This document shows positions 1 to 64,000 of a stretch of 64,000 nucleotides of DNA, one piece after another (position 1 is the stretch's first letter; each line of letters begins with the position of its first letter). Both the position numbers and the translations under genes were made by a program. The notes beneath the pieces are model-generated. The model was not told where the DNA came from. It did not search any database and saw only the letters and a program-made list of their open reading frames with translations. This stretch comes from Catajapyx aquilonaris (lineage: Eukaryota). Location: positions 62,001 to 126,000 of the forward strand of contig KZ537955.1 in the NCBI GenBank assembly GCA_000934665.2. Reading direction: 5' to 3'.

Positions 1-3000
1 GGTTGCTTTTGGAGTCTACTTATCTATAGATATGTAATGTTCGTAATGTGATTTGTTGATAAATTTCAGTTGTGGGCTTTGTGTAGGATTTGTGGCTTAT
101 CCCTGAGTGTGAAGCGTGGACTTATTTAGGGGAAACCCAACCAAGGCCAAGTTTTTCTCCAACTTGGAGCTAGGGATCTTTGTCGGTTTTTAAAAGGGAA
201 GCCTGTTGGGGCTGCTGTGTAACATTATATGTCGGACCAAACGCGACCATTTTCTTCTTCTGAACTTCCCTCGGTCCTTCTTCTCTTTTTTTTCTCTCTC
301 CCTCAACCTGGCAAGGGACCGTATTGCATAGCACTTTTGTTGGCGAGGGGTTTTTCAAAAGGTAACAGGTGGCTGGAAAGGAACATTGACAGAAAAGGTG
401 TCCTTGAAAGGAAGGTCAACTGGTCGGAGTCCTTCCCAGTGGCCTTATACGGAAGTGAAGAGGAGAAAGAAAGAAAGAAAAAAAGATTCCGCGGTCGTGT
501 ACGTGTAATTGTTGTCCACGTGTGTCGGGGCGTAATGACATCCACGGGGCGTCATTTTTGAGGCCGTGAAGAGTTGAGATTTATGTAAGGGGTAGGGAAC
601 CATTATTTATGATCACGGTGACAGCACTACAGAACTAGTAACCTAGTGTTGTACGGCCATTCCCAAGCACATTATGATCAAGGTTTCCGGCTTCCCTCGC
701 ACATTAAGTAAAAGGTCATGAATAGTGTCCTTACGACCATGAATTTGGGCGTAAGCACTATTATTTGCTATAGAAACTACACGGTGTAGTATGTAGTTGG
801 CAATGTTGCGCAGAGAATTTTGAACTGAATTATGGAAGTTTAGGAGAGGTACTAGCTCGCTCCAAGTCACATAAAAGTGAGGGTGTTGCTTCGGAAGTTT
901 TGACAGTGATGTATTGTAATTAGAAAGGTTCGTTTATTATTTATGAACTCGAAGGGGGCTTCCAGTGTTTTCAGATCTTATGGAATATTTCAGGCGCATT
1001 TGATTGTGGAAAAAAATTTGCATTTGTAATTTATGACCTGACCTTTGTTGTATAGTATTACTCAGAAACAAGATACAGAATCTACATCCGGCATCTGACA
1101 TATTGCTAATAAAATTGCTACGAGCGTAAGACACCTTTGTATTTAAATTAGTTGTTGTAGTGCTCGTGGATCATATTTACATTTGTACATATGTTGATAT
1201 TATAAGCGCACCGTATCCTGCTGTAGCTACACCTAACATGTTTGGGACATCCTGTTGCTTATATCTAGTAACTGTATGATCACACGATGTACGTTGTCCA
1301 ATGAAATGTTGTCTACAGAATAATTTGGACCAACCTCTAGCCACTATACAGGTGCTATATTTCTCATGATAACAATGCTGATGACAATACATGAGCACTG
1401 TACGTTTAGAAAAGGATCGGCAATGTTGATATCTAATTGAAAATGATGGTTTGATAATGTGACAAGTATACGATTCATCTACTATAGGAATTCATGAATG
1501 GTATCACATTCATTGGCTGTCAGCAAATATATGCAACAAACCAAGCACGTGTATACTAAACTGTTGGCTAATGGATGTAATAATGATTGATCATTAATTA
1601 GGAGTTAAACGTTTTGGGATCGGGAGCATATGCCACAAAAAAAAAGAATGTAGACAATTTTTTAAAAAATATCTGCATTGTATCTGTAGTTAAGCTCGAC
1701 AAACGCTGATATACTCTTTTTTTTACAAATTATTTGGTTGAATTTGTTATGTAGCATATTGTGTACGTTCTGGGTTGTTGGAACGATGCGCACATAATTA
1801 TATACTCCAATGATTTTATGCATTCTGTGCTTGCAATAAAAATCCACCGATGCTGTGTGCTCTATTCCAGGTGCATATACCGTACGTAGGTACAAAATAT
1901 GCGCCCGAGATAAATGTATAACCTAGATGTAAAACTAACATTTTTCCGCTCCAAGGGGAACGTGTATTCTGAATAATTACCCGGCATTTACATGCCCGGA
2001 AGGCAGAGGTGCTCCCTTGCATAAGACATTTTGGGGATTGCACATTGGCGCAGGATGCTCTCCGCAGTGGAGCCAATCAATTACACTTCCTCTGTAACCA
2101 TAATGCCATATACAAAAGGAATCTATATAGTGCGAGGCAGGTCTGATTGTTTCGAGGGGTGCCATTGTCGATCTTTGTAACTGCACATTGTTCATATACC
2201 TTACGTAGGAGGCTCGTAAATGTGTTTTTAAATATGGCATTTACGCAATATCTTATAGGAGCTATAAACGCCTATTATTATAATTTTTTAAACTGCACAT
2301 GTTGGACGTGCATATTGGCCCTGATCGTTATCAGCACGCGATTGCATTTTTTTTAAAGCAGCGTTATAAACACCGTGTTATTTATAAACCTGTAACGCAA
2401 ATAATTTCACACTGCAATGATTGATCGCGACAAAATGATTGACGATGCAATTACATGCAACATAACGATTACGACACTACATTTTTGCTACCCTTGCATC
2501 TCAAAGGCCGTTGACATCATTAGTCAAAAATTGGCTTCATGTTTGTGTGTACATAGTTAGACCTGGAAGTTACGACGCACTTTTTTTCTCTCCCTCTCTT
2601 TCACGTCCCTAATTCCAAGCAGATAGCTCGCGTGCCGTTGCTTGGAGGTCGAGATGTTTCGATCAATTCCGCCCCCACCGAACACCACCCCATTCCAAGG
2701 TGCAGTGAACTGTATGCCGTGTCACGAGGTCGTAGTTCTGCCCAGCAGTAAAAGCCGCACGTACACGTCATGATACCTGATGTGAGTCACTAGAACATTC
2801 ACGGAACAGGTGAGGTATCATATGTATATGTAACCGAAAAATCCCTCGCATGACATGGCCAACACTAAAAGGAGTGTCCTTGGCCGGTGCCTGGCTGCCA
2901 ACAGGGTGTTACACAATCCGTTTTGTCACTAAAACATGACGAAAAAAATAGATACACTTCAAGGCCGCTCAATGTACACACCTGGACGGTAAATTCCCCG

Positions 3001-3898
3001 CGATTCGTACCAATCGGCAACGCTACTGTACATTTTTAATCGTTGTGATCTTAATATTTAGGAGACACCTTTTTTTGTATGAAATTGAGATTGCCACACT
3101 CCCGGAAACCTTTTTTTTGTGTGTGTGTATGTATGTCCCGCTGCTGCGTGACCTCTATTCGCACGCGTGGTTCACTTGCAGCTCATGTGGAAAAGAGAGT
3201 GAACCCCCCCCCCNCCCAAAAAAAAGTGGGAAGTTGAACGTGTTTTTTTTACATTGTTGTTATTAGATGTGGCAACACCGCTAGAACCATAAACGTGATT
3301 CCGGTAGGCTCAAAAATCACGATAAGTGTAGCGTTGAAGTTTGGCCCAATTCCAAAGTAAGGATAAATTGAAATCTCATATTCCCCCTCGAAGCAATTTT
3401 TGTGTGCAATTTTTTGTGACTACCAGACGTATACAACCAACCAGAGAAGAAAGTGGGTCACACTCATCCGGGCGCTGAGAGGATTTGCACCCAAAAAAAA
3501 TCGGTTGGCAACAACCCGAAAAAAATGGTCCTAATTTGGGACTCGTGGTTTTTAATGGACGTATGGGGTCAGGCCTTTGTTTCCCCGCCAATGATTCGTC
3601 GCGTCACGAACTGAAATTATGCAGACAACACGTGCGCAGAACAAGTTTTAAATGTTTTTGTGGGCCCGGGGAAAAGGTTGGTGCCTGGCACTGTTGATCG
3701 GTTGGTTTAGTCTGGTCCAAACAGTGATGGCCGACTGGAGTGAAAGTGGGCGTGGGAATGGGCGTGGCTTAGGTTGCGCGCGCTCCGAACCGACCAATCG
3801 TAGATCAGCCCGGTATGTTTTCATGGCGCTCTGTTTACGTTGGTGGAACTGCTTGGAGTGATCGGTCGATAAGTTTTGTTGCTGGGCGGGAATCTTGG

Positions 3899-4258
3899 GT
3901 TGGCAACAGTGCGTCAGGTACAGGGTGGTTCAAAACTGCTTGTCCAATGTTAGTGTGTTAAATTAGCAACGTTTAATTTGTTGCAAGTTGGCAACAGTGT
4001 GTCAGGTACAGTGTGGTTCAAAACGACTTGTACAAGTATAAAGTGTGCTAATTTGGCGACGTTTAATTTGTTGCAAGTTGACAACAGTATGCCAGGTACA
4101 GAATGGTTCAAAACTACGTGTACAGTACAAGTATAAACTTATAAAGTGTGCTAATTTAGTGACGTTTAATTTGTTGCGAGTTGGCAACAGTGTGTCAGGT
4201 ATAGGGTGGTTCAAAACTACTTGTCCAATTAAGTATAAAGTGTGCTAATTTGTTGCAG
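3899..4258 (+). repeat. Tandem repeat, 4 units of about 80-103 bp (GTTGGCAACAGTGTGTCAGGTACAG.GTGGTTCAAAAC...)
   Basis: Units start at 3899, 3987, 4077 and 4180; the last unit ends at the exon acceptor. Confidence 0.9.
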
Positions 4259-4420
4259 GTTCTGGTCGAGTTTGACGATGTTGAGTGGCATCGTCGTGAA
4301 TGGATACACGTGTACAAAGACAGCATATTCCCCGTGTTCCTTCTGGAGGAAGGATTGGTGTGGGCCAAACGGAAAGATTCGTCCGGAAAGGGCAGCGGTG
4401 AAGTCCAATGGCCCGCGCTG
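4259..4420 (+). CDS. KDM3: KDM3 coding exon (first seen in window): [15 protein letters not shown]...VQWPAL
   Basis: Acceptor ttgcag|GTT, donor CTG|gtgagt, phase 0/0; resembles JMJD1C VYVEFDDLEWDKREW...QWPAL. Confidence 0.93.
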
Positions 4421-7400
4421 GTGAGTCGCGCTAATTAATTAGAAATATAGCCAGGTAGGCGCCGCAAAAATTGCGCTGGTCGATACAGCGTTGCGTGTTT
4501 GACCTCTCTTTTTTAAATAAACAAACAAAAAAAGGCCATAAGGATCAGTATTGACCAGCAATAGAATCACAGGGTGCAACGATTTCATTGCAGACGTTCA
4601 GATGCCTTCAAGATGAGGTGGGGCTGTCCAAAGAGGAGTTGAAGCCCATCGAATTTCTTCTGGATAAGCAGGTGGACTACCAGGACTACGACCTGCTGGA
4701 GCCTTTCCAGGTACCTTTGAAAATCCCTCCAGAACCGGTCTTGTAGTGTGGGATTTGGGCATGGCCGCGACGCCAAGCGGATTCATTCAGGGAAAAGCTG
4801 GGGGCCCTTTTAGTTTACTGCCACCCGTTGAGTGGCGCACATTGTAACTCTGCCGCGCACTCGCTCTAATAATAATCAATCCTTGGGTATGTAAACAGTA
4901 GCCGCTAATCGGACAATGCATGCGCGGATGTGGTAGAGAAGCTTGACCCACTTGTCAACAGCTTTGCTGGACATGGCACGCCAGATATGCACAGTGCGAG
5001 TTAACAATGTCATATCTGCACTGTCACACCGTACAGGCTGGTGCAAAAGTTGTTTGAATTGTATACATTGCCTCATGATATTGCAGGGATTTATTAATAT
5101 ACACGTTTGTATACATGCAATAATTAATATGCAGGTTGACTCTAAAGTCTGGACACATAGGTAATTGATGGAATGTATTGCCAACTCCCAAGTGCCGACT
5201 GCCCAACTCAACCTTTACTGACTGTCAACAATCTTCCAGTTGGCACATCTGGAAACCAACAATACGATCCGATTACCTCTGTGTCCAGACTTTAGTGTCA
5301 CGCTGTATACCGTCAATTGGGGTGAGATTGTGCCAGCGAATTTTTTGTGGGGTCAACCGCGAATTTTACTCATAATTACCAATCTTGACCATCCTTCAAT
5401 GTAGCAAAACATGCCTAAATTCGCTTAGTTCACGCCTGCTGCCAACTGTTGTCCAAATATCCGCTGGCACAATCTGACCCCAATTGACGGTACATTTTAC
5501 TGCACGAACCTGTACACTGTTCAGTGTTGTCTGGACAGTTTATTTGTAACAGTCTACATACTGTCCAGACTAGGGCCCTTAAAACTAATTGGGTGTTTCA
5601 GCCGGGTCCTTTTTTTATGCACTTCCAAATCGGAGGGAGCCTTGAAGAACTTGATGAATGCGACCTTGACCTTTCCTGGCCGGGTGTTTGGTTCCAGTGA
5701 AACACATGGGTGCCAGCCGACTCTAGGTATTCACAAAGTGGCCTGGAGAAGTTTGAATGTGTAGCATATGGCGACCGAGTCTCAACTGGAAAAAAAAATA
5801 AATGGGGGCAAGTGTGTGCATAGACCCGAGTCAGAGGACAAACAGATGGATCGGTTTCACCTTTCAAATACAACCCGTGCAGTGAGGGAGGGAAGGGAGG
5901 TGGGGGGGACTTTGACCCTAACCAGACCGGGAACAATGCCACCACATTTTTGGCCGATGATAGATGACTCGTGCAACCTTGTTTTATTAATGGATGTGTC
6001 CAATGCATTGCCAACCCGTCCTCCCCGTTCCGTAAACAAGAGTGTCAGACGACATGCTGACACATCAAGTTTTGAGTGACTCATTCGTGTAAAGTGTGGG
6101 ATTTTGATATGGAGGTCAAGATATGGGCGTGCACATAACTGCACCACGTGAAAATGCAGATGTGCATTTTTTTTCCCCGGGAAGGGGTTGTGCTTAGTTG
6201 AGGGGGGGTTAGTAGAAACAAAAGGGAAGGCGGGGAATGGAGGTCATAAACCTCGCCTGGGACAAGTACGCTTGATTTGAAGCCTAATTGGGCGCTGTGC
6301 GCTTCGTCAGCCGCTGGCTGCTATTATTGCACACCGGAACTTCCCATTTGGATTTATGAACCCGGGTTCGGCACGCAGGATTAGAAACACCAACCCGGAA
6401 TAATAATTTTTTTTTTGCACCCCCCCCACCCCCCTCCAAAAAAATTTTATTCCGGTAGGTCTTGTTTGGTGTTATACATGACAAGCGGGCCTTTTCATGG
6501 GCGCTTCCTCAGGGGAGACGGGTTTTCTACCAAAATGTCTGGTCCAAAATGTAGAGAATTTCTCCCTCTCTTCCTGCTTGCACAGTAGGCTATCTATGGG
6601 GGTCGGCCTAATTTGCAATGCCCTGGGGGGGTTCCGTTCCTGCAGGGTTATAATAAAGGATCTCTCCCCCTCCCACGGTTTTCCCAACGTACATTTTGGT
6701 TTTGGAAAGGGGAAGCCAGTCCAGAAATTCTGCAGTTCAGTCACGATGAAAATCACTGCAGAATCGTTATTAAAATTAAGCGTGTTCTTAAACAACTGCA
6801 GGGCGTTCGCTGTAATGGTTGGGGGAAAGGTTAATGGCTGATCAAGTTTACACGCTACAGTTCAAGCTTACTTTTTTCCTGTAGTGTGTTTGCCATGAGG
6901 CGCTATATACTGTAAGCACTTTTCTCTGCCTGTTTGCGCCGTAAATCAGGAAATTCATTTAGGGGGGGAAAAAACTATTTGGAGCAAAAACTTGGATAAA
7001 TGAGACACTTGCTTCCCATTTCGTTTCATCAATCTTTTGAGAGGTCAGCCTCCTCCTCCTCTCTCTTCTTATCTTATCTTTTTTTTCATCTTCCCAATCG
7101 ATACGACGGCACCGAAATGCCAACTTAAAGGTCCTATTATTTCTGTCCTCTAACAATAACCGCGCACCCCCCTTTTTAGGCAGTGAGGTCACGACATAAT
7201 TAATCGAAAATCAATTTTGAGGCTGAACAATATACCAGGCGACTCACACATGGCCTTGTGCTGGACATTTTTTTTTTTTGGCCACTCTTTCGGAAGTGAG
7301 GTTGCATGATTTATATTTTTAAGGCGGGGTTGTGCTCCTGTGTGAGAGGTAGAGAAGAAATATAGCTCAATCCGTCATGGTTGTGAATGACTCCCCCCCT

Positions 7401-10400
7401 CTCCAGCCCTGCTATCCGGGTTCGAAGATCAATAACGTAGCGTAGTTGGACCTTTTTGCTGGAGGAAAAAAAAAAAAAGTATGTTGGTTGAAACACACAC
7501 ACTAAATAAAAAAGAGCGCTCTGTGCAGGGCTGCGATTAAACAAATCATCGCGTCCAAACTCATTGTCCCTGGGCCATTCCGGTCCAGCAACCCGGATAA
7601 TAAGGTTTCGAGTTTGTTCTCCGGATTATCAAAGTTTCGGTGGGAGTTGGGCGTGCACTTTTTTTTGTGCTGGGTGTAGATTAGAGCAGATGGTGTTTAA
7701 TTTTGAACCCGGCCGATTAAATTGCGCAGATAAGTGTATAGGACATAAGGTTTGCATTGCATGTTGTGTTTCCAGGGTCATGGAACTATTGCTGACAGTT
7801 CCACAAACGGATATATATTTTTTTACAGAATATATACGTATGTTGGGGCCCATTATGCGATCAAGGACATTTTGGCGAATTGGTTATAAGTCATTTCCAC
7901 ATGTAATGAACCCGCGCGAATAACGGTCGGACAGGAGCCTTGAAGTTGAGTCGAAATGATTAGGTTTTTCTTTATGGGAGTTGGCGTAGTGTGCAAGAGA
8001 CATGTAATACGTAATTCGCCAAGGTCGAGTGTGATTGGCAGTGAGAAATTCGCACAAAGGATCGCAGGATTCCCTCAAGGCCGAGGGAGGGAGGGAGGCC
8101 CTTATAGAAAGAGATGGCCAATTTATTTTCCTACTCGCGACACTGACGTCAAAATTTTTCTATTTAAAAAGGAGGCTGCTGCCTCGTTAGTGTTGTGTAC
8201 TGTTTTGGTGTACATGCGTGCGTTGCGTAACTAGCCCGAAGCGAGTTTAGTCAAGGATCTTTCCCCAACACACCTGTATATCCCTCGAGAGTGTGCTGCC
8301 ACACTGCGGAGCAACAAATATTTCCGCGAAAAAAGGGTTAGGGGCCCGCCTTAATAACTGTAATAAATCCTGTGCCAGGTGGATATTTGGTGCGATGAAT
8401 GTGAAAGTTTTTTGGAGGGTGGGGGGGTAGCCGTTTGGGATGATCTGCACGTATATAGTTTTTCGCAGCTGTCGTTGGCTTGGCAAGATGGTCGCTGCAG
8501 ATATGGAGGTCCGCACACCTGTCGCGTTAGCACGAGATATGCGTGTGTGTTGTTGCGTACACAATGTGCACAATGGAATAAAGAGAGTGAGAAACCATCA
8601 GGCAGGAAGTTCCTTATAACACAAAACGGGCTTCGATCGGGCCGTAGTCCCCCCCCTGCCATCTGAATGCAAATGTACTATAGCACGTGGGTCTCAAAAC
8701 TACTAAAACCAGGAAGTTTTGTGGGGAGGACCGTGGTTTACTGCCTGTTGGGTAATAGGAATACATTGAAACTTCATTTTGGACCCGACTCAAGAAGTAA
8801 AAGTAGCTGTAACTTCCTGTGTCCTATGAACACACGAAAAAAATGGTAGAGGATCCATGCCAAGTGGGGGGAAAACCAGGCCATTTGGCAACCGATATGG
8901 TGTACTTGTCAGGAAGGGTAATTTAGCTGCAGGTTGTAACGCGGGGTCAGTGTGTTTTAAAGGAGACATTACTTTACTTTACTTTACTTTTCTCGTTGTT
9001 TGTTTAGGAATGGAGGCCAAACCGATCCGGAGTGAAGGACTCGAGTGAGCTGAGAGAGGCCGTCAGAAGATGGGCCGAATTTCAGGATGGACAGCGGATA
9101 CTTCTGACCACTCCGAGTGTCCTGGTCGGCTACAGGGTCGAGGTGTACCGGGCTGAAGGCACCACCCAGTGGTACACAGCCGTCATCGTTGGATACAACG
9201 AAAACACTCAGGTGCAACGTCGCTATATATTTCAAAAACGCTGGAAGCTTGATACTATTACATTTCAAACGTATGAAAATCCTTCCAAGCAAAGAAGACC
9301 CCCTCAGAGAGAATAGACCTCCCCCCAAAAACTCTTGCTTGCTGGAAACATCAAAGCTGCTTTATGGGGAGGGCTTATTTCGAAATAGTTCGTCTAAAAA
9401 AAAAAAGTGCGCGGTGCACGTAGCAGAGTTGGCTTGAGGGATTTTGAGAGGTGGGAGGGGGTATATACAGTAGGTCGCATCGCCAGATTAAAATCTGCCG
9501 GGGCCAGAGAAGAGAGAGAGAGGAGGCTTCCACTTTGCACAATTTACCTATCCTCTCCACTTGGAGAGAAGCAGAGAGGGGATATATAGAAAACCGAGGC
9601 TGATAGCAACACGCAGGCAGGCAGACTCCTCGGCCGCTCTTTAATTAGTTTCTTCGCCAGTAGGGGTCAATGTTCGAAGCTGCAGCAGAATTTGCAATAT
9701 GGCAACCGCGATGTCAACTTTCAAAAAAGGGCGCGTACAGGTTAATCCGGTCGCTGCCATAAAAGTAGAGCACCAACATACACACACGAGGTGGTCAGTT
9801 GGAAGATTTTTCAAGCTCTTCCTCTCTCTCAGGGGAGCCTTGTGTGTGTGTAGCACATCTTCCTTATGTGGCAGGTTGCGCCGCCACTTTTTTTTTTTGC
9901 TCACCTTGGCCTTTCCGCCTGCTGCCCAGATTGAGTACGAGGCTAACCCCTCCTTCTCTTCAAGGGGAGGGTGAGACACTTTACAGGATTGTGCACAATG
10001 TTCAATCCCGCGGGACGTGATGCAACTGACATGTCAGGGCAGGAGGGGAAAAACTGTACACCTGGATTCATTTCTGGTGCATTCCCACGGATTCCGTCCT
10101 CCTTTTTTTGTGTGTCATATATTTATGAGATGGCACAGTGCAGGGCGGTCTAGACAAATGCAACAGCTATTTTCCGAGCATATAGTGGTGATTCAGGGTG
10201 TAACATCTTACATACATATGGCAGAAAGTGTGTATGTCCCAGCTACCTAACACACTTTACGACTACTGGGAGTGTAGAAACTTGGCACACTGATGTCTGC
10301 CGCTCATTAAAGAAAGAATCCGAAAACCGCACTTTTTAAAGTCTAAATACCCAAAATTTTGGTATACGTTTGCTCTGGCGGATGGCTGTAGATGGCAGGG

Positions 10401-13400
10401 AGTAATCGGAAGCTACATCTTCCGGATATGTCTCCTAGATGGTGTTACTGAAATGGTGCTGTATGTTCGAAAAGTACCAAAAGCACGCCGTGCGAAGAAC
10501 CCGCTATTCTCAACATAATTGCATGGCCCGTTGTCATTACAGTTCCTGGAAGTAATTCTCTGTAGCAGGTCCCTCTTGATTATGGGACACTCTCAGCATG
10601 TTCCGGGATAGGAGGGGTCCTTGAAAGGTCCATCTCATCTGGACTGGCTCATTTTCCCCACCCTGTCTTTTCCCCCTCGACCAAATTTTGTGTCCCTTTC
10701 GCAGGAGCTGACGGTGACAGATGACACCGTTCTAGAAGAGCACAGCGAGGACCCTTGTTTAGTCCAGATGAGGCTCATAGGAGATGGAGGTGAGCACCTT
10801 TTTTTTTTCTCTCTCTCTCCCCCGGTCTTTTCCTTTGTGTAGCAAAAATCTAGTTCAACCTACATAAGCTGCAGCCACGCCCCATTGGCTCATTACGCTC
10901 CTTGTTTCGATCGGCTTATTTGAACCGGGCGTCGTTTCTGACCTTTGACCCCCATTCGGAACTGGGGGGACCAACGTCCCCTTTAGTTCCCTCCCACCCA
11001 CCGCTGAGGACCGTCTATTTTGGGGAGACAGGCGTGTCAAGTCGTCGTAAATTCCTGGGGAATTACGAGGCCGGACCCTCCTGGAAATAGGAGGGGGGTC
11101 TCTGCTTCACTCTTTTTTTCTCCCCCCAGCACCCCCAACCGCCCCCCAGGACCAGACCTGCCTTGTTTTTTTTCGAGGGCTGCCAACCTCTAGTGTTGTG
11201 ATGTTGTCAGGTCGGCCATTACATTTTCACGAGTTAAAAAAAAGAGAGGCAGAAATGCGACACTTGGTATTTGCGCAATTCCAGATATTTTTTTTCTTCT
11301 TTCCCAGCGGGGGAGCTTGAAGTTCCGGCCAATTTATAAAAGAGGGAACAAATTGGCTGAAACGGGTTTTAATTAGCTCTCATTTCAAAAGCGAGCGACC
11401 TTGGGGGGGATCGAGCCAGAAATGCGAGATTTTGAACATTGGAGTGGGTGGGGAAGGGGGAGGGTTTTGTACGAGGCGGCCTGATAAATGCATTTTAAAG
11501 CTGACGCTCCAGATTATAGCAAAGCAGAGTTCGGGATATGAAAATTGTTATTCATCAAACCGATTTTACCAGCGAAAAAAGGTGCGTGCGTCATTGAGTG
11601 TATACTGTACCATTTTAGCCTGCTCATGCAAATGTGACCTGACACTCTCGAGCTCTCTCATGGTTAACAATGCAGGATCTGGATTCACGATGTATGCCGG
11701 ATGTGATGCAGGCCGCAAAAATGGCTTTGAAACGTGATACAGGGTGAGGCAAGATCGGACCTCGCATCTCTAATTACACTGGTAATTGACACGTCAAGTA
11801 AACTGCCCATAATTTGCGATGCTGATAACTACATGTCTGAAAAGCTCAACGATGCGCGAACTCAGCATGACGGCCCGATTCACACCGGCATATATGCACT
11901 TATGCTGCACTTGGCAATCTACATAATGAATTCTGTACAGTACTGGACATTAATTGTGCAGTACTGGTGGCGCCAACGACAGAAGAGCGAATCGAAGCAA
12001 TGTATTAGTTGCTAATTTGACGGTGTTATGCAATAATGAGTCAACCCACATGAGAACAGTTTTGATGAAATTAATTCAGTGTCCTTGTCGGTCATTTATG
12101 GCATAAGTATGTAGATTTCGCCAGATTGATTTTAACTGAACGAAGTACGATCCTTTGATGGGCTTAACTCAATTTTGACTTTTTTGTGGGTTGACACATT
12201 ACATTATAACAGCGTCCAATTCGCGCTTTTGCCGCTGTCGGCTCGTGGCGTCACCGGTGCGAAAGCATTTTCTGACTGGACAGATTTTATTTCCGGTTGG
12301 CACCTGTGCTTCCATTATTTACCAGTAAATGATCCCAACTGATTCAGATCATTGAGGAGCGTCTCAATCACCATGCTTCTATTTCCGACCAGTGTTGATA
12401 CTGGCAGCCTAAGAGAGGTGGGTGGGTGGGCGGTTGAAAATTGCGTTATCGATCAGGATGAAGAGAGAAAAAGAGGTCGCGAGTATTGCAGCCTCTCTGG
12501 AGTGATAGGTCTTGTTGTTTACGTCCAGTGTCCTTGTATGAAGCAAAAAAAAGAGACTCAAATTGACCACAAAGACCTGGAGTTGCGCATGCCAGATGGA
12601 GCTGTGGGGGGGACGATCCTCCACCCAACCACCCCCCCTTTTTGGAGAGAGAAGCAGAGAGATGAAGGAACGTGTTGAGCCTGGATGTGGGCGGCTGCAG
12701 CTGCCAGAGGGCACCGCAAGTAGGCAGGAGGGGCAAGGGGATCAATAGATACTACCCCGGCCAGTTTTCCAGAGAGCCCCAGTTGTCGCTTTCCGCACGC
12801 ACCCGGACGCACGCATGTGTGGGTGGGTTGGGTTGAATTATTACGCGCAAGTGCCGACCGGTTTGAAAAAAAAAAGGTACAGAGAGGTGCAGTGTTTCAA
12901 CTTGTGCGGTGTGAAACAGTGTTTGTGACTTGACATTATTGTTTTTTTTAGTTCCGCTTATACTGTGGACTCACTTTTTTTGTTGTTGTGTCTGCCCTAG
13001 TGGTGGAATCCATTTTGAAAGGAGAGAACATCGGGATCACTCCACGGAGGTCCAGAGCAGCTCTGCAGCATTCGGTAAGTACATTGTTGCACTTTGTAGA
13101 TGTACACTGCGGACATTGTTGAAGGCTGGCTTTGTTATCCGGGCTAATGCAAGGACGTTGTCCCGTCGCAGATACAAAGGTCACCCTATCTTTTTTAAAT
13201 GAGGAAATAGGCACGCGAGGCGATAAACTCTGGACACAGCCTGATCTAAAGGTCAGCACTGCCTCATTAGAGAGGGGGGCCCTGCAGTCCATTTTATGCA
13301 CTTTAATGTTGCGGATTGGCTACTCGCGTGATGATACGCACATTTACCATACATCGCTCCTTTTTTTTACTTCCTAACAATGACTGGCTGTCATGCAGCC

Positions 13401-16400
13401 GGTTTCGAGATATTCGTGCACCCTTCTTTTTCTTTTTTTCCCCCTCTCTGGAGTCCAATCGCGCCAAGTTGAGTCATGCATTATTTTAATGGCGGAGGCA
13501 TGTGGGGGCCCAACCCCAACTCCATGATTGCCCGCTCCATTAAATCCCTGTTTTTCATCCTCAGCAATGTTTTTTTTCTCTTCTTTTTTTTTCTGTGCAT
13601 TGTGCCAGGCTGGTGTGTATGAAATATGCAGAGGTGTCTAGGGACACTGTTATTGTCTTTGGTTTTAGTCAGGGTGATAAATGTGCGCGTACTGTTGACA
13701 AGGCTGCTTTCATTCGCAATGAGTACATTGAAAAATTGTCATTTTTTTTTTTGAGCGGCAAGGCGTGAATGTGCGTATTGTCAGCCCCCCTTTTTTTCCA
13801 GGTTGAAATGGCTGGTCTATTAGGATTTTATCGTGCGGTTGACTCTTTTCCAGCAAGTTGCCATTATGACGCTGCTTAGCGGAACAGAATCAGTGCACAA
13901 AGGATACTGTCGGAATTCCTACAAACCCCCTCCCACTCCCCAAGCGGCCTGTACGTGTTCGGGAATGAATGAAATGTAAACACCGATTGCACTTTGATCC
14001 GCTCTCCCTGTGTTGGTGAGTTTGGGATGGGGGGAAGCAACGATCAAAGCCCGGAATCCCCCACCAACCGCCACAACTACTACAAAATGTAATGGCAACA
14101 ATGCGATAGCTATTTTGGCACAACCCATCAATTACTTGGATTACAGAGAGGGGATACCCCCCCCCCCCAAAAAGAGTAGGCAATTTTACCTTTTTGAGCT
14201 AGGATCGTAGAATCATCAAAGAAGCTGTCGCCTAGTAACCCCCCTAGTTTTTTTAAGCTTTTCCGGCTGTCATGGGACGCGGCATATGCGACCACTGAAG
14301 CTGTGGTGTTTCTATCTGGAAATTCCCGGAGATGAGAGTAAGGAGGTTGAAGTTGGGGCGGTTGGAAAGAGAGAGAGGGGGGGGGGGGAGAGATGAGCTG
14401 GTCACAAAAGCCCCCGAGGGGGAAGAGAAAGCTCCCATTTGCTTTCTGTTGCAGGCAGACGGAAGAGAAGGGGGGCTTTTTGGACTTGGGGGAGTTGGGG
14501 GAGGAAGGGGTTAGAAAAAGGAGAGAATGTTTTGCAGGCGAAATGGCCAAGCCCGATGCTTACATTCCGCGTGAATTTTTCGTAGGAAAAATGGCGGATC
14601 ACACGCATACCAAAAAAAAAAATGAGGTGTTCTCAAGTTGCTCGGTTTTTTTGTGTGTTTGAAGGGACCAGCAGAGCATGTCGGACGGTTGGAGCCTCCG
14701 GCTACCTTTTGCAGACAGGATGACAACGGGGGTAGAAAAAAAAACCATATAACGGGGTGTTGGGTGGGCAGGGGCTAGGTAATGATACAAAAAAGAGAGA
14801 GAGAGGGGGGGGGGGNGGGGGGGGGCGAAACACGAGGCGAACACGTTTTGGAGTGGATCAAGGCACCATTTCGTTACAATTTGGTTTGCATAACTAACGA
14901 GCTGCAAATAGGGCTTGATGTAATTGCGATTACCTGGCGTATGAGGCACTCGGGGGATGAAATATTAATTTATTATTGCATTTTTCGTGCACCGCAAGGT
15001 TGAGGGTATTGCACCTTATCACTGTATCAGTCACCTGCACTGTTTACATTGAGCCCGAATACGTCAATATGGCCTGATAATAAGTGATGCAACTACTGAT
15101 AAATTGTAAAGTTAAGGCCACATTGTCCCCCCCTGCACGAGAGAGAGAGAGAGAGTTAACAAAAATAAATTAATCAATTAGCACTTTCACCCTGGGGACA
15201 ACATTTGGACCTCCCTGCCAATATGTTGACAACTGGCATATATGCAACATGTTTTAAAACAAATGTTGTGGTTCGTGTGCACAATTATTATGCCAACCAT
15301 TACTAATACAATTTATAATTACTCGCTATTTTATATGAACCTGGCGTTAAGCGTATATATGCGGTGATTTGGTGCCTCATGTCCTGTAACCTAGATCCTC
15401 ATAACGGCAGCCATCTTCGCACTGTGCAGGTAACGTGTCATACAGATAAAACTACCCAATCATTGCTTGAGAGGCAAGTAGTTTACCCTGGATGAGAAGG
15501 AAGGGGGCCACCACCCTTCTTTTTATCGGCGTTGCGTGATCTGAAACTGGACTGGTTGTGTTGAAGAGATGCAGCACATGGTTGATTGACCCTCCGGAGG
15601 TCAACCGTCTTGCAATCGTGCATATGTATTGTCGCCTCGACCTGGGTGGGGGGGAAGAAAATGGAAAAGAGATGGGAAAGAGTCAGCTGGAGATCAAGGT
15701 GCACCATTCCACCCCCCCTTTTTGGGGCTGCCAGTCATAAATAATCCGGGGAGGGATGGAATCCGGAGGGGGTTTGGCTGTATTCTGTCGCGTGACGGTT
15801 TTGTTGAGGCGTGGGGGAGAACCTCAAGAATAATGAGGGCAGCCCCAAGAGCTGTTTGTTGCCCAGGATTGAATAGGGAACCCACAACTTTTGGGAGGGG
15901 TGCTTCCAATTTCCATGCTCTCTTTTTTGTGTGTGTGCGCGCACCAAAGGCTAATAATTACAGTTACACTTAAAAAGGGCTGCGGTTAACCTTGCCAGTT
16001 TTGTGCAGCCATGTCCTCCCCCCCCTCTCTCGTGTGTTTTGCACGGACTACAAAAAAAAGTGGAATTGGTCTGCAGTTAATTAGCAGCGTGGCATGAAGA
16101 GCAGGCATTGATTTCCAGCCACCCCCCGCACCACCCACCCTCATAAAAGCCGGGTTGCAGTGTACAAAATCCCGAAGCAAAACATGTCGTGCGTGGTTGC
16201 ACCCTGCGGTATTTTTAAGTGAAACTTTTCAGTGTAATTCCAGCCCAGATTATAAAACCCGAGCTGGCTGCTGCTGCTGCTACTACTTTTTTTTTTCGGA
16301 AACCAGTGTAATGATTTTTTTTTTGTACCCACCTCTGGTCGAATGGCGGCTCCATCATGAAGTAGTAAATCTGAGTTCCCGTTTTTCTATGGGCAATAAT

Positions 16401-19400
16401 CCTCTCAAAAGTTTTCGGCTGGTATGCAATTATTGTGCACGTGTAAATCATGCAGGCTGACGGTCTAATTGCGACGATGGTATTACCCCGGATTGGGTCG
16501 CGAGCTAGCCTTGAACCAATAGTGTTGTTAGAGTGGCAACTATCGTAGCCTAAAAATAGAGCGTATCTCTGTCCCTATGGCGTGCGTTTGTAACGTTTTT
16601 ATGATGCACACTGGTTCATTCTCTCTGTCCAGTGCCGTTAACCAGTCCCTTCTTGTTTTTCAGACCAGGGGTGTACGGAGCAAAGTGGTTAGCAGGGGCC
16701 TGAGCAACCGGAAGTCCCGTTCTGCACGTCCTCTGAATGCATCGCTGCCCACCCGGGCCCACAAAGGTAAGGGGGCAACTCTTCATTTGCCCTTGGTCCT
16801 CCTTCAAGGGTATATTTTTTTGTGTGTTCAACTGCTTTAGAAGCGGAGGGGGGTGCAGGTGCGATGCTACTTGGGGGCTAGAGAGGAAGTCCGTCACACT
16901 TGTTTATCATGGGAGGAGATAAACACAATGGGAGATCCCACGTTGCAATCGGAATGTGCAGGGTGACGTAATCGATGTGGATCACTCTACAGGTGAGTGA
17001 CGTTTGATCTCTGCCCTCTCTAGCCCCCTGCAGAGGTAGTAAATACGGTTATCGCGTTTTTCATGGTAGAAAAGAGCAACATAGGCACGTCCAACACGGC
17101 CGTGACTATACTTAGTAGAGGGGGGAGAACCCGAAAAGAGCCCTTTTTGTAGGTGCGATGTCCCCTAGACATTGGCCGGGTGCCCATCAGCTTCACAACA
17201 TTTGAACAGAGATAAGCCTGGTGCGTGTTGGATACACATTACAGGCTGATAACTCTGTGGAGTTGGCTCAAGATATCTTGCAAAATGGGCTGGATAGAAA
17301 GAGAGAAAAAAGATGGTGGCTGTAAAATTCCTCCAAACGCTGCCCTGAACAATCGAGGGCACTAGGACAATTAATTGTCTTGTGCGACTCATAGCCTTGA
17401 ATCGATTCAAGCCACTCCCTTTTTACACATAATGTCATGATTGCGGGTCTATCCCAAGGGTACGGAATTCCACTTTTTTTTTATCTGTTGCTGTTTCCCA
17501 CGACCCCCGGGTGCATTTTTAAAAAAAGCGATGGGGTCCGAAAAGGGGGAAGGTATGCCCCCCTCCCATTGGAAAACCAGCTGCTGTTGTAGTTTGATCT
17601 CCCTTTGACCTGGCCGAGTCCTATTGATTTGGGGGTGCGATGTGTGCGACAGCGGGTGGCACGCATGGCCCATTGTTATCATTTTTTTTTTCCTCTCCTA
17701 CTATTCCCTCGGAGGGTTCCGGGGTTGTTGCCACCTGCTCTCTCGAAAAGACCTTGGTCTCGACTTGTGTGCGGCAGAACACTTTTTTTTGAAGCCTGGT
17801 GATTTGGTATGCAGGAAGAGGGTTTTGACCTCGGGTAATCCCTCGCCACATGCAAACTTTTGTGACTATTAAAACCTAGCTGGACGATTTTTAGGAGGCA
17901 CTTGCGGCAAGTACGCACGTACTGTTATTTTTAGACTCTTGATCCTTGAATTTATAGCCCGCTTTTATACAGAAGCCGGTTTTTTTATTTTGTTTACATC
18001 CTCATCCCTCCCCCCTCTGGTTTGACCAGGCCCACTGCCAAAAAAGCATGGCAGGTATCTTTCAGCTGCCAGTAATTTTAGCCGCTAGGAATGCAACAGC
18101 TGCCTGTCCCGACATGGTTATTTTGAAGCCCCCAACCATGCCTTTTCATTTGGCGATCTGTCCTCGAGGTTTATATGCAAGCCTGCTGGCACCATGCCCA
18201 CTGTGCAGGTTGATCAACGTGGATTCTCTCTCATTTTTTAAAATTTTTTTTTGGGCGCGCACACATATATCTCGCCCATTCCTGGTGAGCATGGCCGAGT
18301 GCCAAGGATAGGAAAAAGGTCACTGTTTTGAACGTCTCATAGCGCTGTGTCACTGTCAGTATTCCAACGGGAAATCCGGCCAACTTTTTTTTTTTCCATC
18401 TCTCTTCTTCATCGTTGGGCTGTATTAAACTGCCCTCTGTGAATGGCTATAGTGTACACGGTCCCGGTTTTAATTCGCTGCAAGGTCTGGGCTGAAACGA
18501 AAGATCCACCAGCCTCTGAAGGCGGAATCAATCGCTGGATCCAATTAGCGAAAGGTGAAAGCTGGCGTGTCGAATGGCCAGCAAAAACGAGGAAGAGAAA
18601 TAGGACGGTAGATTTTTTGAAGGACACGGTCCCATCTCCTTCATCACGTTACATTACAGGGGAAGGGGGGTGGTGGACGACCCTTTTCCAAAAAAAAAGG
18701 AACATTTTTTCGGGGGGGACCAGTGTTGTCATGCGAGTCCCGTAAAGTCGTGCAAGCGGTGCGCTTAATATTCCAGGAACAGCGGCGCTCAACATGCCCT
18801 TCTGGACCGCTCCTAACCAAATTATGGAGAAGTCGTAGTTTCAACCCCCCCTTCTAACTCCGGGTCTGGGGGAGGGGGAAAAAAATTCGGCAGACCCCCT
18901 CATGGGAATAGCCCGTTTCCAGAACCATTGCATATGTCCGCTGTTATTTGGACAGGGCTCGTAATATGGTGTATTAAGAGTCGGGGAGGTCCCATGCGAG
19001 ATGTACTTAAAAGAGGCTGCTGGGAACGTACAGGATGAAGGTCATGTTCGTATTTTTTATTATAAAAATGGTGAGGGTCAGTTGAGATTATACGTGCCAC
19101 AGATTCATGGCTTCAGAACCTGACATCGTATAACATGTGCATTCCACGTAATTAAGTGAATGAGAAATGAAGCGGTAGCGCAACACTGATGGATATAAGA
19201 AGTTGAGAGAGAAAGAAAGAAAGAAAAAAAATGTTTCGAGCGACTTCAAGGTTGCAGGTGTGAGAAACTGGTTTCTCCGGCCACATGACGCAAGTTGGCA
19301 AGCGCAGCAACACATACACACAGAAGCACATCCCTATCGAGTGGGTCCATCTAACATAATGCGAAGGGTAGCTGACCGTGTCCCAGTTTTCTTCAGCAGA

Positions 19401-22400
19401 AAATTAGTTTCGGTTGAGCAACTAGTTTTGCAAAGCTGTGTGCACGCAACAGGAATTGTCCCCAGCTTTTTTTGAAGCAAGGTCATACTTGTGCAGTTTA
19501 GCGGTTTTCCCACTGCATTACATTTGGGATTTATTTTTAGTGCATGTGCAGTGTGGGAGGGCAACAACACATCGCCAGAGGAGAGATTGCCATTTACATT
19601 ATGCGCAAATATTTGTTCGGTGCTCTAACCTGCGGGCAAAACTGTGTGACTGTTTTGTTCACTTTCCAACCATGCACCCTGGTTTTTTTTTATTCCGCCA
19701 TTTTAACACTAGGTACTTTGACCTGTTAACACATGCGTCACAAAAATCGTGGGGACGCGTCCCCCGACAACCTTTGAGTCGTCTAGAAGAGACGTTGACA
19801 CACACAAAAAATGGCGATTGTGAAATGCCAGACTCTGAACCTGCCGAACCCGAACTAGGGCATTTGTAATGCCCCGATGCAGTTAGATAAAAACTGGCGC
19901 TTAAAACGGCACCACTCGTTTAATCTATAAATAGCATTGCGTAACCACTAAACAAATACATATTTTGCCCCGCAGAATGAATCGAGAAGCACGAATTGCG
20001 TTAGAGGTGACGTCAAGGTTATGTACGGACTCGTTTTGTAATAAAATGACCAGCATTATGTTTAGGACGACTGGAGAGCAAAACGCAAACGTAAACACAC
20101 CGCACGGTATTTATAATTAGTTTATGGCGGCAGAGATTAAATTTTCCAGCCTGATGAAACGGAACTAATTAGTTTAATATCATTTGATAGCGAGTGGGGG
20201 AGTTTAGCCGAGCGTGGCCAAAATGCTTTACCCCGAATTGCCTTATTGCGTGCACTGTTTTTTCTTCTTCAAAGAAGTCCTCAGGTATTCTGTGGCAGCA
20301 GTGTGTGGATTGACACGACCATTGTTGGGTTTTGACACAAGAGCATGCACTAATTTTTTTTGCGTGTTAAATTCAACCAGTGGTGGGGCAGGTGTTGATG
20401 ACTACTATAGCGCGGGTTTCCCTCTTTGTTTGCATTGAAAATGGATTAATTTTTGACGCAGTGTAATTCGTTTTGACATGTTCTGTCAACAGCTTTATTT
20501 ATAAATCGTAATCATGGCGCGAACCACATGAAGGGAGGGGGCGTGCATCCGTTTTGCCATAACTACGGGCTTTTTGAAAAATGTTAATTGCAAACGTAGA
20601 AAATTGATGCCTGAGCTATTGTATATTTGTGTAGCGGTCCAGGTAACTAGAAACTCCCTTTTTGAATCTGCACGCGTGGTGATTCGCAAATGAGTCCCGC
20701 AAATAGAGCCATCCCATGTCATCCAAGGCCACACACAGCTTTCTAGTGTTATGAAAAGTAGGGGGGGAGCTGTTATATGGCCATTTTTTTCTTCCCCTGC
20801 TACAACTTGAAAAGTTCACATCCGAAGAAAGTTGCACGGATAAAACAATAAACAGCAGTTATTTCACCACTGAGGCCGCACTACAAAAAATAATAATAAA
20901 AGGAGCCCCCCTTTTTCCTCACCAACTCCTTTCACGGTCTCCATAACCTGTCACACTTGCCCTTGTGGGGGGACTTTCAACCCTGGTTTCCCAAGAGGGA
21001 GCCATTGGTGCATTGCCACACGCAAAAAAAAAAGAGGAGACCCCCTCATTTCCATCCTGGACTTGTTTTGCCACACACACACACACATACTCTCGAGACA
21101 CATCTATACCCACCCCTACGCACGCCTTCCGCCTATCCATTTTCAACCCCCCTGCCCTCCTCATCCTTATCTTGTTGCAAAAAAAAAGTTGCAAGAAGAC
21201 TAGGAAAAAAAAAAATGTAAGGGAGTCAGCCTTGTATGCAGGTCGGCGGAAAGCTGTTGGTCACGCGAAACTTCACGGCCCGTTAAAGTCTGTGCTGGTT
21301 GGAGAGGATTGGGTGCGGGGTTGCCTTGTTGCTTTTTGCTGCAGGACGCCCCCGATTTCGAGTTTTATATACCGACGCCACCCACTCGCTCAGTGCAGCA
21401 CGGCGTCGTCGATAAAACCGACGCCGACATGTGTACGCATACACATTGCAGGATAGCCGGCTTGGGAGGTATAGAGGAGGGGGGGCAGCAATAACAGTGT
21501 GAAATTTGGCAACCCTGTAGTTGCATGCTGGCTTGGGATTGGAGGCTTCCGATGCCAGGTAGCCCCCAGTCGGAGGACAGACTTGGCACAGTGTGAACGT
21601 GTAAGTGGAGGACTCGTCGTTTGTGTGCATGTGTGTAGTGTTAGTGGATTGTTTAGTGGACGGAAACACTACTCGACCGATATGGAGGAGGTTAGTGCAT
21701 AAAGGTTTTCCTTAAATGTGTATGTGCTGGGATGAAAAAACCGAGGCCAGATCCGCAAAATGTTAATTGCGAAACGGATTTTCCGCGTGGAGAAGTTTAG
21801 AAATGTGGCCCACAAGTTGGAAAACTCTTCGCAGCTTGTGAGGTTGTTTTTTCGGTAGTGTTTGTGTCCAGGGTCAACGTTCCTTTGGCAATATAATCCA
21901 TCGAGGAAGCTGGCAATGAGTAACACACTGCTAACAGTGCTAATATTAGTGTGGGATCTCCCTATACAAAATGGGCTGCATTGCAGCAACTTGGAATTTT
22001 CTAGTGCTCTATTTTCCTAATTAGTTTGATTACATATCGCGCGGTTGGAGGGATAAAATGTATCAATGTCACCATGCTGGAGATAAGATTTGTTAAGCAG
22101 CCGGTTAAAGTGAAACAACAGCCTCACCTTGGTAGGTGGTAAGGTAGTGTGGAGGCATAAAAAAAGGCAAAAAAGAAAAAGGAGAGGTCAAGGACTGGCT
22201 GGAATTCCACCCTCGACTCCGACATGGCTTCTGTTGGAAGTGCTTCAAACCCCTAGACTTTGGCTTTGGGCCCGGAATTTCGCGTGTATGTGTGCCCCGG
22301 AAATAAGCTAATGAAGAGCTGGAATCAAAGGGGAGGCCGGGGGATGCCTGCAGACCACGGGACTTTTTGTACCCTCTATCTCTCATCCCCCCCCCCCTCT

Positions 22401-25400
22401 CTCTCTCATCCTGCCCCAACGCGGCTTACTCTACCGAACTAACTAACTAACCAACCAAAGTTGATATCTCCGCCCTGCCGAGAATGTTAGTGACAGTTGG
22501 GGGTGGTAGGGCTGGGCCAGAGAGAGAGAGAGCTTTAGGATCGATACGAGTTTCCTGACTTCAGCTTGGATTTTGGGGTGTGCCAGGGTTGGACCATGCC
22601 CCCTCGTAATAATAAATAAATAAAATAAAATAGTGTGGCAGAATCAGTCAAGGACATGCCATTATGCAAGCTTGTTTTTGCTTGACCTCGCTGGCTGGGA
22701 ATTGAATGAAGGAAACAACATGTATGCTCCTTTTACTATGAAAGCGTTTTGTGGCTCTGAAGCGAGATATGTGCGTGGGAAGAATGGCATTCGCATTACG
22801 GTGCACCATTGTAGTTGCTGGGTAATCAACCACCTCTCCTAATGACACGTTCAAACAACTGGTCGTTAAACGCTCGTTGTTGAACAGATCGAAACACAAG
22901 AAAAATTTTGCGACATTTTTGTGTGGCATATTGCTCGAAGTAAGCGGGTCACACAATTTTAAAGAGGAATCTTGCCCTCCCGAGTGTGACCACAGCTGCC
23001 CACTTTCAAGGTTGAATTAGAGGACTTTTTTATGCCCAACTTTTTTTTGTAGGGTTATTCCGGTCGGAATGGATGCACCCCCCTGAACCTTGTAGCTGCA
23101 CGCGGCCATTTAGAAAAAGGGAGTGAGAGAGAAAGGAGGGATAGATAGAAGAAGAGAAAAAAAAGGAACAGGAGATAATAATATGGGGAGGGAGAGAAAA
23201 CCGGTTCTAAAAGGGAGACTGGGGTGGCTGCCGGCGATCATGAACCGGCTCGAGACTTCTTTGTCAGGTTGGGGTGGGGTTTGATTTTTTCTGGGGGTAC
23301 GTGTATTTTCTTTTAAATGTGCCAAACATGATGGTTGGGAACTTGACAGAACGTGACCAGCGGCGGGAGGAAGAGGTTGGAAACACTAGGATCCTGAAAA
23401 TGTGTCAGATCATTGTCAGCCATCTTTTACTTCAACCCAAGGCCATGTTATTGCAGGGGGTGAGAGAGAGCTAGTTTGAACCACCGGTGGAATTTTGGCG
23501 ACCTGTTGCGGTTTGGTAGCGGTCGATGGAAAAATTTGTGCTAAAAATCCGTCTTTGTGCCGTTTTTTTTTTTCGGATTAGAATTTTTTCCCATGGGGTG
23601 GAAAAGAAGGGGTGGGAAGAAAAAACAACTCTGCTCTTAACGGTCGCGGCCTGCCAACCCTAACACGTTTCTGAACCTTTCGACTGAAACAAGCATTGTT
23701 CTTTGTTGTTTTATCAGGAAGCTGGATTTCCGGTCAAGGAAAACATCCACTACCGTTCCCTCCCTCTCTTCGCATATATTTTTTTTTCTCATCTGAAAAA
23801 GGTCACCATAATTATGCACTCGGGCGCGCAACACGCCCCGATATGGTAACGTACTTTGGCACTTGCCAAGGATCGACCTTGTCGCCCTTGATGATGGCCT
23901 GACCTACACAGCATCCACTACGTATGTGTCTAGCCTTTTTTTTTCTTTCAATATACAAGTACAGTATATATGGCCCCTGTCAGGATGTGCAGTTCCGCAT
24001 GTTTTGTGAGCTGACATTCAGTCTACATTTTTCATGGCGGTAAACAGCGTAACTCGTGCACTTTAGCAGGCTTGAAGGACAGCACGCATTGTACGTGCAT
24101 GTGTCCGAGGGTTGGCCTGGGAAGCAAATATTTTTGGGTAGGCAGCGATAAGATTAGTAAAGGGAAGAGTGTACAACAGTGTATATCTTTTGCTTACGTA
24201 AGATATCTCCGGGAAGACTTTGTTAGTGAGATAAGGTGTGCTAATGATACAGGTGCATGCCGGGGAGGCGCCAACTCCTGCATTGTGCAATTCAAATTCT
24301 AATGGCTCGAATGACGGTAAAGTTTGCTTGTTGAAAGCGCCCACAAAAATAGCGAAATGCAGCACGTGAAGTCTTCTGAAAGGCTATGGAAAATTACCTG
24401 GAAAAAGAGCATGATGGCAATCTCATGCGAAGCACTACCGCTGTTTTCTTGCGAAACTGTGTGTCCCGAGATCTAAGAATACTCGACTTGAAGAGGGTGG
24501 TAATTAACCCAGTATAAATATCTCCCAGCATCACGTAACTCAACTCTTTAGCTAGGGCCCCGACAATGCCGACCCTAATTGCAAATCTGAGAGACTCGGA
24601 GGGCAGCAAATTGGCCACCCCGGAAGTTTTGCAAGTCCATCTCTGAGGATCGTTGGGAGGAAGCCAGAGGAAGATTACAACAACTGCAAGTTTCTGGAAA
24701 GTTCATCCTCTCAAGTTCGAAAAGACTTTTTTTTTTTGCCAAACCACCAGCCAGGCCTCATATTTGCTTCATAATTGGTGGCAAAATAATGATGGAAAAC
24801 TGCTGGCAAGGACTTTGTTCGTCGACTTATAAGAGTGGAAAAAAAAGTTGGATGTAAATGACCCGCTGGAGGCTTTTTTTTTTAAAAAAAAAAAAGGCGG
24901 GGGGAGATACGGGAATATTGCAGAGCCGGCGAGTTCATTTCCATAGCAGCGCAGGGCTTTTCTGGGAAGTGGCTATTTGGGAGATGGCAAGTGCCAAATT
25001 GTTGGGAGCCCTGCCAACAGGAAGGGTGTGTGTTTTTTTGCCGGGTTGGTATCGCGGTGCTGCAGAGGTGAATTTCGCATTGAGTCATCCCTAATTACTT
25101 GCCAGGTGCCAAGTCATCGACGCTGCGGATAAAGCAACACGCAAAGGGGTGCAATTCAAACTCCCGCGACTAATAGATTTCACGTCAAGGCCGATTATTC
25201 AGATCGAAGTGTGCATGTCTGGCCATGGAAAACTGCTTACGGATTGTTGACCATCTTTTCTTACCCTCCTCCTTAATCAGGAATGGAAATTATTCCAGTG
25301 GGCCGCTAGGATGCGTCTGCTTCCCACGCTGCTGTTTGTTCTCTCAAGCAAAAGATGCGTTTTCATTTTCCAGTCACGGAAGGCTGGAAAATTATGCCCG

Positions 25401-28400
25401 CAGTGTCTAACACTCGTGATGAAACAGTACAGGTTGCTCTGTTGACACTGTCACCTTCCCAAAAAATGACTGGTCGATCAGTGACGTCATATGAATCCGA
25501 ATGTGTTTCCCCGATAACGAGGGATATCGTGACAGTAATCCATGCAACCGTCTCTTTATAGCCAACCTTTGCACAGGGGTTGTGGTCAAAGCAATCCAGA
25601 CAGATGGGGTGACGGGGTCACGAGGCTTGATTCAATTCCTACGCAATCCCTAAGGGGAGATCCATTCGATTTTTTCCCCCCCTCCCACTCTCTACGGATT
25701 TAGACATATTATCGGGGGTTTTTTCCCCTCGACTTTTGCAACGCAACACTGTAATTGCTTGCCCTCGAGCTTTGTTTGGAGACTGGAACGAGCATCGCAT
25801 TTCCCGGAGTTTCAGGTACTAATTGAAGGATGGGTATTGATTCCACGAGTTTTTCTTGCGAGTTGACCTTGTCTGGCGGGTGGATATGTGCCTCTCTTTT
25901 CTTTTAGTAATCTAACCAAAGTTGCTGACATGATGGAAAAGTTCAGCGCCATTCCTCCCACAGGCTGCCATATCATGCAATAAAAATAACGTTAAAAAAA
26001 ATTACGGGGGGCCTCCAGGTAGACTTGGATCGTAAATTTTGGGAGCCAGGGCGTGCCGGTGTGATTGTTGGATATGGTTGGCCTTCATTGGAATTCCCCG
26101 AGTGAAGTCATCTTCGCAGAATATGGCTTTAGGGAACTGGTCCAAAAAGGGGGGGAACGAAGGCGTTTTGGGGGCGTTGTTGCCAGACCATTAGGCAAGC
26201 AATTGGAGCGCATTTTGGGACGGAAACCGTGCAAAATACACACACACACCCACACACACACACTACTCCTTTTCTCCTTCCTTTCACTGCAGTGGGAATT
26301 GGCACTAATTCATTAGCGAATCTCGGCGTTCCAGCACGTAGCACTTTCTTTTCTAGTTGCATGTTATGCCTCCAGGCGAGATTAGAGGGTTTGGAAGGAA
26401 GGCGAAGAGGGAGAGGGGGGGGGGGGGGTATTTTCTCTTCCACTTGACCTCCACTTGGGTTCGTTTGTCTACGCCACAAGCTCAATTGCAGGATCTTGTG
26501 TGTGGAGAGGTGGGAGGGGAAAGGAAGAGCAAACAATGGCATTAGCCGTGACCGTGAGGACACACCAAAATCTGGCCTTGGCCATATTTGCGGATGTGGG
26601 AAAAATACCACCTCTTTTGTCATGCAGATTTTTTATATATATTATAAAAAATTGTAACACTACTCCTTTCCTGGTTGCCCTCCTAGAAGGTCATGTTTCT
26701 TCACATGGGGGGGGGGGGTTTAAAGCTTGGGGGGATAGGAATGGGGAAAAAGTGAGGAAAGGTGGGTTTAGTGTAGACAACAACAACAAAAAAAGAAGGT
26801 TCTCCTTTAGCAGTTGGCCGCAAATAAGGTCCAGCCCGTGGACTGTAATCTATTTTCCCGCCGTAAAAACTGGTCGTCGTTTGGGTCTGACCCTTCCCAT
26901 GAATTTGCACTTTCCCGACCGGTTTTCCTACTTCCCTCCCCACCACCACCTTTTCCACCACCACCTCCTCTATCTTCTCTTCTGGTCGACATCCCAGAGA
27001 AGCCATTGCCACACGTCCACCCTACCCACCCCCTCAGCACACTCTTTTCAGTCTTCCCACCTGTAAGGTAGCATCCTTTGTGTTGGCCTTGGGGTTTGGG
27101 AGAAGACTCCCCCACCACCATAGTCACCCTCTGTATACTCTTTTTTTTTTCTGTAGTGTGTGAAAGGCTGTTGGTCGTGAACAAAGATGGCGGAGGGTGG
27201 TCGTGACCAAACGGGCCAACCCGGTTCTTAAAGAGGGGTTGGTTTGGATGGAGGGGAAGAGGAGGAGGGGGAAAAAATGTATAATAGGAGGATAAAAAAT
27301 GGGAGGGGTTATTGGTCAAGTCCGCAGGGTCGAGGTCAAACGGGTTTCAGGAATTATAATCCGTGTTATGATATTGAGGTGTGTGCGCGCCTTGTAGTTT
27401 AGAGGCCGGCGACGTAACCTGTGCGGAATGCAAAGATGGCTCGCTTAAACACAGCGATATCGCACGATTTTTAACTATATATACAACTAGAAAAACTGTC
27501 CGCTCGCATTTTTCCAGGCCTGCGCTTTGCGGTCGGAAGGTCAAAGGACACCCCTTAGACAATACTAGACACCCTAGAATGCGCCTCTGGGATCTCTCAT
27601 GCTTCCAAGGAAATGACCTCGACAGTATGAGTAAACAGTGTCAACGAAAGGGCTCTGTTTACTCGTATTGTTGTGTGAAGGGAGGCCAATCGAAAGCGTC
27701 ATGGTAACAATATGCGGCGGACCAATCAGCCAAACCAAACAACGAAGGATTTTAATATTATAGAATATCTGAATTCAGGCCAAATTTGCAATTTATCTCA
27801 GAAAAAAAAGGTGCGCATTTTCCCGAGACCGTTCAGAAGGGTGAGAAACGATTTCACATCCTTTTCGTACTAAACTGTGAACGTAACCTGAAGACGACGT
27901 CACGTGGTGTTGGTGCTAATTTTAAGTCCCGTTTGTTTTTATGATTCACTCTATTTGCGTACATTCCTGGAGTGCATGCCCCCTGGCGAGCTTGCGTAAA
28001 TACTGCGAATTCGTAGCGATTCCTCGAAGATAAGCCTGGTTTGTCCTTGAGCTCTCCTCTGTACATGTAGCTCCAATGATCCAACAGGTCTTAAACTCAT
28101 TTTGAAGTCTGCCAATTGCTGTAATTGCACGGAAGCACGCGGTCGGGGTGACGTGTGCGTGCATCTGCACCGGAAGGCGTTACAAACCGCACGAATGAGG
28201 TCATCCCCCAGAAATTTCAGTCAGAAAACCCCCAGGTGCAAAACTTGTGCATTTTCAAAACTAGTGGCTTGCATTTTTTGTTTTGTTTGTTTGTTTGTCC
28301 AAAGTAAAGTGATGAATAGTCTGAGGGGTGGTAAAAACAGCCCTAGAGTCGTCCCCCCTTTTTTTGTTGAAACCCCCCCTCTACCCCCGCGGACAAACGC

Positions 28401-31400
28401 CAGCGCCAGTGGGTAGGTCTGGCGGCCTCCAAAGTCCATGAGTCGCTATCTAGACGTGGTTGGGATTGGACGTGTGTTGTGTAGTGTTGTAGTGTCGCAT
28501 ACGGATTACCGGAGCAATGGTGTAAGTACTAAAGACAAAGACATATGTTCCGCCTTTTTTTTGTGTGTAGCTTGCCAAACCGGTCCGCGTGCCTCCTACT
28601 CGTCATCCTCTGGAACAAAAAAACAACCATTTCCAGTCTAACCCCCCCACCCTCACTAACCATTATTTTCAGCCCCGATGCTCCCCAGTTATTCTCTCAG
28701 ACCCTGAGGGGGGAGATTTCCCAGACTGGTGCATTGGGGGGATCAAACACCGGAATGGCCATTATTCAATCGGGCGAGGTCGTTTCCAGGGGACCCAGGG
28801 AATCAAACCTAGTCACACACACACACACACGCGTATACACGCACACACAAAAAAATAGGAGACGAAAGCTGGTGCAACAAAGAATTTGACCCTGGGGGGC
28901 CTCAGGTGGCCTTGTCGACTCATCCCGGTTAGTCACAGATACGCGCATATCGATTGTTGTTCCTGCTACCCATATAATGTGTCATCAGTGTCACGCGCAG
29001 GTATTGACTTAATTAAAGATATGCTTGAACTCAATTACCGTCCAGTTTGAGGACAATCCGCAAGGATCGAGGAAGCGATTGCGTGTCTAATATAGTGCGT
29101 CGCTAATTGATCTTTATCACGTGACGTATGAATCGTGCTTTGTAGGTCAGCACTTCGTGCCACGACACGGACGATTCGTTTTTTAAAAAAAGATAGACGG
29201 TGGCACGTAGTTTCGTGCTAGAATCTGCAGTTATTGCGAAATGTTGTAGTTTCCGTCTCCTGCAGGAATTGTCCGGACACGTCAGTGCGCAGTTACTTTT
29301 TTTAAAAAAAAACTTTCTACTCGGTCACTGTCTCGTAAATCGGTACGTGCCGGAGTGATGAACGGGGCAAAGTAAGAGCCTCCACTTTCCCTGTCAATCG
29401 TGTCTGCTTACGATCTTTTGAATCATGGCACAGTGTGATATGCGGACAGTTCTCAGCATGACGTCGATTGGATGACCTTTTCCCCTCCCTTCCTCGACTC
29501 GCCGAAAATGAGGATTCCGCCGCCTTAATTACACGGACCTAATTTTAGCACCCCCATTTAGTTTGATTGGCACTCTGGAATGGTAGGAGGGGGGGCGTTT
29601 CGGATTACACATTTTTTATACATAATGCACCATTTTTGATTTAATGCCCGGGAGGGGCAGCCCGATAAAATCAACGGGGCTATGTTAGTGACCCGGCTTG
29701 CAGTTCTATAAATTATCGCCACCCTCTCTACAAAACCACCCTGTCCTCCCCCGCCGGCTCAACAATGTCAATTAGGTTGTCGGGATCAATTGGAAGTTCT
29801 GATTGGATGTGCTTTCCGCTTTGCAGATGTTCATGATTCCTTATGATGTAACTTTTTGTGTGTGTGTGTGTTGCCATGTACTACACATATCCGGCATGAA
29901 TGAAGTCGTCAAATATCCGGCGTATTTCCGTGGTGGATAAGCAAAGCACTTTTTGTTGTCCGTGGTGTAATTCTCGAGCATGTGCTGATAAGGCCTGGTG
30001 AGTGCATGGTGGCGGGGTTTAAGAAAATATGTCATCTCATCTCTCAGAAGCGCGTCCTTGAAGGGGGGAAAAAAAAGCGGAAATGGCTGGTTGATTTGGT
30101 GGGGAATGAGCAGTTCATCTGAAAAGAGATTGCTTTCGCGAAACTGAGCATTTGCTGAGTCTGCTCTAATTTTCCTGCAGATTTGCCTCCCAATGTTGAA
30201 TTTTTAAAAATGTGTGTGGATAGCTGAAGGTCACCACCTACACACAGTCTTTCCTGATCAAGACGTGTGTAATAATCTCTTGTAAACAGACCCGGGGCCA
30301 TGCTGCGTTGCTACGGTTACCAACCCCTTTTTGGCAAAAGAGCCGGGGTTGGGGAGGGTTGAAATTGGGGAAATGGCAATGAGCATCTGTCAGCCTCTGG
30401 GCTCAGGGAAAATGGTTGGTAGGTGTAGTTTAGAAGAGGGGGGGAGAAGAGGTGGTGCAAGTGAGGGGGGTGAAGTTGAAAAGGATCAATAGTATGCAGC
30501 TTCCCCCCCCCCCCCTTCCTCCTCTTTCTAGAGAGGCCCTCCCACTGGCCCCGGAAATAGCTCCACCACTTTGTCTATGCCGACGACCAAATCGATTTAT
30601 GTCCTCACTGTTATATCCTCTTGTAATCTACTCTTGGCTCTTTTTATGCACGTATCAGGAGACCTGTGCCCTTGAACTTGCAGTTGGTGCATTTTTCTGA
30701 GCTGCGCTAGACAGATGCCCATTGTTTCGAAGAAAAAAAAAAGCAGGAATTACACACACAAAAAAGTTGTGCCCCGAGGCGGAATTATAATGGCCGTAAA
30801 CACAGAAAAGAAAGCTTCATGGGCCAGTGCCAGCCGACTTAATTATAAGTAGGGGTAAGGTAGTAACGGAAAATTATAGCCTGTTTTTTTTTGGATGGTG
30901 GTGGTTGGAGTGCAGCAGCTCTCATGCGATGTGATAAGGGGACCCAGGAGATGCGTACGAAATGCCCAACCGGTCTGATTATATTCTCACGTGACTCACA
31001 TCTGCTAATGTTTGGAGATAAAGTGCCCTTCCCCTTCCAGTGATAAAAATGGCGGATTAGGGAAATGGAAGAGGCAAGAAGTGTGTCAGGGATTCCATTT
31101 TGTAGCCGGCAGCTCGGCCTTCACCCTAGTCAAGTTCCATATTACAGTTTCAAGCATTTTTGATATAGGTACTACGTGTGTGTGTGTGTGTTTTTTATAC
31201 GACCGGCGGCTGTTGGGTGTTTAAATTGCGGTGATTAATGCAAGGGCGTGTGGCACGCGATTTATTTCGTGCGTGTGTTAATGCGTCCTGTTTCTTTAAA
31301 ATACCAAAAATAGAGCTACGATAGGGAACAGTCAAATATGATTGCGTTTGTTCAGAGTTGGAAAAAAAATTATAATTAATAGTCTGTCCTTGGATTTTTG

Positions 31401-34400
31401 CGAAATTTTTGTTAGCAGCTGCGTTGCGGCGTTTATCAAGACAGCAGCTCGTTTTATATTTTGGTCATCGTCCTTGTTGGTAAGTGGAATCGCAGCCAAG
31501 GATCGGTTATTTAAAATGTGCGCCTCCGGCCAAATTTGCCGACTTGCATGCCAAATCCATGCCAAGGTTATCCGATTCGGTTGGGTATTTTGCCAGCCCA
31601 GTGTGATGACACTGGTCTGGGGCCATATTTTACGACCCGTAATATTGAGTCCCATTGTTTCCAGTTCCGCGAAAAAAAAATTGTATATATTTGAACTACC
31701 ATCTCCAGCTCTTGAAATGTGGGTCGTGTCGTGAACTGAATTAATAATAAAATCCTGGGCTAAAAATCGATGTTGTGTATTAGTCACGCGCTTTGTTTAC
31801 CGCTAATCCCCAGGCCAGACAACAGAATTCGCTTCCTAAGGTGTCACGCACCGCTTGCCACTCACAGAATGGGTCATATCCGCCCTATAAACACTTTTGC
31901 GATGACCGCCAACTGAGTGAGGTGACCCAGGCACGGCGTCAACATCCTGACTCGATCTGTGACCCATTTCGTGCAATGCCGACTCGATTTTACTGATAGT
32001 CACCGGACCTTATTTGGCAGTGTGAAAAAGAAAATGGGAGAAAAAGGAAAGCCCATGGCAATGATGGATAACTACACTTTTTTTTTTTGTTGGTTCATTG
32101 GGGGCTGGCTAACCCTAACTTTATTGCACTATTGGTGGTGATTGATCGGCACCTTGAAATAGGGCTTGTGATTGTGTCTCGAGTGTGTGCCTTTTCCTTG
32201 AACTCGAGGTGTTATCATTTACTGCGCTCCTTGTATCAGCAGATTATAACTTACCGCACATGTCACGAATTGCGCCAAAGTGCTAACCGAAAGCATGAAC
32301 ACATGCTTCCGAGTAGGAAAGTACTGCTGGTTGTATCATTGCGTGACGCTATCACAGTGTGGCATTATCGCTGTGGAGATAGGAGATAACGAGGTTTTGA
32401 AAAAGAATGGGGCCATACTGNGTCACCGGACCTTATTTGGCAGTGTGAAAAAGAAAATGGAGGAAAAAGGAAAGCCCATGGCAATGATGGATAACTACAC
32501 TTTTTTTTTGTTGGTTCATTGGGGGCTGGCTAACCCTAACTTTATTGCACTATTGGTGGTGATTGATCGGCACCTTGAAATAGGGCTTGTGATTGTGTCT
32601 TCGAGTGTGTGCCTTTTCCTTGAACTCGAGGTGGTATCATTTACTGCGCTCCTTGTATCAGCAGATTATAACTTACCGCACATGTCACGAATTGCGCCAA
32701 AGTGCTAACCGAAAGCATGAACACATGCTTCCGAGTAGGAAAGTACTGCTGGTTGTATCATTGCGTGACGCTATCACAGTGTGGCATTATCGCTGTGGAG
32801 ATAGGAGATAACGAGGTTTTGAAAAAGAATGGGGCCATACTGCGTGACCTTAGTAGCTAATACGTCCTGCTGTCAACTTAAAATGTTCTTTGTTTAAGTG
32901 CCAGCCGAAATTAAAACACCTTTGGTTAGGGGCCAAGTGCCGTGTCCTTGCCCCTGGGGCCGCTTGGCTGTCTGGAAAATTAAACTCACAATCCGGAGCT
33001 TTAAATACGGCTGAGATGCTCCTTGGCATTGTTCAGATATTAGAACCCCCCCGATAACATCATCGAGCGGCCCAGTTTCTCTGCTGCGGCCGTCATGAAA
33101 TTCAGATTTTAGCGATGAGAAAATAATATGGAAGCATTTTCCGTAAGGATGCCAACCATGCCAAGGCCGCTCAGGAGGAAGAAATGCACTGTTGGCCAAC
33201 ACATGCGAATATTTTTTCCAAAAGGCACATCATTCACCTGCCCCCTACCACCCACTTCACCACTCCAGAAGTGCTATATCTGTTTGCGAACCGGTGTTGT
33301 TTGGAAAAGACAAGTGCGCCGTGACACTTTGGACCCTCCCAGTTGTGGCAATGAGGATGTTATCAAGCTCCGCGTAACAGATGCAGGGTTGTTGTGGGAG
33401 GTTGGTGAGAGGTCTTGCTTGCACAATTCAACTTGGGATTAGTTTGCACTGTATTTTAAGAAGACTGACGCTGGTAAGGTGGGTTTTAAAGAAGTGTGCG
33501 GTATTTTTTTCTTTCTCTGTATTGTTTTCTCTGGTCTTGAGGGGCTGGCATGCGCTTAGGTGCGGTTGCGTCTTTTTTGAAGCCATGTGGCTCTCGGAAC
33601 GTGTCGGTGCTACTTCACAGCTGGCAGGTTTACATACGTAAGTGAGGGAGTGTATTGGTGAAAGTGAAGAGAGACTGGAAGCAAAAGTGAACCGCGAAGG
33701 CCACTTTCGCAAGAGGCGGGGAAGTGAAGAACGAGAGAGAGAGATAGGGAAGAAGATGAAAAAAAAAAATGATAACCGGAATATTTGGTTTGTTTTTCCT
33801 GTATTGTGTCCCGAAAAAGGAATGGACGACACGTGGTATTTAATAACCGGTGCCCTTTTCCATGGATGGTATCACTCAATACGACAGGCAAGTCACGTAA
33901 AATGAGGATGAATGGACCCACCTCTGGATGGGAGGAGGAGAAAAAAATGTATTGTTATTCACCTGCGGTGATGTTTACAAATTAACAACAATTGTCGCTT
34001 TGTGCTTGAAAGTGGCTCCCCTTTTCACCTGGGGGGAACAATGGTGAAATTTTGCATCAGAAAGGCAAAAGATGAGCACTAACCTACATTTGTAATACAT
34101 CGTGCGTGCAGGAGAATATCTGCAAGTGCACACGTAACACGTCTGTTATCTGGAATTGATGTAAACATGTGATGAACTTTAAGCTCACGTGTGCAACAAA
34201 CAAAAAACAAAACAACAAAAAAATCTCTGTGCTGCTTTACTACACGTGTACAACTTTGGTCATCTAGCCTGGGTCAAGGGCTAAAACTGTAGGACTTGTT
34301 GAAAATTTGTTTTGGTCGAAGGACACAAACAAGACGGAAGCTAGTCTGGATTGAGTAACATTTTTATCGAGGGCGTCACTTCTTTCCTTTGGAAGCATCG

Positions 34401-37400
34401 CAATTGAGTCGTGACCTTCACCGGGTTGGGCGTATAATGAATGCATCGTTTCGGAATCACGCTGCTATTCAAGCCACCAAAAATTATAACTATCTGGTTA
34501 ATGAGGTCGTGCCCTCGCGATTTTAATGGGACGGTGTCATAACCTCTGGTTGACAGCGAAAACTGAATGTCCTTTTTGACCTCTGGCTGGACAAAAACAC
34601 CCATACAGCAGCTGGACACTGCTAGTTTTAAAAACGGGAGACACTGTACAACGTTGCAGTTTTGCTCATTTCATTGAATCCTCTTCATTACTCAGCTCTT
34701 TGAGTGTTATTGCATCAAGAGTTTAAACCAAATGCAGCACATTTTGCGAAGGTGACTCATTGTAATATTCGCATAAACACACTGCATCAGACCACCTGTG
34801 CATGATGACTACAATGTTTAGTTAAAATTATGGCATTGCAGTTATTTATAAGATGACCCAAGTGGTAGTTACAGCATCCAGTGCACGCGTCACATACATT
34901 ACAGAATCGCTGGTTGTCCCGCGTGTAGGATGTCAAGGCCAGACATTCCCCGCTTTGCTAACTATTTCGCAATTACGTCAAAAAAAGGTGCACTTGTTGC
35001 AAGCCGAAGGTCGTACAGTGCATTCCAGCAGATGACAACCGGCGTCCTTGGCACCCGGCGCTCCGTTGAAGCGATTTATGCCAAGGCGCGAAGCGAATCG
35101 TTTTCACGTCTCATTTTGCACGGATCTCAAAAGTCGAGGGCTTTCGATCTGTCCGTCTATTTTTAGGAAAAGCATCTTCCAAACAAAATCCGATAGAAAT
35201 TATAACAAAAAAAGAAAAACCACGAGGGTGACCTCGTGTCCATTTCTGGCGTTGGGCAGAGAATAGCTTCAGGGCAGCCGCCAGACACACACACAAAGAA
35301 GGGTTGAAGGAATTTTTGGAACGGGTTTCTAGATTAGGAAGGGGCTGCGTAATGCCTGATTTTCAATGTGCACGTGAGGACTGATGGTCTTCTCTTCGGG
35401 TGAAGGAGAAAAAGGGTCGTTGACCCCCTCAGGCAAAGGAAGAAGGGGGGTTGAGCTGCTGGTGGAGCCCGAGAAAGGCAAGTTTATATTTACCTGTAAA
35501 AGGTGCCCACCTCCTTCCAAGGGGAAAGGAAGGTCGACTGACTCATCTGCCTTTGCCTTTTGTTCAGTCCTCTTTCCAGTGAAAGAAACAACATGGGGAC
35601 AACAAAAAAAAAGTGAGGTGGAAAGGGATGGGAGTTGCTGACCCAGACTCGGCGAGGGAAATGAACCTTTTTGGAACAACCTGTTACGCTGCGATAGGAG
35701 TGTGCGATTATCCGGGGAAATGATAACGGGGTTTGTGGGGGGGCTGCACGGTTGTGTACGGCATGTCACGTGTGTGTGACTGATTGACATGAAAATGGAA
35801 GACTGCCGCATGATTGCCAGAGCACTTTTATAGATATATATTTCACGAATATGTAGCAGTGTTGGGGTCATTATGGTGCAACTTGACACGCACAGGAAGG
35901 GGTCCGGAATCTTAAAGTTTGCAGTCGGAGTTCAAGGCAACCCGATTAACGACATAATCTGAGGTGTCATCAACAGGTATGAATAATCCTAGGTCTTCGT
36001 TCTCTTCCGGAATGCCTTTGAGTGGGTTGCATTATTTCTTTTTATGAGGCTCGTAACCGGCTTCGAGGAGGTCGTGTGTCACGACTTGCACGTGCAGTGG
36101 GGATGACAAAACGTGGGGAGAAAAAAAAAACCGTCGGACGTAGCTGCCGGGTTAATGGATTTATTCCTGAAATCCCTTCCGACCCGGTGCACTTGTGCCA
36201 AGGGCATTAGGAAGCCTGGGTTTAATAGAGCTGCAAGATGACTACGCATAATGGATGCTCCGTTACATATGGATGAGAGAGCTTGGTTGGGTGGGTGGCA
36301 AGGGAATGAAGGCCAGTCGCTGTAGGTGTGGCTGTGAAAGATACGTATACCACACATGCATACACAAACATGGTGGGGGAGGCTAGAGGGGGGGGGGGGG
36401 GNNNNNNNNNNNNNNNNNNNNNNNNNNNNNNNNNNNNNNNNNNNNCCCCCAAGCCCTTTCCACTGCACGTTCTGCACGTATAATGGACGAAATTAGCAAG
36501 AGGCGTGAAATATTAATAACGGTGGGTAGAGACGGGGGCTGGGGGTTATTATTGCCAAGGTAAACAGGCAAAATGGAAGTTTGTGCACAGAGTGACGTGT
36601 ATTTTGAACAAACCCGCTGGATCGGTACAGTACAACGACCCCTGACCTCTCCTGCTGCTCTGCCCTCGCCATATACATATAGAGAGGGAAAGCGAAGAAG
36701 GGGCACACCTGTCTGGGGCAGGTGGGCTCCGTTGGATTCGGCTCGTTATTCATCCCCTTGGGGTCACTCTTGGGTGGGACACCTGCTTGCCCTTCAAAAG
36801 CCCTTGAGATCCCGCAGCATTCACTGTATCGGTCCACTGTCCCCACTCCAATTAACGCAACTCTGTAATAGGCGACCAAGGTTAGTGCACCCGAGGGGCA
36901 GATAAAAATGTGTATCTGGTCGGCTGCCGATTGCAGGCTGCCCAAGGTCCACTGTCTCTACCATTTTTGTGTGTGTGTTTGTATCGCGGTGGTTAACGTG
37001 CCAGGTTGTGGATTATATATATACACACGAAGAAAAAAAATGGAAGGAGAGAAAGCGGAATGGCCGTTCTGGCTGGGTGAGTGGTCTGGGAAGGAGAGCG
37101 TGAAAAAGCCAAGTGTTGAGGATTCCTCCGGTTTTTGGGCAGCAAGAGACGACACACAGGACACGGACGATGGAGGCCCGGTATTTATTTTTTTCGGGCA
37201 CTTGAAATGCCAAGGTGACGCGTATCTCCGTGCAGGTGCCTTTCCATCAACAATCCAGTCGTGACATTGGCTTGGTGAACAGCGAATAATTGCAGTGTGT
37301 GGGAAATGAGAAAGAGAGAGAGAGAGAGAGAATGAGGCCTTGGGAGAAGGCACTCGGTTGGATGGGCACCTAACACGACGAAGGCGGTTTCTTTCTCTTT

Positions 37401-40400
37401 GGGGTCCGTTACGCAAACCTGAGCTCTGTATGACGCAGGGCGGACACTCCCGAAAAAAGGGTGCGATAACAATGCGCGAGTTTTCAAGACGCTGCCAAAA
37501 ACACCGGAGAAAATAGAACTGCTTTGTTGAGCATACCAGCAAGTGTAACGATCTGCTTCTTTTTTTGTTGTTGTAACCGTGTGTGTGTGCTTGGAGCAGG
37601 CTGTCGGATTGAAGGACGGGGTGGTCACGTTTTGTAGCCAGAGGGGGACCAGTTTTTTTTAGGGAGGGGGGTGGGCAGTAGCGGAAAAAGGTGGTTTGAG
37701 AGGNTCCCCGAGTTCATAAGGAAACTTTGCGCTTATCGAAATTGCTTCCCGACCCGTGACCGCAATTCCGTTAGGTTGTGAGGGAGGGATGGTGGGAGAG
37801 AGGGGGGGATAGGGGGGGGGGTGGAGAAGAAGTCGAGCTATACCGCAATGAGTTGGCCGTCTTGCTTACTTTGCATTGTGAAAATCCTGTTTGTAGCCGA
37901 GGAAGCTTCGGTGTGCACAAAGGGGGTATTATGATCTGCTCTGGCATCAGCTCCCTTGTTGAACTGTGATAATAGTTTTGGGGGCGCGCAGGGGTCGATA
38001 GGGGGTTTTAACCAGCTGGCAGCAGGAAACTCAAACCCAGACATTCTTTTGATCCCCCTGCTGGCAAAGTCGGGTATTGGATTGCAGATTTAATCACTCT
38101 AGAGAGCTTGTCCGCATGTATATATGTTGCTTGCTGCAGTGACAAAAGTTTTGACCTTCCTTTTTTCTCTCTCTTTCTGCAGTTATTATTGGAAAGTCTG
38201 GCGTGAAGGAAGGCAAACGGAAGCCCAGCGATCCTTCACCGCGAATTCCTCCGGTTGCTGAGGACAAAGGCAAGAGGATCCGGACGGCCGAGTTGCAAAC
38301 CAGGAGAAGCAAGAGGAAGTGGAACCAGGACGAGAACCACCCGAAAGGCGCCAGCACCAACGCCCCTCCGGGCAAAACCACTCGGAAAGGCAAGGCCCCC
38401 GCCAAGAGGGCCAACTTGTCCCAAAATTTGGTGACCGGTGTGGTAGTAGACAAGAGGAGGAGCCCTCCAAGCACTTCGTCTCCGACGCCGCCCATCAGCC
38501 GAACCAAGAGGAAAGGCAGGCCTGAGTTGGACTCGAGGATCCGCAGCGTGCAGGTGAAGGTCGAGAACTGCCTTCCCAAGAAGCTGGTGGTGATCGACAA
38601 GCAAAAGAGGAAGAAGCCGCAACAGCAGGACACCCGCCAGCCTGAGAAAGAGGAGGAAACAAAGGCGCCTGCTTCTGCCTCCTCCACCGAGAAGGAGCAG
38701 CAACCCAAGGTGAAGGACAAGAGTACAAAGGCCGAGGTGCGCTATTGCAGCGTGTCGGTCATCACTTCCACGGACAAAGTCGCCGAAGTGGTGGACAAGG
38801 TGACGGAAGCCAGAATCGGATCCGGGGGTGGAGGAGCCATCACCATTACAAGGTTCGTGGCCCCCTCTCTCGTGTTGCCATTTATCAAACTGGGACGACA
38901 TCGCCTTTACCTTGAGGGACTGGCTAGTTGTGTCATGGGTGGGTGGTTGGGTGGGGAATCTGAAGTGATTGGACAGCTTCCAAGTTTAATTTTCGATAGC
39001 CAGCCAGCCAGCCAGATGCCTCAGGCGCTTGTTGGGGGAGGCCTTGGCCGCTTTTTCTTGCATCTCACTTACAAGTAGTATGCGGCCATTTAAACGCCGT
39101 GGCAGCGTAGAAAGTTGATGGCCATTCAGAGGACGGGACGGACCCTCCCACCTGTTTTAAAATATAGATCACTGGCGAGATATTGCACAACTGGAATGTG
39201 CAAGAGACGCCGCATTTTTGGAGGCCACCAAGTGTTTCTAGTCGCCTAATGTGATGTTTATCCGAGAGCATTGCAAATTAATACGCACATGTAATAGCAA
39301 TCGATATTTGATGCAAAATGAAGCCCGCGTTGAATGTGGAATTAGGCCTCACACTAGCTGTTTACAGGTAAGACGGGTTGGGTAGTCAAGGTCGGGCCAT
39401 GGTGATCTGCATACCATACTGGATGTGGAGACAGAAAAAATAAGAGAGGAAAAAAGCGCTACGTTTTAAAAGCTGTAGGGAAGCCAACAAATTCACCTGG
39501 TTTGAGAAGAAAGTTGAGGTAATTAATACATAGGAAGAAACTTGTAGGAGAAGGAGAAAAAAAAGTGCCCTTGACGGAGAGTGATTACGAAGAGAACAGG
39601 TATACCCAGGATGTGTTCCACTTGCTCAAATAATTGATGGCCTTGTTTACAAATAAAATTCTCCGATCCATATATTTGTAAATCACTTCTGTTCAACTGG
39701 CAGATGATGACTTTAACGGTGCCGGCAAACATTGACCGTAATGAGCAGTTGTTGTCAAAACATACTGCATAGAGCGCAAAGTCATTAAATTGTGAGATAT
39801 ATAGGGTGTGTGGGGGGGGGGGTCAAAATTGAAAGTGTTGCATGCATTTTTGAGTGGGGTTTTGTCGATAATTGTGTAAATTAGTACATGCTCACTCAGT
39901 TGTAGAATTTACATTATTAGCAAACACTGATGAACAAAAAATGATGTGCATTATGTGGCTCGCGTAATTGCTGCGGATAATTAATGCAGATAAGCTATAT
40001 GGCACATGCCGCTGCCTAGGGATACCTGGAATGAACTACATGCGGCAAAGGGGTCTATATATGCTTTTGAAAGTTGAATTGCAATGGAATTACAGTAGCC
40101 TACACTCAAGTTAAATATAACCATCTGGAACTATGGGGCACTGCCCATATGCATTATTCATAGCGAAGTTATATTATTTCACGTTCTACTTTTGAAAGTT
40201 CATCAAGTAAGCGTATACCTGCGTAAATGTTCCACAGTCTCTTACAGCCAGTGTATTCAGCGTATAAATAATTACTTGCAAGGAAAGATTTATTGGAGGA
40301 AGAGAAACTCGATAGTTGTGGGTTAACGATATACTGTAGCCTTAGGAGAACATGATATTTAGCCAGTTAAGTGTGTTATAGCCTTGCATTTACCAAGTTC

Positions 40401-43400
40401 GCGTCAAGAACAAGGACTGCTTCACTATTCATATGATGTGCAGTACTGTATGATATGATTGTAGCTGGAAAGTTGCGAGATGCTTAGCAGGAACTTTGAA
40501 TTGAATTATGGCGTGTAATTACAGTAATAACTGGAAATTTGCGGACTCTCCCCAGTATGTTGTTCAGCCGAGTTACGAAACTCGCCCTCGGACAATTTAC
40601 TCATTAGGCAAGTGAGGATGACACTCACCACACCAAAAGCGGACCTCGGTTGAAATAATAATAATAATAATATGCGAACCTCCTCAACTCTGCATGAGGC
40701 AGAAAAACAACTCTGAAAAATAACATGATGCATCTACGTATCAGGAACGTTATCGGCCGCCAGTTTTGATAATTACAAGGTTACTCAACCACGACTTCTC
40801 AATGTGCATTGTCTTCCTAGCTTTCAATAGTGGGTGCTTAGTCATCACAGCATTGCCTCGATAAGTGTTAACTCGAGATAATATTTGACAAGGGGGTGGT
40901 ATAGGCTCGACCTTTTTCCAGATCATGGTATCAGGAGCATTGAGCATGTTATTGCAAGTGTAGGTGCTTTGAGCTCATCTTTGCATCGTTGTTTCAGCGA
41001 GAGTCCAAGCGGCAGCCCCATACCTCGGACGACTCCACTGAGTCCTCTGGGTGCATCGGTGGGTACGACGAAGGATGGAGGCCGTCGTGAGGGCTGGTCC
41101 CCAGCCAGCATGGAAAGTGACCCGTCCTCAACCAGTGTCGTCAGCCGTTGCCTGTTGCCTGGAGCTGAGCGAGGAGGAAGCAGTGGCAGCAGCAGCAGTA
41201 GCAGCAGCCTTGGATGCGGAGGATACCCGGACGACCACTCCGACTCTGGAGTGAGCGTTGGGAGCCTGGGAACCAGCACACCCAGACCCTCCGGAGACGA
41301 GCAGAACCAACAAGAACTAGTGATACCACAGACTAAGGCTGCTGCTGCTTCTGCTGGTGGTGGTAGTCGACTTTCCAGCAGCAGTGTTCAAGTGTTGGTG
41401 CCGGACCGTCGTGAGCCAGTGCGCGTGTGGCGTGACCCAGCATTGCTTCTAAGCACGGAGCAGCAGATACGGCACATATCCAGCGTGCAGCACCAGACTC
41501 TGATGGCGCACGCACCAGGGGCAGTCTATGTGCCACCTGGGGGCGGCGGAAGCACGCCCACAAGCACGTCCCAGGACACACCAGGGAGGCACCCGACCAC
41601 CTCCCCAGTGCTGGGACACCTATCCCCATACGCCCAGCACCCATCGCACCAGCCCCCTCCTCCTCCCCCGCACCCGCAGCACCCATCGCAGCACCCTCCT
41701 CCGCCCCCACCCTCATTGCTCAACCCACACTCGCACCCTCTCACCACCCTCAGCCTTCCCTCGCAGCTTCAGCTGGCGAGACAGTACCCACACCTGTCCA
41801 ACCTGTCCAACGATATGTGGAAGCAGAGGTACCCACACCTCACAGTGGCCACCGCAGTGCCTCCGCATCTCATCTCGTCCAGTCCACATCCTGCAGAGGA
41901 CATACTCGGCAGGGAGAGAGCGAGAGCACAGGAGAGGTTACTAAGGTCAGTTCACCACACTCTCTATATAGTTACCCATTGTCACTCTGACAAATGACAA
42001 GGTCTGTGTGACGCACTCGCACATTTTGTAATCTGTTATGCGTGAAGGGTGATTCAACTGCGGAGAATGTTACGAGTATAACTGCTCTTTATCACTTTCT
42101 GCTGCCCATAAAAAGCCTTGGCTGCCACATTTGAAAGTACTTCTGAATTAGAAATTGCTGTAAGTTTCCATAGAACAGTACTGTACTGATAAAGGCAATG
42201 AGGCATGCACCCTTATTGTGGTGCAAAATTAATATTGTCACAGGCTAGTGACAGCGTGTTGAAATAGAAGTGAGATCAGTCAAACCACACGATGACCTTT
42301 TCGGATGATAAAACTGCCTCGAGATTATTTGGCTAGGGAGGGGGGGAATGTTTTGCTCTTTGAAGCCACCTATTCGAGCGCAACATTTAATTATCTTTCT
42401 GCGTGGTATTCTTGTAAGCCGGTTTGAATGAGCCCTTATCAGATTAAAATCTGTGCATTTCGGCTTGTATGCCCTGGAAGTTCATTTTGCAAGGAGAGCG
42501 TGATATTTTTGTAAGCCAAGTTTGAACCTTTGCATAGTTATGACCCCTTGTGTATCTTGTAAACTTGCGCTGCCCCGCTTGTTGTGCTAACAAGTGCAGT
42601 CTATTTTCAGCCCTGCATCAGGCAGCTTTCAAATTATCCTTCAAGCCGGCATGTTTAAGCTTATTGGGAAGAAGCCATGCAGGGTGACATTGGGCAACCA
42701 GACCCATTGTTGCCTGGTTTAAAAAAAAAATCAATGCCGGCCGAATGGATATTACCAGCAACGTGCAGAATGTAGTTACATCACAAAGGGAATAAGAGAC
42801 AATTCATCCTCACTCTGGCAAGGGGACTGGTGGCCATTAACGATCAAAGGCAAATTAGATGAGACCAGAAGCGCGCAGCACAGGGAAAACGGGGGCTGGA
42901 GCTATTCACAGGCGTTTGTTTGACAACAGACGCCAGTGTGTAGCTGGGGAGCGTTGTACCCTAGTGCTCATTAAGCGTAATGCGGGCTGAAAATTCTTTG
43001 CTACACATTAGTGACGGATTCAGAGGCATGGAACCGCACAACATAAGCTCGCTGCAAGTTCACAGTTTTGTGTGTGTGTGTGTTTTTTGTGTGCCATTTT
43101 GGGAGGTCCAGCCTGCCTGGCCCCCTGTTTGTTGACTGCATGATTCCCAAGGGCCAACATTTTTGTTTGGCCCGAAACTCCGGTAGCCGCTACACAAAAG
43201 AGCCGGAGAAAATTCCTTCAGAAAACTGGCTCTAGGGGTCCAACCCTGGAACATTTCGCGCGCTAATTTTACCTCCGCGTTTTCTCTCTCCTCCCACATT
43301 TTTTTTGTTTTTTTTGCGAACACCCCCCCTTCCCTCCAAACTCTCGGAGACTGGTTTCAGCAGCCAATTTGGCGGTTTGGCCCAGCTCCAAAGCACCATT

Positions 43401-46400
43401 TCTCGTCCACGTCGCGTTTTTGTTTGCAACCAACCCTCTTCCTCTCTCCGTACACACACACGCGCGAGACGGGGTCGCGGGGCTTGCACCGAGTTGGCTA
43501 AGGGACATTTGGGTTGTATTTATATCCGCAGTCTTCTTCCACCGAGAGAAGAGCTATTTGCTATGGCAACTATGCGGTCTTACGACAGCGAAAGACAAGT
43601 CGGGTCCAAACTGGAGTGGAAGTTTGTTATTGAATCCGCACAATTCCCAGTCTCTCTGCTCTGGACCTGTGCCCGGAGATGTATGGCAAGAGTACAGAAA
43701 ATGTGCTTTCGAGGAGAAGAAAAAAAATCAACAATGCGGTGTGGCACACTTTTCAAAAAAAATAAAAAAATGTATTTTTACCAAGAGGGAAACAGTGCAA
43801 GTCTCAATTCATGCGTCTAAAATTAATCTCGACCTTGTTGTAATCGGTATTCGCAGCTTTTAAAGGTAGCACCGATTGCTCGCAAATTATTCGGGCGCCA
43901 TACAACCGGATTTTTTTTTCTTCAAAAAAAGTGCTAACAACAAAGCCATATCTCCAGGGTGTTAGCCGTATGGAATAACTAAGTATCAGAAAATTTTATT
44001 GCCACCTTTTACAGTTTTACTTTTTTTTTTTAATGGGGTCAATTGTTATTGCGGCGACACGCGATGCACCTGCCCTCCATTTTTTTTCTTCTTCTTCTTT
44101 CTATTCGAAGGAGGTAACACCTGTTCACACGCCGGCCATCTTGGGATATGCAGGTTCGCACAAAAAGGAAAGAAGAAAAAAAAAAAATCCGATGTGGATC
44201 AGGAGCTTTGGGCGATTAGGAGAAGGGGGGGCCTTTTGAATGATTGTGGGACTCGGACAAAGGATCGCGTGGGAATTAAATTGCGGATTTTCTCATCTTA
44301 TTTTCCCACAGTTGGAATGCACTGGTGGGATCTACCGGGGGCCAGAAAACTTCGAGTTCAGCTTGTATTGATCTAGGACTCACCCCTCGGAAATGCCATT
44401 TTTTTAAACAATTTTAAAAATTGGGTAATTACGTCACTGCGTACTATAGGTTGCGATTAATAGTTACAATTGGGGTCACTTTTTTGCGAAGGACAGTTTT
44501 TTTTGCGTAGTTCCGCAAGTTTTTTTTCCGGTTGTTGTAAGGTGAAAGTGCAACAGTTGGTGCTACCTAGAACCGGGATGGATCGGGTTAGATCTGTTCA
44601 AACGAGCAACAACGCCCCAGAAAAGGATATGGCCTTGGTGCATCGACCATCTGCCCTTTTGGAGCCACCTGACAGCCATGATAAGGGGACTATTGTGCCG
44701 AAAGGAAGGCAGTGGAAAAAAAAGAGAGAGAAGAGAGCCAGTGGAAAAAAACCCGAGAAGAGTAGTTACAGCCCCGGGGTAATATTTTTGTACCGTCACG
44801 TGACTACCCGGAGATTTATGTCCGACCTGAGAATAGGGGGGGAAGTAAAAGGTTATAGCAGGGACTACAGCTAGAAAAGCAGGAAAATCGATATGCTTCT
44901 CTGGTTCATAACTTTGCCTGGAAACATTGCCAAAGCGTGGGGGTGTTTTAATCAGATAGCGACCGATAATCATAATAATAGTTGATGAAGGAAAAAGAAA
45001 AAAAAAGAGGAGCGAGAGCGGTGAGGGGAATGTGACTGATTGGATTTCCACTCCTTAGGGGGGGATGCTGGCCTTGAGATATGAACGCTCTCCTAAATAA
45101 TTAGACGCGGAGATTCCTCTCTGCGACCTACTACTTTTTCCACCCACCAGACCTCGACCTGAAAATGTCTTGAGTCCTTGGGATAAGCGGCCGTAAATTT
45201 TGTGGTCATCGCGGCAAAGTGACGTGATTTTCTTGTGTTTTTATTTTGGTGTGTTTTTTTCCCCCGCAGAGAAAGGAGAGAGCAGGAGGCGAGGGAGAGA
45301 GAAAAGGCGGGTAAAGAGAGACTGGAGAGAGAGAAGCTGGAGCGGGAACAAAAGGAGCGGGAGAGACTGGAGCGAGAGAAGCTGGAGCGTGAGCGTGAGC
45401 GTGAGAAGGAGCGTGAGCGTGAGAGGAGGAAGCAAGAGGATAGGATGGAACAAGAGAGGCTGGAGAAGCATCTGGCCGCTGAGCAGGCTGTGCACCAGCA
45501 TTTCGAAGAGTCGTTAAGACTCGCCCAACAAAAGGTACGTCGCCCGGTTCTTCCTTTTTAAAAATATAAACGTTGCAATTCCGTCGCCTCAGGGGTGTTA
45601 AAAAAATAAAAAGTTGGACCCCCTGGGAGGGATCTCGTCACGCTTTTTATCATGGCCATCGAGCTTGAGTAGCGCACACACACGACCTTTGAGGGTAAGT
45701 TGGCGACGATTCCAAGGACGATGGACCGGCCACGTTCTGACCATCAACGTTCCGCATGCATATCAATCAGTCCACTATACTAATGAAGAGTGATTAGATG
45801 CCAAATGTGCGTTCAAACAATAACCGACAACATAACTTGCCATTGACGTCATAGTTTTGTTTACTAATTCCTAGTCGACTGAATCTGCCGAACGCACCCA
45901 CTTTTCTAGTTTCCATGCAGATGCCCTCACATAACAAATAACCGTGCACATATGGCGCATAACAATGGGAGTACTCATTGTTTCTTTTTTTTGTTTTCAT
46001 TGTTTACTCACATTGTTGCATGAGGGCCATGTCTATAATATGGAAACTTGAAAAGTGGGGTGCGTTCGGCAGATTTATATTGATTAGGCGTTTGTAAACA
46101 AAACCTGTCTTATATGTATTTATTGGCAGCGTACGTACGAAGGTCATTCCTATTCAATTTTTATTATCTTGTCCGTTTTGTGAAGGCAACGATCGGTACC
46201 TTATGCCCCAGACAATGTGCTCGAAACGCGTCGCCCTGTCCCCGGAATTTCCATCAATTGCATCACTTTCGACCTCCCTCCCTTCCCGGCGCGGACCCCA
46301 ACCGAACCACATTCCATTGTCCTCGAACATGTCAGCGTGCAAGCAAGGTCAGATCCTATCTATCATTTAAAATAGATGCCGATTAGAAGGGAAAAAGAGT

Positions 46401-49400
46401 CAAGCCGGATTATACTGTATAGCCAGAAATAGAACGACTTTTGTCCCTCCGCCATTTCTGGTTAATAAGTGCATGGTTAGCTTTTTATTATTATTACAGG
46501 CCAGAGGGAAACGACCCTGCTGTTCTAAAAATCGCATGCCGCATGGGACTGCTGGGGGTTCCGGAATTATTGATAAAATTCTGTTGTCAGCATACGGTAG
46601 CGTGTACGGTATTCCGGGCGCCATGTTGTCCCGGCATTTTGTGACGTCATCGTTTGGGAAGGGCGGGGTTCTGGGGGGGTAGGAGGTGGGGGGCAAGGGG
46701 GGGGACAAAGGGGGGGAAGAGTCCGTTTCGAACGACGCCACTTTGGGGAAGAAGGAAAAAGGGAGATGGCGGCTGGGGAAATGGTCACTAACAAATTGTG
46801 GTGCCAGAAGGACCAGCAGACGGTAATTATATCAGGGGAAATAGTACCGGACTTTTGGTTCGGTAGGGTGGTCATATTTTGGGAACATACGGGGGGTCAA
46901 CTGAGGTCAGCAGTATTTAGAATAGGGAAGTGCAGCCCAGGGGGGTTATTAATAGGGTCAAATAATGTATATTTTTTAAATATTTTATGGCGTCTAAGGG
47001 CACGTTATTTTTATGTTTTGGTGTTTGGTCAGGGACTGGTTAGGATTGAAATAGCGTTTCTAAAGGAATGGCCAGGTTGGTTCTAATTTATTAACAGCAA
47101 GAGGGCCATTTTTGAAGAACACACAAAGGAGAATATGGGATGGAATTTTCGTCCCACTGCTAGATACTGTAGCAGTAACTAGCAGTGGATGTAAAGGTGC
47201 ATTTACATGTGAGCGCCGAGCAATTGTGTGGAGCGCAAGTAACAATTACAATAACAAACGTAACGTACGATCAAATCACTCGCATGTAAACACCGCTTAA
47301 TGGGTGGAATTTTCGTTGTAGTGGCAATGATGTAACGGATGCGGATGCAATTTTGTGTACTCCAGTTTAATATTCGGACCGCATTATGGCGGTTATTTGC
47401 GTAGGCAGGACTTGTGACCTTGCATTGCGCTTGGGTGTTAGAACCCATGAAAGTGTGTTGAGAGTATTTTTCCTTGCTGCTTTTTTCCCTGTTGAAAAAT
47501 ATTGTGGGACAAAGTGCTATGAGGGTGTATAAGTACTTTTAATTATTGCAGAGAAGCTTTGTCAGTTATATCGATAACTTCTGGCCATACTTACGCTGAA
47601 ACTTTGTGATTGATTCGCTGTACTAATTTGCATGCTTAAGCTGCTTGTTAAGAAGTTTCGTGTACAGGATGTAAAGTGAATTTATCCAGATATGTGTTGG
47701 GAGTTGATAGCATTTCCATTGTCCGTTTTGGGCGGGGTGGAGGGAAAGGCAGGTCTACCCATGACCTTGGTCATCCTGTGGGCCGGTGCGGAATGGCGGG
47801 TTTTGCAATGAAGAAGTATTTTGTTGGGTGGGATCTATTTGGCCCATTGGCATCAAAGGTCAATGACGCTCCCCTTCATGTTTCATTTAAGTGGTGGAAC
47901 TGCTGAAAATTGACAGTAAATGCAGGCCTTTACTCTATAAAATGTACTTCTCAACGGAAGAAGCAGAACTTTTCAGTGACTCGTGTGGAAGTGGTATAAT
48001 AATAGGCTAACTATTGATTCCAAAAGGATTGATACATAGATTATTTGGCATAAAAATCATTGGAAGTAGAGCATCCTCAATTATATTTTTGCAATAAGGA
48101 TTTACTAGGACTACCACTGTTGATATGCAGCGATGATAGTCTTCATTGAGGCAGGAAGACATATTGGAATAATATAAAGCAAGCTTGCATAACTTCATGT
48201 CCTTAAGTATTTCCCATTCAAAGGTCACACTTGTAATTCATTGCTGCTCAAGCACGATTCCAAGCATGAAGCTGTGAATTGTAAGGCATGTTTGAAACGT
48301 GATTTTAAATTTTTGCAGCGTGCAATGGGTTGGAGCCCGATCACGAGTCTTCCCAAGCAGCACCACCACTACCTGGCTGAGGAGGAAAGGCGACGGCACC
48401 ACCACCAGCAACAGCAGGTGCAGCAACAGCAACAGCAGCAGGTGCAGCATCTCCATCATCATCAACAGCAACAACAACAGCAGCAACAGCAAGAGGAAGA
48501 AGACAAAAGGAGAGAAGAGAGGAGAAGACTGGAGCATGAGAAGTTCCTGGCTGACCATCGTCATCGCCAGCAACAGCACCATCATCAGCAGCAACAGCAG
48601 CATCAACAACAGCAACAGCACCACCAGCAGCAGCAACATCATCAGCAACAGCAACAGCAGCAACATCACCACCAACAACAGCAGCAGCAGCAGCAGCAGC
48701 AAGAGGAGGAGGCGAGGAGGCATCAGGAGCATCGGGAGAGAGAACGAGCTTATTACACCTCATCAGTGGTAAGTCATTGTATACCATCAAACTGTTAGTG
48801 CCATTCATGGGACAGAATGAGGCCTCCTCAATTGCTGCATGCTGTAATTTAATTGTTTGACAGTCGTTATTGTCTGCCAAAAACCACTTGCGTATAATTT
48901 ACCGGAGGGATGGGATCAACAAGTAATAAATAAACCTGAGTTTGACGTTATCGATCTGTATTGTAATCTTATTGTACTACTGTTACAGGTCCGTCCCCCG
49001 TCATCCGGAAAGGTTGACTTCACCTCTGCTGCGCTCCTGAGCAAGGCGGACAAGGTCTCGCCTGTACCTCCCCCTCCCCCTCCGCCTCCAGCCCCTGCAT
49101 CACTTCCCAAAGCTGAACCAAGCTTCAATCTGTTTGGCTACCACCATTACCAGCAGCACTATGCTGCTGCTCACTATGGCCAGCAGGAAAAGCTCAAGGT
49201 AGCAATGGACAAGCAGCAGGTGGCAGCTCCACCAAGGAAAGCGGACCTTCCTGCACCTCCGCCATTACTTAGTGATATGAAGGGTGTCATAATGCAGGCT
49301 GACAAGTCCAAACACTATCAGGTGAAGGTTGGTGAATACCAACACCATCGTGGGCCAAGTCCTCACCATCCGGCACCACAACCACCACCACCACCACATT

Positions 49401-52400
49401 CCTCACCTCATCATGCATCTATCGAGGCGCAGAATTTGATCAAGAGCGGGAAACATCCTCATCCTGCGCACTCCATCCCGCCGGAGAGGGTGTACGGCGT
49501 TCCATACAAGATGGCCTACCCACCGCCATACATACAGGGCTATGCTCCAGTACCTCCTGCACCTATGGCAGCTCCCAATAAGCCGAAGGTGAGCAGCCCT
49601 GCACCTCAGCAGATCTATGGAAAGCCATCTGTTGGGGTTGGCATAACTGCCGGGGTTCCTGTGTGTCGTGTAGACACACCAGTACCCCTCATTTCCAAGC
49701 CTGCCTACCAGGCACCCCCAATGCCGGTTGGGCCACCGCCACCACCAGCTCATAGTGCAAGCCGAGTAATGTATTCTCCCAACAAGTCACCAGCACCGTC
49801 CACACCCCCAGCACCAGCACAGTGCCAACCACTTGACTTGGCCGGTGTGCCACCAATTGGTTCCACATCACCCAAGAGAAAGGCTGAACCTGAGGATGCT
49901 GCAGCTAAGCGGCGGAGGAGTGACACCCCAGTACTGGCAAGGGTGAGTGAGCCAAGTCCGCTGATGGCTGGTGCGGCCAGCACTATCGCAATGGTGGTCA
50001 ACACTGCAGTGGCGACAGTTACATCAATGGCAACAACAACAACTGTTGCTGCCCCCACCACCACCACCACCCCTGCTCCTGCCCATGCACCTCCACCGCA
50101 GCCTGTGCCAGAGCGTTCTGCAAGCCCACAAGTCAAGTCCAGCTACCCTGTTCACAAGCTCAAGAAGGCATGGCTTGAACGCCATTCTGGTGACAAGGAC
50201 AAGACCGAGGTGGCAACACCAGCTCCAACACCTCCGCCGGCACCGCCTCCACCAACTCCTCCATCACTCCCAAAAAAATTAGTTGGGAAGCCTGGTCGGA
50301 AAGGGAAGGACAAGAGACCCCTCATGAATGGGCATGCTGACAAGGCGCCGGATGAGTCCAGCAGTTCAGCCAGTGAAACCGAAGTGAAGTTAGCCCCAAA
50401 GCGTAAACCACCAAAGGTGAAGAAGAAAGGGAAGGGGCGCGTCAAGACCAAGAAACCTGTTGCCACTGCCCCAGTGCCTAGTGATAGCCAGTCAGACAGT
50501 GACAAGGAGAGTGGGAGTGATAAGGATTCAGATGACAAGCGCAAGACCAAGGAGGCAAAGGAGCCTCGTAAAAGGGGACGTAAGCCGAAATCTGCGACAG
50601 GTGCCACCAATGGGAATGGTAGTGCCAACTTAAATGGTGGTGGAAGTGAGGACCGACGCCCAGCCAAAAAGATGAGGGAGGACACGTCAGGGCCTCCTCA
50701 AAAACCGTCACAACCGCCTTCACAACCGCCTCCGTCACAAGACCCCTTTCGTAAACCACCAGTTTCTCAGCTGAAGAAGACGGGGGAGAGCTTCCTGCAA
50801 GACGGGCCTTGTTGGGAAGTCGCCCCAAAGCTGGGTAAATGCAGGGAATGCAGGTGGACGCCACACCAACGGAGCAAGAAGATGAGCAACATCTTCTGCC
50901 GGTTCTATGCCTTCAGGCGTCTGCGGTATACCAAGAACGGGCAGCTGGCCATTGCAGGATTTTCCCATCCAAAGAGGGACGCTTCTGAGGATGACCTGAA
51001 GCTCTGGCTCCCACAGAGAGACAACCCTCCAAAGGATCTTGACATTGATATGTCAAGGTTCCTCCTAACACAGGTAAAGACCAAACGTTATTGGCTTGAT
51101 ACTGTACATGTTTGGAAGTTACCTTTAAAAAAAATTCACATTGCTGTAAGCAGCATGATAAGCTAATGTGACCATTTGTGCACAAAACACATTGAATTAA
51201 TACGCAATAAAATAGCGCATGGAATAGAAAAGCAGGCATGATGAAATTTCTGATGGCATAATACAATACACTAGGGCATAATATGCGAGAAGTGCAAGAC
51301 TAAGAGGTTGTTTCATCATGTTGGTGAGATGTCTTGCCAATATGTTATACTGATGTAATGTTGGGTTGATATGGGTCTTATCTCATCTTGCGTGCATTGA
51401 TAGTCCCATTCCATAAATCATCGTGCTTCATTACAAGGTTATGTGCACTTGGCATGTTTAGCGGACTAATTGCTGGTGCAATTCCAGCCATGATTATTGA
51501 TCTGCAGGCAAACAATGGAAGTTAAATGCACAGGGTATAATCTTGATAATAATGCGCCCATTCCTTCATTTTACGAGGACTGGTTGTAAATCAATGAATT
51601 GATTTGTGGTTGAGCACACTCAATTTATCATGATCGTTATTTGCGAACTGTTAAGAGGCGACATGCTTGAATGTCAAAAGCATTTTTAAAAAGTCAGCCC
51701 ATTTGTGAGATACAAATCTATAACCAAGACTGACATCATTTGCATGCATGTCAGCTTTTCTGATAGGTGATGTGCTGGGGATAGTGTTTTAGGTGTGTCA
51801 TAGGTCAATTTATTTTAACTTGATCCGATTCAACTCTGCAAGTGATGAGATCAGTGAGAATTGAAATGCAATGAAAATTACCAATCTGAGCTCTTTAACC
51901 GTCTGATGCAGTGTTGTTATTATTTTTACAATGTACTGATGTGAACAAGATCGTGTGTTTCAATGCCCTTTGCTGTATTTTTGGGACAGGTTGGGGACCA
52001 GTTCTGTGATCTGGTGGTCCAAGAGAAAGAAGCGGTGAAGATTCACATGGGTGAAGAGAAAGATAAGGATGCCGTTGCGTGGAAACGAGTAGTGCAGGGT
52101 GTACGCGAGATGTGTGACGTGTGCGAGACCACACTATTCAACTACCACTGGGCCTGTGGGAAGTGTGGATTCGTAGTGTGCATTGACTGCTACAAGGGAC
52201 GGCGCAATGGGACCATAAAGGTGTGGGGGGAGACCGGGAAGGACAGGGATGAGTTTTCCTGGCTGCTGTGCACCAACCGGCAGATGCATGAGCAGGACAA
52301 GCTGATGCTCACGCAAATCATAGCCGGTGAAGCCCTCACACAGCTCGGAGGACAGTTGCACAGGATGAGGCATCGGTGGGGGATTGGGCAGTACTGTGAT

Positions 52401-55400
52401 TGTGAGGAGAGTAAGCGGCTCAAAGAAGAAGGCGGAAGCATCGTCACGGCAGGTGCGAACGGTATTTGCAAGGATTTGGCCAAGGGTGTGAAAAAAGAGC
52501 CGGTGAATGGCGTCATCAAAAGTGAACCAGGAGCGGAGAAAGAGGAAGGTGGGAGTGACGTAAAGCAGGAGGAGGGCAACTCTGCCCTCAGCTGGCTGGC
52601 CGATGTGGCTCTTGGTGAGAAGAAGGAGGCCTGCGAGGTGAGTGTGGCATGTTGGTTGTTTTTACATGACGGTGTGTGCATCTTGAGTTATGATGGAATG
52701 ACTTTAAGAAAATATTGTTATGACAGTTGTTGTAAGACTAATAGAACTGCAGTAGTGCTTCCCTGTTTCTTCCCGTAATAAGAGTAGCTTCCCGCATTTT
52801 CATTATTAAAGTTGCAGACTTCTTGTACAAATGGATAATCCAAACAAATATTATTGCATAAGGAAGAACACTGACAAAGCTGTTGAGACAATTGATATTG
52901 ACATGTGTTATGAAAACATGCCTGCATTTAAATGCTAGAGAGGAAAATAATGCTACGGATCTGTTTCCATAGGCATGTGGTGCCGTTGCTACTTTTAAAA
53001 ATAGTTCCGTACAAAATATTTACTTTTGCGTGTGTTGCATTATTGCAACTAACCTTGCATTTTTTTTTGTGGTGTTGTTGACTTGTACTGATATGGAATC
53101 ACTGAAGATGCATTGACAAACATGGAATGCTGTGGTGTGATGATAACTAACTGAACGTTAGCCTGTAACAAGGCTATGGCGAGATATCATAGCCGTTTAC
53201 CCATCTGACACTGCATCCAATCACTGTAGCCGTGAGACCTGAGTTGCTGATGAAACGTTACTTGATTTGGTGATTATGTTACAGCCATTCTACAATGTGT
53301 TGTTGTTGCAGGATTCGGCCAGCACCACCGATTCTGATGAAGAGAAGGGTGAGAACTACTCCACTCTGCGTGAACTTCTGATCCGTCCTTCTGGAAAGCC
53401 TAATGGCAACAGTGGCCAGGCATCTTCACCTGGCACTCCCACCACGTCCTCAGGGGCATCCTCTACCACGCCTGCTCCCCGCCCCCAAAAGAAGCTCAAG
53501 GTGGAGACCACCTTAGACGAAGTGATATCCCATGTGATAGAGCACAGCGTGGAGAAGCATGACCACCAGCGAGGGGAACAGGTCCCGATGGTGCTGAAGC
53601 ACTTTGTGAGGAAAGTGTGCATCCCACAGAAGGGAAGGGAACCACTGCCCATCCGTATCATGACGCTGGCCGAGAGCACCTTGCTCTACCCCAACCTGCC
53701 ACACACGTGGCTTTGTGATGGGAAACTGCTCAGGCTTCATGATCCCATCCATGATAACAATTACAGGATATTCCAGGTAATTGGCTGCATTTGGAGCTTC
53801 AGTTGATATCTCGGATATAATAATTTATAAGGTGTCTTGATGATGACAACTTGAATGAAAGAATTACTGTGGTTACACAACTGCGTTCTTCACTGAGAGA
53901 CCATGCATAATTTGCTTTTAGTAACGAAGAAACAAAGTTCATTGCTGTGACTTCACTGTTGAGGACCAATGTCATTAATTCCACACTAATGGTTTGCAAT
54001 TGTTTCTTTTAGGACCAGTGGAAACGTGGGCAGCCCATAATGGTATCAGATGTGTCCAAGAAACTGGACATTGAGAACCTCTGGCACCCTGATGCATTTG
54101 CGAAAGACTTTGGGGACGTGAAAAATGACCTGATCAACTGCATGACAGGCAACATTGTCCCCAACCAGCCCATGAGGAAGTTCTGGGAGGGGTTTGAGAA
54201 CTTCTCGAAACGCCTTAAGGATGAACGGGGCAACTACATGCTTCTGAAGCTGAAGGACTGGCCGCCTGGCGAGGACTTTGCGGAGCTGCTTCCCTCCAGG
54301 TTCCAGGACCTGATGAAGGTCCTGCCCCTGTCTGAATACACACACAGGAACGGAAGGCTGAACCTGGCAAGCCGTCTTCCAGATTCGTTTGTGAGGCCAG
54401 ACTTGGGACCTAAGATGTACAATGCGTACGGCTCTGCGCTCTACCCAAGCAAAGGGACCACCAACATCCACTTGGACATCTCAGATGCTGTCAACGTCAT
54501 GGTGTACGTAGGGATACCAAAGGACGGCGACGACGACGAGCACATTAAAGGTTTGTTTCCCTCGGATTTGAGTTTAATATTTGGCAAGAATGTTAGGCTT
54601 TTTATTATCGTACTCATGTGAGTGTGATTGATTGAACAAATCGGTATCAGTGGCTGCAATGATGATGATTGATTGATTTTGAATCTCTGTGAAAACTTAC
54701 ATCATCGAGCTCTTTAACCATCTGATGCAGCCTGTACCGTAGCCCTTTCTTAACCACATCATCGCCAGTTAGCTCCATCTGATTTATCCGTTTCTTCCAA
54801 TTTACAGAAGCCTTGAAGGCTATAGATGAAGCGAGCTGTGACATACTGACCCGACGCAGGGTCCGTGATAAAGGAGAACTCCCTGGAGCCCTGTGGCACA
54901 TCTACCATGCTCGAGATGCAGACAAGATCCGCGACCTGCTGAACAAAGTGGCCCTGGAGAAAGGCGAGAAGCTGGAGCCGTACCACGATCCCATCCATGA
55001 CCAGAGCTGGTATCTGGACTCAACTTTGAGGGAGAGGCTCTACAAGGAGTACAGCGTAGAGGGGTACGCCATCGTGCAGTGCCTTGGAGACGCAGTCTTC
55101 ATTCCGGCTGGGGCACCACATCAGGTTAGTTGAACTAGTTGCCTTTGTTATTAGCTGCGTAAACTGTTGTGGCTTCTGCATGTGATGTGACAGTGATGTT
55201 ATTTGAAATCACGTGATTATTTTACTAAGCTCTTTAACCGTCTGATGCAGGCCTGAATATTTGTTTGGCAAATAAACTTGCATCTACTTTTACAGAAATT
55301 AACCATGCATTAATTTTTAACAGGTTCGGAATCTACACAACTGCATCAAAGTGGCAGAAGACTTTGTGTCACCCGAGAATGTGGGCCACTGCTTCCACCT

Positions 55401-55683
55401 GACGCAGGAGTTTCGGGAGCTGTCAGACACACACTCTAACCACGAAGACAAGCTACAGATTAAAAACATTATATACCACGCAGTGAAGGATGCCATTGCT
55501 GTGCTTGCCAGCCACGAACCTGAGGACATCTCCCCACCCGGGACTGGCCACCACACGCCAAAGTCCGCGACGCCCCCGCCGTCTGGGGCGTCTGAAGAGA
55601 TGGATACGAAAGTGAAGGAAGAGTCCCCAGAAGAGGAGCCTGAGATCAAGTCAGAGCCCATGGAGGAGAAAGGGAGTAGCTAG
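4259..55683 (+). CDS. KDM3: KDM3/JMJD1C-family (JHDM2) JmjC histone H3K9 demethylase, 5'-partial; join(4259-4420,4594-4710,9008-9211,10705-10789,13001-13074,16664-16766,38183-38852,40998-41945,45270-45534,48319-48768,48989-51073,51990-52637,53312-53776,54013-54550,54808-55124,55324-55683)
   Basis: All 15 introns are GT-AG and exon phases chain into one open frame (7491 nt, about 2496 aa). N-terminal exons resemble the JMJD1C/KDM3 N-terminus ([29 protein letters not shown]). The C-terminal half has [17 protein letters not shown], the Cys zinc finger, LRELL and a JmjC domain with HLD...H ligands. Confidence 0.95.
4594..4710 (+). CDS. KDM3: KDM3 exon: TFRCLQDE...[21 protein letters not shown]
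   Basis: ttgcag|ACG ... CAG|gtacct, 117 nt, phase 0/0; resembles JMJD1C TFKPL...VEFLVDKQLDF...QPYQ. Not in the ORF track. Confidence 0.9.
5137..5300. mobile_element. MITE-like element, about 31-bp inverted termini
   Basis: TGACTCTAAAGTCTGGACACATAGGTAATTG versus the reverse complement of CGATTACCTCTGTGTCCAGACTTTAGTGTCA (3 mismatches). Confidence 0.7.
5310..5490. mobile_element. Tc1/mariner-pogo-like MITE with TA target-site duplication
   Basis: TA|CCGTCAATTGGGGTGAGATTGTGCCAGCG ... CGCTGGCACAATCTGACCCCAATTGACGG|TA. Confidence 0.85.
9008..9211 (+). CDS. KDM3: KDM3 exon: EWRPNRS...[30 protein letters not shown]
   Basis: Pyrimidine tract tttag|GAA ... CAG|gtgcaa, 204 nt; resembles JMJD1C GYRVRVYRQDSATQWFTGII. 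Confidence 0.93.
10705..10789 (+). CDS. KDM3: KDM3 exon: [28 protein letters not shown]
   Basis: tttcgcag|GAG ... GAG|gtgagc, phase 0 to 1; resembles JMJD1C DQVLEPQNVDPSMVQM. Confidence 0.9.
11966..12255. mobile_element. Degenerate foldback / MITE
   Basis: Inverted arms 12019-12050 and 12185-12216 (GTCAACCCACA/TGTGGGTTGAC core); outer GGTGGCGCCA/TGGCGTCACC. Confidence 0.55.
13001..13074 (+). CDS. KDM3: KDM3 exon: (V)[24 protein letters not shown]
   Basis: ccctag|TG ... TCG|gtaagt, phase 1 to 0; resembles JMJD1[22 protein letters not shown]. Confidence 0.92.
16664..16766 (+). CDS. KDM3: KDM3 exon (low complexity, basic): TRGVRSKVV...PTRAHK
   Basis: Strong acceptor cttcttgtttttcag and donor AAG|gtaagg. 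Its 103 nt convert phase 0 to phase 1, exactly what is needed to join 13074 to 38183. No homology recognised. Confidence 0.75.
31999..32842. repeat. About 421-bp direct tandem duplication joined by a single N (probable assembly artefact)
   Basis: 31999-32420 and 32422-32842 differ by only a few bases; N at 32421. Confidence 0.9.
36402..36445. other. Assembly gap next to a poly-G run
   Basis: N run; a second gap at 56415-56447 lies within poly-C. Confidence 0.99.
38183..38852 (+). CDS. KDM3: KDM3 exon, Lys/Arg-rich disordered region
   Basis: Long pyrimidine tract ctgcag|TT, GC-rich open frame, donor AAG|gttcgt in phase 2 matching the acceptor at 40998. Confidence 0.8.
40998..41945 (+). CDS. 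KDM3: KDM3 exon, Ser/Pro/His-rich ([15 protein letters not shown])
   Basis: tttcag|C ... AAG|gtcagt, phase 2/2, 948 nt open. Confidence 0.88.
45270..45534 (+). CDS. KDM3: KDM3 exon, Arg-Glu repeat / predicted charged helix ending [14 protein letters not shown]
   Basis: cccgcag|A ... AAG|gtacgt, phase 2 to 0. Confidence 0.88.
46610..46775 (+). promoter_or_regulatory. Candidate internal promoter (YY1-like, CRE, GC box)
   Basis: GGCGCCATGTTG 46617-46628, TGACGTCA 46642-46649, GGGCGGGG 46661-46668, AGATGGCGGC 46764-46773. Confidence 0.5.
46766..46822 (+). CDS. Putative alternative first coding exon of KDM3 ([19 protein letters not shown])
   Basis: GAGATGGCGGC start in good context, 19 codons, then ACG|gtaatt donor in phase 0, compatible with the phase-0 acceptor at 48319; preceded by promoter-like motifs. 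Confidence 0.5.
48319..48768 (+). CDS. KDM3: KDM3 exon, polyQ/His-rich
   Basis: ttttgcag|CGT ... GTG|gtaagt, phase 0/0; mixed CAG/CAA/CAT/CAC repeats. Confidence 0.88.
48989..51073 (+). CDS. KDM3: KDM3 large exon: Pro-rich region, PLDL motif, HKLKKAWL, start of Cys-rich region ([20 protein letters not shown])
   Basis: ttacag|GTC ... CAG|gtaaag, 2085 nt open; conserved KDM3 motifs. Confidence 0.95.
51836..51911 (+). ncRNA. Intronic box C/D snoRNA, paralogue 1 of the AGCTCTTTAACC-guide family
   Basis: CTGCA/TGCAG terminal stem, box C GTGATGA 51842-51848, box D CTGA 51903-51906, 83 nt from the 3' splice site; guide shared with two other copies. Confidence 0.85.
51990..52637 (+). CDS. KDM3: KDM3 exon: zinc finger [41 protein letters not shown]
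   Basis: gacag|GTT ... GAG|gtgagt; hallmark KDM3 zinc finger. Confidence 0.97.
53131..53215 (+). ncRNA. Intronic box C/D snoRNA, SNORD87-like 28S rRNA 2'-O-methylation guide
   Basis: Box C GTGATGA 53137-53143, box D CTGA 53205-53208, stem TGTGGTG/CACTGCA; guide GCCGTTTACCC (53192-53202) is complementary to conserved 28S GGGUAAACGGC. Confidence 0.85.
53312..53776 (+). CDS. KDM3: KDM3 exon: STLRELL (LXXLL), [13 protein letters not shown]
   Basis: ttgcag|GAT ... CAG|gtaatt, phase 0/0. Confidence 0.95.
53834..53901 (+). ncRNA. Intronic box C/D snoRNA with 5.8S rRNA guide
   Basis: Stem GTCTT/GAGAC, box C ATGATGA 53840-53846, box D CTGA 53893-53896; guide CTGCGTTCTTCA is a perfect 12-nt complement of 5.8S UGAAGAACGCAG. 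Confidence 0.85.
54013..54550 (+). CDS. KDM3: KDM3 exon: JmjC N-terminal half ([30 protein letters not shown])
   Basis: ttttag|GAC ... AAG|gtttgt; H-x-D iron ligands intact. Confidence 0.97.
54652..54732 (+). ncRNA. Intronic box C/D snoRNA, paralogue 2 of the AGCTCTTTAACC-guide family
   Basis: 7-bp stem GGCTGCA/TGCAGCC, box C ATGATGA 54659-54665, box D CTGA 54722-54725, 82 nt from the 3' splice site. Confidence 0.85.
54808..55124 (+). CDS. KDM3: KDM3 exon: JmjC ([31 protein letters not shown])
   Basis: ttacag|AA ... CAG|gttagt; third His ligand intact. Confidence 0.97.
55176..55250 (+). ncRNA. Intronic box C/D snoRNA, paralogue 3 of the AGCTCTTTAACC-guide family
   Basis: Stem CTGCA/TGCAG, variant box C GTGATGT 55182-55188, box D CTGA 55242-55245, 78 nt from the 3' splice site. 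Confidence 0.8.
55324..55683 (+). CDS. KDM3: KDM3 last coding exon ([19 protein letters not shown]...[18 protein letters not shown]) to TAG
   Basis: taacag|GTT; conserved KDM3 C-terminus; stop at 55681-55683. Confidence 0.97.
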
Positions 55684-56896
55684 TTTGTGTTCCTGACAAT
55701 TCAATGTGCTATGATCTCATGTTGTTTGGATGGGGCGGGGGGGGGAAAAGAAAAGTCCGTCTTGGGGCATCGCTCACATTTTCCCTCCCCACCCTCCACC
55801 TCCAATGGACTTGGGTGCAAGAGTGACGTAGGGAGTGTGGGCCATATTGAACGTTTGTTGCGCTCCTTCCGCGCAAAAGTATCCCGCCCCCTCGTTTCTC
55901 GGCATTTTTGATCTCAAAAAGGTATTTGTGAAGCAAATTTGCACCGATGGACCATTTTTTTTTGTGGACACAGTGAAAGTGATGGAGGGCCTTCGAAAGA
56001 TTGGGCCTACTTGTTGGGCGTTCCATTAACTGTAAATAAGTATGTGTGTGGACATTTTTCTTCTCATCATTTTTTTTTTTTCTCCAAATGGTGTAATGTG
56101 TTTCATTGGGGGGTTTTTTTTCTTCTCAATCGATGAAAGCAAGTGTTTATAATAATTATTGTTACAAATTACTACAATTATTACCTTTATGCCAGGATTT
56201 TAAAACCATAAAAAAGAGCCATAACTTATTCCCCCCCCCGTCACCACCTGCTTTGTATAAGGGAATTTTCAGGTACATGGATAGGTGTGTGAAGAAGTGA
56301 AAAAAAGTGCATTTTTTGAGTGGGCGGTCTCCCAATGTATAAAGACAAAAAAAAACTAGATGTGTACATAATGGCATTACACATACAGTGTGACCTCCCT
56401 CTCTCCCCCCCCCCNNNNNNNNNNNNNNNNNNNNNNNNNNNNNNNNNGCCCCCCCCCCTTTTTTTTTGTTAGTGTTGAAGCCCTATTTGAAGGAGAGGAA
56501 AAAAAACGTTGGGGCAATTTTTTGTACTGTGTATAGATACGGAAAAAAAAGACGTTTAATAAGAAAAGATGTTCATATACACCAGCTGTGTTTATTTAGC
56601 TTCCCTCATTGCATTCGCCTTAGCAGCCTGTCATGTACTATAATCGCTCAAAAAAATGGGGAGACGATTGTGCATTTGGATTCAATGCAAAATCATTTCC
56701 CATCTTCTTGAGCGATATGAGCCATCGTTTTAATGCCTGCGAGATCGTAACCTTGCAATAATTTCTGTATTGCGTGGAATTACTGCCCTTCATTGCGTTA
56801 GTTCTCAACTGTCGCTTGTTTTCGCAAAAGTTTCAATGAATAGGAGTCACATCTTTGCAAAAGAAGGTCAACTGAACCATTTTAAACAAGGAACAA

Positions 56897-56902
56897 TTTA
56901 TT
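56897..56902 (-). terminator. Probable polyadenylation signal (AATAAA) of SEPSECS
   Basis: TTTATT on the + strand, about 280 nt beyond the SEPSECS stop. Confidence 0.5.
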
Positions 56903-57181
56903 ACAGCACGCACACAAAGAACATTGTTCATTCACACTTTATAACCTTTGGGACATATTCCGCATTCACTGGATTCAGTCACAACCGCACTTCAACAAGG
57001 GGCCATCCGAAACAAATTGTCACCTAATTGCTGCTACATGACTCGGTGACACGAGGCCATAAATAAGTGATGTACATTTGCGGATGACCATGAAGAATAA
57101 TACTTTAGAAAATGTGGTCTTTTTTTTGGTGTCAGTTACCGGAAAAGGGAAACCGTTTTTCATGGTATGGGCAGATACCTG

Positions 57182-58831
57182 TCATTTCCTGATCTTCTCA
57201 AGGACCTTCTCCAGCCTCTCCAAAATGGTGCCGACGTCTTCTTCGGTCATGCCGATTGCGGCAGCGAATGTCAGGTACGCCACGGGGTAATTATTGCAAT
57301 GGGAGCCCCATCCTATAAAGTGGTGGCCTGCAACTTCTTTGGCCTCATTCGGGGCAACGATCCTGGCTCCCGAAACACCTCGTAGGAACAACATGGAGCC
57401 AATCTGCGTCGAGTCTTCAGCTTCAGTCAGTGAACTGTCGATTGTCATGGCCATTGATACAGGGTTGGACTTTGTTTCCAGCACCTTCTGTCCGTACTTG
57501 GATGCCAGCTCCTTCAGTTTCAGCTGCAGGTGGGTGAAGACCCTGGACCTTTGGCAGCTCAGGCTGCGGAAACCAGACGCACCCATGGACAGGAGAGTGA
57601 TGAAGGTGTCCATTGACGGGGAGGCCGAAGCACGTCCTGGATAAGTGCGGCTCACCCTCTGGACCACCTCTTGGTCAAACCCTGCCACAATCGTGCCGCC
57701 CACTGGGACCATCAGGTTTTTGTCTGTGCTCTGGACAAACAGATCTACACGTCCAACTCTGCAATATTAGTGATCAGTGAGTGTTTTAATAACATACGGA
57801 TGTAAATAGCGTACCTTGAAGCTTCCTGAATGATGTGCATGCATTTCGTGCTCTGCAGTCCATACGCATTGTTGATCAGATGGGGGATGTCGAATTCTGC
57901 GCATAACAGTGCGACTTCCTCGACTCGGTCAGAACCCCTGGGTGCAAAGCAGCTTGTTGTGGTCATCACAGCTGCAATGGCATCCGCCCCTTGCGTCTCA
58001 ATCTCCTTCCTGATAGCGTCGACGTCGGTCCGTAACTCGTCTCCTTCCAGCACGTTCTGAACCACAATCGGCTTGAACCCAGCCGACACCATGCTCTTGA
58101 AGCACGACTTCTGATCAATCCGTGGCCATATGACGCACGTGGCTTTGGGCCTCATCTGTCTGAACGAAAGCATGCAAAGGCACAGGGTCATCCCAGTCGC
58201 CATCGGACACAGGAAGCAACCCTTGACTTTGGACGCTCCTGCGGTTCGGACCACATCCAGCAGCATGGAGTTGGTCAAACCGTTGAGCAGGCTGGACCCC
58301 GCCGCTTTTGGCTGCACCTCCGTCAGATCACCAGACCGCCCCACACCATGCGACAAATAGTAGTGCCGCTGCATCACCAACCTGGAAAACACTCTTCCTT
58401 CCCGCTCGCCTCCACCGACATTATGCGGAAAATTGTTAGAGTCCATCAGGGCAAGATCACGCAGGAACAGCTCAATAGTAACATCGTCCCAGCCATCCTC
58501 AGGCCATTTCCCCTGCAACAATGTGTCACATCAGATGGATTCTTCAGGAAGAAGAAGAAAACATTCACCCATGTAGCACGAATCGCCCTGGAAAATCCCA
58601 TGGATATCCAGATATCCATGGGATCTCCAGTGGATATCCACAGGATCTCCAGTGGATATTAGGATATCCATGGGATATTCCAGGGCGATTCGTTCTACTT
58701 GGGAACAGTTCCATTACCTGTTCGATCAAATGTTTGATCGCATTTTCCCTCGTCTTTCTCGCCTCCTGAGCTTGCATCAGGTACGTCTTTGGGAGGCGTC
58801 GCTCCGCCACTCTGAAGCTGTCCGGGTTCAT
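57182..58831 (-). CDS. SEPSECS: O-phosphoseryl-tRNA(Sec) selenium transferase (SepSecS); complement(join(57182-57758,57815-58512,58718-58831)), about 462 aa
   Basis: Motifs [58 protein letters not shown] (PLP lysine), YPGRAS; GT-AG introns of 205 and 56 nt; phases consistent. Confidence 0.97.
58568..58703. mobile_element. Palindromic MITE in SEPSECS intron 1
   Basis: About 40-bp inverted arms CCCATGTAGCACGAATCGCCCTGGAAAATCCCATGGATATCC / GGATATCCATGGGATATTCCAGGGCGATTCGTTCTACTTGGG; internal GGATATCC and GGATCTCCAGT repeats. Confidence 0.8.
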
Positions 58832-59233
58832 TGTTCTTTGGTTCAATTGCGGCCCCCAGTACTTACTGTATGACTAGTTATTTATGCAACAGGAAAAGCC
58901 ACGTAACTTTTGTTCGAAAGAGAAGGCGGCCATCTTTATGACGTCATAGGTCATTCCCACGCCCACTATTCCCACAGATTCTTCACTAACAGTCATCACA
59001 ATTTATTCCTGGCTGATATTTAAAATGTAATATTTAACAAATATTAATATGTGTTAATTAATTAATATTAATAATCCATGTGTTCCGTGTCTGGTCCGTT
59101 CCGGTCTGTTCCTACGTCTAAAGCAGGAACAGGAATTCAAGATGGCCGCTTGATCTCATGTGCTTTTTATTGTTTTCGCAAAATTTTGGCAATAATTTGG
59201 GTCTAATTTGGCTGATATTCCTGGTTAATTACG
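58832..59233. promoter_or_regulatory. Bidirectional promoter of SEPSECS and PBDC1
   Basis: Head-to-head ATGs 402 bp apart; outward-facing identical YY1-type motifs AAGATGGCCGC (58926-58936 on -, 59139-59149 on +), CRE palindrome TATGACGTCATA 58937-58948, CCACGCCC 58957-58964, AT-rich core. Confidence 0.8.
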
Positions 59234-59892
59234 ATGCAGTTCGGCGAGGAGATGATGGGTGGAGCTAGCCTGCTGTCCAGACCTGCTGAGGAGTTTGTGA
59301 ACGACGTATGTGCAGGTCGGATTTAGCAAAAATGTTGAGAGATCTTCATCCATATTTTATTTTTCAGCCTCAAGTTGAAGCACTGTGGGCAATGAAGGCA
59401 ATGGAGCATGCGGAAGTCTACTTTAATGTAAGATACATCTGCAATGTCGGCAGCTGTTGAGAAGTAATAGCGCTGACATGCTTTTCAGTTGTTGTGTGCG
59501 GTCGATCCGAAGAACTTGAAGTTGACTCCGCATGACAAGGACATTTACGAAACGTTCAGAAAGGACTTTCCAGAGTTCAAAGTAGATAAAGTGAACGAAG
59601 AAGAGCTGAAGAGCGTAGAAGCCAAGGCTGTAAGTTTAACTGTGCATGCACCCTTGTTGTTCTCTCATAGGATACGTTTTTTCAGATATGGAGGCCTTTT
59701 TGTGAGAAATTCAAGGATGTGGTTGAAGACTACAGCTTCGGAACCCTTCTTCGACTCGACTGCAGTGATGAGTACTCGGAACCCAATTCCATCCTGGTGA
59801 CACGCATCCAGTTCTTTGCCATTGAAATTGCCCGGAATGTCGAAGGACTCAACCGGAATCTTGGAGAGAAATTTAAGAACAAGAAGGAGTGA
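59234..59892 (+). CDS. PBDC1: Polysaccharide biosynthesis domain-containing protein 1 (CXorf26 homologue); join(59234-59305,59368-59427,59489-59629,59686-59892), about 159 aa
   Basis: WAMKAMEHAEVY, VDP..LKLT..D..IY..FRKDF, WRPFC, GTLLRLD, RIQFFAIEIARN.EG; three short GT-AG introns, all phase 0. The exact start ATG is uncertain. Confidence 0.93.
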
Positions 59893-59905
59893 CCAACCAT
59901 TCACT

Positions 59906-59911
59906 AATAAA
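59906..59911 (+). terminator. Possible polyadenylation signal of PBDC1
   Basis: AATAAA 13 nt after the stop; further AATAAA near 60061. Confidence 0.45.
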
Positions 59912-61344
59912 CATTCTGGATGGATAAAAGACTGCTCATGCATTTTGAAATATGTAGAGGTTTTCAGTGGGGGATATATAAATTTGGCATCATTTAACCT
60001 TCAGAAAGTGAAATGACATGCACATTTTTAGTGAAATTACAATTCTTGTGTTAATTTTTAAATAAAAAAAATATAAATGCTCATGCTGTGTTAATACTTT
60101 TGTGGTGATGTATGCAACTTCACATTTTATTTTTATTTTTCCTGGAATTGCATTAAAGGTGAAGTTGCATTAGATGACCCGTTGGGCTTGAGAGACAGTT
60201 ATGATAACATTGGGAACGCACTCATCTCACCTGTAGTGTAAATGCACTTCCCTTCATGTAACTTGTAAGTAGAAAGGAAAGGATATTTTTGTGTTTTAAG
60301 TGTCAGAATGTAGAAATACATGTTTTAGGGATGATATCTGCATTTACTCAAATAATGTTTAATGCTGATCATATCAACCGCAAGGGAGTATAATTTGGCA
60401 TTTTATAATGTCTTGTATGGATTTCTCTTTATTAAATAAAGTTACAAGTGATGCCTTTATATTAATAAAATCCCCTTTACTGCCAATCCATCCTTGGGAT
60501 TCCAGGGTGTAATTTACCCCCCAAAAAAAAGTATTATTGGTAATAACATCTTGTAGTTACGGTACTGTATACATCTCTGTTGCGATCATTTCCCGAGAGA
60601 TGTCAGGAGCGGTTGGTAACCAGGAAAGTTTCCTTCACCTGGCAACCCTGTGAGAGAAGGACATGGAGGTCGCCTAGCCCACCACCAGAACTAACTGCAT
60701 CTGGACCACTTTCCACTGCCTCCACAGCATCCGCATCTCTTCGGAGGGAGAATCTGACCAGCCATGAAGGGCAAGAGAGGACTTCCGGAGAGGTATACCC
60801 ACACCAACAATGGCCGATGGGAAACTCAACCCCTTTCCCTGCCTGAATGGTTCCAGGGATGGAATCAATGACCACACATTTTTGTTATTGGAATAATTAC
60901 CTAACATAGTGCAATCCATTGACTCACTTTCGTATGACTGGTACTTTGGACAATTGCTCATAATGATAAGCACTTGTGGCTGATTAGATTAGGCTGCGGG
61001 GAACTCCCTCGGCTGCATCCTGGTACTGCTATTGGAGCGTATTTCCCTTCCTATTTTAAGTCTGTTGGACATATATAAGCTTGCTGCCTTCCGTTTATAT
61101 CACGGACTGTTGGACTGTTTGCGTTTACAACACATCAGGATGGGCCCAATTCCAGACAAGTATACATTAATCGAAGGATACCTTCCAGGATTGATTTTGC
61201 ACTGTACTTAATTCGTACAGTTTTAACGTCTTCGTCATGTAACGTTATTAGAAACCATCTCCACTAAAATTTGCTGTGGCTTTATAACTTTTAGTGACTG
61301 CAAAATTAATCCTGGGGATTTGTCTCTTACACTTCAGATCTTTA

Positions 61345-61639
61345 GGGTGGATTAACATGTGGCCTCTTTAAACCGCGATCTAATTAAGCTGCAGTTTAAA
61401 CCTGTCTCCATGCTAAACTTTGGGCTAAAGGCTGGTTTCATCGAGCTCGGTATATGATAAAACCAGGTTTCTTTAGGAAAATCCATACAAATATGTAGGG
61501 ATTTTCTGAAAGAACCCTGGTTTTATCACATACTGAGCTTGGTGAAACCGGCCATTAACCCTGTCTTTGCAAATGGAACCCTCGTTTAAACCGCAATCTA
61601 ACTGAGCCACGGATTAAACTCTGTCCTTGCAATCCACCC
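61345..61639. mobile_element. PIF/Harbinger-like MITE (TTA target-site duplication) containing a nested palindromic MITE at 61430-61553
   Basis: TTA|GGGTGGATT ... AATCCACCC|TTA; inner roughly 55-bp arms GGCTGGTTTCATCGAGCTCGGTAT / ATACTGAGCTTGGTGAAACCGGCC. Confidence 0.8.
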
Positions 61640-61905
61640 TTAATATTCCAGGTGCTTCTGTATCTGTTTGTTGCATAGCTCTCTGTCACAGTCATTGTGA
61701 AGAACTTGCCTCTCTGTGTAGATGCTGGTTGCTTTTTCTTAGAGAATTCATGCCATTTAGGGTGCTAGAATTGTGTGGAGCTGTTTTGTGTTAATATGGG
61801 TTTATTTGTGTTTTGTCTGTTTCTTACATTATCCAAAAATGTGTCTTGCCCTTATATGATGTTGTTTGTGGTTTGAGCTGTCTTCGTTTGCTTGGTTGTT
61901 ATTAT

Positions 61906-62600
61906 TAGAGTCCGGATTTTTAGGCCTGAAAAAACCTTGAAATTGACACTTAAATAGGCATGAAAAACCTCAAATAGGCACAAAAATTGTACATTTGCAG
62001 GCACATCGAGGATAATGTAACAGAAAATTAAAAATCTTGACAAATTTTATAGGTCTGAAGTATAAATATAAGGTCACAAACCAGAGCAAAAACCAAATAA
62101 CAATGATAAACTGACAGAAAATCACAAAACTTGGGCAAAGTCACAAAGTGCAAGCAAGCATCACTTGCTCTGGACTTGACCGCTTACAGCCCATTTCCAC
62201 GTGCACAGTATGCTACCAAATATTTTTCTAGATTTTCCTGTGATTGGAACTGTCTTCTGGCTCATATGTGTCATGGCAACATGATTTGTATTACTTCTGT
62301 ATGATTTTGGTCCTTTAAGGAGCACAAAAAATAGTCCGCAAATAAAACCAAACATGCCTCTGAAGAAATAGGTCCGTAATAGGCCCAAAAAGTCCCAAAA
62401 TTGCTTCAAAAAGTTCAAAAACTATGCCAAAATAGGCGAAATAGGCAAAATAGTTTCTAAAACCATGAAATAGGCAATTTTAGGCACTGTCAACCGCACA
62501 TTTTACACATCCTGCACTTATGAAACGAATAGGTCTCTTCACAAAACCATCCAAACTGTAAAGGAACTAAATAAGCATTTGCCTAAAAAACCGGACTTTA
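61906..62600. mobile_element. Non-autonomous hAT-like element
   Basis: TIRs TAGAGTCCGGATTTTTAGGC / GCCTAAAAAACCGGACTTTA; 8-bp flanks GTTATTAT / GTTGTTAT; many internal TAGGC subterminal repeats. Confidence 0.8.
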
Positions 62601-62884
62601 GTTGTTATTATTGTGAAGCAATAAAAATATCCATTCTTTCCATTCATACCCACACACATCCTATCAAAAATTCCCATTCTCATTCGCCATGTCACAATAA
62701 GAAGAACTACTACTACTAGTGCATGAATAACTTCGGTGCTCATTTTGAACCTTACCTGAAAATGGTCACAACTAAGCAAACTGAATGTGGATCAGCATGT
62801 ATAACATGAAGCTTTGTAACTACATGTATGGAAAAAAAACCCTACTTTTATAGAGCAATGGTTCACAAATTTTAGCGTCTAGAT

Positions 62885-63093
62885 CAGGGGTTCCCAACCT
62901 TTTTGCACCCGCGACCCCCCAAATCACCTAAAATTTCTCCACGGCCCCCTTGCAAAAGTAACATACATAAATGAAGCAGCCAAACAATACAAGAAATATA
63001 TTTACCAAATATGGTACAATGCCTCTCATGGCCCCCCTGGACCTGCTCCACGGCCCCCTTAGGGGGCCATGACTCCCAGGTTGCGAACCCCTG
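62885..63093. mobile_element. hAT (Charlie-type) MITE
   Basis: TIRs CAGGGGTTCCCAACCT / AGGTTGCGAACCCCTG with perfect 8-bp target-site duplication GTCTAGAT. Confidence 0.92.
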
Positions 63094-63170
63094 GTCTAGA
63101 TTGTATGCATGTATGCACTCTATATGTATAATCACTTTCACATACTTGGGTGCAAGACCTTGTACCTGGT

Positions 63171-63278
63171 GTCCAACAAGAATTGTCGCAAGCGGCAGCG
63201 CACGAACTACAGTCTCTCGTATACCTGTGCTCGTAGATTGTAGTTCGTGCGCTGCCGCTGCGACAATTCTTGTTGGAC
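63171..63278. repeat. Near-perfect 108-bp hairpin (palindromic MITE or hairpin RNA)
   Basis: GTCCAACAAGAATTGTCGCA(A)GCGGCAGCGCACGAACTACA ... TGTAGTTCGTGCGCTGCCGCTGCGACAATTCTTGTTGGAC. Confidence 0.85.
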
Positions 63279-63509
63279 TGATAGTACTTCCAACTCTGCA
63301 CCTGGCCCTATATCCTGGCACAAGCTACATTACTCTAGCAAGAAGAGGTCATTTTGTCACCCCTATATTTTTGGTTGACACCTATTGTGTTATAGTTGTG
63401 AGCATGATGATAGATTTGGTTGGGAGCTTCCTAAAGTGGGGCACAACACAAGTGATATCTCTGAACCCTGCTGCAATACATTCACACTGAAGTGGGTTTA
63501 CTGGGAGCC

Positions 63510-63823
63510 GTGTTTTTACTCCTGATATAACAAACTCATTTTCACTTCACCTCGGCTTTAACAGACAATTTCTTGGCTCCTCGGTGGGAAAATATCATTT
63601 TCTGGTAGCTTTTGGCCCGCCAAATCCAGTTCCTTTCCATCATGATACAGTTGACTCCGGATATAACAACCTTGGCTATAACAGACTCAAAAGGCTGGTC
63701 CTGGCATATTTTCATAAAGCCCTGTGTGTTTTTACTCCTGATATAACAGACTCATTTTCACTTCACCCCGGCTTTAACAGACAATTTCTTGGCTCCTCGG
63801 TGGGAAAATATCATTTTCTGGTA
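63510..63823. repeat. 98-bp direct repeat (63510-63607, 63726-63823) around a Tigger-like end TA|CAGTTGACTCCGGATATAAC at 63648
   Basis: Two copies differing by about 2 substitutions; likely fragments of a pogo/Tigger-type MITE. Confidence 0.7.
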
Positions 63824-64000
63824 TACGATTGACAAAAAGGAGATGGCAGCAGTTTTTTTGTGTGTTTTTGTTTGTTGTTGTCTTGCATAATTTTCGGGTG
63901 AGCTAATATGGAATTTTTGATGGATTTCATTAATCAGTATGTAGTGGTGTGCATGACAGGCATATAGAAAGCAGAAAACTTTATGTGTTCGTTGCAAACT

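Follow-up and report, generated by a model that had tools for sequence, protein, structure and literature searches.

Box C/D snoRNAs are stable 60–100-nt RNAs bound by fibrillarin, Nop56, Nop58 and Snu13, with RUGAUGA near the 5' end, CUGA near the 3' end and a short terminal stem as their hallmarks. In animals, they are intronic, sense to the host gene and placed some 70–100 nt 5' of the 3' splice site, and their antisense element, of about 10 or more nucleotides, ends beside box D or D'. The 64,000-nt stretch of Catajapyx aquilonaris DNA analysed here (the window) raises the question of whether a histone demethylase gene can host several such RNAs, as a preliminary description of the locus proposed after finding one candidate in each of five introns.

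Six plus-strand exons between 48848 and 55683 join into a single open frame encoding a KDM3-type JmjC demethylase. The exons and the introns between them are the following:

48848..51073, + strand, large KDM3 exon with a provisional 5' limit; open frame from 48848, 3' end spliced to 51990 in a contig
51074..51989, + strand, intron 1, 916 nt, houses u1; GT..AG; skipped in an X5 contig
51990..52637, + strand, KDM3 exon, zinc-finger region; open frame, X5 splicing, tblastn with insect KDM3 proteins
52638..53311, + strand, intron 2, 674 nt, houses u2; GT..AG; skipped in X5 contigs
53312..53776, + strand, KDM3 exon; open frame, X5 splicing
53777..54012, + strand, intron 3, 236 nt, houses u3; GT..AG; skipped in X5 contigs
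54013..54550, + strand, KDM3 exon in which the catalytic domain begins; PDB KDM3B 5.7e-69, insect KDM3 proteins 86–91% identical
54551..54807, + strand, intron 4, 257 nt, houses u4; GT..AG; skipped in X5 contigs
54808..55124, + strand, KDM3 exon, JmjC; Pfam PF02373 3.1e-10
55125..55323, + strand, intron 5, 199 nt, houses u5; GT..AG; skipped in X5 contigs
55324..55683, + strand, final KDM3 coding exon including the stop codon; open frame, X5 splicing

Within the large exon, the alignment with insect KDM3 protein starts at 49103 (tblastn). The host is most similar to KDM3A, KDM3B and JMJD1C, and to proteins named KDM3A or KDM3B in insects (86–90% identity); its best solved relative in the PDB search is KDM3B, followed by JMJD1C (2.1e-55). 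The KDM3B and Pfam JmjC matches listed above bear out the host identity given in the preliminary description. Contigs of the public run X5 skip exactly 916, 674, 236, 257 and 199 bases, corresponding to the five predicted introns, and cover exons alone at this locus; the DNA run X1 contains no skipping at these introns. The X5 contigs show that the host is transcribed and spliced at all five introns.

The intronic units are given below, with distances to the 3' splice site counted from the box D end and each guide lying directly 5' of box D:

51836-51912, + strand, u1, 77 nt; box C GTGATGA 51842-51848, guide 51887-51902, box D CTGA 51903-51906; 83 nt to the 3' splice site
53131-53215, + strand, u2, 85 nt; box C GTGATGA 53137-53143, guide 53192-53204, box D CTGA 53205-53208; 103 nt to the 3' splice site
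53834-53901, + strand, u3, 68 nt; box C ATGATGA 53840-53846, guide 53881-53892, box D CTGA 53893-53896; 116 nt to the 3' splice site
54652-54733, + strand, u4, 82 nt; box C ATGATGA 54659-54665, guide 54706-54721, box D CTGA 54722-54725; 82 nt to the 3' splice site
55176-55251, + strand, u5, 76 nt; box C GTGATGT 55182-55188, guide 55228-55241, box D CTGA 55242-55245; 78 nt to the 3' splice site

All five units lie where they were first described, one per intron, on the sense strand, 68–85 nt long and 78–116 nt from the 3' splice site (72–111 nt when measured from the unit end), and the observation is confirmed. Box D is CTGA in every unit, and each has a terminal stem of 5–7 bp, namely CTGCA/TGCAG in u1 and u5, a 6-bp stem in u2, GTCT(T)/(G)AGAC in u3 and a 7-bp stem in u4. 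The RTGATGA-type box C attributed to the whole set is exact in u1–u4; it does not hold to the letter in u5, which has GTGATGT. Folding energy is unremarkable (z = 0.32 for u1, 0.21 for u3 and -0.79 for u5). A scanner for RTGATGA, followed 55–110 nt downstream by CTGA, with 4 bp or more of terminal stem, returned five distinct box C sites on both strands of the 64 kb, four of them being u1–u4. In 100 dinucleotide-preserving shuffles of the 64 kb, the mean was 0.55 sites and the maximum 2. By chance, the sense-strand intron sequence (2,282 bases) should contain about 0.0098 strict units, against four observed. The fifth scanner site, on the minus strand at 49318-49414, is chance-like.

Comparison with Rfam, which the preliminary description had recommended, succeeded for one unit. 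The u4 unit reaches 37.7 bits for SNORD36 (RF00049), over the gathering score of 30, and is the sole gathering-level match in the 64-kb window. Both u1 (27.9 bits) and u5 (21.2 bits, E 9.3) fall under that score. The remaining two units have no Rfam family: u2 matches sn2343 only, scoring 20.6 bits where the gathering score is 60, and u3 has chance-level matches only, at 22 and 21 bits. Both u1 and u5 align with u4 over the boxes and the guide, and the three agree in 22 of 23 consecutive columns across guide, box D and 3' stem; in the 20-nt flanks, the invariant columns number 0 on the 5' side and only 2 on the 3' side. Retention of guide, box D and stem between unrelated flanks suggests selection among paralogs. 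On this alignment, u1 and u5 are clear paralogs of u4, and the three are old SNORD36-type copies. Moreover, the 5' 48 bases of u5 recur at other places in the genome, bordered by different sequence, which indicates that the family has shed fragments.

The D guides of u1, u4 and u5 read the same 18S segment as SNORD36, whose yeast counterpart is snR47, and 12 of 13 bases are as in the Rfam consensus. The rRNA set searched consisted of about 5.8 kb of eukaryotic pieces that contaminate prokaryote assemblies; they are not this animal's, and their LSU is incomplete. With the non-arthropod pieces, the three guides form an 18S duplex of 12–15 nt with one C-A mismatch, as a single U-to-C guide change places C opposite a conserved A of the target in all of them; the u5 guide is one pair shorter. 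For u1 and u4, this is a 13-mer with at most one mismatch to 18S, reached by 0 of 100 shuffled guides. The longest perfect complement of the three guides is 7–8 nt, a length matched by 449–913 of 1000 shuffled guides. Relative to SNORD36, two extra bases lie between guide and box D, and position 5 would therefore face the U two bases 5' of A668; in the register test against the 18S piece, A668 was not opposite guide position 5 in u1, u4 or u5. No better target for the guides was found within the 5.8 kb searched, and the regions upstream of the D' boxes had no complement longer than 9 nt to these rRNA pieces. No counterpart of the SNORD36C D' guide for 28S A3703 is present, the longest rRNA complement after box C being 7 nt.

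The guide of u2 pairs with a eukaryotic LSU rRNA piece (L155) over 11 contiguous Watson-Crick positions, with a G facing guide position 5; 11 pairs are attained by 6 of 1000 shuffled guides. The D' guide of the Rfam SNORD36 consensus pairs with the stretch of L155 preceding this target. SNORD36C guides 28S A3703 (PMC3511933). The A paired by the consensus D' guide is A3703, and 20 nt further 3' stands the G that faces u2 position 5, which is therefore equivalent to G3723, provided that human and L155 do not differ by an indel within these 20 nt. The predicted u2 target would thus be the 28S G corresponding to human G3723, the site guided by SNORD87.

The u3 guide makes 12 contiguous pairs, abutting box D, with a 5.8S rRNA (L029, not this animal's); among 1000 shuffled guides, 5 do as well. 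Opposite guide position 5 stands G41 of the L029 5.8S, part of a conserved 5' motif, in a numbering that takes G74 as Arabidopsis Gm79 and makes the neighbouring A position 42. This register misses the known 5.8S A (Arabidopsis 47, Neurospora 42), falling one base 5' of it.

Related KDM3 introns, which the preliminary description had suggested inspecting, provide comparative evidence. Both strands of 80 KDM3-related metagenome loci (553,813 nt) were searched for the SNORD36 guide with a CTGA no more than 10 nt downstream, and matches occurred in sense-strand introns only: twice in locus L076 and once in L083, with L075 duplicating one L076 copy. Over 475 aa, the large L076 exon encodes the same sequence (100% identity) as a protein named by NCBI for Atta colombica, and L083 is most similar to louse proteins. 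Box D lies about 85 and 71 nt from the 3' splice site in the two ant-like copies and 72 nt in L083. Both ant-like copies exceed the Rfam SNORD36 threshold (34.6 and 33.9 bits); the L083 copy is not reported by Rfam at E <= 1. The ant-like copies, L076-A and L076-B, retain the canonical spacing between guide and box D, while L083 has a spacing two bases longer together with a canonical U-run guide, and its 18S duplex is uninterrupted apart from G-U pairs beside box D. This combination indicates that the longer register is conserved and looks used. The u2 and u3 guides were not found in the 80 loci, and model R1 matched its own training sequences only. Intron 4 (54551..54807) is the only intron position common to the window and the ant-like locus; all five window introns hold a snoRNA unit, and four of these five intron positions are not shared with the ant-like locus. 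The SNORD36-type units in KDM3 of two other insects therefore suggest a host link that is conserved and old, even as the introns differ.

The preliminary description was not aware of KDM3 as a snoRNA host, and a literature search, conducted mostly at listing level, likewise found no paper naming KDM3 or JHDM2 in this role; JHDM2, Kdm3 and CG8165 have 0 occurrences in the article text and supplement file of PMC11014333 that were searched. According to that paper, protein-coding hosts outside translation are already known, and the commonest Drosophila protein-coding hosts encode ribosomal proteins, followed by biogenesis and translation factors (PMC11014333). The same source describes Drosophila multi-snoRNA hosts, both Uhg genes and protein-coding ones, with one snoRNA per intron and paralog families in adjacent introns, an arrangement resembling that of the window (PMC11014333). 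Human SNORD36A, B and C lie one per intron in RPL7A, as tabulated in PMC3511933. The window shares with SNORD36 the box C/D architecture, the 18S segment and several paralogs placed one per intron of a single host, but that host is a histone demethylase gene rather than a ribosomal protein gene. SNORD87 is matched by u2 in having guide position 5 on the corresponding G; its host, a non-coding gene in human, differs from that of u2. No Rfam match to SNORD87 was found at E <= 10 over 50500-56500, and the u2 site is absent from the 42 mapped Drosophila 28S sites. Plant snoR9 (5.8S Am47) and Neurospora CD29 (5.8S Am42) read the same conserved 5.8S motif as u3, whose register differs by one base and points to the G just 5' of the methylated A. 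CD29, in contrast to u3, uses its D' guide for this site; it also targets U2 snRNA.

It is very probable that each of the five 3' KDM3 introns carries one sense box C/D guide snoRNA with predicted rRNA targets, and that the link between KDM3 and SNORD36 is old. The earlier proposal that u1–u5 are genuine box C/D snoRNAs is supported, as a prediction, by the Rfam-level match of u4, the conservation among paralogs, the rRNA-matching guides and the KDM3 introns of two other insects. The snoRNAs would then be an ordinary type of element in an unusual host gene. As in the rest of the family, each would be trimmed from the debranched intron after host splicing and assembled into a particle with fibrillarin, Nop56, Nop58 and the 15.5K/Snu13 protein. 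The guide 5' of box D would pair with pre-rRNA, and a 2'-O-methyl group would be placed opposite guide position 5. The predicted targets are the 18S U two bases 5' of A668 for u1, u4 and u5, a 28S G for u2 and a 5.8S G for u3.

Other readings must be weighed against this one. Box motifs are short, and the minus-strand site at 49318-49414 illustrates how chance may assemble them, but a functionless co-occurrence of motifs or a set of repeat relics has a negligible probability given roughly 0.01 expected against four strict units, a gathering-level Rfam match in u4 and conservation confined to guide and boxes among paralogs and orthologs. A somewhat unlikely alternative is that u4 does the work while u5, and perhaps u1, are decaying paralogs, retained in the intron yet poorly assembled or unused. 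The box C of u5 (GTGATGT), its Rfam score of 21.2 bits, its shorter guide and the recurrence of its 5' 48 nt with other flanks fit such decay, as does the score of u1 under the gathering threshold. Against it, guide, box D and stem of u5 equal those of u1 at 22 of 23 positions despite fully diverged flanks, and a Drosophila snoRNA marked in the expression column of supplement Table S6 of PMC11014333 has box C AUGAUGU.

It is also conceivable, though rather improbable, that the units are made and some of them direct no rRNA methylation at the predicted positions, acting instead as chaperones of pre-rRNA folding or processing (u3 on 5.8S), on another RNA that perfectly matches the C-containing guide, or as orphans. 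In u1, u4, u5 and u3, position 5 misses the sites established in other organisms, the C-A mismatch recurs in each of the three SNORD36-type guides, and in Drosophila no Nm site lies between 18S Um586 and Am1061, and 5.8S has Gm74 only. This reading is countered by L083, in which the same longer spacing accompanies an 18S duplex uninterrupted but for G-U pairs, and by the 5.8 kb of rRNA, which gave no better target.

A bolder extension of the guide snoRNA interpretation is unlikely as a whole. KDM3 might have been a dedicated home of SNORD36 from a time preceding the split of this pancrustacean, ants and the L083 insect, with the snoRNA cargo deciding which introns survive. The two-base spacing change would then have moved methylation away from the ancient Am668 and onto a Um, two bases upstream, that is specific to the lineage, and the U-to-C change of the three window copies might track a change in this animal's 18S or tune the methylation level.

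The known mechanism of box C/D snoRNAs is left unchanged by these findings. If the RNAs are made, a KDM3-type gene supplies guides for three rRNA positions, and methylation there would therefore depend on transcription of a chromatin-modifier gene and not of a translation gene. The register-shifted guides predict a methylated U beside a deeply conserved methylated A. Additionally, the same snoRNA family in different KDM3 introns across species offers a small, clean case of snoRNA movement within one host, and one suited to asking whether snoRNAs protect introns from loss.

The KDM3 gene that hosts the five box C/D snoRNA units (u1 to u5) lies on the forward strand, and its segments, when joined, form a single frame of 4,554 bases with one stop, which is terminal. 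GT..AG borders are present in all five gaps between the segments. Exons and snoRNA units are arranged as follows:

48848-51073, + strand: KDM3 exon, open frame, followed by a GT..AG gap
51836-51912, + strand: u1, SNORD36-type unit, box D ending 83 nt before the 3′ splice site
51990-52637, + strand: KDM3 exon 2, open frame, GT..AG gaps
53131-53215, + strand: u2, 28S guide, box D ending 103 nt before the 3′ splice site
53312-53776, + strand: KDM3 exon, open frame, GT..AG gaps
53834-53901, + strand: u3, 5.8S guide, box D ending 116 nt before the 3′ splice site
54013-54550, + strand: KDM3 exon, open frame, GT..AG gaps
54652-54733, + strand: u4, SNORD36-type unit, box D ending 82 nt before the 3′ splice site
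54808-55124, + strand: KDM3 exon, open frame, GT..AG gaps
55176-55251, + strand: u5, SNORD36-type unit, box D ending 78 nt before the 3′ splice site
55324-55683, + strand: KDM3 exon, open frame, terminal stop

The host gene is of the KDM3 type. The exon at 54810-55124 matches the Pfam JmjC domain (3.1e-10), and the nearest solved structure to the exon at 54013-54549 is human KDM3B (5.7e-69), with JMJD1C next. In a large protein collection, 1,401 of 1,702 candidates match at E <= 1e-20, and the best named protein matches are insect KDM3A and KDM3B, at 86-90% identity. Exon 2 is less conserved, showing about 62% identity to cockroach and decapod proteins alike, which places the animal among the pancrustacean arthropods. 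Moreover, contigs of X5, a run of unrecorded type from the same coded organism whose contigs cover exons only, splice the KDM3 exons with skips of 916, 674, 236, 257 and 199 bases, exactly at the predicted borders; no exon-exon joints were found at the KDM3 introns in contigs of the DNA run X1. Because the X5 contigs are joined at these borders and those of X1 are not, the KDM3 gene is transcribed and its five introns are real. Just past the stop codon, a hairpin-like stretch rich in G and in C (55720-55815) gives several weak miRNA-model matches on both strands, all far under threshold.

The box architecture of the units was assessed with a strict scanner demanding RTGATGA, a CTGA 55-110 nt further on and a terminal stem of 4 bp or more. 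Across the whole window, it matched u1 to u4 and one minus-strand site, while 100 dinucleotide-preserving shuffles gave a mean of 0.55 matches and a maximum of 2; from these shuffles, the chance expectation in 2,282 intron bases is about 0.0098. The RTGATGA-type box C that had been claimed for all five units is strict in u1 to u4, but u5 has GTGATGT, which is the sole reason why the scanner missed it. The claimed distance of 78-116 nt to the 3′ splice site, measured from the end of box D, was borne out in every unit. Three of the five units have unremarkable folding energies, which is typical of the box C/D snoRNA class. The minus-strand site (49318-49414), the only other strict box C/D and stem match in the window, lies antisense within the large KDM3 exon and was taken as a chance match. 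A candidate near 61856-61929, with a D box at 61926, came from the rRNA-complement scan, lacks a terminal stem and was likewise taken as chance. Elsewhere, at 63170-63275 on the minus strand, roughly 37 bp form an almost perfect hairpin (-74 kcal/mol, z -14.3). miRNA models match this hairpin below threshold only (mir-228, 30.2 bits vs 45), and it resembles a long inverted repeat more than it does a miRNA precursor.

An Rfam search, which the preliminary description had proposed, detects a single family in the 64 kb at gathering thresholds, namely SNORD36 at 54654-54731 (u4; 37.7 bits vs 30). With relaxed thresholds, SNORD36 is also matched by u1 (27.9 bits) and u5 (21.2 bits), both below the family threshold; u2 and u3 give chance-level matches only, and no further credible snoRNA appears in the whole window. 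When u1, u4 and u5 are aligned with 20-nt flanks, the flanks are unalignable and roughly half of the interior positions are identical, and 22 of 23 consecutive columns are invariant across the guide, box D and 3′ stem. The 5′ stem, the box C core, a D′-like TTGA and a C′-like TGA are also invariant. To judge from the alignment, this pattern is that expected of old duplicates selected for the guide and protein-binding boxes. The 5′ 48 nt of u5 (55176-55223) form a separate X1 contig with a depth of 77.5 vs about 29 around it, and other X1 contigs exit this stretch on both sides into unrelated sequence. Depth and outgoing contigs therefore point to at least one more genomic copy of the 5′ part of u5 outside the window. 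The two loose ends beside the stretch have 13 bases in common, and neither that 13-mer nor a second copy of the stretch was found in the window; the extra copy is possibly flanked by a direct repeat.

Predicted targets were sought in actual eukaryotic rRNA sequences, taken from contigs that contaminate prokaryote assemblies, not in this animal's own rRNA. A 5.8S-motif scan of such assemblies gave at least 74 loci, and 7 of the 20 sent to Rfam contain eukaryotic rRNA. The pieces used are L029 (near-complete SSU, 5.8S and LSU start, with a fungus-like 18S), L020 (LSU 5′ part) and L155 (LSU model positions 1937-2705), a 28S piece added by a search of five genomes. The 18S SNORD36 site is present only in L029 among the rRNA loci examined, and the 18S motif has no match in viral contigs. 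In another contig, L034 (a MAG contig of 2,858 nt), one strand has pieces of bacterial SSU and LSU together with two tRNAs, and the opposite strand has pieces of eukaryotic SSU and 5.8S; this contig is probably an assembly chimera. A first duplex score, with G-U counted as half and one mismatch allowed, was non-discriminating, as between 1 and 39 out of 200 shuffled guides scored at least as high as observed, and it was replaced by stricter complement counts against shuffled guides.

By these counts, positions 3-13 of the u2 guide form a perfect duplex with the non-arthropod LSU of L155, a complement of 11 nt reached by 6 of 1000 shuffled guides, with position 5 opposite the third G of a G-run. 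The D′ guide of the Rfam SNORD36 consensus pairs 20 nt upstream within the same stretch, and because SNORD36C is directed to A3703, the predicted u2 target corresponds to 28S G3723, which in human is guided by SNORD87. Positions 1-12 of u3 pair perfectly with the L029 5.8S (5 of 1000 shuffles), placing position 5 opposite G at position 41. With L029 position 74 taken as the conserved Gm (Drosophila 74, human 75, Arabidopsis 79), the Arabidopsis Am47 and Neurospora Am42 site falls on position 42, one base 3′ of the position predicted for u3. For the SNORD36-type units u1, u4 and u5, the duplex is with the 18S segment that SNORD36 reads; it spans 12-15 bases and includes a single C-A mismatch, at guide position 10. 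When up to one mismatch to 18S is tolerated, u1 and u4 each yield a 13-mer, which none of 100 shuffled guides does; u5 yields none against the fungus-like L029 18S. Two bases (GT or AT) separate the consensus guide from box D in all three units, so position 5 would fall on the first U of the UU before the A-run, two bases 5′ of A668, the known SNORD36 site. In the regions upstream of D′ boxes, complementarity to rRNA never exceeds 9 nt.

Human SNORD36B and SNORD36C reside in RPL7A and guide 18S A668 and 28S A3703 (PMC3511933, PMC8881200). In a Drosophila RiboMeth-seq study, the 18S interval between Um586 and Am1061 is free of sites, the G3723 equivalent is not among the 28S sites, and Gm74 is the sole 5.8S site (PMC11014333). 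JHDM2, Kdm3 and CG8165 do not occur in the available text of that study or in one supplement file, possibly incomplete, that includes the host-gene table (PMC11014333).

Conservation of the arrangement was examined in 80 loci obtained from metagenome contigs with a KDM3 exon 4 alignment, several of which are intronless spliced transcripts. Both strands were screened for the three guides followed by CTGA, and the matches were SNORD36-type only and on the sense strand in every case:

L076 (ant-like) 3408-3477, sense: SNORD36-type unit in a KDM3 intron, box D about 85 nt from the 3′ splice site
L076 5008-5082, identical in L075, sense: SNORD36-type unit in a KDM3 intron, box D about 71 nt from the 3′ splice site
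L083 (other insect) 1932-1997, sense: SNORD36-type unit in a KDM3 intron, box D about 72 nt from a 3′ splice site placed by reading frame alone

Over 475 aa, the large L076 exon shows 100% identity with an NCBI-named Atta colombica protein, and L083 is nearest to louse proteins (about 79% identity). Both L076 copies exceed the Rfam SNORD36 threshold (34.6 and 33.9 bits), and the L083 copy is not listed for SNORD36 at E <= 1. The ant copies have canonical guide-box D spacing and point at A668; the L083 copy has the longer spacing of the window, with a canonical U run. Of the six introns within the part of L076 that is covered, about two contain a copy; two others inspected lack the boxes. An intron that follows the CIDCYK motif contains a copy in both L076 and L083 and is missing from the window. 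L076 shares just one of the five intron positions in the window, that of intron 4. KDM3 introns of L076 and L083 contain SNORD36-type units; the guides of u2 and u3 were not found in the 80 loci, and the exact window guide with box D had no match in metagenome contigs. Four Logan contig proteins (P0001, P0002, P0004 and P0007; 89-91% identity in exon 4) have frames unbroken across the positions of window introns 2 and 3, ending just past the intron 4 donor, and for this reason these relatives seem to lack the introns holding u2 and u3. On the 80 loci, the strict scanner gave five plus-strand and two minus-strand matches, none convincing; the AT-rich ant copies, having no terminal stem, escaped it. 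R1, a model trained on six sequences, matched only these and the L075 duplicate over 81 sources, and therefore gives no independent support.

A full-text literature search, judged by the titles listed and unable to exclude one, found no description of KDM3 or JHDM2 as a snoRNA host, the titles being cancer lncRNAs and reviews only. SNORD36 matches of this kind may already be marked by automated genome annotation. The observation of five units holds on the scanner, Rfam, box distances and X5-spliced introns, and the main proposal, that they are real snoRNAs, stands on the SNORD36 score, conserved paralog guide and boxes, rRNA complements and copies in relatives. The units add new members to kinds of snoRNA that are already known, and their host gene is unusual. 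Judging by these loci, the SNORD36-type copies have the KDM3 host in common with two insect relatives, and the only features beyond the ordinary are the predicted shifted guide register and shared guide substitution.

Follow-up and report, generated by a model that had tools for sequence, protein, structure and literature searches.

Three predicted intronic SNORD36-type box C/D snoRNAs with a shifted guide register in a KDM3B-like gene of Catajapyx aquilonaris

We analysed a 64,000-nt stretch of Catajapyx aquilonaris DNA (contig KZ537955.1, positions 62,001 to 126,000), referred to here as the window, and all positions below are those of the window. Three of its introns each contain a predicted box C/D snoRNA, and the three share one 3' guide. 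They are probably paralogous descendants of SNORD36/U36/snR47. Their D guide would address the 18S segment that contains human Am668 (yeast Am619) in a shifted register, with a lineage-specific Um as the predicted product.

A search with the 18-mer AGCTCTTTAACCRTCTGA gave three exact matches on the + strand, at 51889-51906, 54708-54725 and 55228-55245. Allowing up to two mismatches, the search still returned three matches; none of 100 shuffled sequences contained a match, and the number expected by chance was 0. Each 18-mer lay at the 3' end of a box C/D snoRNA, and we designated these copies 1 to 3. Copy 1 (51836-51911, + strand) has the terminal stem CUGCA/UGCAG, box C at 51842-51848, a D'-like UUGA at 51861-51864, a C'-like box at 51870-51876, the conserved guide at 51889-51900, two bases (GU) at 51901-51902 and box D (CUGA) at 51903-51906. 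Copy 2 (54653-54731, + strand) is closed by a terminal stem of 6-7 bp; its box C is at 54659-54665, its guide at 54708-54719, its two intervening bases (AU) at 54720-54721 and its box D at 54722-54725. Copy 3 (55175-55251, + strand) has a 6-bp stem that includes a U-G pair, the box C variant GUGAUGU at 55182-55188, the guide at 55228-55239, GU at 55240-55241 and box D at 55242-55245.

The hallmarks of box C/D snoRNAs, namely a 5' box C, a 3' box D (CUGA) and a terminal stem that joins the two ends, were found in all three copies, together with a UUGA D'-like box and an xUGAxx C'-like box; box C has the form RUGAUGN. The terminal stems are 5-7 bp long, and copies 2 and 3 extend theirs by different base pairs. 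The stem directly adjoins CUGA, and in copies 1 and 3 three nucleotides separate it from the GA of box C; this kink-turn geometry therefore fixes CUGA as box D. From these features, copies 1 to 3 are predicted to be complete box C/D snoRNAs.

We then compared the copies with each other in a three-copy alignment. Over the 23 columns that begin with the guide and finish with the terminal stem, the pairwise identities were 22/23, 23/23 and 22/23, whereas in the interior they were 20/40, 19/41 and 20/42 (about 48%). The flanks were about 25% identical (2/10 to 3/13 on the 5' side and 3/11 on the 3' side). The contrast between the conserved guide-to-stem block and the diverged interior and flanks suggests that selection has maintained the guide in the register it now has, as judged from three sequences of one genome. 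The initial annotation had described copies that diverged outside the guide and yet kept box C and a D'/C'-like pair, and the alignment bore this out for all three.

The snoRNAs are located in part of a predicted KDM3B-like JmjC histone demethylase gene, a chromatin regulator, in which five consecutive introns (51074-55323, + strand) contain one box C/D snoRNA each. Its exons were placed at 51990-52637, 53312-53776, 54013-54550, 54808-55124 and 55324 onward. A 2480-nt spliced contig from the RNA-like run X5 showed four GT..AG joints in this gene. Spliced contigs of this run bridged 54551-54807 (the intron of copy 2) and 55125-55323 (that of copy 3), both with GT..AG ends; the intron of copy 1 is 51074-51989. 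The exact matches, the spliced contigs and the intron boundaries thus confirmed that the guide and box D recur in three introns, as first annotated. A further run, X1, consists of DNA contigs. The X5 contigs did not cover the introns; they represent spliced host mRNA and are uninformative either way on snoRNA expression. The host product contains a JmjC domain (PF02373, E = 6.6e-11), and exon 54013-54549 matched human KDM3B (chain 4c8d_A, E = 5.7e-69). The distance from the snoRNA end to the 3' splice site was 78 nt for copy 1, 76 nt for copy 2 and 72 nt for copy 3, and 72-78 nt matches the known optimum for the processing of intronic box C/D snoRNAs. A KDM3-type protein-coding gene that hosts five intronic box C/D snoRNAs is useful for annotation; the locus is otherwise ordinary.

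A covariance-model scan returned SNORD36 (RF00049) as the top Rfam family for each copy, in agreement with the initial annotation, which had named SNORD36/snR47 as the nearest guide. Copy 2 scored 37.7 bits and passed the gathering score of 30; copies 1 (27.9 bits) and 3 (21.2 bits) were below it. In the cmscan alignments, all three copies had a C in place of the consensus U and a 2-nt insert before CUGA. It had also been proposed that the guide fits no target cleanly and may be orphan or novel. This proposal is not supported: copy 2 matched an Rfam family that is already described and has a known target, the outcome set in advance as the test of it; moreover, the SNORD36 site of 18S had the best pair score for all guides on two reference rDNA units.

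Searches beyond the window added no further member. Metagenome contigs searched for orthologues with the pattern AGCTYTTTAACCN{0,2}CTGATGCAG gave 10 loci, in all of which the match was 22 nt long and had one base between its two parts. None was judged a snoRNA, since nine had a similar, coding-like flank and none had a box C upstream. In four prokaryote assemblies with contaminant rDNA, GGTTAAAGAGCT with up to two mismatches gave background-level matches only, and our literature search found nothing relevant on SNORD36 of invertebrates.

To examine rRNA targets, we used two complete, Rfam-confirmed reference rDNA units of other eukaryotes, L059 and L060. In both, the 18S segment GGUUAAAAAGCUC is complementary to the D guide, with 14-15 paired positions and one C-A apposition. 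By pair score, this SNORD36 site was the best for every copy (16-21, versus at most 10 in 5.8S and 28S). Its duplex energy ranged from -14.4 to -19.8 kcal/mol, and it ranked first by energy in four of the six guide-by-unit tests. For copy 2 on L059, the lowest-energy site was in 5.8S (-19.0 versus -18.0 at the 18S site). With copy 3 on L060, the 18S site was not covered by any of the five top-ranked energy windows. The longest unbroken duplex through position 5 was 7-9 bp at the 18S site and did not stand out (9, 8 and 9 bp in L059 28S). The conserved 12-nt block had no pairing site in the rRNAs scanned besides 18S, which for L059 were 5.8S and 28S and for L060 were 5.8S and the 5' portion of 28S. 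Together, the pairing data suggest that the SNORD36 site of 18S is the best or near-best rRNA target. U6atac, raised in the initial annotation, would presumably leave the conservation of guide positions 11-14 unexplained.

The D' guides differ among the copies and from the RF00049 consensus. When they were scanned against the reference rRNAs, no convincing target appeared; the best matches were rich in G-U pairs and inconsistent. We treated the D' guide of RF00049, which has a second 28S target in some members, as an optional feature of the family, and its consensus was not found here.

Two details of the 18S duplex bear on its reading. The two bases before box D had been treated as a spacer, but they can themselves pair with 18S just 5' of GGUU. 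In the 18S of other eukaryotes, copies 1 and 3 can form a G-U and a C-G pair on the GCGG type, and copy 2 can form a G-U and a U-A pair on the GUGG type. The second detail is the C opposite an A, noted in the initial annotation for all copies; the cmscan alignments and the pairing with reference 18S placed it at guide position 10 in each. Of 50 loci fetched, 49 were 18S-like (72%-100% identical to L060), and the mismatch position was A in all 49, although this sample was biased because the pattern used to find the loci prescribed the remaining bases of the site. The one match with a G, L001, is bacterial coding DNA.

In SNORD36, the fifth guide nucleotide counted back from box D faces the first A of the A-run. 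Copies 1 to 3 depart from this register: the first U of GGUU is opposite position 5, and the canonical A is opposite position 7. The cmscan alignments thus upheld, for all copies, the earlier reading that box D lies 2 nt further out. The fifth-nucleotide rule is described as exact (PMC8522698, Introduction). With two extra bases between guide and box D, it selects the first U of GGUU and not the universally methylated A. The most likely consequence of this register is a shift of methylation to Um.

We propose that each copy would be freed from the spliced intron of the KDM3-like gene and trimmed to a snoRNP-protected core, consisting of the terminal stem and the C/D kink-turn bound by Snu13, Nop56, Nop58 and fibrillarin. 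If the 18S of Catajapyx resembles the references, the 3' guide would pair with it over 14-15 positions, and guide position 10 would form the one C-A apposition. By separating the family's AACC from box D, the bases GU, AU and GU would then make the target the first U of GGUU, which precedes the A by two bases. The product would be a lineage-specific Um, beside or in place of the universal Am. The C-A mismatch lies five pairs from the target and may lower or abolish methylation.

This predicted product is without precedent in two published tables: Table 1 of PMC8817022 (Dictyostelium, yeast, human and Arabidopsis) lists no Um at the base two positions before the conserved A, and Table 1 of PMC11014333 (Drosophila) shows no 18S site between Um586 and Am1061. 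A literature search by site name also found no 18S Um at the predicted position, the sole match being Neurospora 26S-Um667; this negative result is weak, because site numbering differs between species.

The register might, alternatively, be without chemical consequence, the canonical A being still served through a non-canonical spacing or the copies acting as non-methylating chaperones of 18S folding. Conservation of the Am at the SNORD36 site extends from Dictyostelium to human (PMC8817022, Table 1), and loss of its guide might therefore be costly. In zebrafish and Dictyostelium, exceptions to the rule by one nucleotide (+6) are reported (PMC8817022, sections 23 and 29), and the Rfam scan found no canonical SNORD36 within the 64-kb window. 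However, the A is opposite position 7, and the available passages on the rule contain no two-nucleotide exception. The exactness ascribed to the rule and the kink-turn geometry that fixes box D also argue against such a spacing, and the genome may contain a canonical SNORD36 outside the window. We consider this alternative unlikely.

A second alternative, which we judge quite unlikely, is that the target has a true G opposite the conserved C and that the likeness to SNORD36 is only ancestral. Either the 18S of this lineage would read GGUUAAAGAGCU, or the guide would have been captured by another RNA (an snRNA, a tRNA, an mRNA or an rRNA expansion segment) that contains a perfect complement of 12-14 nt. 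The C is invariant in three copies despite an interior identity of about 48%; a neutral change from C to U would improve pairing with A, and none was seen. In addition, the R at guide position 2 suits a target U in both variants. On the other hand, chance identity of a neutral site is not rare with three copies, and A/C appositions are reported in guide duplexes predicted to be functional (PMC8817022, sections 23 and 29). The uniform A in the 18S-like loci, within that biased sample, and the absence of pairing between the 12-nt block and the 5.8S and 28S regions scanned also speak against a G in the target.

It is very unlikely that the guide no longer serves 18S at all and that these SNORD36 descendants pair perfectly (RYGGUUAAAGAGCU-type) with a non-rRNA target of the lineage. 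The invariant C and the two bases before box D would then be kept for pairing with an snRNA, a tRNA or an mRNA. If so, an ancient, universal rRNA guide would have been recruited to a new substrate, after which it would have multiplied to three copies within the gene of a chromatin regulator. Finally, it is highly improbable that the copies are decaying or unexpressed relics with a 3' block conserved by gene conversion: they are known here from DNA, the last base of box C in copy 3 is U instead of A, the D'/C' boxes are degenerate (UUGA) and the variable D' guides have no convincing rRNA target, but the 23-nt block stops exactly at the guide and stem boundaries within diverged sequence, unlike a conversion tract, the terminal stems are kept and extended by different pairs, and the same 72-78 nt to the 3' splice site recur in unrelated introns.

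If the favoured reading, a shift to Um, is true, an ancient guide would, through a 2-nt insertion by box D, have exchanged its universally methylated target A for a nearby U, and the new register would have been kept by selection in three paralogues. This would be a clean natural example of an evolutionary shift of an rRNA 2'-O-methylation site, and it would bear on whether the universal Am at the SNORD36 site can be lost.

The other two introns contain different box C/D snoRNAs, snoB (53132-53216, + strand, in intron 52638-53311) and snoC (53834-53901, + strand, in intron 53777-54012). The D guide of snoC forms 12 contiguous base pairs with 5.8S UGAAGAACGCAG (L060 5.8S, position 5 = G41), and snoC scored well short of the gathering score of every Rfam family. 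The D guide of snoB, GCCGUUUACCC, forms a perfect 11-bp duplex with 28S GGGUAAACGGC (L059 28S, position 5 = G2483). This G would correspond to human 28S Gm3723. The register counting applied to copies 1 to 3 gives, for snoB, a G that would match a known Gm, and we counted this in its favour. Human Gm3723 is assigned to SNORD87 (PMC13507652, Table 2). Through this presumably shared target, SNORD87 is a candidate equivalent of snoB. Against Rfam sn2343 (RF01172), snoB scored 20.6 bits, far below the gathering score of 60. As in the sn2343 consensus, the guide GCCGUUUACCC of snoB is followed by two bases and CUGA; however, the guide precedes an internal CUGA in sn2343 and the terminal box D in snoB.

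With SNORD36/U36 (RF00049; human SNORD36A/B, 18S Am668), the copies share the box C/D architecture, the D-guide core GAGCU.UUUAACC, complementarity to the same 18S segment, an intronic location and the presence of several paralogues. They differ from it in the two extra bases before box D, which place the A at position 7 and the U at position 5, in the C for the consensus U, and in a D' guide region that is unlike the Rfam consensus and unconserved among the copies. The host is also different: human SNORD36 genes are hosted by RPL7A, and the gene here is KDM3B-like. RPL7A is also listed as the host of SNORD24 (PMC13507652, Table 2). The Drosophila 18S table (PMC11014333) has no site in the SNORD36-target part of the molecule. 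The same conserved 18S site is the target of snR47 in yeast (Am619), AtU36 in Arabidopsis (Am621) and CD25 in Dictyostelium (Am612) (PMC8817022, Table 1). All three are assigned to the A, whereas the predicted target of copies 1 to 3 lies two bases on its 5' side. CD25 also targets a site in 26S, and no second target was evident for the copies in the reference rRNA scan. The copies are best read as SNORD36-derived paralogues, mostly ordinary, with one modest twist, the register shift.

The recurrence of a guide and box D in three introns, proposed in the initial annotation, was borne out. AGCTCTTTAACCRTCTGA matched exactly three times in the window, on the forward strand at 51889, 54708 and 55228, even when up to two mismatches were allowed, and in none of 100 dinucleotide-preserving shuffles. 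A simple box scan gave three complete box C/D units on the forward strand: copy 1 (51836-51911), copy 2 (54653-54731) and copy 3 (55175-55251). They had the terminal stem CUGCA/UGCAG in common, carried GUGAUGA, AUGAUGA and GUGAUGU, respectively, as box C, and each contained an internal UUGA and an xUGAxx C'-like box. Toward the 3' end, the conserved guide was followed by two bases (GU, AU and GU, respectively) and CUGA. The extra terminal-stem pairs differed, with two G-C in copy 2 and one U-G in copy 3. In a three-way alignment, pairwise identity was 22/23, 23/23 and 22/23 over the guide-to-stem block, 20/40, 19/41 and 20/42 in the interior, and about one quarter in the flanks.

The surrounding exons code for a JmjC protein (PF02373, E 6.6e-11), and the exon at 54013-54549 matched human KDM3B (4c8d_A, E 5.7e-69). 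A 2480-nt contig from X5, a run behaving as spliced RNA contigs, joined the exons with GT..AG ends, and X5 spliced contigs placed copy 2 in the forward-strand intron 54551-54807 and copy 3 in 55125-55323. A loose end of another X5 contig put the upstream exon end at 51073, and thus copy 1 lies in intron 51074-51989 (+). The copies ended 78, 76 and 72 nt, respectively, before the 3' splice site; this spacing is favourable for box C/D snoRNA processing from introns. The two introns between, also supported by X5 spliced contigs, are occupied by further snoRNAs of the box C/D class on the forward strand, snoB (53132-53216, intron 52638-53311) and snoC (53834-53901, intron 53777-54012), so that five consecutive introns carry one snoRNA each.

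At gathering thresholds, the sole Rfam match in the 64-kb window was SNORD36 on copy 2 (37.7 bits; gathering 30). Under permissive thresholds, SNORD36 also ranked first among the families matching copy 1 (27.9 bits) and copy 3 (21.2 bits). In cmscan, the guide aligned to the SNORD36 consensus GAGCUUUUUAACC. The consensus has a third U in the guide, whereas all three copies have C there; its AACc adjoins CUGA, whereas the copies have a 2-nt insert between. The C and the 2-nt displacement of box D had both been noted initially, and the alignments of all three copies show that both are real. Judged by sequence, both oddities are departures from the family that the copies otherwise resemble.

Target scans used stand-in rRNA of other eukaryotes in place of that of Catajapyx aquilonaris, namely two Rfam-confirmed rDNA units: L059 (18S, 5.8S and complete 28S) and L060 (18S, 5.8S and 28S up to model position 1268). 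Each copy was represented by the 16 nt that precede its box D, and for every copy the SNORD36 site of 18S had the best pair score (16-21 vs at most 10 in 5.8S/28S of both units). At this site 14-15 positions pair, the sole internal apposition being a C in the guide that faces an A of the target (position 10), and duplex energies were -14.4 to -19.8 kcal/mol. Positions 1-2, previously regarded as a spacer, can instead base-pair with the 18S dinucleotide immediately 5' of GGUU: G-U and C-G for copies 1 and 3 on GCGG-type 18S, and G-U and U-A for copy 2 on GUGG-type 18S. The longest unbroken duplex through position 5 was 7-9 bp at the 18S site vs 9, 8 and 9 bp in L059 28S, so its length does not separate the sites. 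By sliding-window energy, the 18S site came first in four of six guide-by-unit tests; for copy 3 on L060, it was covered by none of the five best windows. A species-specific stretch of the L059 5.8S (G001:C64, 3365-3523) paired with the copy 2 guide about as strongly as the 18S site did (-19.0 vs -18.0 kcal/mol), indicating that duplex-energy ranking alone can mislead. The D' guides, which differ from each other, gave only G-U-rich matches in the reference rRNAs. The copies are very probably SNORD36-derived snoRNAs that pair with this 18S segment.

The terminal stem adjoins CUGA and thereby fixes it as box D; in copies 1 and 3, the stem and the box C GA are three nucleotides apart, as in a kink-turn. 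The fifth nucleotide upstream of CUGA is then a guide A opposite the first U of GGUU (U668 in L059, U613 in L060), and the family's usual target A sits opposite position 7. Am at that A is common to Dictyostelium (Am612, CD25), yeast (Am619, snR47), human (Am668, U36A/B) and Arabidopsis (Am621, AtU36), and the same table has no Um entry two positions 5' of this A in these four species (PMC8817022, Table 1). A search of literature text by site name for a Um at this 18S position found only an unrelated 26S site. For Drosophila, the tabulated 18S sites include none between Um586 and Am1061 (PMC11014333, Table 1), so that Drosophila appears to be without the site altogether. The copies might still serve the A, or act independently of methylation. 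One-nucleotide (+6) exceptions to the fifth-nucleotide rule have been reported for Dictyostelium and zebrafish (PMC8817022, sections 23 and 29); the rule is described as exact (PMC8522698, Introduction), and we know of no two-nucleotide exceptions. We consider this alternative unlikely.

The D guide of snoB, GCCGUUUACCC, is perfectly complementary to 28S GGGUAAACGGC over 11 bp and similar to the guide of Rfam sn2343 (20.6 bits vs gathering 60). Two bases (AU) also precede its CUGA, and its position 5 corresponds to the 28S G that immediately precedes UAAAC, which by yeast/human numbering we take to be human Gm3723. The numbering was anchored on the equivalence of Am2256 and Am3739 (PMC8817022, Table 1), and Gm3723 is assigned to SNORD87 (PMC13507652, Table 2). 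Resting in part on the assumed numbering, snoB provides a partial internal control for the counting. The snoC D guide has a 12-bp contiguous perfect match to 5.8S UGAAGAACGCAG, with position 5 at a G (G41 of L060 5.8S), and no Rfam family came near its threshold for snoC. We know of no Nm at this position in the tabulated model species.

The invariant guide C could alternatively face a true G, supplied either by an 18S peculiar to the lineage or by a different RNA. A motif scan for the 18S site in prokaryote assemblies, in which the critical position was set to R, yielded 50 loci, of which 49 aligned to 18S (72-100% identity to L060). All 49 had A there. The single G match, L001, was GC-rich bacterial coding DNA and not 18S. 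A/C pairs occur occasionally in predicted guide duplexes (PMC8817022), so a C opposite A has precedent, and a true G seems improbable.

No orthologues were recovered in metagenome contigs, where box C lay upstream in none of ten matches. In X1, a run of DNA contigs, 55176-55223 (+; the 48 nt that start with the copy 3 terminal stem and reach to its U-run) formed a separate node with a depth of 77.5 vs about 29 for adjacent DNA. From this node, branches lead to other flanks with the same 13-nt motif on both sides, a motif absent from the window. Depth and branching suggest that the genome contains one or two additional partial copies at other sites, possibly the result of insertion with target-site duplication. 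Downstream of the snoRNA introns, hairpin-forming stretches at 55719-55815 and 56641-56718 matched several models of miRNA precursors on either strand, weakly and below threshold. A long near-perfect hairpin at 58571-58700 (+) also matched miRNA models weakly on each strand and probably represents an inverted-repeat element, either intronic or in flanking sequence; an AEV_CRE match there was spurious (47.4 bits vs gathering 100).

The most economical reading is that in a SNORD36-type ancestor two bases were inserted beside box D and one guide U became C, that this snoRNA then spread to three introns of the KDM3-like gene, and that later divergence of the copies spared only the boxes, the stem and the shifted guide. 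Divergence of this kind speaks for a selectable function of the shifted guide, which under the fifth-nucleotide rule would consist in 2'-O-methylating the U that lies two bases 5' of the universal A. That the copies are inert relics is very improbable. Taken singly, that Um has an even chance of being the product; the combined reading, SNORD36-derived snoRNAs pairing with the 18S segment and producing that Um, is the one we moderately favour. Already known are the family, the 18S segment it targets and its occurrence as several intronic copies; new are the retention of a shifted register by three paralogues, the guide C that does not vary among them, and a KDM3-type host in which five introns bear snoRNAs.
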